A stretch of DNA of 64,000 bases from Macrostomum hystrix (taxonomy: Eukaryota > Animalia > Platyhelminthes). The notes under the pieces were generated by a model. The model had not been told where the DNA came from. It worked only from the letters and a program-made list of their open reading frames with translations, and searched no databases. This document shows positions 1 to 64,000 of the stretch, one piece after another (within the stretch, counting starts at the first letter, position 1; each line of letters opens with the position of its first letter). Position numbers and translations under genes: made by a program. The stretch covers positions 744,001-808,000 of the forward strand of contig CATNEN010000009.1 in NCBI GenBank assembly GCA_950097015.1. The letters run 5' to 3'.

Positions 1-3000
1 GATTAGCAATCCGTTCTATTCCTTCATTCATAGTTATAGATTAGCAATCAGTTCTATTCCTTCATTCATGGGTATAGATTAGCAATCAGTTCTATTCCTT
101 CATTCATGGGTATAGATTAGCAATCAGTTCTATTCCTTCATTCATGGTTATAGATTAGCAATCCGTTCTATTCCTTCATTCATGGTTATAGATTAGCAAT
201 CAGTTCTATTCCTTCATTCATGGTTATAGATTAGCAATCCGTTCTATTCCTTCATTCATGGGTATAGATTAGCAATCCGTTCTATTCCTTCATTCATGGT
301 TATAGATTAGCAATCAGTTCTATTCCTTCATTCATGGGTATAGATTAGCAATCAGTTCTATTCCTTCATTCATGGTTATAGATTAGCAATCCGTTCTATT
401 CCTTCATTCATGGGTATAGATTAGCAATCCGTTCTATTCCTTCATTCATGGTTATAGATTAGCAATCAGTTCTATTCCTTCATTCATGGTTATAGATTAG
501 CAATCCGTTCTATTCCTTCATTCATGGGAATAGATTAGCAATCAGTTCTATTCCTTCATTCATGGGAATAGATTAGCAATCAGTTCTATTCCTTCATTCA
601 TGGTTATAGATTAGCAATCCGTTCTATTCCTTCATTCATGGTTATAGATTAGCAATCAGTTCTATTCCTTCATTCATGGGAATAGATTAGCAATCCGTTC
701 TATTCCTTCATTCATGGTTATAGATTAGCAATCAGTTCTATTCCTTCATTCATGGTTATAGATTAGCAATCAGTTCTATTCCTTCATTCATGGGTATAGA
801 TTAGCAATCAGTTGTATTCCTTCATTCATGGTTATAGATTAGCAATCCGTTCTATTCCTTCATTCATGGGAATAGATTAGCAATCAGTTCTATTCCTTCA
901 TTCATGGGAATAGATTAGCAATCCGTTCTATTCCTTCATTCATGGGAATAGATTAGCAATCAGTTCTATTCCTTCATTCATGGGAATAGATTAGCAATCC
1001 GTTCTATTCCTTCATTCATGGGAATAGATTAGCAATCAGTTCTATTCCTTCATTCATGGGAATAGATTAGCAATCAGTTCTATTCCTTCATTCATGGGTA
1101 TAGATTAGCAATCAGTTGTATTCCTTCATTCATGGGTATAGATTAGCAATCCGTTCTATTCCTTCATTCATGGTTATAGATTAGCAATCAGTTCTATTCC
1201 TTCATTCATGGTTATAGATTAGCAATCCGTTCTATTCCTTCATTCATGGGTATAGATTAGCAATCCGTTCTATTCCTTCATTCATGGGAATAGATTAGCA
1301 ATCCGTTCTATTCCTTCATTCATGGTTATAGATTAGCAATCCGTTCTATTCCTTCATTCATGGTTATAGATTAGCAATCCGTTCTATTCCTTCATTCATG
1401 GGTATAGATTAGCAATCAGTTCTATTCCTTCATTCATGGGAATAGATTAGCAATCCGTTCTATTCCTTCATTCATGGTTATAGATTAGCAATCCGTTCTA
1501 TTCCTTCATTCATGGGTATAGATTAGCAATCAGTTCTATTCCTTCATTCATGGTTATAGATTAGCAATCCGTTCTATTCCTTCATTCATGGGTATAGATT
1601 AGCAATCCGTTCTATTCCTTCATTCATGGTTATAGATTAGCAATCCGTTCTATTCCTTCATTCATGGGAATAGATTAGCAATCCGTTCTATTCCTTCATT
1701 CATGGTTATAGATTAGCAATCCGTTCTATTCCTTCATTCATGGGAATAGATTAGCAATCAGTTCTATTCCTTCATTCATGGGAATAGATTAGCAATCCGT
1801 TCTATTCCTTCATTAATGGGAATAGATTAGCAATCAGTTCTATTCCTTCATTCATGGGAATAGATTAGCAATCCGTTCTATTCCTTCATTCATGGTTATA
1901 GATTAGCAATCCGTTCTATTCCTTCATTCATGGTTATAGATTAGCAATCAGTTCTATTCCTTCATTCATGGTTATAGATTAGCAATCCGTTCTATTCCTT
2001 CATTCATGGGTATAGATTAGCAATCCGTTCTATTCCTTCATTCATGGTTATAGATTAGCAATCAGTTGTATTCCTTCATTCATGGTTATAGATTAGCAAT
2101 CCGTTCTATTCCTTCATTCATGGTTATAGATTAGCAATCCGTTCTATTCCTTCATTCATGGGTATAGATTAGCAATCAGTTGTATTCCTTCATTCATGGT
2201 TATAGATTAGCAATCAGTTGTATTCCTTCATTCATGGTTATAGATTAGCAATCCGTTCTATTCCTTCATTCATGGGTATAGATTAGCAATCAGTTCTATT
2301 CCTTCATTCATGGTTATAGATTAGCAATCCGTTCTATTCCTTCATTCATGGGAATAGATTAGCAATCCGTTCTATTCCTTCATTCATGGTTATAGATTAG
2401 CAATCCGTTCTATTCCTTCATTCATGGGAATAGATTAGCAATCCGTTCTATTCCTTCATTCATGGGTATAGATTAGCAATCAGTTGTATTCCTTCATTCA
2501 TGGTTATAGATTAGCAATCCGTTCTATTCCTTCATTCATGGGTATAGATTAGCAATCCGTTCTATTCCTTCATTCATGGGAATAGATTAGCAATCAGTTC
2601 TATTCCTTCATTCATGGGAATAGATTAGCAATCCGTTCTATTCCTTCATTAATGGGAATAGATTAGCAATCAGTTCTATTCCTTCATTCATGGGAATAGA
2701 TTAGCAATCCGTTCTATTCCTTCATTCATGGTTATAGATTAGCAATCCGTTCTATTCCTTCATTCATGGTTATAGATTAGCAATCCGTTCTATTCCTTCA
2801 TTCATGGGAATAGATTAGCAATCCGTTCTATTCCTTCATTCATGGGTATAGATTAGCAATCAGTTGTATTCCTTCATTCATGGTTATAGATTAGCAATCC
2901 GTTCTATTCCTTCATTCATGGGTATAGATTAGCAATCAGTTCTATTCCTTCATTCATGGTTATAGATTAGCAATCCGTTCTATTCCTTCATTCATGGGAA

Positions 3001-5480
3001 TAGATTAGCAATCCGTTCTATTCCTTCATTCATGGGTATAGATTAGCAATCAGTTGTATTCCTTCATTCATGGTTATAGATTAGCAATCCGTTCTATTCC
3101 TTCATTCATGGTTATAGATTAGCAATCAGTTCTATTCCTTCATTCATGGGTATAGATTAGCAATCCGTTCTATTCCTTCATTCATGGTTATAGATTAGCA
3201 ATCCGTTCTATTCCTTCATTCATGGGTATAGATTAGCAATCAGTTCTATTCCTTCATTCATGGTTATAGATTAGCAATCCGTTCTATTCCTTCATTCATG
3301 GTTATAGATTAGCAATCCGTTCTATTCCTTCATTCATGGGTATAGATTAGCAATCAGTTCTATTCCTTCATTCATGGTTATAGATTAGCAATCCGTTCTA
3401 TTCCTTTATTCATGGTTATAGATTAGCAATCAGTTCTATTCCTTCATTCATGGGTATAGATTAGCAATCCGTTCTATTCCTTCATTCATGGTTATAGATT
3501 AGCAATCCGTTCTATTCCTTCATTCATGGGTATAGATTAGCAATCAGTTCTATTCCTTCATTCATGGGAATAGATTAGCAATCCGTTCTATTCCTTCATT
3601 CATGGTTATAGATTAGCAATCCGTTCTATTCCTTCATTCATGGGAATAGATTAGCAATCCGTTCTATTCCTTCATTCATGGTTATAGATTAGCAATCCGT
3701 TCTATTCCTTCATTCATGGTTATAGATTAGCAATCCGTTCTATTCCTTCATTCATGGTTATAGATTAGCAATCAGTTCTATTCCTTCATTCATGGGAATA
3801 GATTAGCAATCCGTTCTATTCCTTCATTCATGGTTATAGATTAGCAATCCGTTCTATTCCTTCATTCATGGGAATAGATTAGCAATCCGTTCTATTCCTT
3901 CATTCATGGGTATAGATTAGCAATCAGTTGTATTCCTTCATTCATGGTTATAGATTAGCAATCCGTTCTATTCCTTCATTCATGGGTATAGATTAGCAAT
4001 CAGTTCTATTCCTTCATTCATGGTTATAGATTAGCAATCCGTTCTATTCCTTCATTCATGGGAATAGATTAGCAATCCGTTCTATTCCTTCATTCATGGG
4101 TATAGATTAGCAATCAGTTGTATTCCTTCATTCATGGTTATAGATTAGCAATCCGTTCTATTCCTTCATTCATGGTTATAGATTAGCAATCAGTTCTATT
4201 CCTTCATTCATGGGTATAGATTAGCAATCCGTTCTATTCCTTCATTCATGGTTATAGATTAGCAATCCGTTCTATTCCTTCATTCATGGGTATAGATTAG
4301 CAATCAGTTCTATTCCTTCATTCATGGTTATAGATTAGCAATCCGTTCTATTCCTTCATTCATGGTTATAGATTAGCAATCCGTTCTATTCCTTCATTCA
4401 TGGGTATAGATTAGCAATCAGTTCTATTCCTTCATTCATGGTTATAGATTAGCAATCCGTTCTATTCCTTTATTCATGGTTATAGATTAGCAATCAGTTC
4501 TATTCCTTCATTCATGGGTATAGATTAGCAATCCGTTCTATTCCTTCATTCATGGTTATAGATTAGCAATCAGTTGTATTCCTTCATTCATGGGAATAGA
4601 TTAGCAGTTCATTCTATTCCTTCATTCATGGTTATAGATTAGCAATCAGTTCTATTCCTTCATTCATGGTTATAGATTAGCAATCAGTTCTATTCCTTCA
4701 TTCATGGTTATAGATTAGCAATCCGTTCTATTCCTTTATTCATGGGTATAGATTAGCAATCCGTTCTATTCCTTTATTCATGGTTATAGATTAGCAATCC
4801 GTTCTATTCCTTTATTCATGGTTATAGATTAGCAATCAGTTCTATTCCTTCATTCATGGTTATAGATTAGCAATCCGTTCTATTCCTTTATTCATGGGTA
4901 TAGATTAGCAATCCGTTCTATTCCTTCATTCATGGTTATAGATTAGCAATCCGTTCTATTCCTTTATTCATGGTTATAGATTAGCAATCAGTTCTATTCC
5001 TTCATTAATGGGAATAGATTAGCAATCAGTTCTATTCCTTCATTCATGGGTATAGATTAGCAATCAGTTCTATTCCTTCATTCATGGGAATAGATTAGCA
5101 ATCCGTTCTATTCCTTCATTCATGGTTATAGATTAGCAATCCGTTCTATTCCTTCATTCATGGGAATAGATTAGCAATCCGTTCTATTCCTTCATTCATG
5201 GTTATAGATTAGCAATCCGTTCTATTCCTTCATTCATGGTTATAGATTAGCAATCCGTTCTATTCCTTCATTCATGGGTATAGATTAGCAATCAGTTCTA
5301 TTCCTTCATTCATGGGAATAGATTAGCAATCCGTTCTATTCCTTCATTCATGGTTATAGATTAGCAATCCGTTCTATTCCTTCATTCATGGGAATAGATT
5401 AGCAATCCGTTCTATTCCTTCATTCATGGGAATAGATTAGCAATCAGTTCTATTCCTTCATTCATGGGAATAGATTAGCA
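1..5480. repeat. 38-bp tandem satellite (GATTAGCAATCCGTTCTATTCCTTCATTCATGGTTATA), about 144 copies, runs off the left edge
   Basis: Head-to-tail 38-mers with no spacers; a few recurrent variant sites (CCG/CAG, TTCT/TTGT, TTCA/TTTA, GGTTATA/GGGTATA/GGGAATA). Confidence 0.99.
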
Positions 5481-6289
5481 AAATCTGTTTGCTTTCATGC
5501 CGAGTTCCGATGCAGGCGTTGCTGAGCAGCTGTGCTCATTGTGCTCACACTCGTCCGAGTCGCCTGACTTCTGCTAAATGCGACATTCCAACCCGAGGTG
5601 CTAAGACTGTGGTCAACTGTTTGTGGTCAGAGCGGAAGCAACATAAACAGCTTTTATCAGTTTAAATTTCTAACACTTGGCTTTCCTGCCTTTGTGTTTG
5701 GCTGGCTCAGCTAGGCATTCCATATTTGGTCAAGCAGATGGCGAATGCGGGGCTGATCGCATCAAATACCGCAGGGTGGGCCGAACAGAGGCAGTGGCTC
5801 TGCAAAATCTTTTTATGGTATTCGAGACCCGCCCAGAAACTACTGAAACTATTTGTTTAGTGGTCATTGGACCCGTCCTATGAGGCTGCCGGTCTGTTTA
5901 TCTGGGATCGGGGCTGATGGCGATATATTTTATTCCGCAACTTTTGACAGCAAAGTTATGCAAATTTTTGGTCTGTATTTGGAAAGCCGGAGCCGCGGTG
6001 TTGATCAACACGACGCCTTCTGGGTCTTTAAAGTGCATCATCATACTCAAACCAAGTCTTGAATTGGACCAGCATGCATCTGCAGGAGCTGGTCCCGGGC
6101 CCTCAGGCACTGACTTTCGTTGTTAAGCAGTAAAAAATTCGCCCTGGAAAACATGCATTTTCACTGAAGTGTTTTTAATATAACAAAGTGAACGAGATGA
6201 CCTCGACCTGCAAAACATGATTGAAAGTGTTCCATGGAGGCTCTGGTTCCTTATTCAGGTTCTAGAACTGGATTAAGGTTTTGGAAGTG

Positions 6290-6775
6290 TATTGAGGTTC
6301 TTGAAGTAGATTAAAGCTCTTAAAGTGGATTGAGGCTCTTGAAGTGGTTTGATAATCTTAAAGTGAGTTCAGGTTCTTGTAGTGGTTTGATAACCTTAAA
6401 GTGAACTGAGGATCCTGAAGCTAATTGAGGCTCTTAACGTGGATTGATGCTCTTGTAGTGGTTTGAAGCTCTTGAAGTGGGTTTGATAATCTTAAAGTCA
6501 GTTGAGACTCTAGAAGTAGATTGAGGCACTTGAAGTAGATTGAGGCTCTAGAAGTAGATTGAGGCTCTTGAAGTAGATTGAGGCTCTTGAAGTGGATTGA
6601 GGCTCTTGAAGTAGATTGAGGCTCTTGAAGTGGACTGAGGCTCTTGAAGTAGATTGAGGCTCTTGAAGTAGACTGAGGCTCTTGAAGTAGATTGAGGCTC
6701 TTGAAGTAGATTGAGGCTCTTGAAGTAGATTGAGGCTCTTGAAGTGGATTGAGCTGGAAGGAGGCCCTGGAAGTA
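6290..6775. repeat. 19-bp minisatellite (GAAGTAGATTGAGGCTCTT), degenerate flanks
   Basis: Direct reading; regular core at about 6510-6765. Confidence 0.9.
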
Positions 6776-7168
6776 GATTTAGGCTCTGTAGTGGATCGGT
6801 GATCGGTGATTTTGAAGCGGATCAAAGTTCACCTTTTAAGTTTAAGTCTGATATAAAAATGCAATCAGAGAAACAACTGAAAATCTTAAAATCCCTTATT
6901 TGCCCTGAAAGTTTTTATCTTGTTAGCAGTTCATGCAACGTATCATTTCTTTGATGTCCCTCCTGTTGGCAAAATTTACACCGTCACGACAGATATTTTA
7001 AAAGAGAAGCAAACAGAGCCTAGAATTTTCATTGAGAATTGTTTAAACCCACCGCTGATTCATCGAGCCGATCACCTGTTTGATACAGTCAGAGCTTGTC
7101 GACGACGCGAAATGCAACAGAGCTGAACTCTGAGGGAGGGCGAAAAATAGTGTCCGATAGATGTGCAA

Positions 7169-8058
7169 TGTGCAACAGGGGATTGTCCCCCGTAGACTAA
7201 TGTGCAACAGGGGATTTTCCCCCGTAGACTAATGTGCAACAGGGGATTGTCCCCGTAGACCACTGTGCAACAGGGGATTGTCCCCCCGTAGACCACTGTA
7301 CAACAGGAGATTGTCCCCCCATAGACTACTGTGCTACTGGAGATTGTCCCCCATAGACCACTGTACAACAGGATATTGTCCCCCCATAGACTACTGTGCT
7401 ACTGGAGATTGTCCCCCGTAGACTACTGTGCAACAGGAGATTGTCCCCCCGTAGACCACTGTACAACAGGATATTGTCCCCCCATAGACTACTGTGCTAC
7501 TGGAGATTGTCCCCCGTAGACTACTGTGCAACAGGGGATTGTCCCCCATAGACCACTGTACAACAGGATATTGTCCCCCCATAGACTACTGTGATACTGG
7601 AGATTGTCCCCCATAGACCACTGTACAACAGGAGATTGTCCCCCCGTAGACCACTGTGCAACAGGAGATTGTCCCCCATAGACTACTGTGCAACAGGAGA
7701 TTGTCCCCCATAGACTACTGTGATACTGGAGATTGTCCCCCATTGACTGCTGTGCAACAGGAGATTGCCCCTCCCTAGACTACTGTGCAACAGGAGATTG
7801 TCCCCCATAGACTGCTGTGCAACAGGAGATTGTCCCCCATAGACTGCTGTGCAACAGGAGATTGTCCCCCATTGACTGCTGTGCAACAGGAGATTGTCCC
7901 CCATTGACTGCTGTGCAACAGGAGATTGTCCCCCATAGACTGCTGTGCAACAGGAGATTGTCCCCCATTGACTACTGTGCAACAGGAGATTGTCCCCCAT
8001 AGACTACTGTGCAACAGGAGATTGTCCCCCATAGACTACTGTGCAACAGGAGATTGTC
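7169..8058. repeat. About 32-bp minisatellite (GTGCAACAGGAGATTGTCCCCCATAGACTACT)
   Basis: Direct reading; the C-run varies in length, which explains the short overlapping ORFs here. Confidence 0.95.
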
Positions 8059-9280
8059 TTAAGTCATGTTTGGATTGCCATGTGATTTCCCAGTGGTCAG
8101 CAGAGAGGAAGTGTTTCAAGTGAGAACAGTTTTAGCCTTCATAAGCTCGCTGTGCCTTCAGTACATATTTACTGCTTCTCAGTCAAACTGGAGTGAGCAT
8201 TCCACTCAGGTTTCAGACGCAGCTCATTCCATTTGGATTGAGCAGTTCAGCAGAAAGTCTTTGCTGACGAAAGCTATCGATTTTCCCAGTAGGGGGCCTA
8301 ATCGATCAGCTGTCAGCTTCCAAAACTCATCCGGTGATGCAGCAATTTCGCTTGTCACTGCCGATATTTGACACACGTCTGCTGGTTATTGACACAAGGG
8401 AGGGAAGCGCTGGCTCGATGGGGAGACTATTATAAAAAGAAGCCAGCCACAAACAGCAAAAAAACTCGGTGGTGCCTGGGAGCAAACCAGGACAGGCAGA
8501 TTGCTAATTACAACCTCAGCTGCTTCGCTAGCACTCGCTTTCTTACAGACTGCATTGCCTGGAGTAGCACCTGTGATACCGCATATTTGTGCCGATTATT
8601 CCTAGACTTAACACTTCGCTGCTAATCATGAGGTCAGTGACGGAGCTGAGAAGCGTTTGATTCTCGCACAAAAGGTCCAGGGTTCGAGTCCAATTCCGCC
8701 CGAACTCGGCAAGCGAGAAGAATGAGCCGCCGAGTAACGCCCCACGCGGCATTTGTTTTTCTCTCCGACTTTTTAGCCCCAGGGCCACGTGACTAACGAA
8801 TCGCTGGGGGATTTTCCAGGCTAAAATCTCACGCACGGCGCGTGATAATCTTTGAGTCAGAGTGCTGGCACAGTCCTTGGGCTCAGAAGGCACTGCCTGA
8901 GGCTCCGAAAGTTTTTTCTCTCGCTAAAGTTGCCGCCGGGTAGGGAAGCAAGGAAAATGCAAGAGAAAGTGTTGTGACTTGAATATTCAACCGGACTTGA
9001 ATGTACTCTATTAACTTATCGTTGCGCAATGCACGTCCATTTTCCTATGCGTGCGTGGGCCGGGTGTGTCACCTGCGCGTGCGACACAACGTGCTCTGTT
9101 CTTACTCCTTGCTCTCCACGTGCCATTGTCACCCCCAGCCATATTATGTTAGTATAAATATCTCGAATTTCCTTTGTACCTAGTTCGTGGCCTTTGCGCT
9201 ATCTAAAGAATTCCTGGTCTACGAGTAAAAAAGAAAGGTGTACTTTTGTGCTCAGTGCTTGATACTTTATACGGAATCCA

Positions 9281-10553
9281 GACATCTCACTGCCTCCCCC
9301 GACATCTCACTGCCTCCCCCGACACTCCACTGCCTCCCCCGACATCTCACTGCCTCCCCTGACATCTCACTGCCTCCCCCGACACTCCACTGCCTCCCCC
9401 GACACTCCACTGCCTCCCCCGACACTCCACTGCCTCCCCCGACACTCCACTGCCTCCCCCGACACTCCACTGCCTCCCCCGACACTCCACTGCCTCCCCC
9501 GACACTCCACTGCCTCCCCCGACATCTCACTGCCTCCCCCGACATCTCACTGCCTCCCCGACACTTCACTGCCTGCCGCGACATCTCACTGCCTGCCGCG
9601 ACATCTCACTGCCTCCCCCGACACTCCACTGCCTCCCCCGACATCTCACTGCCTCCCCTGACATCTCACTGCCTCCCCCGACACTCCACTGCCTCCCCCG
9701 ACACTCCACTGCCTCCCCCGACACTCCACTGCCTCCCCCGACACTCCACTGCCTCCCCCGACACTCCACTGCCTCCCCCGACACTCCACTGCCTCCCCCG
9801 ACACTCCACTGCCTCCCCCGACATCTCACTGCCTCCCCCGACATCTCACTGCCTCCCCGACACTTCACTGCCTGCCGCGACATCTCACTGCCTGCCGCGA
9901 CATCTCACTGCCTCCCCCGACACTCCACTGCCTCCCCCGACACTCCACTGCCTCCCCCGACATCTCACTGCCTCCTCTGACATCTCACTGCCTCCCCGAC
10001 ACTTCACTGCCTGCCGCGACATCTCACTGCCTCCCCCGAGATCTCACTGCCTCCCCCGACACTCCACTGCCTCCCCCGACATCTCACTGCCTCCCCTGAC
10101 ATCTCACTGCCTCCCCGACACTTCACTGCCTGCCGCGACATCTCACTGCCTCCCCCGACATCTCACTGCCTCCCCCGACATCTCACTGCTTCCCCCGACA
10201 TCTCACTGCCTCCCCTGACATCTCACTGCCTCCCCTGACATCTCACTGCCTCCCCTGACATCTCACTGCTTCCCCCGACATCTCACTGCCTCCCCCGACA
10301 TCTCACTGCCTCCCCGACACTTCACTGCCTCCCCCGACATCTCACTGCCTCCCCCGACATCTGACTGCCTCCCCGACATCTCACTGCTTCCCCCGACATC
10401 TCACTGCCTCCCCTGACATCTCACTGCCTCCCCTGACATCTCACTGCTTCCCCCGACATCTCACTGCCTCCCCTGACATCTCACTGCCTCCCCCGACATC
10501 TCACTGCCTCCCCCGACATCTCACTGCCTCCCCCGACATCTCACTGCCTCCCC
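9281..10553. repeat. 20-bp minisatellite (GACATCTCACTGCCTCCCCC)
   Basis: Direct reading, about 63 copies with ACTCC/ATCTC and 19-bp variants. Confidence 0.97.
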
Positions 10554-12082
10554 TTTGATGTCCGGCGCATGTGGGGTTCCACTTTAATCCCCGCTACCTC
10601 GCTATCTCCCAATTTCCTACACGAAAATTCTGCCTGAGATTGCTGCGGCCCTGTCAGCAGAGAATGGACGAAAATAGGCCGCAGCTGAATTGGAATTGAA
10701 GCGGGACAGGAGATGGATTGGAAACCACAGGCGGAACTGCGGAAGCTGTCGTGACGAGCAAATGAGCTCAGGCAGTCTAATTCTCGTAGATTTCCGACTC
10801 AAGTGAGTTAGGAAGGCGTGCCAAATGGAATAGCCCGCAGCCCCGGCTGCTTCTGCAGCAGAAAAGTGCAAACTGCAAACCGAAAATGAAACACGCTGGG
10901 CTTGCCTGCTCCAGTGAGTTTCTTAGAAAGCCGTTGTGGACGTCTCAAAGCGATCAACGAAATCCCGCGGAGCCATGAGAGCGGCATCGATCTGGCGCTG
11001 TCAACGGGAATCTGGCTGAGATGGTCTGGGAGAGACAAGGTCCTGATAAATGGGGGCTGCTCAGATTGCAGCCAGCCATGCAACCAACTGCCAAATGCGA
11101 ACTGACGGGGCCGAGTGGCGCTGATTCCGGTTGTGAGCAGCGCAAGTAGGTCACCAGCTGAGACTCTCCGCCCCTGACTGATCGGTCTCGATCTACGGGT
11201 TTCCGTTACTGGCCATTGGGCTGAGCAAAATCAGGTAACGGATTCTTCGGGATCGGGTGAGCAGCACAGCTCAGCTTCTTTGAGCCCTTCGGCTGCGGAA
11301 AGGTGAGCAGAGACGGAAGTGGCAACCTGCGGCAGCTCCGGTGCTAAAAGATCCCTCAATGCCTAGCTGGGCCGGTTGCCGGGCAATCGGGGATGTGGGA
11401 GGCCTGGGCAGTTGAGAAGGCTTGGGAGGGAAGCCGGCCTGTTGAGCAGAGTCGTATTAATCATCACGGCCGGTAGTTGAATATTTGATAGTGCAAGCAG
11501 CTCACAGCGATATTTATTGCGCCTGCCAAAAATGGTAGCTGAGCTCAGCCGCGGCGGCTGCCACCAGGGCCGTGAAAACTAACTGCCCGGAGAGACGGCT
11601 ATAGGGAAAGGTCTGGGTGGTTGCCAGGCGGATACTAATGCGATCAACTCCGCCAGGAGACCGCTGTGCCCATCATTTAACCGGTGAAAATCTGCCCCCT
11701 GCTGTTATCTATTTGGGAGGCGCCTCTGATTGTAGCTTCAATATAACCGAAGCGAGCTCAACCATGCTCAGAGCAGCTCGCACTTCCTATAGGATTAGTT
11801 TGAGCGAGCTCGGAAATACTCAGGGCTACAGAGTAGTTTGTGGTGTCTTGGCCTGGCTGGTTTTTTAGTACCAATGTTGGACAAGTTGGCATTGCGGCTG
11901 TCAGACTGCACGCCAGGACAGGTCACTGAGAACAGGTGAGGACCGCATGATTGTTCTCACTCTCCCACTGTCAGTGGGATAATGCCAGCAAATGTTAGGG
12001 AAACACGACTAGGGCGAGACAGTCCAGAACTGGACACAACTGGCCGATGGCAGGAAGATCAGAGAGTGCAGCTGACCTCCAG

Positions 12083-12109
12083 CCAATCAGGGAAGCCCAG
12101 CCAGCCAAT
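12083..12109 (+). promoter_or_regulatory. Two CCAAT boxes upstream of GPCR1 (candidate promoter)
   Basis: CCAAT at 12083-12087 and 12105-12109, about 0.5 kb before the GPCR1 ATG; promoter role is inference. Confidence 0.35.
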
Positions 12110-12225
12110 CGTCTGGCTGCATTCACAGAGCGCCGTGGATATCTGAATAGAAATGACACTGCAGGCCTCTAAAACTGACTACGAAAGACAACGAGCTGGT
12201 AGCCAGAAAAGCTGCCTAGCCAAGA

Positions 12226-12613
12226 GAGCTGTACCAGAAGAGCTGCACCAGAAGAGTTGTACCAGAAGAGCTGTATCAGAAGAGCTGCACCAGAAGAGTT
12301 GCACCAGAAGAGCTGTACCAGAAAAGCAGTATCAGAAGAGCTGTACCAGAAGAGCTGTACCAGAAGAGCTGTATCAGAAAAGCAGTATCAGAAGAGCTGT
12401 ACCAGAAGATCTGTACCAGAAGAGCTGTATCAGAAAAGCTGTACCAGAAGAGCTGTATCAGAAAAGCAGTATCAGAAGAGCTGTATCAGAAAAGCTGTAC
12501 CAGAAGAGCTGTATCAGAAAAGCTGTATCAGAAGAGCTGTACCAGAAAAGCTGTACCAGAAGAGCTGTACCAGAAAAGAAGAATCAGAAGAGCTGTACCA
12601 GAAGAGCTGTACA
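12226..12613. repeat. 14-bp minisatellite (GTACCAGAAGAGCT) ending immediately at the GPCR1 ATG
   Basis: Direct reading; the last unit runs into ACA-ATG (ATG at 12614). Confidence 0.95.
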
Positions 12614-15600
12614 ATGGACCAGTGCACCAAGCTGCTGGATAATTCTTCGTTCTCATTCGGAACCACAGAGTTCTGCGTGTCAGATCGGGAAACCATCGAG
12701 GCGATGAAGGCCATGAGCCCCGACCAGAGCTCCAGCTTCCCGCTGCCCGTCCTCTGCATCTCCTGCCTAGTCATCGGCGCCGCCTCCAACGGTCTCGTGC
12801 TGGCAATCATCGCCACGGACAGCTCCTTCCGGACACTGACGAACGCCATCCTGGCCTCGTTCTCAGCCGCCGCCGTCATCTTCCTGCTGCTGTCCGTGCC
12901 GGTGGTTGTCGGCCGGCAGACGCACGACTCCTGGAACGGCTCGCGCTGGCTGTGCATCCTGTCCAACTACTTCGAGTTCTTCGCTAACGCCAACTTTGTG
13001 TGGCACCTGGTCATTGTGGCCATGCAGATGTAAGTTGCTCAGCCATTTTTCTGCTCAAACGAGCCCCAAACAACGCATTGAGCTCTCTACTTTGCTGCTC
13101 AAACTAACCCCAACCAACGCATTGAACTCTCTACTTTGCTGCTAAAACGAACCCTAACCAACGCATCGAAGCTATTGCATCGTTTAAGCTTTAAAGCTTG
13201 AACTCAGAGTTATTTAAAAATGCAATTAAGCAGCAGAATCTGATAGCTAGCTTAATGCTGAATGAATGGCAGAACCGTGTTCAAAGATTGACGGCAGGCC
13301 ATCAAAGGTAAATTATCAGATTAGGCTGAATTGTCGCGCAGAAATTAGCGGTGTTCGGCGAAGCGTAGTACCGGCTTTCATTCTCAGCCAGATTAGTCCA
13401 CGCGGAGCTACAGGACTGACTAATTAACCGGGGTGTGTATTTGCGGGAGTATCAGTTGAGCTCGAATAAAAAATCTTGTACTCGGTGCCACACAAGGCTT
13501 ATCATGAGCCGAAGGATGCCTAATCACAGAAGCCAGTGAGGTACATCGGCATGTAGTAGCTCTGCCAGAAGCTACTTTGCAACCCTCGCGTGTCGGGCGG
13601 CGAGGATTTGTACCCAGAACGCCTCGTCATGTCAAATTTCCTGTCTGCCGCAGCCCGATTGAAGCCTCTGATTGAAAACTGCTGTCGGCTCGCCTTGCTG
13701 ACGACGGCGGCAGCTTAAGAGAAAAACGGCCAGTAATTAAGGACATTGCGTCAGCTAGTCCCTTCTGCTCCCAGTGAGGAATCAAGATGCGAGTCCTGCA
13801 GTCTAATTATAGGTTTTGGTCGGGTCTTTTTGCTTGAAAACGGTGTTTAGAGCCAGGGGAGACTTTCCACAGGTAGGCTGCCCGGCTGCTGTCAATTTTT
13901 GCCACTTTTTTCAAGTTTTCGCAGCTAACTGTAGCCTGGAAATTGCAGGCTCACCCAATCAGTATGTCGTTATCCCTGACCATAAACTGTTGTCATTCAT
14001 TACCGACTTTCGCAAACTTCTACATGTAGGGAATAGAGTAAAATTGGCTAGCATGCAACTTCGCATCAAAAGCCTGCCAAAATCCATAAAAAAACTGCGG
14101 GAAATGTCTATGTCGCAAAGCCTGCAGGCCATGGCTCAGGATTTGTTTAGGCGCCATTCGACACACAGGCGGGCCAAAATTGATTGCATTAAATACACTC
14201 AAAGTGCTTAGTCACAATCGGCAGAAATCTAAGACTTGGCTGTGAACTAGACCAAAGGCTTCAGCTGAGCAGTCATGACCGACACGGCTTCGACAGATCC
14301 GACGAAGCTGTCCGCCCCTGTCACCGCTGGAGGCTTGACCAGCATCGGCAGCGCTGGCGGAAGCCGCAGGAGAAACCTGAGCCGCTCGCGGGCGGATTCG
14401 GTAGAGCAGCTCGAGCAGCTGGCCGGGGGTTCGAACTCGCCGGACAGCGGTGCACCTTGCCCGCTTCATCGAAGTCGGAGGTTCCAACGACTGCAGGCGA
14501 ATAAAGACGAGATAGCCGCTGTGGGCAACGTGGCTCTCGACGGGACCCTCGCGCCTTCCCGGCTGCTGAAGAAATGCCGCGAGCTCAAGCGCGCCTCGTC
14601 GGCTGGCAGAGGACTGAGCTCGGCCAAGAACTCGGACGACGACACGAGCACCTACTCGAGCATTGGGAGCCTGCCCAGCGACTTTGAGGAGATCTGCAAC
14701 AACAGCTGACTTGGCAGACTGCTGACTGACTGACCAACCCCTCCATCCCTCATAAGCCCTGATGTAACATTTTGTTCTGCTCAAATAAACCGACACACTT
14801 CTGTCTGAGCTTCCTTGTAAGCTGAAGCCGAAAATATTTCTTTTGATACCTCGAAACGTGAACATTGCTATGCACTGCTTTTAGAAGAGCTTATTTTATT
14901 TTGATTAGCTCTGCTCAGGCCAATCAGCTAAGACCAGACACTAGGGTTACAAATGCAGTCTGGCCGTACCAAATGACAAACGACAACCCGTCCCGCAGCT
15001 ACATCGTGGTGATCCATCCGCTGAAGGCGCGCTCCATCATCACGAAGAGACGCGGCACAGCGGTAATCCTGAGCACCTGGCTGTTCTCTGCCGTTCTGGC
15101 GCTGATAGCCGCCGTGTCGTCGGTGAGTGACTTAGGGCTGACATCTTCGTGTTGCGATCTGACAGACTCATCAGGCTAACAAGACATTGTGCAGAGAACT
15201 CGGTCGTTAATCCCATGCCTGTTTGATTTAATTAGCCTCCCTAATTAAGCTTATCAAATTCACTTTCGATCCGAATACGCCGAAAACAGCTCGAACCCTC
15301 GGGACTGCTCCAGACATACTCTGCCACTCCACCCACGCATTCGAATACACTTTCATTTGAGCAGACTGATTGAAGCACTCCAAGTCGCGTTTTCACCTTC
15401 TCTGTACATCTCAAATCCCACTGAACCCCTGTGCGGTCTCGCCTCGGACGCCGGCACTGCTCGAGTTACTGATCAGACCGTCCTTTCTCTGTCCAGGCCC
15501 TGAACCGCACCCTGTACTCAACCAGCGCCTCCATGTCGGACGTGCTCTGGTCCATCAACAACTGCATCGTTCGCCTGCCGGTGCCTGCAAGATTCGGTGA

Positions 15601-18600
15601 CGCTGGCATCCAGCTGTACTTCCTGCTGCACTGCATCCTGCTGTTCGCAGTGCCCTTCTGCATCCTGCTCTACGTTTACACCTGCGTCATCAAGAAGCTC
15701 TGGTTCAGCACCAAACAGTTCAGGCGGAGTGTGGCGTGAGTTACCGGAGGTTTTGGAGGCCGTTGTGCGCCCGTTAGTTTGCACTGAGTCCGGGTGTGTC
15801 CATGGACCACTAGCAGTTTAGCTGTGGAACGAGCGAGCGAGCATTGATCCAGAAAAACACAATACCGCTTTTACAGTAGAAAGACCCCGTAGGGTGGATC
15901 AAATAGCTACATTTTTCTTTTTCTGTATCTCACAAAATCTTCAACCAATGGCCATGAAAATCCTGCACATGGGCTCAATTTTTCCGATGAAACAACTTCC
16001 AGAATAACAAAACATCGGCATCGTTGAGACATTCAACGATCCTTGTCGGGGGTCTGGTTACAAATTAACCTATATTCTGCAAATTTTTTTCTGCTCACAA
16101 GATTTCATCATGTAGCTATCATTCGCTATTTTTTGAATATAATTGGTGAATAAAATATTATCGAACCAATACGGACGCGCCAAAGAGGTTTATACTGAGC
16201 AATGTTACTTCTCCTAGTCACCAGGGTACTTCTCCTAGTCACCAGGGTACTTCTCCTAGTCACCAGGGTACTTCTCCTAGTCACCAGGGTACTTCTCCTA
16301 GTCACCAGGGTACTTCTCCTAGTCACCAGGGTCTTCTCTCGTGACTAGGTTGTCACGAGAGGTTGTAGCCTAGTGGTTAGGGCGTCGGACTCACGACTTG
16401 AAGGTCAGGGGTTCGATTCCCGTCTCCACTGGAACAATTTGTGTCTTTTAGCAAGACACTTAACTCTGCATTGCTTCAGTTCACCCAGCTGTTAAATGGG
16501 TACCAGCATTAGCTGGGATAATTGAAGGTGGGTGTGGCGTCCCCCCAGTCCATGGACTGAACAGCCGTACGCAGCCTTCAGATGCGCCGCGCAATAGCTG
16601 CGGCTGTGCTGTCGGCTGCACATCTGACCCGATTGGGGCAGGTGTAATCAATTATTATTAATTATTATACAGGGTCTTCGAAAATAATGGCTGAATATCT
16701 CGACGACGCTGACCCGGTCGGCTTTGAAAGCAAGCTCATTGAATGTATTCAATACGTATTCAATGCTTCTGGTCTTGTGAAGCTCTACAAGCTCTAGTCT
16801 GAAATGACTAGTTAACCTCTGCTCTGATTCAGCTATCCAAGGCTCATGAAGTGCTCACAAGCTGTATGCTCACGGACTTCAAAGCTGTCTCTGACCGTTC
16901 TCAGGCTTGAACAGCGAATAGCCATCAGCCCTTGCAATTAGTCCGTGCCAACCGGCTTCCACAGCTGCCATTGGGCTGCGGCAAATCAGCTTAGCGACTA
17001 AAGTGCATGCCCAGATGCACTTTTATCACAAGGCGAAGCAGCATTCGCTGCATGTGCCAGCGAAATTCTTCCCCATGAAATTTTCCCGATGAAGATCAGA
17101 GTCTAATTTTTGACTTCTTGACTTCAGTGTTGTCCTAAATGGCTTTTTCTATAGCACTGACTCATTAATTAATTGCTTTTGAATTCAGCAACGTGAAACG
17201 GACTCACTACTGCAACTGACTCACCGTGGTTTGAATAGCTGGCAACTTGAGTCTAGTCATGAGCTGGGATTTCAGTACTTAATCTGCTCGGACTACTCAA
17301 TAGAATTCCCAGATCATAAGATTACTCAGACCTGCTCAGTGAAATTCCAGGCCATTCAGTCCCTTTTGATTGTGAGCTCAGATGAGGATCCGTGGGATGC
17401 GATATGGGGCAGATCGGAAATGGGATCAGAAGGGAGGGACAATAACAATGAGCCTGGGAAATAATTTGAAGAAGAATAAACAACTAGGGATAAATAAATG
17501 TCTTCAAGCTCACGGCAGACGAACAATGAGACTAGCAAATGGGAGGCAAAACAATGACAGACAGGGAGAGAGGAGACAGTGAGAGAGGAGACAGTGAGAG
17601 AGGAGACAGTGAGAGAGGAGACAGTGAGAGAGGAGACAGTGAGAGAGGAGACAGTGAGAGAGGAGACAGTGACAGAGGAGACAGTGAGAGCGGAGACAGT
17701 GACAGAGGAGACAGTGACAGAGGAGACAGTGACAGAGGAGACAGTGACAGAGGAGACAGTGACAGAGGAGACAGTGACAGAGGAGACAGTGACAGAGGAG
17801 ACAGTGAGAGAGGAGACAGTGAGAGAGGAGACAGTGAGAGAGGAGACAGTGACAGAGGAGACAGTGACAGAGGAGACAGTGACAGAGGAGACAGTGAGAG
17901 AGGAGACAGTGAGAGAGGAGACAGTGAGAGAGGAGACAGTGACAGAGGAGACAGTGAGAGAGGAGACAGTGACAGAGGAGACAGTGAGAGAGGAGACAGT
18001 GAGAGAGGAGACAGTGACAGAGGAGACAGTGAGAGGTGACAGTGAGAGAGGAGACAGTGACAGAGGAGACAGTGAGAGAGGAGACAGTGACAGAGGAGAC
18101 AGTGAGAGAGGAGACAGTGAGAGAGGAGACAGTGACAGAGGAGACAGTGAGAGGTGACAGTGAGAGCGGAGACAGTGACAGAGGAGACAGTGAGAGAGGA
18201 GACAGTGACAGAGGAGACAGTGACAGAGGAGACAGTGACAGAGGAGACAGTGAGAGGAGACAGTGAGAGCGGAGACAGGGAGAGAGGAGACAGTGACAGA
18301 GGAGACAGTGAGAGGTGACAGTGAGAGCGGAGACAGTGACAGAGGAGACAGTGAGAGAGGAGACAGTGACAGAGGAGACAGTGACAGAGGAGACAGTGAG
18401 AGAGGAGACAGTGAGAGAGGAGACAGTGAGAGCGGAGACAGTGACAGAGGAGACAGTGAGAGGAGACAGTGAGCGTGAGAGTGAGAGAGTGAGTAAAGTG
18501 TGTGATCCATGCAGTTTAACTTTGAGTTGGATCAGACATCGGTAGAAAAAGCGTCCCTGACCTGACAGGGGTGCTCAGCGCTGCTAAAGTGGGATTGGAA

Positions 18601-21600
18601 TATTTCTCATAATGATCTCAGCCAAGTGGATGTGCCTGGCTGTATCACTCCCAACCTCCTGTTTGATAAAATAAGTTTTCCCGTTTCTACTTCTCCCGCT
18701 GACACCCGTCATGCTGGGGTGGGTGCCAATGCCGTTTTTAATTGAGCAGTTTTCCTGGCGTGGCAGTCACCTGAGCTGGCACCTGAGCTGGCACCTGAGC
18801 CAGAGGGAGATGAGCGGAAGCGTGCGTGTGACCCTGGCCTACCTGTCTGCCTGGCCTAATTTAGAGGCAGTCTTTTGGTGAGATCGGGCCAAATGTGCGG
18901 CCGACAGCACAGCCGCAGAACGTGAAGGCTGCGTACGGCTGTTCAGTCCATGGACTGGTTGGGCGCCACAATTAGGCCAGCTGATGCTGGTACCAATTTA
19001 ACAGCTGGGTGAACTGAAAAGAACCAATGACCTTCAACTCAAACCACCCCCGTTAGAACCAAGAGCAACCAAGAGCAACTGGCAAAAAAAGGTCGCGCAT
19101 TTCAGAGCCGGGCAGTCGCAAGCTTCCTCAAGCAGCCGCTCAGCTTCAGGCGGCAAGCTTCAGGTCTGCCGCAATGAGCCAGCCGCCGCTGCCGCCGCTG
19201 CCGCCGCTGCTGCCGCTGCCGCCGCCGCCGTTGCCGCCGCAGAGGCCGCCGAAGACGCTGAGGCCGTTCAGCCGCTGAACAGCCGCTGCGCCAGGTCGAG
19301 ATCCACCGCCTCCGGTGGCGTCACTGGCTCCACGAATCAGCGGGACGCTGGCGGGCGCAACCCCAACGTGGAGAAGAGAAAGCAGGTGCGGCTGGCAAAC
19401 ACGACTTGCTCTCTCATCCGGGTCTATGGGATCTATGAGCTCGGGGAGCGGAGGCGGGGAGGTTGGGGTGGGCGCCCGGATTCGCGCCTGACTGCGGGTC
19501 AGCAGTCAACGCCTCACTGAATCCTGATCGTAACTGCCCGAGAATCGCTGTTGATTTCACTGATCCCTTTGTGACTGCCCTGCGTGATTTCGGCCATCGG
19601 ATATCCAATGCACTCGGCCACAGCAACAGGGGAGTGGGACTTTGTCATTTGGCGCTTCCTTTGCCGGTCATTGAAGAAAGCTTTCTGCTTTTATCGCTTC
19701 CTTGCACCGCTTTCTCTGCATCCCACTGTCAGCTGATCAATTGCCTCCCAATTGATCAGCTGACTGGGTGTCTGCCACTGTGCCACTGTGAGTGCGAACC
19801 ACCCACCTGACACCCACCTGACACCCACCTGACACCCACCTGACACCCACCTGACACCCACCTGACACCCACCTGACACCTACCTGACGCACACCTGAAA
19901 TCCACCTAATACACACCTGATACACACCTGAGACACACCTGACACCCAACAGACACCCTACTGACACCCAACTCTCATCTGGAGAGCTGCAAGCCCTCTG
20001 CTATCTTTGACTATCTATGCTATACCTCTCATGCTATCCGCGCCACTCTCCCATCTCCCTCTCACTCTCTCATCTCCCTCTCACTCTCTCATCTCCCTCT
20101 CACTCTCATCTCCCTCTCACTCTCTCATCTCCCTCTCTCTCTCATCTCCCTCTCACTCTCTCATCTCCCTCTCTCTCTCATCTCCCTCTCACTCTCTCAT
20201 CTCCCTCTCTCTCTCATCTCCCTCTCACTCTCTCATCTCCCTCTCTCTCTCATCTCCCTCTCACTCTCTCATCTCCCTCTCACTCTCTCATCTCCCTCTC
20301 TCTCTCATCTCCCTCTCACTCTCCCATCTCCCTCTCTCTCATCTCCCTCTCACTCTCCCATCTCCCTCTCACTCTCCCATCTCCCTCTCTCTCTCATCTC
20401 CCTCTCTCTCTCATCTCCCTCTCTCTCTCATCTCCCTCTCTCTCTCATCTCCCTCTCTCTCTCATCTCCCTCTCTCTCTCCCATCTCAGTTTCCTATCTC
20501 CCTCGCAGTCAAATTTCTCCCCCTGGGTTGCACTTTCTGATCTGTCTGGCCGATCTCAGCGGGCGAGTTCCGAGCTGCAGTGCCAGGCGCTGACGCCATT
20601 CTGCGAGCCAAGGCCTCCCGCTGCTCCCAAAATGAGGATTTGCTCGTCTTTCAGCCGCCTCGGGCCGCTGCTTCTGAAGTTAATCTCAAGAATCCCGCCC
20701 CAAATTTTTCTAATATCTACTCTTCACAAAATCCCTTTGGGGGGCCGGAGTGGGGCTGAATCCTCTTATAAGCTTTTTGGCTCCTCCACTTATTATCCCC
20801 AGCAACACATTGCCACTTTCACTCACTCACTCACTCACTCACTCACTCACTCACTCACTCACTCACTCACTCACTCACTCACTCACTCACTCACTCACTC
20901 ACTCACTCACTCACTCACTCACTCACTCACTCACTCACTCACTCACTCATTCACTCACTCACTCACTCACTCACTCACTCACTCACTCACTCACTCACTC
21001 ACTCACTCACTCACTCACTCACTCACTCACTCACTCACTCACTCACTCACTCACTCACTCACTCACTCACACGCAGATCATCATCATGCTGCTGGTGGTC
21101 ATGGTGGTTTTTTTCCTCGGCTGGCTGCCGAAGAGCGCCTTCAGCTTGTTCTCCCTGCACAAGCTGCGTAGCTTCGACGGCGACACGGGAATCGTCATCC
21201 TCATGGTGAGTCCGTTGGGATTTGTGGCTGGGAAAGGAATATGACTGTAGGGATACTTTTAGGATTTTTGGAATGAATTGGACTGTAGGGATGATCATTG
21301 TGAGGATCTTGGGAATAAGACTGTAGGGATGATCATTGTGAGGATCTTGGGAATAAGACTGTAGGGATGATCATTGTGAGGATCTTGGGAATAAGACTGT
21401 AGGGATGATCATAGTGAGGATCTTGGGAATAAGATTGTAGGGATGATCATTGTGAGGATCTTGGGAATAAGACTGTAGGGATGATCATTGTGAGGATCTT
21501 GGGAATAAGACTGTAGGGATGATCATTGTGAGGATCTTGGGAATAAGACTGTAGGGATGATCATCGTGAGGATCTTGGGAATAAGATTGTAGGGATGATC

Positions 21601-24600
21601 ATTGTGAGGATCTTGGGAATAAGACTGTAGGGACAATCATGAACTGTAGGCGGACATTGACCTGTGGCATCTGGCCAAAATAAACAGTCAAAGCCTGTGA
21701 AAGGGACTTTTAATGGCGCTTCCTGGAAAATATCCCCTCTGGGATCTGGGAGTGGCTGCATTGTTTTCTGTCAAGCGGGGTATCCATTTTGTTAATTAAA
21801 TTTCTTCTCCCAGGCTGTGATTGACAGCTCGGGCAGAAATGCTCCTTTGTGCTGAGCATTTCAATCTGAGAAAACTTCTCAAAACAGATTCAATTAATCT
21901 GAGGCATCACTCTGCAGCGCCTCCTCCGACATCTGTGAGGCCGGCGCGAAGCGTGCTATTTGTGACTACTGTCTCATCTTTCAATCTCTGAGCTGTCCCT
22001 GGACAATTCTCGTGGATTTCCATTTTAGAAATTTGCTCAGTGAAGCACGCCACTGTTTTCATTCTGCAAATAACAAAACAAACTTCTGATCTGATCCAGT
22101 TTGTGCAACATATCCGTTCCGGTCAGAATGGTACGCAGAGCTTACCATAGACTTCTCTCGCTTTTGCCGAGGACATGGAAATTCCAGTCTGCTAGAATTT
22201 TGGAATGGGTCTAGAGGGCTTGAGAAAAGCAGCAGAAAAAATATCTTCATGTGTGTATACTAACCAATGTACATAGCGGCATCGGTATGCCACTGTAAAA
22301 TCCGTCTATGGTCTGGGGTCTTGACCATAGAGTAGTTAGCAATCGAAAAATACTACATGTAGTGTATATCACGATTTTTGTCTCACTACGCCTTCAAGTT
22401 AAGAAACTGTTCTTCTTCCCATGTACTACGCGTACCAATAGTTGCTCAATCTTGGCAGGCTAGCATCAAGCACAGTTCATTAGACAGCAGCGATTTTTAA
22501 TAACTCTAAAACTAAATATGCAAATGGACGAGCTAATGACGTCGGATGATGAGGAATCGATTGTCTTGGATGAGGCGTCTGATGTCATGAAGACAGGTGA
22601 TGAAGAAGCGACCGACGAGATGCCATGGCGTCCTGCTATCGCTGAGATTGACGTCTCTGATAGTGAAACAGAGTTTCTTGGCACACCTGGCCTTAATCCT
22701 GGAATCGAAGTTCCCGTTAATATTGAGCAATCCACTTCATTTTTTCCTGGCCTCTTTCTACTCGACGCTTTGTTTGACGATTTAGCTAAATGGACTAACC
22801 GAAGAGCCGAGGCCGAAATCCATTCAACGCCTGCTGAGGACCTCCCTGTGAGTTATCAGAAATGGATCGATTGTATAGCAAGAATGAAGTGAAGAAGGTA
22901 ATCGGGATGTACCTCTACATGGGCAGCAACAAGAAGGCCGAGATAAACCAGTACTAGTGCATGGACAGCTACTATTCGACTCCATTCTTTCAAATCCCTG
23001 AAGCGCTCATCAGGGATCGCTTCAAGCAGCTGCTCGGTCTGCTTCGCTTTTACGATTGCGCTCAGGGTCCGGCTCCGGGCGATCCGTTGTTTAAGATCCG
23101 TCCTTTGCTGGACACCTTTAGACAGCTGTGCATGAATGTCTACATGCCGGAGGAGGATGTAAGCATCGACGAGTCACTGGTGCTGTACAAGGGGCACCTG
23201 TTCCTGCAAATGGTTCGGAATGCTTGGATTGTGTACTGTCAGTGTGGCGGGCGGAAGGTTTTTTTCCAAGTTTCTGGAGGCCAGCATTCGCGAATTGGTG
23301 CAGTGCACTGGAGGGAGTAGAAAGCGACCGGCTGCTGTAACTCTGGCAGTCTAGGCAATCGGTCTGATCGGCCCGCACTTTCCAACAAAAATAACGGCTC
23401 GCGAGAGTCAACCGAGACCTACGAAGCGGTGCCGCGTCTGCTATCGAGCTGGAAGCAGCAAGCGTACAATCTACTGCTGCCCGGAGTGCCCAGGTGCGCC
23501 AGGTCTGTGCCTGGAAGGCTGCTTTCAATAATGGCACGCCTAGTTGCAGTCCGATTGATTAACTGCAAGCGTTAAAAACTTGATGTTATCGAATTGTTGC
23601 GAGACTAAATTAAATTCAACCGTTTTTAACACGTTTTCAGTTTCAATTAGCTTAAAAAACTATTGTCAGTATAATTATTATAACTCAACCAGTCTAATAT
23701 AGCAGAATTTGACCAGTGTTATCTAGCATATTTTAACCTTTCTCATAGCCTAATTCGATATATCCTAAAGCGTACTGCAGCCTGTCTTTGAATACAAAAA
23801 TGGAAAACTATTGTTGTATGGAGAATATACGAGTATGCTTGGGTAAGCCCTGCTTACCATGACGACCGGAACGGATAAACATTTTTGGCCATAGACACTA
23901 ATTTGCTTGCTTTGGGCCAGACTGGAATTGGTGTGTCTACGTGGTAAGCATTGACATACAACCAAGTGTGCGTAAACGTCTCAAGCTCGTGTATAGTTTA
24001 TGGCCCAAAGGCCATCAAAGAAATAGATTGAAGTGTGCAGTAAATTCCGCAACTGTGCGGTAAATGATACTCCACTTGATCTCCGTGCCATCCCTCTTCT
24101 GAGCTACTATGCAGTAAATCCCAGACGGGTATTGTCTATGGGCCGAAGGAGCTGGTCTTGCGCACACACACTTGGTCATAAATCAATGCACTTATGCTAG
24201 GCTTCCTAGTGCGTAAATAGTCTATGGCACTCGTGCGCTGCGCGCACTCGTGCAAAGACTATTTACGCACTCGGAAGCCTAGCATAAATCTACCAGTGCA
24301 TTCCATCAGACTTTTGGAGGTTAAAAGGTAAATGAAGGTATACACCAACATGTAGTTGCTTATTTTGTTATGCCGATGCATTTCGACCTAACAGGTCATC
24401 TTCAGGGCTTTAACAACTAGCGGAGAGTCACACGCAGCCAAATATATTTAGATGAACAAAACTGTACAATACCGAGTGAGCATTTCAATCCAGTCCGGTC
24501 AGAAAAGGGAGAGAGAGACACAAACAGAACGCAACACACACTAAAACACTTTGAGCTGGCGGCACTGCACCTCCCATGGCAAGTTGAGTATTAACTCCCA

Positions 24601-27568
24601 TGGCTTCTGCGTTTTGATGTACATAGCCTCGAAAATGCTGAGTTTGAAATCATTTTTGCAGGTATCGATCAATTTAAACCTTTCAGAGGGCTCCCTATTG
24701 CAGCAGCTGTTACACGTGAGAAGATGCTCGTGAATAGCATAGTTTTTCATCCGATGCTCCCTCACTCTCGTGTACAGGTGACGTTTAGTTTTTCCTATGT
24801 AGGAAATGCTCTGATCCTCAGAGCAATGAAATTTATACACAACACCTGCTGCGAGAGGACGAGGGGCACGGGATTTCAGTCTGCTGACGAACCTGGAAAT
24901 TTTATCAGTGCGGAACACAACTTTCAGCTGAAGGTTAAAGTTTCTATGAAAATGTTTCTCAATTTTCTTTTTAAACTCAATAGAGCAAAGGCAAAAAACG
25001 GTAAAATAGTCAGAGGATTATTCACTTCACTGGCTTCTACATGTAACTAAATAAGCAACTTCATGTTGGTGTTTACCTTCATTTACCTTATCATTTTGAA
25101 GCGAGCAACACTTCCCAAACCAATCTTGCTTTCAAAACCTCTCATAAACACGGAAACTTTCTCTTTCAAGACTTGCCCTACTCAAAACTTCTATCCTTAA
25201 ATCCTACTCGACTTGCAATATTTCGAAGAAATCTCCCCGTTCGTAAATATCCCCGTTTACAAAACTTCCCGTTCACAAATATCCTCATGTCACAAATCTC
25301 CCAAGCAAATCCAAAAGCCTGACAATTTGCTCCTCAGGTTGATCAACAAAAGCCAGGTGTGATTAGCTCACTCAGCTAATTAGGGGAGACAGGTACTGGA
25401 GATGGCACTGCTCACGGCCGCCCTGCTCAGCCGGTACAGTGGGATAAATAATGACGTGTTTGCTCTCCGAATCCTCAGCAACCGAGCCGCGCCTGCTCTA
25501 TATTTGGCTGCCTGTTTTCAAAGAAGCCTTCCTTGGCTTCTAGAAGGCATCGCAGAAAAGTGCAACCTCCGCCTCCGCCTCCGCCTCCGCCTCCGCCTCC
25601 TTCGGTCGGTTTATGAGGCTGCAGTGTTATTAATTTCTCCTTTGACATTTGCGACAATAAAACTAAGGACTCAGGAAACACTCGAAGCTTCACCGGCAAA
25701 GGCTCGGGTCAGATGAGAGATAGAGGACAGATGGGAGAAAAGTTTAGAAATGGGAGAAATGAAAGGGCAGAGTTGGAGCAGGAGAGAAAAGACGTTTTGG
25801 GAAAAAATGTAAGAAATGCGAGAAAGGAGAGAAAGAGTGCAGATGGGAGAAAGGGTATAGATGAAATGTGGAGAGAAGGGGAGAAAGAGTGCAGATGGGA
25901 GAAAGGGTATAGATGAAATGTGGAGAGAAGGGGAGAAAGAGTGCTGATGGGAGAAAGGGTATAGATGAAATGTGGAGAGAAGGGGAGAAAGAGTGCAGAT
26001 GGGAGAAAGGGTATAGATGAAATGTGGAGAGAAGGGGAGAAAGAGTGCAGATGGGAGAAAGGGTATAGATGAAATGTGGAGAGAAGGGGAGAAAGAGTGC
26101 AGATGGGAGAAAGGGTATAGATGAAATGTGGAGAGAAGGGGAGAAAAGGAAATGATGGAAGAACTGTCCCCTTTCAAGAAAGATTTCAGAGGAGTTGGAA
26201 ACGGTTCTCGAAGCGGATGCGCAGGTGAAAGGTACTCCCTAATTTAGAATGGAACAGGATGCCATGCAGTGCTCGGAAGGGATTTCTGCCCAATTGAGGC
26301 ACAGTTGAGGAAGCTGAAGGTGGATTTTCCGTCCGTCTAGAGCGGCATTGGGAGCTGCTCTAAGGTGCGCCGAAAACCGGTCTCGGGCCGGATCGGGGCA
26401 GCAGCGGCTCGACCCGCTCTGAGACCCGAGAATCTGATGCCTCTCGTGTGTAAGAAGGCCGCCCCCAGCCCCCTGGGTGAAAATATCCCCTTTGTCACAA
26501 TTTCCCCGGGGGAAATGGGATCATCAGCGGGGACTGCTACCCTCTCCCCTCCGATACTCGGGTCATCGGTGCACAGCGCCTTCTTTGTGGCCGGGAAACT
26601 GACAGCTCCGGGCGGCTCTGGACTCAGCACTCCCTGCTGAGGGTGGCCTGGGGTTCGTGCGTGTCCCGGCATTCGCAATTAGTGATGCGGCGCAGATCGC
26701 AAGCTAAGGGAGGGGTGGGCGGCGCGTGTGCCGAATCAGGCGGCGGTCAAGCACGACTATTTTTAGCTGGGCGAAACAGCTGGGCAATCTCAAGGAGACC
26801 TGCACCACTGCAACTGCTGGGCTGGCAGATAGGCAGAACAGACAACATTGCGGACACCAAAGCAGACACCACAGCAGACACCACAGCAGACACCACAGCA
26901 GACACCACAGCAGACACCCTAATTTCAGCTCCGAACACCGCCTGATACTGAAAAGTCCCCAATTCCAGCACCGAACAGTCCCCAATTCCAGCTCGGAACA
27001 GTCCCCAATTCCAGCATCGAACAGTCCCCAATTCCAGCACCGAACAGTCCCCAATTCCAGCTCCGAACAGTCCCCAATTCCAGCACCGAACAGTCCCCAA
27101 TTCCAGCTCCGAACAGTCCCCAATTCCAGCTCCGAACAGTCCCCAATTCCAGCTCCGAACAGTCCCCAATTCCAGCACCGAACAGTCCCCAATTCCAGCT
27201 CCGAACAGTCCCCAATTCCAGCTCCGAACAGTCCCCAATTCCAGCTCCGAACAGTCCCCAATTCCAGCACCGAACAGTCCACAATTCCCCAAGTCCTCTG
27301 AACAGTCACAAGATTCGAACAGCGTGGCTAGCATGGACTGAAACTCAAAGCCGAACCCACATACCTCGCACCGCAGGCGCTGTTCCAGAACCTGCCGTTT
27401 GTGCAGTGCTGCCTGAACCCCTTCATCTACGTGTTCGTGTCGCAGAACTGGCGGGCGGGTCTCGTCCGCCTGATGCGCCGCGCCCTGCCCTGCCTGGGCC
27501 GCTGGCGGCGCGCGCAGCAGCAGCAGCTGAATGGCGTCTGCCTGCAGTCTCTGCAGGAGGTCAACTGA
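12614..27568 (+). CDS. Class A (rhodopsin-like) GPCR, neuropeptide-receptor-like, atypical motifs; 6 exons 12614-13029, 14999-15122, 15497-15735, 19106-19385, 21077-21205, 27377-27568; 459 aa
   Basis: All five introns are GT-AG with matching phases (2,0,2,0,0); exon total 1380 nt = 460 codons. Seven hydrophobic segments with N1.50 (SNGLV), C3.25 (WLC), ICL2 HPLKAR, W4.50, ECL2 Cys, P5.50, TM6 FFLGWLP and TM7 NPFIY. Confidence 0.9.
14275..14709 (+). CDS. Intronless 144-aa hypothetical protein nested in GPCR1 intron 1
   Basis: Non-repetitive ORF with C/G-ending codon bias like the neighbouring exons; AG two nt before the ATG; AATAAA at 14784-14789. No family recognised. Confidence 0.6.
   Translation: MTDTASTDPTKLSAPVTAGGLTSIGSAGGSRRRNLSRSRADSVEQLEQLAGGSNSPDSGAPCPLHRSRRFQRLQANKDEIAAVGNVALDGTLAPSRLLKKCRELKRASSAGRGLSSAKNSDDDTSTYSSIGSLPSDFEEICNNS
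16206..16333. repeat. 21-bp minisatellite (TACTTCTCCTAGTCACCAGGG) x6
   Basis: Direct reading; abuts the SINE 5' end. Confidence 0.9.
16358..16670 (+). mobile_element. tRNA-derived SINE with CORE-like central domain, apparently full length
   Basis: Pol III A box TAGCCTAGTGG (16366-16376) and B box GGTTCGATTCC (16410-16420). GCAAGACACTTAAC...CAGCTGTTAAATGGG resembles the MIR/CORE domain from memory. ATT-rich tail; second copy at 18883-19018. Confidence 0.8.
17565..18475. repeat. 15-bp minisatellite (GAGAGAGGAGACAGT)
   Basis: Direct reading; lies in GPCR1 intron 3. Confidence 0.97.
18883..19018 (-). mobile_element. 5'-truncated copy of the same SINE, inverted orientation
   Basis: Reverse complement aligns to 16475-16633 (TTCAGTTCACCCAGCTGTTAAA, CAGTCCATGGACTGAACAGCCGTACGCAGCCTTCA, TGCGGCTGTGCTGTCGGC). 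Confidence 0.85.
19798..19967. repeat. 11-bp minisatellite (GACACCCACCT)
   Basis: Direct reading. Confidence 0.9.
20045..20485. repeat. CT-rich compound repeat (CTCTCATCTCCCTCT...)
   Basis: Direct reading. Confidence 0.9.
20820..21070. repeat. (ACTC)n microsatellite, about 62 units, ending 6 nt before GPCR1 exon 5
   Basis: Direct reading; followed by ACGCAG|ATC (exon starts at 21077). Confidence 0.97.
21243..21633. repeat. 38-bp minisatellite (GACTGTAGGGATGATCATTGTGAGGATCTTGGGAATAA), about 9 copies
   Basis: Direct reading; unrelated in sequence to the 38-bp satellite at 1-5480. Confidence 0.93.
22518..23543 (+). mobile_element. piggyBac (PGBD4-like) transposase remnant, frameshifted and internally deleted
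   Basis: Motifs ..[27 protein letters not shown] and [11 protein letters not shown], then directly NAWIVY and the C-terminal Cys-rich domain CRVC...[17 protein letters not shown]; stops and frameshifts present; TIRs not identified. Confidence 0.85.
24192..24287. repeat. 32-bp inverted repeat with 32-bp spacer (hairpin, possible MITE core)
   Basis: 24192-24223 and 24256-24287 are reverse complements with one mismatch. Confidence 0.85.
24325..25089 (-). mobile_element. Penelope-like retroelement 3' fragment (GIY-YIG endonuclease + 3' pLTR), 5'-truncated with inverted end
   Basis: ORF 24918-24541: GVVYKFHC...[17 protein letters not shown]...AIHEH...[10 protein letters not shown], the PLE GIY-YIG pattern; 41-bp inverted terminal repeat 24325-24365 / 25049-25089. 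Confidence 0.9.
24365..24416 (-). ncRNA. Minimal type I hammerhead ribozyme in the Penelope pLTR
   Basis: Minus strand reads UUGUU-aaa-GCC CUGAAGA U GACC-uguua-GGUC GAAA UGCA UC / GGC-au-AACAA: intact core, stems I and II pair, palindromic stem III. Predicted cleavage between 24375 and 24374. Confidence 0.8.
25835..26146. repeat. 52-bp purine-rich minisatellite (GAGTGCAGATGGGAGAAAGGGTATAGATGAAATGTGGAGAGAAGGGGAGAAA) x6
   Basis: Direct reading. Confidence 0.93.
26860..27302. repeat. 12-bp (GCAGACACCACA) x4 followed by a 23-bp array (CCGAACAGTCCCCAATTCCAGCT)
   Basis: Direct reading; ends about 75 nt before GPCR1 exon 6. Confidence 0.92.
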
Positions 27569-28254
27569 CCTGCTAGATGGATGTCACATTGATTGACATT
27601 TCCTTATCTAAGAAGCAGGGAAGTCAAGCACAATGACATCAGAATGCGAGTTTATGCGCCTGTAAATTACATGTTTATGTTTTCAGTGTATTTTAAATAG
27701 GTTTACTGCAGTGGTAGATCAATGATGTGTACAGTGCTCACCGGTTAACTTAAATTGAGCTGCTCTTGTAGCACTAATTCGCCTGTAGCTGTTGCTATGC
27801 TGTCATTCTGTTCTCAACAAAGTTTTCCAACTCGACTCATGCTAGTTATTAGCGCCAGAGCTGTTGTGAAGCCATGTACTCAAACAAAGCTAATTTTTAT
27901 CTCATTGTTATCCGCGTCCCATTTGCGATTTACCGTTTCGTTTACCCGGGTTGATGTACTTTTGTCTTAAGCTGTTTACCAGAGCTGTCTGTTTGCTGTA
28001 GCCTGTGTTGTTCCAGTAATTCCACTTACATGCTTTGGTTCTCTGTTAAAAACTACTTTTATTTCCATGATATTAGAAGCAGAACCGGCCCGCCACACCC
28101 TCACATTGGCTTCGGACTTGTGTCGCTGTGACAAATATAAAATATACGCACTGAAGCTGCTGCCCCCGTGCTGTTTGTTGCTCTCAAAGAATTTTTGCCA
28201 GCCAGCTTTCAAATTTAATCATATAAACTGGACCACAGTCGCACACCCCGCGAC

Positions 28255-28885
28255 TGAATCAGCCTCAACTTTTACACCTCCAGCCGCACTGAATCAGCCT
28301 CAACTTTCACACCTCCAGCCGCACTGAATCAGCCTCAACTTTCACACCTCCAGCCGCACTGAATCAGCCTTAACTTTCACACCTCCAGCCGCACTGAATC
28401 AGCCTCAACTTTCACACCTTCAGCCGCACTGAATCAGCCTCAACTTTCACACCTCCAGCCGCACTGAATCAGCCTCAACTTTTACACCTCCAGCCGCACT
28501 GAATCAGCCTCAACTTTTACACCTCCAGCCGCACTGAATCAGCCTTAACTTTCACACCTCCAGCCGCACTGAATCAGCCTTAACTTTCACACCTCCAGCC
28601 GCACTGAATCAGCCTCAACTTTCACACCTCCAGCCGCACTGAATCAGCCTTAACTTTCACACCTCCAGCCGCACTGAATCAGCCTTAACTTTCACACCTC
28701 CAGCCGCACTGAATCAGCCTCAACTTTCACACCTCCAGCCGCACTGAATCAGCCTCAACTTTCACACCTCCAGCCGCACTGAATCAGCCTTAACTTTCAC
28801 ACCTCCAGCCGCACTGAATCAGCCTCAACTTTCACACCTCCAGCCGCACTGAATCAGCCTCAACTTTCACACCTCCAGCCGCACT
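28255..28885. repeat. 35-bp minisatellite (GAATCAGCCTCAACTTTCACACCTCCAGCCGCACT), about 18 copies
   Basis: Direct reading. Confidence 0.96.
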
Positions 28886-30077
28886 AACGCTTCAGTCAAA
28901 CTACTTTTTAATTTTTTAGTTCCACGTGAGGCGTCTTTTTACTCTATTTGCCTCTCGGACTCCAGACCTCATTTGGAAATTTTAATACTACATTTTACAT
29001 CTAGTGAGTTGTTTTTAGGCTATCCACTTTTTAGCGGAGTGAGCTAGAAAACTAGCGAAAAAGTTTTTTAACGTTAGAATATTTGACCTTCCACGTGTTC
29101 GTAAGCAACTTCCTTTAATTCGATTTCCGAACACGCTGAGCTATAACAAACTCTGAGCTATTCGAATTCTGTCATTCATCAACAATAGCACAGCTCAGCT
29201 GGCTGGGAAAATGATGTGTCTGGCTCAGTTGATTTTTTCTTGAATTGACAATGACAACGGCCTGGCAGTTTTTGTTAATCCCCACTGTGATTTATTGTTC
29301 TAGTTTAGCTTCCCGACGTAGGCTAGCAGACCTAATTGCTTTTTGGGTTCTGCTAAAAGTAACTTACTTAGGATACCCCAGCCTAGAGTGGGATTTCTGT
29401 TAGGATCGAGTGGGATTTCTGTTAGGAATCGAGTGGGATTTCTGTTAGGAATCGAGTGGGATTTCTGTTGGCTATCTGGTGGGCATTGGGATCAATAGAT
29501 CAATGGGATCAAAGACCCGCTGGTCTCATGTGGCCTGAAAATGAGGTGGAGTCATGAGGCTGATTACATACAGATTAACCCCGCAGCCTCTCCCCGATTT
29601 CGCAGAAATGTTTCACTGCCTGTCACGTTTGTCTGTCTATTCGTATCTTGGCGGCTTCTAATAAAGTTTTGTAATAAAATTTTCTCTAAATGGCATGCTT
29701 TGTAACAACAGGTGTGAAAAAGTGCTCCAGGTATGCTCAAAAACTCAACTGCCAGCACTGCCCTCCAGCCTTTCATTGGATCACGCATCCCCCGCCCACG
29801 CATTCGCCTATTGAGTTTTCTCCTAGTCACGCGCGCTAACGACCCCGAGTTTCAAAGCCTATTGAAATACTCGTATCTTTTGTCCTTCTCTGCAGGCACT
29901 TCTTGATTGACGGAAAATTGCCGTTTGCCATTTCTTAGCGATTTCAGCATTTCAGCGATTGTCCATTCGCTTGGGGGTTACTGTAGATTCAGAAGGGATT
30001 TCCCGAGGATTCGCTGGGGATTCGCTGGCGATTCACAATGGATTTACAGTGAATTTACTGAGGAATTGCTTGTGATT

Positions 30078-31021
30078 TGCTAAGGGTTCGCTCAAGATTT
30101 GCTCAGGGTTTGCTCAAGATATGCTAAGGGTTCGCACAAGATTTGCTTAGGGTTCGCTCAAGATATACTAAGGGTTCGCACAAGATTTGCTTAGGGTTCG
30201 CACAAGATTTGCTTAGGGTTCGCTCAAGATATGCTAAGGGTTCGCACAAGATTTGCTTAGGGTTCGCTCAAGATTTGCTTAGGGTTCGCTCAAGATATGC
30301 TAAGGGTTCGCACAAGATTTGCTTAGGGTTCGCTCAAGATTTGCTTAGGGTTCGCTCAAGATTTGCTTAGGGTTCGCTCAAGATTTGCTTAGGGTTCGCT
30401 CAAGATTTGCTAAGGGTTCGCTCAAGATTTGCTAAGGGTTCGCTCAAGATATACTAAGGGTTCGCACAAGATTTGCTTAGGGTTCGCTCAAGATTTGCTT
30501 AGGGTTCGCTCAAGATTTGCTTAGGGTTCGCTCAAGATATGCTAAGGGTTCGCACAAGATTTGCTTAGGGTTCGCTCAAGATTTGCTTAGGGTTCGCTCA
30601 AGATTTGCTTAGGGTTCGCTCAAGATTTGCTTAGGGTTCGCTCAAGATTTGCTTAGGGTTCGCTCAAGATTTGCTAAGGGTTCGCTCAAGATTTGCTAAG
30701 GGTTCGCTCAAGATATACTAAGGGTTCGCACAAGATTTGCTTAGGGTTCGCTCAAGATTTGCTTAGGGTTCGCTCAAGATTTGCTTAGGGTTCGCTCAAG
30801 ATATGCTAAGGGTTCGCACAAGATTTGCTTAGGGTTCGCTCAAGATTTGCTTAGGGTTCGCTCAAGATTTGCTTAGGGTTCGCTCAAGATTTGCTTAGGG
30901 TTCGCTCAAGATTTGCTTAGGGTTCGCTCAAGATTTGCTAAGGGTTCGCTCAAGATTTGCTAAGGGTTCGCTCAAGATATACTAAGGGTTCGCACAAGAT
31001 TTGCTTAGGATTCGCTCAAGA
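30078..31021. repeat. 22-bp minisatellite containing TTAGGG (GCTTAGGGTTCGCTCAAGATTT)
   Basis: Direct reading; the variant unit has CTAAGGG; recurring multi-unit blocks. Confidence 0.96.
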
Positions 31022-31251
31022 TTTAATATTACCTTGAATTATAAACTGGCTTTGTATTTATAGTGATTTTCACATAGTGATACTTGCGCACAGACACACG
31101 CATATGCATATACTACATATAGCAAACCAGAATTTATTGTTTAATAATTAAGTTCGATTTAAATAACAAATATAGAATCCTGACACTTCGCGCACTGCAC
31201 TACTGTCCACCCAAACTGAGTAGTGCGGTCAGCTGTGCTACCACCGTACTT

Positions 31252-34200
31252 TTAGCCACTGGTGACGAGCCCCACGATAGCCAGGAAGCCTGCCGCGATG
31301 GCGGAGAAGCCAGAAATGCAGCCTTTCGTAGTGTTGTAGTGACTCAAGCGGACCATGAGCACACCCAAAAGCACCAGTACTCCTGCGGGAGGGCGATGTG
31401 AGATTTGAGACTGTGAGATTTGAGACTGTGAGATTTGAGACTGTGAGATTTGAGACTGTGAGATTTGAGACTGTGAGATTTGAGACTGTGAGATTTAAGA
31501 CTGTGAGATTTGAGACTGTGAGATTTGAGACTGTGAGATTTGAGACTGTGAGATTTGAGACTGTGAGATTTGAGACTGTGAGATTTGAGACTGAGATTTC
31601 AGACTGTGACATTTCAGGCTGTGAGATTTGAGACTGTTAGATTTGAGACTGTGAGATTTGAGACTGTGAGATTTGAGACTGTGAGATTTGAGACTGTGAG
31701 ATTTGAGACTGTGAGATTTGAGACTGTGAGATTTGAGACTGTGAGATTTGAGACTGTGAGATTTGAGACTGTGAGATTTGAGACTGTGAGATTTGAGACT
31801 GTGAGATTTGAGACTGTGAGATTTGAGACTGAGATTTCAGACTGTGACATTTCAGGCTGTGAGATTTGAGACTGTGAGATTTGAGACTGTGAGATTTGAG
31901 ACTGTGAGATTTGAGACTGTGAGATTTGAGACTGTGAGATTTGAGACTGTGAGATTTGAGACTGTGAGATTTGAGACTGTGAGATTTGAGACTGTGAGAT
32001 TTGAGACTGTGAGATTTGAGACTGTGAGATTTGAGACTGTGAGATTTGAGACTGTGAGATTTGAGACTGTGAGATTTGAGACTGTGAGATTTGAGACTGA
32101 GATTTCAGACTGTGACATTTTTCAGGCTGTGAGATTTGAGACTGTGAGATTTTAGACTGTGAGATTTGAGACTATGAGATTTGAGACTGTGAGATTTGAG
32201 ACTATGAGATTTGAGACTGTGAGATTTGAGACTGTGAGATTTGAGACTGTGAGATTTGAGGCTGTGAGATTTCAGACTGTGAGATTTCAGACTGAGATTT
32301 CAGACTGTGAGATTTGAGACTGTGAGATTTGAGACTGTGAGATTTGAGACTGTGAGATTTGAGACTGTGAGATTTGAGACTGTGAGATTTGAGACTGTGA
32401 GATTTGAGACTGTGAGATTTGAGACTGAGATTTCAGACTGTGACATTTTTCAGGCTGTGAGATTTGAGACTGTGAGATTTTAGACTGTGAGATTTGAGAC
32501 TATGAGATTTGAGACTGTGAGATTTGAGACTATGAGATTTGAGACTGTGAGATTTGAGACTGTGAGATTTGAGACTGTGAGATTTGAGACTGTGAGATTT
32601 GAGACTGTGAGATTTGAGACTGTGAGATTTGAGACTGTGAGATTTGAGACTGTGAGATTTGAGACTGTGAGATTTGAGACTGTGAGATTTGAGACTGTGA
32701 GATTTGAGACTGTGAGATTTGAGACTGTGAGATTTCAGACTGTGAGATTTGAGACTGAGATTTGAAACTGTGAGATTTGAGACTGTGAGATTTGAGACTA
32801 TGAGATTTGAGACTGTGAGATTTGAGACTGTGAGATTTGAGACTGTGAGATTTGAGACTGTGAGATTTGAGACTGTGAGATTTGAGACTGTGAGATTTGA
32901 GACTTAGATTTCAGACTGTGACATTTTTCAGGCTGTGAGATTTGAGACTATGAGATTTGAGACTGTGAGATTTGAGACTGTGAGATTTGAGACTGTGAGA
33001 TTTGAGACTGTGAGATTTGAGACTGTGAGATTTGAGGCTGTGAGATTTCAGACTGTGAGATTTCAGACTGAGATTTCAGACTGTGAGATTTGAGACTGTG
33101 AGATTTGAGACTGTCAGATTTGAGACTGTGAGATTTGAGACTGGTAGATTTGAGACTGTGAGATTTGAGGCTGTGAGATTTGAGACTGTGAGATTTGAGA
33201 CTGTGAGATTTGAGACTGTGAGATTTGAGACTGTGAGATTTGAGACTGAGATTTCAGACTGTGACATTTTTCAGGCTGTGAGATTTGAGACTGTGAGATT
33301 TTAGACTGTGAGATTTGAGACTATGAGATTTGAGACTGTGAGATTTAAGACTGTGAGATTTCAGACTGTGAGATTTGAGACTGAGATTTGAAACTGTGAG
33401 ATTTGAGACTGTGAGATTTGAGACTATGAGATTTGAGACTGTGAGATTTGAGACTGTGAGATTTGAGACTGTGAGATTTGAGACTGTGAGATTTGAGACT
33501 GTGAGATTTGAGACTGTGAGATTTGAGACTTAGATTTCAGACTGTGACATTTTTCAGGCTGTGAGATTTGAGACTATGAGATTTGAGACTGTGAGATTTG
33601 AGACTGTGAGATTTGAGACTGTGAGATTTGAGACTGTGAGATTTGAGACTGTGAGATTTGAGGCTGTGAGATTTCAGACTGTGAGATTTCAGACTGAGAT
33701 TTCAGACTGTGAGATTTGAGACTGTGAGATTTGAGACTGTCAGATTTGAGACTGTGAGATTTGAGACTGGTAGATTTGAGACTGTGAGATTTGAGGCTGT
33801 GAGATTTGAGACTGTGAGATTTGAGGCTGTGAGATTTCAGGCTGTGAGATTTGAGACTGTTAGATTTGAGACTGTGAGATTTGAGACTGTGAGATTTGAG
33901 ACTGAGATTTCAGACTGTGACATTTTTCAGGCTGTGAGATTTGAGACTGTGAGATTTCAGGCTGTGAGATTTGAGACTGTGAGATTTGAGACTGTGAGAT
34001 TTCAGGCTGACATTTCAGGCACTGAGATTTTAGATAACTAGCTTGCTATTCTTGATGCTAGTTAATCGAGCTGTGGTTAGACTGTGATTGAGGCAAGCAC
34101 TGTACATGCTGGGCTGAGCTGCACGCTGAGGATTTCATGTCAGTCGTGAGCTCACAACCATCTCATATCTTCCATAGTGTCGAGGGGTTGGAGTGGGGAC

Positions 34201-36791
34201 TGATGAGGCTCGGAGGCTGCGGAAGCTCGGGTTTCAAATCTCGGCGCACCGCATCGACTGCAGATAAATTGGCGATCGCCTCAAAATGACAGCTCAGACC
34301 TGCCCGGACTCACAAACATCATTCCGACCAGCTTGGGACATGTCAGGTGAGTCCTATGAGCAAAAATACAGAGTCTTGTGGATACTCAAATAGACTCACT
34401 GGCATAGCCTCACTGGCATAGCCTCACTGGCATAGCCTCACTGGCATAGCCTCACTGGCATAGCCTCACTGGCATAGCCTCACTGGCATAGCCTCACTGG
34501 CATAGCCTCACTGGCATAGCCTCACTGGCATAGCCTCACTGGCATAGCCTCACTGGCATAGCCTCACTAACATAGCCTCACTGGCATAGCCTCACTGGCA
34601 TAGCCTCACTGGCATAGCCTGATAGAATGATGGCATAGACTCACTGGCATAGCCTCACTGGCATAGCCTGATAGAATGATGGCATAGCCTCACTGGCATA
34701 GCCTGATAGAATGATGGCATAGCCTCACTGGCATAGCCTGATAGAATGATGGCATAGACTCACTGGCATAGCCTGATAGAATGATGGCATAGACTCACTG
34801 GCATAGCCTGATAGAATGATGGCATAGACTCACTGGCATAGCCTGATAGAATGATGGCATAGACTCACTGGCATAGCCTGATAGAATGATGGCATAGACT
34901 CACTGGCATAGCCTGATAGAATGATGGCATAGACTCACTGGCATAGCCTGATAGAATGATGGCATAGACTCACTGGCATAGCCTGATAGAATGATGGCAT
35001 AGACTCACTGGCATAGCCTGATAGAATGATGGCATAGACTCACTGGCATAGCCTGATAGAATGATGGCATAGCCTCACTGGCATAGCCTGATAGAATGAT
35101 GGCATAGACTCACTGGCATAGCCTGATAGAATGATGGCATAGACTCACTGGCATAGCCTGATAGAATGATGGCATAGACTCACTGGCATAGCCTGATAGA
35201 ATGATGGCATATCATAGAATGATAAGCCAGAACAGATGTAATTCAGAGCTAGTATGTAAATAGTCACTTTCACAGCTAGCCTGGCTGACCCAGAGTAACT
35301 CAAAAGTCTGGCAAGTCCATTTGAAAGTTAATTAGCATAAACTGACCGACAGCTGGCAGTGAGGCCAGCTGCACAGAGTCGCAGGGGAGGGGCACACGCG
35401 GAATGACTAATGGAGGAAACTCGGCCCGACCCCGGTGAGAGAATTGGCGGTCCGAGTTCTCTCAAATGTCAGCGGCTTGTCGCTGTGGGCTAAAACGCAA
35501 CTCGCAACGCTTTCGCAAAAAAACAAACAGACGAACTGCCGCAGCAGCAGCAGCAGGCGAGCATGGCGGCATTCTCTGAGAAGCACTCACTGCTCAAGAC
35601 CAGCATCATTCTCAGCTGCATTGGCTTCATCTGCTACCTGCAGTTCCCCGTGCTCAGCTGCCCGGGCTTTTCAAGCCTCCTGGCCAACAGCCTCTGTGAT
35701 GCGGCCTCCGGCATGGCGCACCAGGCATTCGGCATCATCTCCCTGCTGCTGTTCTACTCACTGCTGCTCATCCTCATTCTGTACGTGTTCGTGGAGGAGG
35801 CCAGCAACTACAACATTTTGGCCTTCGCTTGCTTCATCATCGCCTTCCTTACTGGTGAGCGAATGTCACAATGTCACTGTCACAATGTCACTCTGTCACA
35901 ATGTCACTCTGTCACAATGTCACTCTGTCACAATGTCACTCTGTCACAATGTCACTCTGTCACAATGTCACTCTGTCACAATGTCACTCTGTCACAATGT
36001 CACTCTGTCACAATGTCACTCTGTCACAATGTCACTCTGTCACAATGTCACTCTGTCACAATGTCACTCTGTCACAATGTCACTCTGTCACAATGTCACT
36101 CTGTCACAATGTCACTCTGTCACAATGTCACTCTGTCACAATGTCACTCTGTCACAATGTCACAATGTCACACTGTATTACACCTCGCAGCTGCTTTCAT
36201 CCTGTTGGCGGCCTTCGTGGAGCCGACGCTGATCAACCAGTCAGCGACCAGCTGGGCAGGGCTGGGCGCCACCTGCTCATCCCTGACTGGCATTCTGCTG
36301 CTGGTGTACTGCATCCGGGGCACCAGCGGCGCCTGACACAGCTGACACTGGACCCCTTACTAACTGCCCCTGTTACCATATTCATTGTGTAGCAAATTAA
36401 AAGCGAAACGTTCTCATGCGACTGTCGCCAATAAATATACAGTTTAGTCTGTGGCTCAGGCAGCCCTCCCCACAAAGCCTGTTTCCTATTATTGGCTTCA
36501 TATTTTGTACTGTCTGAGCTAACTGCTCACAGTCTTCTCACCTGCTGCCAAGGCGGTGATGAGGTACGCAATTAGCAGTGGCATCAGCTTGGCCTCGTCC
36601 ACGAAGATGTAGACGGACAGCATGACGACTGCGGCCGTGTAGAACAGGTAGGCGAGCACCGACACGGCCTGACCGCCCCTGTCGCCGGTGGCGCCCCAGT
36701 AGAAGTTGCTGTAGAGCAGCAGCAGGAAGCCGATTGCGGTGAAGAAGAATGCCAGTTTTAGCCACTTGCTCAGCGATTCCAGTTCGGCCAT
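31252..36791 (-). CDS. Small four-TM membrane protein, paralogue B; exons 36791-36542 and 31382-31252; 126 aa
   Basis: Exon 1 ends G|GTGAGA (phase 1). Exon 2 follows TCCCGCAG|GA and completes TM3-TM4 (GVLVLLGVLMVRLSHYNTTKGCISGFSAIAAGFLAIVGLVTSG*). Total 381 nt; AATAAA at 31138-31133; same intron position and phase as paralogue A. Confidence 0.8.
31397..34035. repeat. 15-bp minisatellite (GAGACTGTGAGATTT) with higher-order variant blocks
   Basis: Direct reading; ends 14 nt from the paralogue B acceptor. Confidence 0.98.
34393..35212. repeat. Compound array: 14-bp (GGCATAGCCTCACT) turning into 35-bp (GGCATAGCCTGATAGAATGATGGCATAGACTCACT)
   Basis: Direct reading; the 35-mer contains the 14-mer. 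Confidence 0.95.
35563..36336 (+). CDS. Small four-TM membrane protein, paralogue A; exons 35563-35854 and 36191-36336; 145 aa
   Basis: Donor G|GTGAGC at 35855 and acceptor CTCGCAG| at 36190 (phase 1); four hydrophobic segments; AATAAA at 36430-36435; shares IGF, QA..., YVFVEEA/YIFVDEA and a loop NxS/T with paralogue B. Confidence 0.85.
   Translation: MAAFSEKHSLLKTSIILSCIGFICYLQFPVLSCPGFSSLLANSLCDAASGMAHQAFGIISLLLFYSLLLILILYVFVEEASNYNILAFACFIIAFLTGERMSQCHCHNVTLSQCHSVTMSLCHNVTLSQCHSVTMSLCHNVTLSQCHSVTMSLCHNVTLSQCHSVTMSLCHNVTLSQCHSVTMSLCHNVTLSQCHSVTMSQCHTVLHLAAAFILLAAFVEPTLINQSATSWAGLGATCSSLTGILLLVYCIRGTSGA
35863..36175. repeat. 16-bp minisatellite (CACAATGTCACTCTGT) filling the paralogue A intron
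   Basis: Direct reading. Confidence 0.96.
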
Positions 36792-37605
36792 GCTCGGTAG
36801 ATGCTGTTCTGCTGAAGCAATTCGGTCTGAGCTCTGTTTTTTGGTGCGCTTTAACGGCTAAGCAAATGTGAATTTGTGTTGTTCTTTTATTTCGACTGGC
36901 ATTTGGGGGGTCGGGTGGGGGCAGAGGTTTGGGGGGCCAGATGAAAATGCGCAATCAATGCTTTCGGGTTCGCGCAGCGACTCTCCGTTATATTACTGCC
37001 GGGCCGGAAATTTTACTGCTCATAGGTGAGAACCGGGCGCAGCTTAATTTACTTTAAATGCAAGCAAATATGCTTCTGCGCTGTGAATGAAACGATCAAT
37101 TAGACCCGCCTGTCTTTACCGTTTATTAGCTGGGTACTGAACCAATGCAGGACACAAACTGTTCGAATTTAGTCGGGAATCGAGCCCCCCGATAGTTAAG
37201 TCGTCGTTTAAACGCAGGATACAAGCCCTTTTCTGCAATAGATTCCATAAATATTCCAAAACCCATTATTAATTGAACTCGCGGGTTTAGTATATAGGAT
37301 TAGCAGAAGAACCCCATTGTATCGAGAGCTGAGAATCAAGTCTCCCTAATAAGTATATATATATAGATACGGAAAGTGGATATACAAATCGTATTTTCTC
37401 TCGATAAAGTCAAAGTGCATTTGCACACTGTTATTATGCAAATCTGGGTGCCCTTTACTTCGGCCATAGACTACTGAAGCCATGTTTGTCGATGAAATTT
37501 TCAAACAAGTGAGTGCTCTCCTAGCTTTGGTGGAGAATCTGGATTGAATATAGTTTTATTCAAATTGAGCCAAGCCATTCCAATATTCAAAATCAAATTT
37601 GGAAC

Positions 37606-39756
37606 ATGCGGGACAAGCGCACGAGGCCCGAGCAGCAGTCGCAGGCGAATCCTGGAGAGGCAATGCAGGAAATTCGCGGCATGATCGAACAGATCCGGCG
37701 CTGCGAGGCCCTACTGTCTGACGGCAGCAATGAAGGCACTGGCCGACTGTCCGGCCAGTTATTGGCGAAGGCTGACCGCCTCAGCAGGCTCCGCCGCCGC
37801 CGAGTGCGGCCCGAGTCCGCCCCCAGCTCTGACCGCAACAACAACAAATGCTGCTCCGGCAGAGGCCAAGGCACGGCCATACATGAAGTCCAGCCGGAGA
37901 CGCGTGATGCCTCGCTGGAAAGTTGCGACCAGTTTCCGGTTTCCGACCAGTTAATCGGCGAGGCGAGCGTCGAGAGTCTGAACTCGAGCCTCGAGGAGGG
38001 CCCGCTTGACTCCGTTGTAGGCGGCGGTCAAGGACGCGGCAAAAATGATTCGAAGGCCAAGTCGGCTGCAGGCGGCAAAACTGATTCGAAGACCAATCAG
38101 CAGGCTGAAGACGGCGGTCAAGGACGCGACAAAGCAGATTTTAAGCACCAGGAGTACTGCCTCTGCCACAAGCGAAAGTGCAATAATTGCGGCAGCCTCT
38201 GTCCATGCTCTGAGCACGCCTGCCCCGGCTGTGGGAGCTTGAGCCGGGTGGTCATGACTATGCGCTCGGTCAACGGACTCAAGGTGTGTACACGGCTACT
38301 GATAATCTCCCAGAAATTTTGTTTGTGTATTGTCGCATATAGGACTGAGACTGCACAACTGTACACAGCCTTTAGAAGCATTGCACAACAGCCCAGGTGG
38401 GCTAGGTGTATAATAAAAATACTATTAATATTATTTGCAGGAGGGCTGTGGGCGATGACACACCATTTGGTGACAGTAGACCCGCAGCCAGCGAGGAGGC
38501 AATTCTGCCCATTCCGCTGACTCCTGAGCACACACTACTGTGTACATCTGCCCTGACTTTCTCATCGTCAGGCAGTGTACACTTCACTGTGCCTTGGAGG
38601 TTGGCCCTTGAGGTCGTAAATTGCACGACAAGCCCCCAAGCCTTCTCTCCGCGGCTGCGCCCCAAATAAATGTCTCCTCACCACGGAATCGAGCTCAGGT
38701 ATCATTGGTGCGAGCGGCAAAAGTGTTAGACCGGTCGGCCACTCAAACATTAGGCTAGGTTTCATTTCTGCCAAACTATCTCTGGATGGACTTTTACGAG
38801 GAAAAATGAATTAATCAATGCTTTCAATGCCACAGGTCAGGGGTCGGCAAACTTATTTGCGTGCGGGCCACGGAAAGAACCTAAAATACTACAGCGGGCC
38901 GCATTAACTGTTGGAATATGAGAAAGGGGATCGAGATAAGACACAGGAGAGAGAAGACGGGAGAGATGAGACACGGGATAGACGAGACAGGGGAGAGATG
39001 AGACAAAGAAAATATAAGACATAGAAGAGTGAGCCAGGGAGACATGAGACAGGGGAGAGATAAGACACATGACAGATAAGACCGACGAGAGTATGAGACT
39101 CTCCATCTCCTGATGACAGAGACTATATGTGTTGGAAGGGGCAACGGGCCGGATTTGGGAGCTTCGAGAGCCGGAGTTTGCCGACCCCTGCCATAGGGTT
39201 AACCTAGTGCAAGAAATAGCAGGCAATTAATGTTGGAACGAAATTTAATTTTGACTGTCGGTAAATATTTTCCACTCATCAATGCAACCAATTATGCCAC
39301 TGATGTGAATGATTCAGTAGCACTCAGAGCAAATTGCTATTAAAATTCGCACCCTCCCCGCTGCAGACAATCGCCGAAGCGCAGAAGTGTCGCTACCGGA
39401 ATGGCAAAGTGGTCAGAGCCAAGCGCTGCCGGACGCAAGGCAAGCGCTTCCTCATGAACGAGAATCCTATCACCGCTGATTCGTCCGGCGAGTGCGCCCA
39501 CTCCGTCATGGTGCGCGTGGGCGGCGGCTTCGTGCCCCTAGTCGAATACCTGAAGTCGCACAACAAGGTGGTGCTGTCCAAGTTCACCAGATGCGATGGT
39601 AGCGCCTTCCTCAGCCCGTGGCAGCCTCACTACCCAGGGCCATTGCGAAAGGGCCGGCCGAGGGGAATTCGCTACGTGGACTCGGTCACCCAGCAGCTGG
39701 AGGAGCTCATCTTTGCAAACAAGGAGGTCGGCAAGTCAACGTGCGTCTGTACTTGA
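37606..39756 (+). CDS. Probable Cys/His-rich (Zn-finger-like) + divergent GAR (Gas2-related) domain protein; exons 37606-38283 and 39367-39756; 355 aa if joined
   Basis: Exon 2 contains HSVMVRVGGGF...EYLK, matching the GAR VMVRVGGGW motif, after acceptor CCCCGCTGCAG| (phase 0). Exon 1 has CLCHKRKCNNCGSLCPCSEHACPGC and ends AAG|GTGTGT (phase 0). The join is inferred from phase compatibility. Confidence 0.55.
38838..39190. mobile_element. hAT-type MITE (353 bp)
   Basis: 16-bp TIRs CAGGGGTCGGCAAACT / AGTTTGCCGACCCCTG; flanking 8-mers CCACAGGT / CCATAGGG (6/8, decayed TSD); no coding capacity. Confidence 0.85.
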
Positions 39757-40149
39757 ACAATGGGGCTGAGAACTGCGCTGAGTTCAGTTGCCCTTTCCTG
39801 TTATCCCCACCCGGCCTCGTCAACGACATTTGCTGCCTTGCTTCCATTGTCTCAAAAACCTGTCCAAGTACTTATTTGCCTAGGTTTCAATAGTGCCTCT
39901 GACGCTGCAGCGACTCCCTAGGACCGGATCGTAGTTTCTGTAACCCAACGCGACCTGCCCGATTGTGTTTTTTCTGTCTTATTTCGCCTAATCTCCGAGG
40001 AGAAATCCGCCTTAACAACGTTATTTTAGTTTTGCTACCGAGCACCTCAACTCAAACATGACCAATAAGTAGCTCTACGGGTAGAATGAGTGCGACTTCC
40101 CATTTTTTTACTGTCGACATGCCAGCCGTGGCTTACTTTGCGATGCCTC

Positions 40150-41893
40150 TGCAACCTGCCCTTCCCTCAGTCTGTAGATGATCTGCAACCTGCCCTTCCC
40201 TCAGTCTGTAGATAGTCTGCAACCTACTCTTCCCTCAGTCTGTAGATGATCTGCAACCTGCCCTTCCCTCAGTCTGTAGATGATCTGCAACCTACTCTTC
40301 CCTCAGTCTGTAGATGATCTGCAACCTACTCTTCCCTCAGTCTGTAGATGATCTGCAACCTACTCTTCCCTCAGTCTGTAGATGATCTGCAACCTACTCT
40401 TCCCTCAGTCTGTAGATGATCTGCAACCTACTCTTCCCTCAGTCTGTAGATGATCTGCAATTTGCCCTTCCCTCAGTCTGTAGATGATCTGCAACATGCC
40501 CTTCCCTCAGTCTGTAGATGATCTGCAATTTGCCCTTCCCTCAGTCTGTAGATGATCTGCAACATGCCCTTCCCTCAGTCTGTAGATGATCTGCAACCTG
40601 CCCTTCCCTCAGTCTGTAGATGATCTGCAACCTGCCCTTCCCTCAGTCTGTAGATGATCTGCAACCTGCCCTTCCCTCAGTCTGTAGATGATCTGCAACC
40701 TGCCCTTCCCTCAGTCTGTAGATGATCTGCAATTTGACCTTCCCTCAGTCTGTAGATGATCTGCAATTTGCCCTTCCCTCAGTCTGTAGATGATCTGCAA
40801 CATGCCCTTCCCTCAGTCTGTAGATGATCTGCAATTTGCCCTTCCCTCAGTCTGTAGATGATCTGCAATTTGCCCTTCCCTCAGTCTGTAGATGATCTGC
40901 AACCTGCCCTTCCCTCAGTCTGTAGATGATCTGCAATTTGCCCTTCCCTCAGTCTGTAGATGATCTGCAACCTGCCCTTCCCTCAGTCTGTAGATGATCT
41001 GCAATTTGACCTTCCCTCAGTCTGTAGATGATCTGCAACCTGCCCTTCCCTCAGTCTGTAGATGATCTGCAACCTGCCCTTCCCTCAGTCTGTAGATGAT
41101 CTGCAACCTGCCCTTCCCTCAGTCTGTAGATGATCTGCAATTTGACCTTCCCTCAGTCTGTAGATGATCTGCAACCTGCCCTTCCCTCAGTCTGTAGATG
41201 ATCTGCAACCTGCCCTTCCCTCAGTCTGTAGATGATCTGCAATTTGACCTTCCCTCAGTCTGTAGATGATCTGCAACCTGCCCTTCCCTCAGTCTGTAGA
41301 TGATCTGCAACCTGCCCTTCCCTCAGTCTGTAGATGATCTGCAACCTGCCCTTCCCTCAGTCTGTAGATGATCTGCAATTTGACCTTCCCTCAGTCTGTA
41401 GATGATCTGCAATTTGCCCTTCCCTCAGTCTGTAGATGATCTGCAACATGCCCTTCCCTCAGTCTGTAGATGATCTGCAATTTGCCCTTCCCTCAGTCTG
41501 TAGATGATCTGCAATTTGCCCTTCCCTCAGTCTGTAGATGATCTGCAACCTGCCCTTCCCTCAGTCTGTAGATGATCTGCAACATGCCCTTCCCTCAGTC
41601 TGTAGATGATCTGCAATTTGCCCTTCCCTCAGTCTGTAGATGATCTGCAACATGCCCTTCCCTCAGTCTGTAGATGATCTGCAATTTGCCCTTCCCTCAG
41701 TCTGTAGATGATCTGCAACATGCCCTTCCCTCAGTCTGTAGATGATCTGCAATTTGCCCTTCCCTCAGTCTGTAGATGATCTGCAACCTGCCCTTCCCTC
41801 AGTCTGTAGATGATCTGCAACCTGCCCTTCCCTCAGTCTGTAGATGATCTGCAACCTGCCCTTCCCTCAGTCTGTAGATGATCTGCAACCTGC
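40150..41893. repeat. 34-bp minisatellite (CTGCAACCTGCCCTTCCCTCAGTCTGTAGATGAT), about 51 copies
   Basis: Direct reading. Confidence 0.98.
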
Positions 41894-42137
41894 CTGCCTC
41901 CCCTAGCTGCCACAATGCTCAAAAAAATCTGCTCTGCTCCCCAGAAGCACTCTGATAGCTGTGCTTGACCAGCTGATAATTAATAGAAACTCGCTTAGTT
42001 GTTTTGCAAGTCATATAATATGCAGGAAAGTTTAAAATCGACCTGTACATTTGAATAGGGCAGAGTTTTGATAAATTAAAAACAGAAACGAAATAACTGA
42101 ATTTTTTGCTGCAGCCGCAGCTGCATGCAAGGCAGTC

Positions 42138-43210
42138 AGCGAGGTTGCAGGAAAGACAGTCAGTGTGTTTGCAGGAAAGACAATGGCTGCAGGAAAGACA
42201 ATCAGTGTGTCTGCAGGAAAGACAATCAGTGTGTTTGCAGGAAAGACAATCAGTGTGTCTGCAGGAAAGACAGTCAGTATGTTTGAAGGAAAGACAGTCA
42301 GTGTGTTTGCGGGAAAGACAGTCAGTGTGTTTGCAGGAAAGACAGTCAGTGTGTTTGCAGGAAAGACAGTCAGTGTGTCTGCAGGAAAGACAGTCAGTAT
42401 GTTTGCAGGAAAGACAGTCAGTGTGTTTGCAGGAAAGACAGTCAGTGTGTTTGCAGGAAAGACAGTCAGTGTGTCTGCAGGAAAGACAGTCAGTGTGTTT
42501 GCAGGAAAGACAGTCAGTGTGTCTGCAGAAAAGACAGTCAGTGTGTCTGCAGGAAAGACAGTCAGTGTGTTTGCAGGAAAGACAGTCAGTGTGTCTGCAG
42601 GAAAGACAGTCAGTGTGTTTGCAGGAAAGACAGTCAGTGTGTCTGCAGAAAAGACAGTCAGTGTGTCTGCAGGAAAGACAGTCAGTGTGGCTGCAGTAAA
42701 GACAGTCAGTGTGTTTGCAGTAAAGACAGTCAGTGTGTTTGCAGGAAAGACAGTCAGTGTGTTTGCAGGAAAGACAGTCAGTGTGTTTGCAGGAAAGACA
42801 GTCAGTGTGGCTGCAGGAAAGACAATCAGTGTGGCTGCAGGAAAGACAGTCAGTGTGTCTGCAGGAAAGACAGTCAGTGTGTTTGCAGGAAAGACAATCA
42901 GTGTGTCTGCAGGGAAGACAATCAGTGTGTCTGCAGGAAAGACAGTCAGTGTGTCTGCAGGAAAGACAATCAGTGTGGCTGCAGGAAAGACAATCAGTGT
43001 GTCTGCAGGAAAGACAGTCAGTGTGGCTGCAGGAAAGACAGTCAGTGTGTCTGCAGGGAAGACAATCAGTGTGTCTGCAGGAAAGACAGTCAGTGTGGTT
43101 GCAGGAAAGACAGTCAGTGTGTCTGCAGGGAAGACAGTCAGTGTGGCTGCAGGAAAGACAGTCAGTGTGTCTGCAGGGAAGACAGTCAGTGTGGTTGCAG
43201 GAAAGACAGT
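42138..43210. repeat. 24-bp minisatellite (GCAGGAAAGACAGTCAGTGTGTCT)
   Basis: Direct reading; the 3n unit yields spurious ORFs in several frames. Confidence 0.97.
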
Positions 43211-43626
43211 GTGTCCAACAGGTCTGAGCTGGAGATTGGCTCATTGGAGTGTGTCTAACAGGTGAGTTGGTCTCACGTGTCGAATCGGAGCGGCCGCCCT
43301 GTGACTTCGTTGTATTGTGGCCTTGTCATGAAGCTAATCAAATCAGTCTTTGCCGTTGCCTGGCAGTCAGTGGCTTCGCCTAATTGTCGTCAGCAGAAGG
43401 TCGATTGCGCGGTTACACAATGTCCATCTCGTCGAGCATCGTGCAGGCATCACATTTGCCTGGGTGCTTGTACACTTTTGTTTACTGCCGACCGGCTGCT
43501 GTAGCTGTTGCTGTTGCTTCTTTCGCAGCAGTTGCTGCTGTAGCTGGCCCGCAGCTCGAGGCACCCACGGGCAGCTGGGCAGGTGGGGTAGCATCTCGCG
43601 ATGATCCAAATCGTCTGGGATATTGG

Positions 43627-43969
43627 CTAGCAGTTTAACGGCCCATTTCGCCAGCTTCCCCTAGCAATGCGGTGCGCGACGACAGGCACGGCAGCCATAC
43701 GCCGCGGGTGGTCAGCTGGCAGACGCAAAGCTTTCTCGTAGGCGGCAAGGCAAAGCTGGTCCCTGGTGGTGGCAACGGTACGAATTCCTGCCTCGAGGTG
43801 AAGGGCCATGTGAGCCGTCAGTCAGCGCCAGTTGCTCGCGTCTTTTTGTCTTTCTATTTATAGATGTTTCTGAATACATCGGTGCTTGAATACATCCTAT
43901 GCTGATGGTCACGGAGGGCTTGGTGGTAACAACAGGCAGCGGTGCTACTGTCAGTAGCACGTCAGTCAC
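43627..43969 (-). mobile_element. Decayed non-LTR retrotransposon (LINE) fragment, region downstream of the RT domain
   Basis: Fragments APMYSETSINR..REQLALT and ALHLEAGI...RDQLCLAAYEKALRLPADHPRR resemble post-RT segments of RNase H-bearing LINEs (from memory); frameshifted. Confidence 0.45.
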
Positions 43970-44474
43970 TTCTAGCCTGAGGGAAAATGGCTAATTGTCG
44001 GTGATTTTTCAGTGCGGCAGTTTCCAGAAATATTTATTCTGCTTGGCGCAAGCAGATTAGCAGCCGGAACATTCACGCGATTCTCGGCATGAAAACTAAT
44101 TCTTGCCATTGTCCCGATGTTACCCGACTGGGAATTCCGGTGCCAGCACGGGATCTGGGAGCTTGAACTGGCCTCTTTTTCGCAATGCGCTCCATCAAAT
44201 TCGGCAAGTTTCCCGGTGATCAGAGGCACTGGGTGTCCCCGGGTGCTGGCTTCGAATTGCTCCATCCTCCCTGCTGATCTAAGCTGCCTTTCATGACCGC
44301 CGCCTCATCCATGCTGGAATTCCTGCGGATTCTGCAGTTCGGATAAACACAAACAACTGCTAGGAGACCCGGTTGCAGTGATGCATCTGGCCGACACGAG
44401 TGCCTCCACTTACAGCCTGCCAGCCGCCTGCGATTTCAGCGCTGCTTTTAACAAACTCGTCTGGCAAAAAATGG

Positions 44475-44895
44475 CATAGGGAATGGCATAGGGACTGGCA
44501 GACGGACTGGAAGAGGGACTGGTAGAAGGAATGGCATAGGGAATGGCAGAGAGAATGGCAGTGGGACTGACAGAGGGAATGGCAGAAGGGAAGGACTGGC
44601 AGAAGGGAAGGACTGGCAGAAGAGAAGGACTGGCAGAAAGGGAAAGACTGGCAGAAGAGAAGGACTGGCAGAAAGGGAAGGACTGGCAGAAAGGAAGGAC
44701 TGGCAGAAGGGAAGGACTGGCAGAAGAGAAGGACTGGCAGAAGGGAAGGACTGGCAGAAGGGAAGGACTGGCAGAAGGGAAGGACTGGCAGAAGGGAAGG
44801 ACTGGCAGAAGGGAAGGACTGGCAGAAGGGAAGGACTGGCAGAAGGGAAGGACTGGCAGAAGGGAAGGACTGGCAGAAGGGAAGGACTGGCAGAA
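44475..44895. repeat. 17-bp purine-rich minisatellite (GGGAAGGACTGGCAGAA)
   Basis: Direct reading. Confidence 0.92.
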
Positions 44896-45407
44896 AGAGA
44901 ATGCCAGAAGGAATGGGCCAGTAAGCAGTCGGGAAAGCAGAAGAGTGAGCATTAAAAGACCGGAAGGTAAAAATCAGCTCAGAGGCAGCCCATACGCCAG
45001 CAGCAGCTTGGCTGCAGTTTCTGGAAGCGCAAATAAATCAGTAAGGCTCCCCCCCGGTCTCATTAGCATGCGGCCGCTTCCTAGTGGAAGATTCATGGCC
45101 CATAACGCCCGACTGGCCCGGTTTACCGCGGAACAACTGCGCGGTCGGTCCCCGCCCCCATTGGAGAGTTTGAAATGCAAATTTTTATGGCTCGAACTGC
45201 AGCGGATGGGCTGGGCAACTGGTTTGTTAGAATTGCTTTAAAAGGTTTGCCGATACGGCCTGCCTTTGGCGCACCCGACTGCAGATTATGGAATACAGGG
45301 ACCTGCTAGGCTGTGACTCCAGCCTCAACACGGTTTGGAGGAGAGATGAGAGCTGAAAGAGGGAACAGGAGGGTGGATAAAGGAAAGAGGAAAATGAAAA
45401 TAGGGGG

Positions 45408-47228
45408 TGGATATGGGAGAGAGGATATGGGAGAGAGGATATGGGAGAGAGGATATTGGAGAGTGGATATGGGAGAGAGGATATTGGAGAGTGGATATGG
45501 GAGAGAGGATATTGGAGAGTGGATATGGGAGTGTGGATATGGGAGAGAGGATATTGGAGAGTGGATATGTGAGAGAGGATATGGGACAGTGCATATGGGA
45601 TAGTGCGTATGGGAGAGAGGATATGGGAGAGAGGATATGGGAGTGAGGATATTGGAGAGTGGATATGGGAGAGAGGATATTGGAGAGTGGATATGGGAGT
45701 GTGTATATGGGAGAGAGGATATTGGAGAGTGGATATGTGAGAGAGGATATGGGATAGTGCATATGGGATAGTGCGTATGGGAGAGAGGATATGGGAGAGA
45801 GGATATGGGAGAGAGGATATGGGAGAGAGGATATGGGAGAGAGGATATGGGAGAGAGGATATGGGAGACAGGATATGGGAGTGAGGATATGGGAGTGAGG
45901 ATATGGGAGACAGGATATGGGAGAGAGGATATGGGAGAGAGGATATGGGAGAGAGGATATGGGAGAGAGGATATGGGAGAGAGGATATGGGAGAGAGGAT
46001 ATGGGAGAGAGGATATGGGAGAGAGGATATGGGAGAGAGGATATAGGAGACAGGATATGGGGGAGAGGATATGGGAGTGAGGATATGGGAGTGAGGATAT
46101 GGGAGACAGGATATGGGAGAGAGGATATGGGAGAGAGGATATGGGAGAGAGGATATGGGAGACAGGATATGGGAGTGAGGATATGGGAGTGAGGATATGG
46201 GAGACAGGATATGGGAGAGAGGATATGGGAGAGAGGATATGGGAGAGAGGATATGGGAGAGAGGATATGGGAGAGAGGATATGGGAGAGAGGATATGGGA
46301 GAGTGGATATGGGAGAGAGGATATGGGAGAGAGGATATGGGAGTGAGGATATGGGAGAGAGGATATGGGATAGTGCATATGGGATAGTGCGTATGGGAGA
46401 GAGGATATGGGAGAGAGGATATGGGAGAGAGGATATGGGAGAGAGGATATGGGAGAGAGGATATGGGAGAGAGGATATGGGAGACAGGATATGGGAGTGA
46501 GGATATGGGAGTGAGGATATGGGAGACAGGATATGGGAGAGAGGATATGGGAGAGAGGATATGGGAGAGAGGATATGGGAGAGAGGATATGGGAGAGAGG
46601 ATATGGGAGAGAGGATATGGGAGAGAGGATATGGGAGAGAGGATATGGGAGAGAGGATATAGGAGACAGGATATGGGGGAGAGGATATGGGAGTGAGGAT
46701 ATGGGAGTGAGGATATGGGAGACAGGATATGGGAGAGAGGATATGGGAGAGAGGATATGGGAGAGAGGATATGGGAGACAGGATATGGGAGTGAGGATAT
46801 GGGAGTGAGGATATGGGAGACAGGATATGGGAGAGAGGATATGGGAGAGAGGATATGGGAGAGAGGATATGGGAGAGAGGATATGGGAGAGAGGATATGG
46901 GAGAGAGGATATGGGAGAGTGGATATGGGAGAGAGGATATGGGAGAGAGGATATGGGAGTGAGGATATGGGAGAGTGGATATGGGAGAGAGGATATGGGA
47001 GAGAGGATATGGGAGAGAGGATATGGGAGAGAGGATATGGGAGAGAGGATATGGGAGAGAGGATATGGGAGAGTGGATATGGGGGAGAGGATATGGGAGA
47101 GAGGATATGGGAGAGAGGATATGGGAGAGAGGATATGGGAGAGAGGATATGGGAGAGAGGATATGGGAGAGAGGATATGGGGGAGAGGATATGGGAGAGA
47201 GGATATGGGGGAGTGGATATGGGAGTGA
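45408..47228. repeat. 14-bp minisatellite (GAGAGGATATGGGA)
   Basis: Direct reading, about 130 copies. Confidence 0.98.
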
Positions 47229-47473
47229 GAGGCCAAAGAGGCTAGGAATGACAGAATGGCTGTTAGCCGTTCACGAGACAGTTGTTGTTAGAGAATTTTG
47301 GCGGCGGATCAGGGCGGTGTTGTCTCTTTGAGTCCGGCAACTCTGGGCCGTAGCACTAACGAGCATCGCATTGTTAAGCTGCTCAGCGTCTGTCATGGCG
47401 CTTTATCTCGCATCATTGTGCTCAAAGATTGCTTTTAGGTGTGTTTTAGTATTGGATATTACCCTGGCTTTCA

Positions 47474-47686
47474 GCGGACCTGAGTGTTTTCTGAGCGGAC
47501 CTGAGTGTTTTCTGAGCGGACCTGAGTGTTTTCTGAGCGGACCTGAGTGTTTTCTGAGCGGACCTGAGTGTTTTCAGAGCGGACCTGAGTGTGTTCTGAG
47601 CGGACCTGAGTGTCTTCTGAGCGGACCTGAGTGTTTTCTGAGCGGACCTGAGTGTTTTCTGAGCGGACCTGAGTGTTTTCTGAGCG
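47474..47686. repeat. 21-bp minisatellite (AGCGGACCTGAGTGTTTTCTG) x10
   Basis: Direct reading. Confidence 0.94.
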
Positions 47687-47994
47687 GGTCTGAGACTCTC
47701 AAGTATGATAGGTTGTGTTTCATGATTCCTTGTTGCTGCCCTCTTGCTCAAATTGCAACTCTGAGTAGCCATTGAACCAGCTCACTGACAATCAAAGAAA
47801 CACGGCGTTGGCTGAAAACAGGTCATGAATGATCGATCTTCAATGCCCTGTGAAGCAGCGAATTAGCAGAATTGAGATCTGACTATCAATAGTTTATTTT
47901 TTTTCCAGCTCTTTAGCTAGTTGGCGGAGTCCAGTGGTGCTGGGTGAGTCGGAGTGATTCGGGGTGAGTCGGGTGAGTCAGTTCTCCGGATCCA

Positions 47995-48098
47995 TCAGAC
48001 TCCCGAGGCCTCGATGGATTCCCGTCGTTCTCGAGCATCATCTTCGACTGCATTGGGGACTGGGATAAGCCGCTGCTGCTGCTGCTGCTGCTCATTTT

Positions 48099-48130
<32 letters not shown>

Positions 48131-49362
48131 CGCCGCTGCTGCCGTCGCTGGGCAGTCTCCGGGCAGAACATTTTTCGCAGGTCCTCCCGAAAGTTGCGAT
48201 TCATGAAGCAGTAGATGAGCGGGTTGGTGGCGTGGGTCAGGTAGTACAGGTAGAATATGAGCACATTGAAGCCAATGATCTTCATGATCATGAGGGCAGC
48301 CGGGATAAAGGTGCCCGTGAACACGATCGTCACCACGAACAGCATCGCCGCCGTCTTCAGATTCTGCAGCGCGTCGCTGTCGACCAACCTCAGCGACTTA
48401 CGGCGGCCCCGCTGCTGCGCCGGGCCCGCGGCTGCCGCGTTGTCCGGCGCGTCACCGTTGACGTTGAGCCGCTGTTCCTCGGCGCAACAGTTGTTGTCTG
48501 GCGGCGAGCCCGGACCCAGCCGGACGAGCTGCTGCCGGTTCTGCCGCCGCTGCCGGCGCTGCCGCCGCAGACGCAGCACGGAGGCGTAGATCCGCACGTA
48601 CAGGGCAAACACCAGGGCGATGCACAGGCCGAATAGCGACAGGTGCAGCTTCTGGAAGATGTTGAAGAAGACGATGCTCGCGTCCGACACGGAGATTTGC
48701 GCCGCAGTGGCTGACGATTCGTTGGCGAGGCTCCGCTTCAGCTCGCTGATCTCGCGGCATTCGCCGTAGTCGGCGAACTCCAGCGCCGAGGACTCCGTGC
48801 CGTTGACCAGGCTGACCTCCACCCGGCGGACCACCACGCTGCAGAAGACGGCGATGGCGAGGCCGAGGGAGAAGGCGACGCTGCCCAGGGTGAGCACGAT
48901 GGCCTTGGCGCGTGGCACCGTGATGGCGCGCAGGAAGGGCCAGCAGATGCAGAAGTAGCGCTCAACCGCGATGGCTGCCATCAGCATGGAGGAGAAGGGG
49001 ATGCCGCTGCAGTTCAGCAGGTAGTACAGCTTGCAGGCCAGCGCGCTGCTCACGTAGTCGTTGACCTCCATGGCGATGGACATCGGGATGACTAGGCAGC
49101 AGGCGATGAGGTCTGACACGGCCAGGCTGATGATGAACACATTAGCCGCGTGGCCGTCCTTCTTCCTGGCGTAGACGTAGAGCACGATGAGGTTGCCGAC
49201 GAGACCCACGGCGATGATGGCCGCCATGACGCAGTAGGCCACCAGGTACAGCGGGTCCTTCGTGCTGCCCGCCGCCACGGCCGACGTCGCTGCCAGCGAC
49301 TCCGGCGTGGCATCGAACGGGTCAGCAAGGGAAATCTCGTTGACGCTGATGGAGTCAGTCAT
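47995..49362 (-). CDS. Class A GPCR with uninterrupted CDS (orphan/peptide-receptor-like), 455 aa, polyQ C-tail
   Basis: GLVGN (TM1), SLAVSD (TM2), AVERY (TM3), KTAAMLFVVT..FIP (TM6), NPLIY (TM7); strong GC3 bias; acceptor TTCTCAG|GC-ATG just before the start. Confidence 0.95.
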
Positions 49363-49394
49363 GCCTGAGAAGATTTAGGATTTGGGATTTCGTG

Positions 49395-49768
49395 TCTATC
49401 ACTGTAACAGGTGTCTATCCCTGTAACAGGTGTCTATCCCTGTAACAGGTGTCTATACCTGTAACAGGTGTCTATCCCTGTAACAGGTGTCTATCCCTGT
49501 AACAGGTGTCTATCCCTGTAACAGGTGTCTATACCTGTAACAGGTGTCTATCCCTGTAACAGGTGTCTATCCCTGTAACAGGTGTCTATCCCTGTAACAG
49601 ATGTCTATCACTGTAACAGGTGTCTATCCCTGCAACAGGTGTCTATCACTGTAACAGGTGTCTATCACTGTAACAGGTGTCTATCACTGTAACAGGTGTC
49701 TATCCCTGCAACAGGTGTCTATCCAGGTAACAGGTGTCTATCCCTGTAACAGGTGTCTATCCAGGTAA
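49395..49768. repeat. 19-bp minisatellite (CTGTAACAGGTGTCTATCC) in the predicted GPCR2 leader intron
   Basis: Direct reading. Confidence 0.94.
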
Positions 49769-49979
49769 CGTGTGTAACTTAATCAAACAGGTGTTTAATA
49801 AACTGACAGGTGTCATTTAGTTGAACAATAAGCAGGTGTTCCCATCCAGAAACTGCTGAGTAGATCATCGAAATACTCTCTACCCCAGCCCGCCTGTAGA
49901 TCTAGTTACCATGCAAACAATTTGCCCGCACAATATTGTCGCACTCCAAGGCTGTCTAGCGAAAGCCTGCCGCACTCAC

Positions 49980-50482
49980 CTGATAAAAAAACACGTGCAA
50001 AAATGCTCTGCCCCAGATCCCAAACCCAACAGACTGCAGCCATTTATGCAGGTGTCTCCTGGCGACTGTCAACACTCGCTGTGGGCAAACACGCAGCGAG
50101 GCAAGATGAAGTCGGGGGGGGGTCCGGAGGCTGGGACAAGATGAAGCCAGGGGGATCACGAGGCGGGGCAAATCGGCCAGGAAGAGGCTGCTCATCTGCT
50201 TCTCATGTGAGGCTGACCGTTTCAGGGCCGAATTTGACGGCTCTGGGGGGAATTCATTTTGAGCAGCCGAGTTCATTTCCGCTGGGACAATCCTCTGTGC
50301 CAACTGGGCCCGGCAAGGAAACTGTTTAAGCTCATAAAGCTTGAGCACTGTGCTCAGGCTAGGCAAGGCCAAGTCTGGATTAGGAGAGCCCTCAATCCGC
50401 TGCTCGGTGGGTCCTTGCCAGTGCTTGAGAATTTCTGCTAGATGAGGCTCACGAGCGATACGGGAAGCTGGGAGTGCGGACT
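49980..50482 (-). other. Predicted upstream (leader) exon of GPCR2
   Basis: Acceptor TTTTTACATCGCCAG| (50483) and strong donor CAG|GTGAGT (49979); pairs with the acceptor at 49365. No transcript evidence. Confidence 0.45.
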
Positions 50483-50559
50483 CTGGCGATGTAAAAAATG
50501 AGGAAGAACGAGGGAGGAAGACAAAGAGGATAGAGAACAGAGGGGAGGGGAAAACAGAG

Positions 50560-50905
50560 ACTAGAGTGGGAAAACAGAGACTAGAGTGGGAAAAAAGAGT
50601 GGAGAGAGGGGAAAACAGAGGGGAGAGAGGGGAAAACAGAGGGGAGAGAGGGGAAACCAGAGGGGAGAGAGGGGAAACCAGAGGGGAGAGAGGGGAAAAC
50701 AGAGGGGAGAGAGGGGAAACCAGAGGGGGGAGAGGGGAAACCAGAGGGGAGAGAGGGTAAACAAGAGGGGAGAGAGGGGAAACCAGAGGGGAGAGAGGGG
50801 ACACCAGAGGGGAGAGAGGGGAAACCAGAGGGGAGAGAGGGGAAACCAGACGGGAGAAAGGGGAAACCAGAGGGGAGAGAGGGGAAAAAAGAGTGGAGAG
50901 AGGGG
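50560..50905. repeat. 21-bp purine-rich minisatellite (GAGAGGGGAAACCAGAGGGGA)
   Basis: Direct reading. Confidence 0.92.
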
Positions 50906-51676
50906 AACGGTGACGGAAGAAGACACAGTGAAAGGCGGAAGAGCTGGATAGACAAACGGAGCGACTGGAAATAGGGGGTGCAATCAATGCAATTAAGAGG
51001 ACTCTAACAATGCCAGGCTGCCCTGCAGTTGCACCACCAAGCGGTTGTCAGTGTGCTCTAGATTGCAGTCGGACTAAAATATCCCCCAAATTCTGCACGG
51101 CAGTCTGGCAGTTTCGGTCATAGACACTCACAAGTCGCAGCTGCAGTTGTAATCACTCGCCTGGGAGACGGGCAGCCGGGCCGAGACAGGGGGGAGGTGG
51201 TGGCTGCCTGGGAATTAAAAATGGGCCGCTGATTGGGCCGGCGCCGAGGGGGAGCCGCAAATTTGATAAGGCTCAGCTGCGGCCGGCTGCGTGAGAAGAT
51301 CCAGGCAATTTCTTCCCCTTTCTCTGCTCCCGGGATCCCCCGGCCGGCCAAGCGAGGGGGTCGGAGCGAAAGTTAATGAAGAGCCCGCTCAGCTTTCACG
51401 CCAGAGAGCGCTGACTCCCGTTCGGGCCGGTCCCCGGGGATTTCGGTACTTCGCGGAGCCGCTCGCGAGCTGCCCACCGACGCGGTGTCAGACACCCGAG
51501 AACCGCGCCAGATGACCCGACTCTAATGAGCAGCGACCGATTGGCCAGCCGGAAATGGGAAGCGGCCTGAGCAGATCCCGGGACCGCTCCCAACTGCATC
51601 CACGAGCAGCCAGTGTTACATGAGCACTGGACACTGGCTGACGTGATTTATGACCGTGCTGGGCTACGGAAAACTG

Positions 51677-51951
51677 ACCTCACCTGAGAGACAGCCTGAC
51701 CCACCTCAGATACAGCCTGACCCACCTCAGATACAGCCTGACCCACCTCAGATACAGCCTGACCCACCTCAGATACAGCCTGACCCACCTCAGATACAGC
51801 CTGACCCACCTCAGATACAGCCTGACCCACCTCAGATACAGCCTGACCCACCTCAGATACAGCCTGACCCACCTCAGATACAGCCTGACCCACCTCAGAT
51901 ACAGCCTGACCCACCTCAGAGACAGCCTGACCCACCTCAGAGACAGCCTGA
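51677..51951. repeat. 21-bp minisatellite (CAGCCTGACCCACCTCAGATA), about 12 copies
   Basis: Direct reading. Confidence 0.95.
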
Positions 51952-52596
51952 TGGATCGTTGCCTGCTCAGTACCCTCAACATCCCAAGTGGCCGCATTCA
52001 GGGCTCAGGAGAGGTCCGAGTCAAAGAGCTCCGGAGAGTCCTCTGCTCAGAAAGTGAAGATCAGCCAATCGGTAGTCAAGGCAGAGTTTTGAAGTGGATC
52101 CATTAAGGCCGGACAGGTCCGATGGCATTAAATGGGGGGGCAGCTGGGGCAAGAATGATATGAGAGGAAGTTGGAATCAAGATGAGCTTTGTGTGACGGC
52201 AGCTGCTCGGCGAGTCGCAGCGGCAGCGACGCGGCTGTCAACAAAAAAAGCTTCTTTCTTTCTCTCTCTGAAGTCTTCTTCAAGATTGCCTTCATTGTTC
52301 GGATTGGCTGGCTTCTACACTGGAGAGGAACTCACTAGCAGAGCTCAAACTGGGTGAGCTGGTTTCACAGCGGCTGCAGCTCTCAAACCAACCCAAATTG
52401 GCGTGAAGGGCACTCGTGACCCGCCTTCAGGCACAGTCCAACTTCCCCGCAGGGGGGCTGGACACAGTTGCCTCAACAAGCTAACCTAAGCGCGCGCGTG
52501 AGAGAACATACCGCTGCTTTGCCAGAAACCTTAATAATTGACTATAATTTATGCGAACGCGAAAGTATCATTTATTTAGGATCTAGTTAGTGCCTT

Positions 52597-52632
<36 letters not shown>

Positions 52633-53035
52633 TCCCTTCCCAGCAGCAGCAGCGTCCCTTCCCAGCAGCACCCCACCTGTCCCAATGCAGCTCAAGACCG
52701 ACGAGAAAAAACGCTGCGAGTAGGAAGAAGCCACAGGTCTCGCGTGTCACAAGTCACCGCTGAATGGGGAAGGCAGCTCATACGAGATGCCTTTCTTACC
52801 CCGCGCCTGAGTTCTGAGTCTGAGAACTTCTCCTGGCTTGGCGTTTAGGAGCAGAGGGTGCTCAGAACCACCTCAGGAATTTGGGAGTCTGGCTTGGATG
52901 AGCGATGCGGCGGCAATCTTGAAGGAAACGCTGCTCCACTTCTTTGTTTTCACTGGCCTCCCTGCAACTTCCGGCAGTTTGCAGACAATTGCCATCGACT
53001 TGCCACACCCTCTAGCACCGCCTGCCGCTGCCAGC

Positions 53036-53672
53036 TGGCGACCTTCCACCAGCCTGTCACTCCACATGCTATACAGCCACTGCCCAGATTATAGACCTTC
53101 CACCAGCCTGTCACTCCTCATGCAGTCCAGCCACTGCCAGCTGACAATCTTCCACCAGCCTGTCACTCCATACGTCGTCCAGCCACTGCCAGACTATAGA
53201 CCTTCCACCAGCCTGTCACTCCACATTCTATACAGCCACTGCCCAGATAATAGACCTTCCACCAGCCTGTCACTCCACATTCTATACAGCCACTGCCCAG
53301 ATAATAGACCTTCCACCAGCCTGTCACTCCACATTCTATACAGCCACTGCCTGATTATAGACCTTCCACCAGCCTGTCACTCCACATTCTATACAGCCAC
53401 TGCCCAGATAATAGACCTTCCACCAGCCTGTCACTCCACATTCTATACAGCCACTGCCCAGATAATAGACCTTCCACCAGCCTGTCACTCCACATTCTAT
53501 ACAGCCACTGCCTGATTATAGACCTTCCACCAGCCTGTCACTCCACATTCTATACAGCCACTGCCCAGATAATAGACCTTCCACCAGCCTGTCACTCCAC
53601 ATTCTATACAGCCACTGCCTGATATAGACCTTCCACCAGCCTGTCACTCCTCATGCTATCCAGCCACTGCCA
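53036..53672. repeat. 54-bp minisatellite (TAGACCTTCCACCAGCCTGTCACTCCACATTCTATACAGCCACTGCCCAGATAA)
   Basis: Direct reading, about 11 copies. Confidence 0.94.
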
Positions 53673-54311
53673 GCAATCTCTCACCTGTCATTAAACCCGT
53701 GGCTTAGTACAAAAGCAGTCACCCATTCTGTTAAAAATGTGGCCATGAAGCAGCAGTGTCAGTGCATGCATCCGACTGTTCTCAGGGCGGTGAGAAGTTT
53801 CCCAACAACCCTCGCGCGGCTCCCGTCTCACCTGAATTTTGCGTTGAGCAGAGCTGCTATTCTGCAATCCTTGAGCTGCTTAACCGTGATGAGCTGCCGC
53901 GCGTGCCTCTGCGATAATTGCGATGACAATTTTTATCTCGTGAGCTCCACAGTGCTCAGGCTGTGCTCAGGTCCCAGGCTTGACTCAAAGAAACTGTCCG
54001 CGCGTAACAAACCTATCGATCAGGGATGGGATCAGTATCCTAAGGAGTGGGGATTCATGCCAAGTCTTATTAAGAGCTAAGGCTGAGGTGGCGGGCACAC
54101 GGGGCCACCCATTGGGCCGCGCTGCCAATCGGCCTGGGATTGCTGAGGGCAGAATTGAAAATGAGGATGGACAAAAACTGGATACAAAAGAGGGTTGGGC
54201 GAAAAAAACGGAATCCCAAAATCAGGGGAAGATGCTGGCTGTGAGGGCTGGGGAAGGGAGAAAGAGGGGGGCAAAGAGGAACTAAAAGAGGAAGATGAGA
54301 AAGGGGGCATT

Positions 54312-54708
54312 GAGGCAGGGAGATGCAGGGACAGGGGAGAGATGAGGGGAGAGAATGAAGTGGGGAGATGCAGGGACAGGGGAGAGATGAAGGGGGAGAA
54401 TGAGGCTGGGTGACACAGGGACAGGGAGAGATGAGGGGGGAGAATGAGGCTGGGTGACACAGGGACAGGGGAGAGATGAGGGGGGAGAATGAAGTAGGGT
54501 GACACAGGGACAGGGGAGAGATGAAGGGGGAGAATGAGACTGGGTGACACAGGGACAGGGGAGAGATGAAGGGGGATAATGAGGCTGGGTGACACAGGGA
54601 CAGGGGAGAGATGAGGGGGGAGAATGAGGCTGGGTGACACAGGGACAGGGGAGAGATGAGGGGGGAGAATGAAGTAGGTAGAGGCAGGGACAGGGGAGAG
54701 ATGAGGGG
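54312..54708. repeat. About 45-bp G/A-rich minisatellite (GGGTGACACAGGGACAGGGGAGAGATGAGGGGGGAGAATGAGGCT)
   Basis: Direct reading. Confidence 0.92.
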
Positions 54709-55975
54709 TCAGAGTTGGAAGAGGTCATACAGGATAAAATAAATAGGTAGATAGAAGTCCAGCTGGGAGGTGTGGGAAGGCAGGGAGGCAGAGAGGTGGG
54801 CATTGTGGGATCGAGCGTAGTGGAGTTTGATCCCATGAGTCCATGGCTTAGTCCCTAGCTAGGCAAGGTCGCTGCCCTAAGGCGCAATGGTAATGAGATG
54901 CATTGCTAGGGGTGGGGCAGAACACGAATCCCATTTCCCATCGCCCGTCCTCTGCCCAGTCCAGCCTTCAGCTCTCTTCTTCTATTCTTTTAACGAAGCG
55001 ACAACATTTTTTGAGTCGGTGACCGCGGCCAGCCCCCCCGGCCTAATCTTCCACTCCGGTTAAGGCGGGCGCAGGCCGGTCCGCAGTGCCAGAGCCGAGA
55101 AACTCAAATTTGAGGCCGCTCTCCAAGGCCCGCTTCTTTCTTTCAATTTTTTGTCAGAAATTTTTCACGTAGTTGCCACCCCAGACCCGAAAAAATGCCG
55201 AAAGTGCCGGAGTTCTAGAGCCGGGGCCGGAGCATCCGCTGTGAGCTGCGCCTAATTGGCAGCCCACCCCACCGCCGCTTTCTGAGAAACTGCCGCAGCC
55301 TCCGCCACCCCCGCCATCTCCACCAGTTGCCGCGCGGGCTGTGATGAATTTTGTAATAGAAAAAAGCGGAGCAGGATTTCCCCAGGAGGAGGCCGCGACA
55401 GGGCAAACACGGCTGTCCCGTTTGGGCTTCGCAATCGCGTGAGGCGCCTCCCGGTCTCGCCCGAAGGCACCGGCGATTGAAACAGCCGGCGGCGGCGGCG
55501 GCAGGCGGAGGAGGAGGAGGAGGAGGAGGACCTCTTGAAGGAAGGGCTTTGTTTGACGGCGAGGGGAGAGCGAGAAACAATGTCGCTGCTCATTGAAAAC
55601 CCGCCGGCTGAGAACTGTCGCTCGGTTTCAACCGACTGTGCTCACAGAGGTAGCAGAGGTTATCGCACTGGGGCAGGCAGTCAGAGGCTACTTTGAAATT
55701 TACGAGATTTGCCTTTGAGTGAACCAGAACTTGGCCGCTGAGCTGAGCAGCAAATGCTCAGCCGCTGAAAGCGAGCTCTGTGATTCATGCAAATGAAGAC
55801 TGAAGCAATTATGGCTTGGCTGAGTCTGTCGTGCGGCTGATAGCCAGGTCAGGAGACTGCAGCAGTCGCGATCAATTGTGAGCTCTATTTTTCTCCTTCA
55901 ATTTTGCATAATTGCCCTGCCTGCCGCATTTGGAACAGCAATCAATGAAAGCTACAGAGAGAGCTGGCACTCCAG

Positions 55976-56191
55976 CCAATCAGAGAGGGAGTGAGGTGGA
56001 GAGATCTGCTACTCAACCCAATCAGAGAGCGAGTGAGGTGGAGAGATATTTGACTGCTGCCAATCAGAGAACAAGTGAGGTGGAGAGAGCTGGCACTCCA
56101 GCCAATCATAGAGTCGGTGAGATAAGAGAAAGCCGGGACGGGACGAAGGGTGTAGAGAGGAAGCTAGGAGTCTAGAACTCTATCGACCAAT
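55976..56191. promoter_or_regulatory. Cluster of five CCAAT boxes in a degenerate ~42-bp repeat
   Basis: CCAAT at about 55976, 56018, 56060, 56102 and 56187, next to a GC-rich stretch (55000-55600); promoter role is inference. Confidence 0.35.
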
Positions 56192-57483
56192 CGGAAAGTC
56201 GATCAGCGAGTCATGCAGAAAATATGCTGGGTAGCGGGTTTTTTATCACTTAAAGATTGGGGTTAGAAATTGGGAAAGAAATTAAGAAAGAAATAAAGAA
56301 ATATTCACAGAAGCCCAGACAGCACTTCAGAAGCAGCGGGCTTTTCCATTAGCTTTGGGGCTAGTTCAAATGAATGCAGAGAAGTCAGCCTTGAATGCAT
56401 GTTTCTGGCCCAATTAATTTCCGTCCGAAATGACCCACCGGTTGCCACCTGGACCGGCAAGAGGCTTGAGTGATATGGCCCAGCGACCAGCCAAGTAATT
56501 TGAGAACACTTCAGATTGAGAAAGTTTTGAGCAGGCTTTCCGGACAAGATTAATGAGATTTGCTGCCGTTGGTCTTATGGCTTCATTCAAAGCACCACTC
56601 TATACCTATTCTTGAAGCTGTTCCTCCGAAAAAGAAGTTGGAAGGAAATTGACAAGATTGTCCCTTTGAAAGCAGATTTCAGTGGGGCTTTTCTAGCCAT
56701 GGCAATCTGTCATTTTTTTATTTGCCAAACCATTTTTTCTGCGGCTCTCCTCGCCAGTCTATTTTTAGCTTCCACATCTCTGGCTGAGACAAAGCCCGAC
56801 CCCAGTCAGGCTCGGCGGTCTGTGATTGGCTAGAGCTAGGCCTGACATCGATGCGTTTTCTGAACCTCTCGATTTCAATCCAGTTTCGTGTGTGATTTGA
56901 GAGAGTCAAACAATGAATATGCTTTTTAACACAACGAGCTATTCTAAGAAAAGAATGCTTTAATGAAAAACTGCTTCAGAAAATTGAATTTCTGTAGATG
57001 CTTCTTCCGAAAGCCGCAGTGAATTTTCCAAGGGATCGCATACGACTCAATAACTGCCAGCCGGTTTTTGAGAGATTTGAAAGAAAAGCCAGCACAATGT
57101 CAGCCACAGCCCAACTGCCATGCGGCTCATTGCTGGCTGCAGCAGTCTCAGTGAATGCAATTCACGCTTGGTTAATTCCGAATACAAAACTCAATGGAAA
57201 ATTGGCGAGCATTGACTGGCAGCTGCGGGACTCGACTAAAGAGCTTTCCCTGGCTGATCCCATTGTGCTGAGGGCCAATCAGTACCTCATCTCCACCGGG
57301 TGCAAAATTAGCTGCAATTAATGAGCAGTTGAGGCCATGCGGGTCCTGCGTCAGAGCATTCACTAGGAGGTCGCATGTGCTCCATCATTGATTGAAACAG
57401 GCTGCAGTGCTGGATGGGCAACCAGCATCCCTTCCTCATCCCCTATAGCGATTCAAATGAGAGATTGCTTCATGACGCGAACT

Positions 57484-58064
57484 GTCTAACAGGTGATGCT
57501 GCTGTCTAACAGGTGATGCTGCTGTCTAACAGGTGATGCTGCTGTCTAACAGGTGATGCTGCTGTCTAACAGGTGTTGATGCCGTCTAAAAGGGGATGCT
57601 GCTGTCTAACAGGTGTTGATGCTGTCTAACAGGTGCTGATGCTGTCTAAAAGGGGATGCTGCTGTCTAACAGGTGTTGATGCTGTCTAAAAGGTGATGCT
57701 GCTGTCTAACAGGTGTTGATGCTGTCTAAAAGGGGATGCTGCTGTCTAACAGGTGTTGATGCTGTCTAAAAGGGGATGCTGCTGTCTAACAGGTGATGCT
57801 GCTGTCTAACAGGTGTTGATGCTGTCTAACAGGTGTTGATGCCGTCTAAAAGGGGATGCTGCTGTCTAACAGGTGATGCTGCTGTCTAACAGGTGTTGAT
57901 GCTGTCTAACAGGTGCTGATGCTGTCTAAAAGGGGATGCTGCTGTCTAACAGGTGTTGATGCTGTCTAACAGGTGATGCTGCTGTCTAACAGGTGTTGAT
58001 GCTGTCTAACAGGTGCTGATGCTGTCTAACAGGGGATGCTGCTGTCTAACAGGTGATGCTGCTG
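57484..58064. repeat. 20-bp minisatellite (GCTGTCTAACAGGTGATGCT and variants)
   Basis: Direct reading. Confidence 0.95.
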
Positions 58065-58462
58065 TGTGAATCAGAGTAATCTCAAGACCGCCTCTTACGC
58101 GCAGCAGCAGCAGGTGCAATTTCAGGTCGGGGAGTTCCACTTCTGTTTTGTAAACAAGCTTCATCAACTCAAAAAGTTCCGTCGTCACGTTCTGCAAAGT
58201 CCCGAACCGGCATGGGACATTGTCACGGGGGCCGCGTGCCCGACTGTTTTGTGGCTGAAAAACATTTCTGGCTGCTTGGGCGGCTTTTTGGAAAAAAGTA
58301 AATGCAACAATTGCTAGGCGTGCTAATCAATGATTAACGAGAAGCAGCAGCAGCAGCAGCTGAAGCCAGGCCGAGAATGAACTTGCGGTCGGAAATTTCA
58401 AGCAACTCGCAACGTCAGCGCTGCGCCTAAAGAGAAAAAGAAGATTTTTGAGCTTCGAGAGA

Positions 58463-59405
58463 GCGGGGAGAGGACTGCAGGGCCGAGGACTGAGGGGAGA
58501 GGACTGCGGGGAGAGAACTGAGGGGAGAGGACTGAGGGGATAGAACTGAGGGGAGAGAACTGAGGGGAGAGGACTGCGGGGAGAGGACTGCGGGGAGAGA
58601 ACTGAAGGAAGAGGACTGCGGGAAGAGAACTGAGGGGAGAGGACTGAGGGGAGAGGACTGAGGGAAGAGGACTGCGGGGAGAGGACTGAGGGGAGAGAAC
58701 TGAGGGGAGAGGACTGAGGGGAGAGAACTGAGGGGAGAGGACTGCGGGGAGAGAACTGAGGGGAGAGAACTGAGGGGAGAGAACTGAGGGGAGAGGACTG
58801 AGGGGAGGTCACTGAGGGAAGAGGACTAAGTGGAGGTCACTGAGGGGAGGTCACTGAGTGGAGGTCACTGAGGGAAGAGGACTGAGAGGAGTGGACTGAT
58901 GGGAGAGGACTGAGGGGAGGTCACTGAGGGAAGAGGACTGAGTGGAGGTCACTGAGGGGAGAGGACTGAGAGGAGTGGACTGATGGGAGAGGACTGAGGG
59001 GAGGTCACTGAGGGAAGAGGACTGAGTGGAGGTCACTGAGGGGAGGTCACTGAGTGGAGGTCACTGAGTGGAGGTCACTGAGGGGAGAGGACTGAGTGGA
59101 GGTCACTGAGGGGAGAGGACTGAGAGGAGTGGACTGATGGGAGAGGACTGAGGGGAGGTCACTGAGGGAAGAGGACTGAGGGGAGGTCACTGAGGGAAGA
59201 GGACTGAGAGGAGTGGACTGATGGGAGGTCACTGAGTGGAGGTCACTGAGGGGAGGTCACTGAGTGGAGGTCACTGAGTGGAGGTCACTGAGGGGAGGTC
59301 ACTGAGTGGAGGTCACTGAGTGGAGGTCACTGAGGGGAGAGGACTGAGAGGAGGTCACTGAGGGGAGAGGACTGAAAGGAGTGGACTGATGGGAGAGGAC
59401 TGAGG
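58463..59405. repeat. Compound G/A-rich minisatellite (GAGGACTGAGGGGAGA grading into GAGGTCACTGAGTG/GGG)
   Basis: Direct reading. Confidence 0.93.
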
Positions 59406-60344
59406 GTAGATGAGAGTGCTGTGCGCATAAAGTCCCAGAAAGCAGGTGGTGCTAGGTCTACAGAAAATGCGATGCGGGAGTGCAGCAGCAGAATCTGCGC
59501 AGATCGCAGAATCGCAGCTGAAAGCATCTCATCCAAGCAAATTCAATGTCACTGTTGCGATAAGCTAAACTAAAAGCAAGTCGTGTACCACCTGGGCTCG
59601 CACTGACGGCTCCGCTTTTGCGAGCAAATTTTTAAGTAAAGAATTGACAAAAGGGCTTCAATACTGTGCAAGCCTATGTTGGTCTTGAAGCAATACTTGC
59701 TTGACTAAATCACGACACTTGTTTATTTTATTTAGCAAGTTATTTGAATTGCCACAAAATGCCCAGCTTAGCTGCCTTGGCAACAGTGGTGGGTGTGTGG
59801 GGCGCATTGCTAGCGGGAAAGACAGAAGATAACAGCAGAATGAAGAAGAGAAGGAAAAGCATTTCTAGTACTCAAAGCAGCCGGCCGCATCATGTCCAAG
59901 ACAGTTCCGCCAAGGAAATCAGCAAATAGAACCTTGCAGCGAGAGTTCTGGTTCTATATCCAGAGTTCCTTGGCTCGGTCAGAGCATTCGGAGCCGATTA
60001 ATTAAGCAGAGGGCGCCAGGGCTTCGCTAGGGGCCTTGAATTCACTCAGCCGAATGCGAAATTTTATGCAGATGATGCAGACAGGCATGCAGTCACTTGG
60101 GCTAGAATTCAGCCAACAATTTCTTTACTACAGCGGGCCGAAGACGCTGTCAGAGACAGACAGAAAAAGAATTCAGACAGTTTACGCCAATACGGAGTCA
60201 GAGAAGGGTGTTAAATGTAGCATTAAAAACTAAGCGCATGTGCACATGATACTACTGATCTGCCAGTAGCAGTAGTGTGGTGAGGAATATACACGCTTTA
60301 CAGAATTTGCTCAGTGAAGAATATGAATTAATTGGACAAGCAAG

Positions 60345-60890
60345 CAGTGGGTCAGGATGGGTCAGTCAACAGGGTCAGGGACAAGCACGCAGTGGGTCAG
60401 GATGGGTCAGTCAACAGGGTCAGGGACAAGCACGCAGTGGGTCAGGGTGGGCCATCAACAGGGTCAGGGACAAGCATGCAGTGGGTCAGGGTGGATCAGT
60501 CAACAGGGTCAGGGACAAGCATGCAGTGGGTCATGGTGGGTCAGTCAACAGGGTCAGGGTCAAGCATGCAGTGGGTCAGGGTGGGCCAGTCAACAGGGTC
60601 AGGGACAAGCATTCAGTGGGTCAGGGTGGGCCATCAACAGGGTCAGGGACAAGCATTCAGTGGGTCAGGGTGGGCCATCAACAGGGTCAGGGACAAGCAT
60701 GCAGTGGGTCAGGGTGGGTCAGTCAACAGGGTCAGGGACAAGCATGCAGTGGGTCATGGTGGGTCAGTCAACAGGGTCAGGGTCAAGCATGCAGTGGGTC
60801 AGGGTGGGCCAGTCAACAGGGTCAGGGACAAGCACGCAGTGGGTCAGGGTGGGTCAACGCTCTGTAAAGCGTCAACAGGGTCAGGGACAA
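60345..60890. repeat. 43/45-bp G-rich minisatellite just downstream of the PIGK stop
   Basis: GCAGTGGGTCAGGGTGGGCCAGTCAACAGGGTCAGGGACAAGCAT, about 12 copies. Confidence 0.94.
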
Positions 60891-60921
60891 TGGACGTCAG
60901 CAAGTTTGGCACATCAGCAGG

Positions 60922-60983
60922 TCAGAACGGGAACTGCGGCTTGTAGACCAGATGTTCAGGCAGAGCGGCATTAGCTGGAGCAG

Positions 60984-61024
<41 letters not shown>

Positions 61025-63229
61025 TCTGGAGCGGCGGTGAAGTTGGCAGATTCGTTCAGCAGTTCAACACTGCGCCGGGACCCGAAGAACTCCAGCACTG
61101 AGACCTTGGCGGGGTCTCTATTGTACAGCTCCAGCCTGGCGGTCACGTGAGACAGGCACTCTTGGTACGGGCACACTCGCAGGAAGTCCGCAAGGGTGTG
61201 GCCAGTGTTGGGCCCCACAGTTTTCAGGAACTGCAGCAGGTAGTAGGAATAGCGATCAGCCACATACACGCCTAGCTTGGGGTCCATGTGGTGCGACAGC
61301 GAGTCCTCGCCGACACGACTGCTGCCGAGAGCCAGGATGTTGGGCGAATAGATGGGCAGCGCCATGGAGAAGGCCTGGCAGCTGTCCACAATGAACAAAA
61401 TCTCCCGGTACCGCCGCTTCTGCCTCATCTGCTCGAATGCGTCAGCCAGCTCCTGCGGGATCGTGATAGGGGGAGCCGGTGCTGAGTTGGGGATGGAAGC
61501 TGGTGCTGAGTTGGGGATGGAAGCTGGTGCTGAGTTGGGGATGGAAGCTGGTGCTGAGTTGGGGATGGAAGCTGGTGCTGAGTTGGGGATGGAAGCTGGT
61601 GCTGAGTTGGGGATGGAAGCTGGTGCTGAGTTGGGGATGGAAGCTGGTGCTGAGGTGGGGATGGAAGCTAGTGCTGGGGTGGGGATGGAAGCTGGTGCTG
61701 AGGTGGGGATGGAAGCCTTTTTTGGGATGTGGGGATGGAAGCCGGTGCTGGAGTGGGGATGGAAGCCGGTTCTGGGGTGGGGATGGAAGCCGGTGCTGGG
61801 GTGCGGATGGAAGCCGGTGCTGGGGTGGGGATGGAAGCCGGTGCTGGGGTGCGGATGGAAGCTGTTGCTGGGGTGGGGATGGAAGCTGGTGCTGGGGTGG
61901 GGATGAAAGCCGGTGCTGGGGTGGGGATGGAAGCTGGTGCTGGGGTGGGGATGGAAGCCGGTGCTGGGGTGGGGATGGAAGCTGGTGCTGGGGTGGGGAT
62001 GGAAGGTACAGAAACTTGCTCTAAAGCTGTCACCAACCTGAGCTGAGACCTCCTCATTGTCCTGGAATTTGACGAAGCCGTCCCCGCCATGCCCGGTGAT
62101 GTAGATGAGGATGTTGGAGCGGTCGTCAGTGAGCAGCCGTTTGCTGGGCGCGGTGCCCGGGATGTGCCGGCCAGTCAGCACGCGGATGAAGCTCTCCACA
62201 GTTACCTCGTAGCCGCCATAGTCCACCTCCACAGTGTCACCGTACAGGTTGGTCGTCTCAGCGGCGTTGTCAAAAATAGTGGCTGGCCGTGGGTTGCGAG
62301 CATTGCAGGCCATCTCATCAGCAATCATAAGGATGATGTGGCTGTGGTGATTAAGGAGGTGAAGCTGCTTTTATCACCAGGATGATGTGGCAGTGATTGA
62401 AGAATTGAGGATGACAACTCAATTCAACTCAACAACTCAGCCAAGATTATGTGGCTGTGCTGATTGAAGAGTAAAATATTTGTCACAGGTTTATAGTATA
62501 ATGCCATTAGTAGTTGAGTCATTGGAAGATAGCTAGCTAGTATTGAAACAAATAAACAACAACAGACCTGTCTGGCATGCCCAGTCGCTTAATGCTGTGA
62601 TAAATAGACAACACATTGCCCACATGTCGATAGTTGAACCAGAATCTTGAAGTGTCCACAAGAACAGCCCATGTGTTAGAGGATGAGAAGGCCTGCCAAA
62701 GATAGTTAAAATGTTTCAGCTCAAGTTTTCATTTCACTATTGCACAGCTATAATTTGCAAGCTTTAGCAGCAAAAAACTAAGTAGATAAAAGAAAGAGGC
62801 TTACAATATAAAGCTTCAATATTTTATTAGCTATATATTTTATATGTTAAATTTTATTATAGCAATTGGCTAGCTGGCTAGCTTTTTTAACTTACAGAAA
62901 TCACCACTTGACATTATCAATCTCAAATTTACTTAACAGTGCTTATTGACTTGGAAAGTGTTTGCAGATTTAGCAAATTGGCATAATAAACTATCTAATA
63001 GCTACTTCAAAATTTTAAACTAGTAAAGACCTTAAAGAAAGTAAGAAACTGCTATTATTATTTCAACAATAAGCTAAATAATCATTGAAATTTGTTAGTA
63101 AGATTCATGTTTGCCACTGAAAAAAGTATGTGATGAGTTACTTACACACTTGACAACTGAAACACACGACAATGTCACAAAAAATATGGCAAGCAGGTAA
63201 GCATGTGGAATATTTCTGTTGCATTTCAT
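60922..63229 (-). CDS. PIGK: GPI-anchor transamidase catalytic subunit (PIG-K/Gpi8, peptidase C13); exons 63229-63146, 62692-62568, 62341-62038, 61452-60922; 347 aa
   Basis: Signal peptide MKCNRNIPHAYLLAIFFVTLSCVSVVKC, then WAVLVDTSRFWFNYRH, MACNARNP, catalytic GHGG and DSCQ, EDSLSHH. Phases 0,2,0 are consistent; total 1044 nt. Confidence 0.95.
61475..62005. repeat. 24-bp minisatellite (GGGGATGGAAGCTGGTGCTGAGTT / ...GGGGT) filling PIGK intron 3
   Basis: Direct reading. Confidence 0.96.
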
Positions 63230-64000
63230 TGTAGAAAAAAAGCCAATTAAGTCGTAAAGATAGTGAAGGGAGTGAATACAACAAATGAATATCGAATTAA
63301 AGCAAAGTATAGTAGTCAAAAGCAAGGGTGCAGTTGTTTAAAAAATTATTAAATATGCAACTAACAAAAACTGAATTTTGTTAGGTACTACAACAAAAAG
63401 ATAAACAAATTAGGCCAACTTACACAAAACTTGTGGATATTTCAGTATAAAAATCGAATTAAAGAACTAAAATATTGTTGTTAATTTTATGTTTCACTGA
63501 GAAAAAAACTTTTTTTAGAAAATTGTTTCTGAAATAGTTCTGAATTTGTTTGAGAAATTTGTTATCTGAGACCTAAATGCTCGAACATGCACAAGGGTTA
63601 AGTCGCAAGGTGCAAAGTAAACTCAGTTTAATTTAAGTGGACGATTTTCGCAGGACTGCGAAAATCAAACAATATAGAAAAGGTAGTAGCAAAATACGTA
63701 TGAAGACTTATAGCTTCAATAAATGTCGGATTGAGAAACTTGCAGGAAAACTTACACTACTAAAACGGCCCTTTTTAGTTCACATCTCGACTTCTGAGAC
63801 TGACGTGTTCAGTATAGCACAATCTAGCTGCAATCTATTATTCTTCTCATCCTCACCAGCGGAAGCAGAATTCACTTAAAGTTGCATATATATTCCTGAT
63901 CAATCGAAGTCACACGTTAACTAGAGATTAATTTCATTTTCTTGCTTCGACATTGTACAAATCAAAACCGAAAATGAATATTTAATTAGATCGATGATGA

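Follow-up and report, generated by a model that had tools for sequence, protein, structure and literature searches.

Gene pairs in which one member lies within an intron of the other and on the opposite strand are the described systems closest to the locus presented here. C. elegans has 567 opposite-strand nested pairs, ceh-10 in polq-1 being one example (PMC12274878), and in Drosophila approximately 10% of genes are nested, 71% of them on opposite strands (PMC5174743). Both interference and co-expression have been reported for opposite nested pairs (PMC5174743, PMC12274878), and published work suggests that they tend to diverge in expression (PMC5174743). Within a window of 64,000 nt from the flatworm Macrostomum hystrix (contig CATNEN010000009.1, positions 744,001 to 808,000), we found a pair with the same layout: the whole of gene A, its AATAAA included, lies inside one intron of gene B on the other strand (Table 1), and this guest is short, with its own poly(A) signal and one short intron. 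Known hosts, however, are usually long, possess many long introns and are unrelated to their guests, whereas B is as small as its guest (2 exons, 126 aa), is a paralogue of it, and has an intron that is long only by virtue of satellites. An earlier, sequence-only reading of this DNA had placed A antisense and wholly within B's single 5.16-kb intron, had described both products as small four-TM proteins and had assigned each gene an AATAAA of its own; all coordinates held when re-read in the sequence, and both proved to be real-looking two-exon genes. Judged by gene structures and splice sites, this Macrostomum locus is best read as a true pair of genes nested on opposite strands. It represents a rare, tidy variety of a common arrangement, and nothing as yet points to any special role in regulation. 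Phrase searches of a literature collection turned up no published example of one gene lying within its paralogue, which, given that such a search matches literally, is weak evidence.

Table 1. Positions of the nested genes and satellite arrays, numbered within the window.
Feature	Positions	Strand	Details
Gene A, whole coding span	35563–36336	+	2 exons, 145 aa; 35563–36435 with its AATAAA
Gene A exon 1, coding	35563–35854	+	292 nt (97 codons + 1 nt); 76% identity to M. lignano PAA65707.1
Gene A intron	35855–36190	+	336 nt, phase 1; GT 35855–56, AG 36189–90
Gene A exon 2, coding	36191–36336	+	84% identity to C-terminal part of P0001
Gene A AATAAA	36430–36435	+	read directly; ~105 nt before B exon 1 donor
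Gene B, both coding exons	36791–36542 and 31382–31252	-	126 aa
Gene B exon 1, coding	36542–36791	-	250 nt (83 codons + 1 nt), phase 1
Gene B intron	31383–36541	-	5,159 nt, phase 1; GT 36541–40, AG 31384–83; encloses gene A
Gene B exon 2, coding	31252–31382	-	remainder of TM3, NTT-sequon loop, TM4, stop codon
Gene B AATAAA (TTTATT on plus strand)	31133–31138	-	114 nt beyond B stop; read directly
15-nt satellite	31397–34002		~175 copies, 2.6 kb; starts 14 nt from B acceptor
14/35-nt satellites	34390–35211		0.8 kb, upstream of A
16-nt satellite	35864–36176		fills almost all of A's intron

The length of A exon 1 sets the phase of the intron that follows it. Exon 2 encodes the remainder of TM3, a loop with an NQS sequon, TM4 and the stop codon, and the first loop of the protein contains two Cys and is longer than that of B. 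Because the intron keeps the reading frame and contains no stop codon, the two exons were listed as part of a single ORF of 257 aa. This read-through was rejected as the main product of A because the orthologous M. lignano protein lacks the satellite repeat: PAA65707.1, which derives from an RNA-seq-guided annotation (PMC5730564), is 145 aa long and reads straight over the junction, the intron stretch being absent. At the level of sequence comparison, both the splice junction of A and its predicted length of 145 aa thus match the M. lignano protein. The intron of B carries three satellite arrays in addition to gene A, and satellite DNA accounts for approximately 3.4 kb of it (66% tandem repeat).

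Searches, alignments and statistics for A and B were carried out exon by exon, or with the database proteins P0001 (A-type) and P0004 (C-type), where C denotes an unlinked paralogue on another contig that has two exons like B. P0004 is a Logan-derived (transcript) protein of 121 aa and confirms the C-type junction. At least seven small four-TM loci are present in the genome, as a family HMM recovered seven with A and B included, and the same phase-1 intron occurs in six of the seven (A, B, C, E, F and G). Two motifs characterise the family, I-G-F in TM1 and an acidic F-V-[DE]-[DE] that closes TM2; A and B possess both of these as well as the phase-1 intron in TM3. As far as sequence can tell, its members are small membrane proteins of 120–145 aa with four helices, lineage-restricted in distribution, and both protein ends are probably cytoplasmic. 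When P0001 was searched exhaustively with phmmer against 1.84 billion proteins, M. lignano entries alone were returned. The locus would define a hitherto undescribed family of small membrane proteins with four helices that seems to be confined to flatworms.

The sequence-only reading had recognised no named family, and this remained the case: there was no Pfam match and fold searches did not discriminate. Pfam scans of all exons, of D and of the proteins P0001 and P0004 produced no score that approached the thresholds. MARVEL-domain proteins (MAL, synaptogyrin, physins; PF01284) are likewise small with four transmembrane helices, one M. lignano fused model bears the automatic UniProt name 'MARVEL domain-containing protein', and the nearest Atlas clusters are 133-aa flatworm proteins with the same automatic name (scores 0.90–0.91); yet no family member matched PF01284, for which A, B, C, D, E, P0001 and P0004 gave no row even at E <= 10. 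AlphaFold models (pLDDT 59.6 and 68.6) predicted four long helices, a trait that is not specific to any family. Foldseek placed synaptogyrin (8a6m; E 0.43, TM 0.51, from a low-confidence model) second, below claudin-3, the top row at E 0.15. Proteins of the claudin/PMP22/EMP/TARP type (PF00822) share the four-TM topology, and A's first loop has two Cys as noted above, but no PF00822 row was returned, the first loop of B and C is only ~10 residues long and lacks the W-GLW-C-C motif, and the first loop is modelled without beta-sheet. The family differs from tetraspanins in having a TM3-TM4 loop of ~10 residues and no CCG motif. A VIA-align search listed generic or designed four-helix bundles first, and a PDB sequence profile search yielded one chance row (E 7.2).

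Every motif that had been proposed as common to A and B was found (IGF, QA, YVFVEEA/YIFVDEA and the NQS/NTT sequons), and the claim that the two are paralogues stood, with the qualification that they are distant. The alternative, that A and B are unrelated and resemble each other only as hydrophobic four-helix proteins, could appeal to an exon 1 identity of merely 23–27% and to the lack of any significant alignment between the second exons taken by themselves, whose likeness is visible only when P0001 and P0004 are compared at full length. However, the Smith-Waterman score of exon 1 was 65 as against 30.7 ± 5.7 for shuffled sequences, and none of 3000 shuffles reached it, including those within 10-residue windows that preserve local composition; BLASTP of P0001 against P0004 gave E 9e-9 over 137 residues; hhalign of A-type against B/C-type profiles gave a probability of 94% (E 1e-7); and the family HMM recovered A and B with five further loci. 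The introns also agree: the shared site and phase asserted by the sequence-only reading were upheld as to phase 1 and as to alignment column, provided that a one-residue loop indel is allowed, although the ungapped distance past the EEA motif is 17 residues in A and 16 in B and C, so that the offsets taken without a gap are not identical. We consider a lack of relationship between A and B very improbable. Whether B is a working gene at all is a separate matter, since its exons might be relics or its first exon might belong to another transcript. A word-based search with B exon 1 of 5.8 billion clustered proteins gave three candidates only and found no B-type protein, so it is from conservation alone that we infer that B is transcribed and spliced across A; moreover, the M. 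lignano annotators modelled the B strand differently, and the satellites of the intron offer 121 in-phase acceptor-like sites. Against such decay, both frames of B are intact, and canonical GT..AG borders stand at the exact family intron position. Exon 1, which encodes the N-terminus, TM1, a short loop, TM2, YIFVDEA and the first half of TM3, is 52–53% identical to exon 1 of C; exon 2 is 50% identical to its counterpart, the only other match genome-wide (E 1.7e-4), and the exons of the two genes agree in order, strand and intron phase, so the predicted distal exon of B is supported by a matching two-exon structure, whose junction recurs in P0004. Comparison of B with C gave dN/dS values of 0.38 (exon 1) and 0.30 at dS of ~1–1.3, GC3 of B (0.74–0.84, with 0.84 for exon 1) is in line with that of other members (0.72–0.87 overall), and both exon regions are kept in M. 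lignano. The acceptor of exon 2 has the best polypyrimidine tract among all candidate acceptors, and none of the other in-phase acceptors within the intron (41 non-satellite and the 121 in satellites) opens onto a TM-like or hydrophobic C-terminal exon. A non-functional B is on this evidence quite improbable.

An assembly error in this satellite-rich region could in principle have created the nesting, given the proportion of tandem repeat in the intron, and the array lengths may indeed be wrong. Synteny in congeners had been named as a check on the layout, and in M. lignano two independent fused models, A0A1I8IXU2 and A0A1I8FRF1, show the same order and orientation, carrying on one strand antisense B exon 2, A, antisense B exon 1 and the next gene; a spurious assembly is consequently the least credible of the alternatives. 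A further proposal is that the nesting serves as a switch, through convergent transcription or because B pre-mRNA would pair as an antisense strand with the mRNA of A, such that expression is exclusive or coupled and selection has kept the layout. The layout is retained in two Macrostomum species even though the A proteins are only 76–84% identical, and in Drosophila the divergence of expression is elevated among opposite nested pairs (PMC5174743). The poly(A) signal of A lies ~105 nt from the donor of B and ~350 nt from its start codon, so that read-through from A would cross the first exon and promoter of B. Conservation of a nested pair is nevertheless expected in any event, because a guest is not easily separated from its host without damage to one or the other; opposite nested pairs that lack such a role are known in the hundreds, in C. 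elegans it is not uncommon for both members to be expressed together (PMC12274878), and an intron with satellites so large and variable would seem to be under little constraint. We regard a regulatory switch as unlikely, and slightly less likely again its strictest form, a conserved two-state device in which firing of the A promoter would block or truncate B, or the reverse, and each cell would make one tetraspan only.

A genuine nested pair of distant paralogues, formed by an old local inverted duplication and tolerated in its present layout, is the explanation that we hold to be probable. The origin had been put more narrowly in the sequence-only reading, as an inverted copy placed within the intron of its own parent gene, and in that form it was not sustained: exon 1 of A is 27% identical to that of B and 27–29% identical to the unlinked members D and E, so B is no nearer to A than they are, and the close paralogue of B is C, at 52%. 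Nor can the shared intron mark a parent and its daughter, since six of the seven members possess it. Inverted repeats around A and B exon 1 were limited to short CTG/CAG codon-run matches. The chance that any two of seven loci fall within 6 kb in a genome of 220 Mb is ~1e-3, and physical linkage, as opposed to a tree, makes a local origin of the A-B pair most likely. The nesting is old, as the layout is kept in M. lignano; the collinear models there, from which this conservation was read and which are mis-merged protein models, place it before the split from that species.

Under an old local inverted duplication, one member would have come to lie inside the single phase-1 intron of its neighbour before the separation from M. 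lignano, after which both copies, under purifying selection, would have diverged to ~27% identity. Later satellite expansion may have swelled the host intron from ~1.4 kb to 5.2 kb. It is likely that each gene is served by a separate promoter and poly(A) signal, and the layout would be tolerated rather than used; were both genes active in one cell, convergent transcription would be expected to cause some interference. The pair is minimal, comprising two tiny paralogues and one intron, and is conserved in the transgenic model M. lignano. It would offer a compact test case for transcriptional interference from opposite nesting, since its two products, as members of a single family, are directly comparable; current understanding is unchanged unless expression coupling is shown. 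The analysis also flagged two UniProt gene models as chimeric.

On reading 31000-37000 of the window, which lies at G000:C9:744001-808000 of the 220-Mb, 42-contig Macrostomum hystrix assembly searched here, all of the coordinates that the sequence-only reading had assigned to the guest gene A and the host gene B were recovered. The intron of B encloses the whole of A, including its poly(A) signal, on the opposite strand, and in both genes a phase-1 intron interrupts the third hydrophobic helix. Comparisons used single exons or database proteins; the database proteins closest to the locus came from Macrostomum lignano.

Features of the nested locus (window positions unless a contig is named), matches of the M. 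lignano model P0002, and family loci
Feature	Position	Strand	Basis or remark
Gene A exon 1	35563-35854	+	sequence read
Gene A intron, GT..AG, phase 1, 336 nt	35855-36190	+	sequence read
Gene A exon 2	36191-36336	+	sequence read
Gene A AATAAA	36430	+	sequence read
Gene B exon 1	36791-36542	-	sequence read
Gene B intron, GT..AG, phase 1, 5,159 nt	36541-31383	-	sequence read
Gene B exon 2	31382-31252	-	sequence read
Gene B AATAAA	31138-31133	-	sequence read
15-nt satellite, 175 copies	31397-34002		Tandem Repeats Finder
14/35-nt satellites	34390-35211		Tandem Repeats Finder
P0002 12-58, plus-strand reading of B exon 2	31255-31395	+	tblastn, E 5.5e-4
P0002 131-222, gene A	35707-36303		tblastn
P0002 233-306, plus-strand reading of B exon 1	36534-36768	+	tblastn
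P0002 287-611, next gene	37597-39750		tblastn
Loci A and B	C9, the window		nested pair
Locus C	C31		close paralogue of B
Locus D	C7:8158542-8158943 (L013:1489-1890)	+	133-aa ORF without intron
Locus E	C1, 9.97 Mb		
Locus F	C38		
Locus G	C1, 8.84 Mb		

In a word-based protein search, exon 1 of A returned a single match, the 145-aa M. lignano protein PAA65707.1 (P0001; 76% identity), which is continuous over the predicted junction, then shows 84% identity to exon 2, and has the length of 97 + 1 + 47 codons of A. Because this protein spans the junction and derives from the Mlig_3_7 annotation, a genome-guided RNA-seq assembly (PMC5730564), the A-type junction has transcript support in the sister species. 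The intron of A consists of a 16-nt satellite that is in frame and free of stops, so that A appears as one 257-aa ORF; the in-frame stretch is missing from the M. lignano orthologue. Since 336 is a multiple of three, retention of this intron would yield a 257-aa protein whose TM3 is interrupted by 112 residues of Cys/His-rich repeat.

When the exons of B were searched in six frames against the entire assembly, exactly one other match per exon came up; the two matches lie ~730 nt apart on contig C31, on one strand and in the order seen in B. This paralogue, C, is about 52-53% identical to B in exon 1 and 50% in exon 2, has GT..AG at B's phase-1 position, and is represented by a 121-aa transcript-derived protein (P0004; Logan assemblies, longest contig 975 nt) that matches its exons at 91% and 95% identity and crosses its splice junction without a break. 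A scan of all in-phase AGs in B's intron yielded no alternative acceptor opening a hydrophobic C-terminal half, and the best polypyrimidine tract among the candidate acceptors belongs to the one at 31382. With a dN/dS against C of 0.38 in exon 1 and 0.30 in exon 2 (dS ~1.0-1.3) and a GC3 of 0.74-0.84, in line with other family members, B looks like a maintained coding gene. No B-type protein was matched in a 5.8-billion-cluster protein collection by a search that depends on shared words.

Sequence comparison upheld the earlier proposal that A and B are paralogues, though distant ones. Exon 1 of A and B aligned with a score of 65, compared with 30.7 ± 5.7 for shuffled sequences, and none of 3000 shuffles reached 65, even with shuffling confined to 10-residue windows; BLASTP gave E 2e-5. 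The second exons, compared alone, fell below significance. At full length, P0001 (A-type) and P0004 (B/C-type) aligned over 137 residues (E 9e-9) with N-x-[ST] sequons in register, and hhalign of two small profiles, one for each type, returned 94% probability and E 1e-7.

A family HMM built from all pieces identified at least seven loci in the genome. In A, B, C and E the first exon stops in phase 1 at one shared alignment column, and in F and G alike the exon end A-G is followed by GTGAG; the phase-1 intron is thus a family trait, and the shared intron, previously taken as a tie between A and B, is common to A, B, C, E, F and G. Locus D, which has no such intron, may have arisen as a retrocopy or may represent the ancestral form. 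Exon 1 identities to A were 27% for B, 22% for C, 27% for D and 29% for E (B-C, 52%; D-E, 60%), so A is equally far from its host and from unlinked members, and linkage alone speaks for a local origin of the pair. By chance, any pair of seven loci would fall within 6 kb in 220 Mb with a probability of roughly 1e-3 (~21 x 12 kb / 220 Mb). No inverted repeat of A/B survives at the DNA level.

An exhaustive phmmer search with P0001 found one further protein, A0A1I8IXU2 (P0002), which, like its cluster mate A0A1I8FRF1 (P0003), is a UniProt M. lignano model (612 and 634 aa, respectively). In tblastn against the window both proved to be chimeric predictions along one strand, in which antisense B-type exons and part of an A-type gene are joined to the adjacent GAR-domain gene; the entry names, 'CRC domain-containing' and 'MARVEL domain-containing', describe one piece each. 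By our own reading, the N-terminal peptide of P0003 is B-type exon 2 read antisense and out of register, with a six-residue run common to its start and B's antisense frame. The collinear matches of P0002 and P0003 indicate that the order and orientation B exon 2, A, B exon 1, neighbour are kept in M. lignano in two gene copies. The nested order is therefore found in a congener, and the nesting, as read from these chimeric models, predates the split of the two species. The neighbouring gene (37606-39756, plus strand) stands head-to-head with B, start codons ~815 nt apart, and combines a Cys-rich CxC stretch with a GAS2/GAR domain (PF02187, E 1.5e-5); the C-terminal parts of P0002 and P0003 are orthologous to it.

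With the layout, its conservation, the A/B homology and coding selection established, A and B would each be expected to have their own promoter, B pre-mRNA would carry A sequence antisense, and read-through from A would traverse the first exon and promoter of B, which start ~105 nt past A's AATAAA. Coupled expression had been suggested on such grounds, and the nesting might be viewed as a dedicated switch, a reading we consider improbable. Opposite-strand nesting is a well-known class of layout: Caenorhabditis elegans has 567 opposite nested pairs, in which co-expression is not rare, yet below that of neighbouring genes (PMC12274878), and in Drosophila nesting involves ~10% of genes, opposite strands account for 71% of these, and expression diverges faster (PMC5174743). 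The best reading is therefore an old nesting that is tolerated, with some interference, rather than a dedicated switch. What is unusual here is that guest and host are paralogous and that the host is no larger than the guest; literal phrase matching in the literature, which is weak evidence, found no described precedent for a gene nested in its own paralogue.

For A/B-type proteins, no Pfam family came near threshold and a PDB profile search was blank. AlphaFold predicted four long helices with low to moderate confidence; the top Foldseek rows were claudin-3 (E 0.15) and synaptogyrin (E 0.43), and designed four-helix bundles headed a wide structural search, so these model-based matches do not tell families apart. 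Atlas pointed to 133-aa flatworm clusters, as long as the ORF of D, that are auto-named 'putative MARVEL domain-containing protein' (scores 0.90-0.91), which is a lead only. Likeness to MARVEL or claudin proteins is limited to topology; the sequence-only reading, too, had recognized no named family. We treat these proteins as an undescribed family of small membrane proteins with four helices, restricted to flatworms.

Satellites, with A's own intron array counted in, make up 3.7 kb of B's 5.16-kb intron and leave ~1.4 kb, the average M. lignano intron (PMC5730564). The introns of C and F are likewise packed with tandem repeats right after the donor (L004:~790-1300 and L016:~480-2430), and introns of this kind seem usual for this genome, not particular to the A/B locus. 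All three minus-strand frames of the 15-nt satellite are open, with a CACAG acceptor-like site at every unit junction; the three arrays of B's intron hold 121 in-phase AG-preceded ORFs between B's donor and real acceptor, and those of the 15-nt array are out of frame with B exon 2.

A short element, GAATGACTAATGG, lies at 35400-35415, ~150 nt ahead of the ATG of A; it seems mirrored in the fused M. lignano models ('MTNAG' there versus 'MTNGG' in the window) and may be a conserved promoter element. The start context GAGC-ATG-GC is common to A and B (35553-35567 and 36787-36801; inverted repeat I4) and could be a Kozak-like context or the last trace of shared origin. A 1.3-kb tandem repeat at 41919-43265, open on both strands, has a 441-aa ORF of HTDCLSC-like units on the minus strand and is probably a satellite, not a gene.
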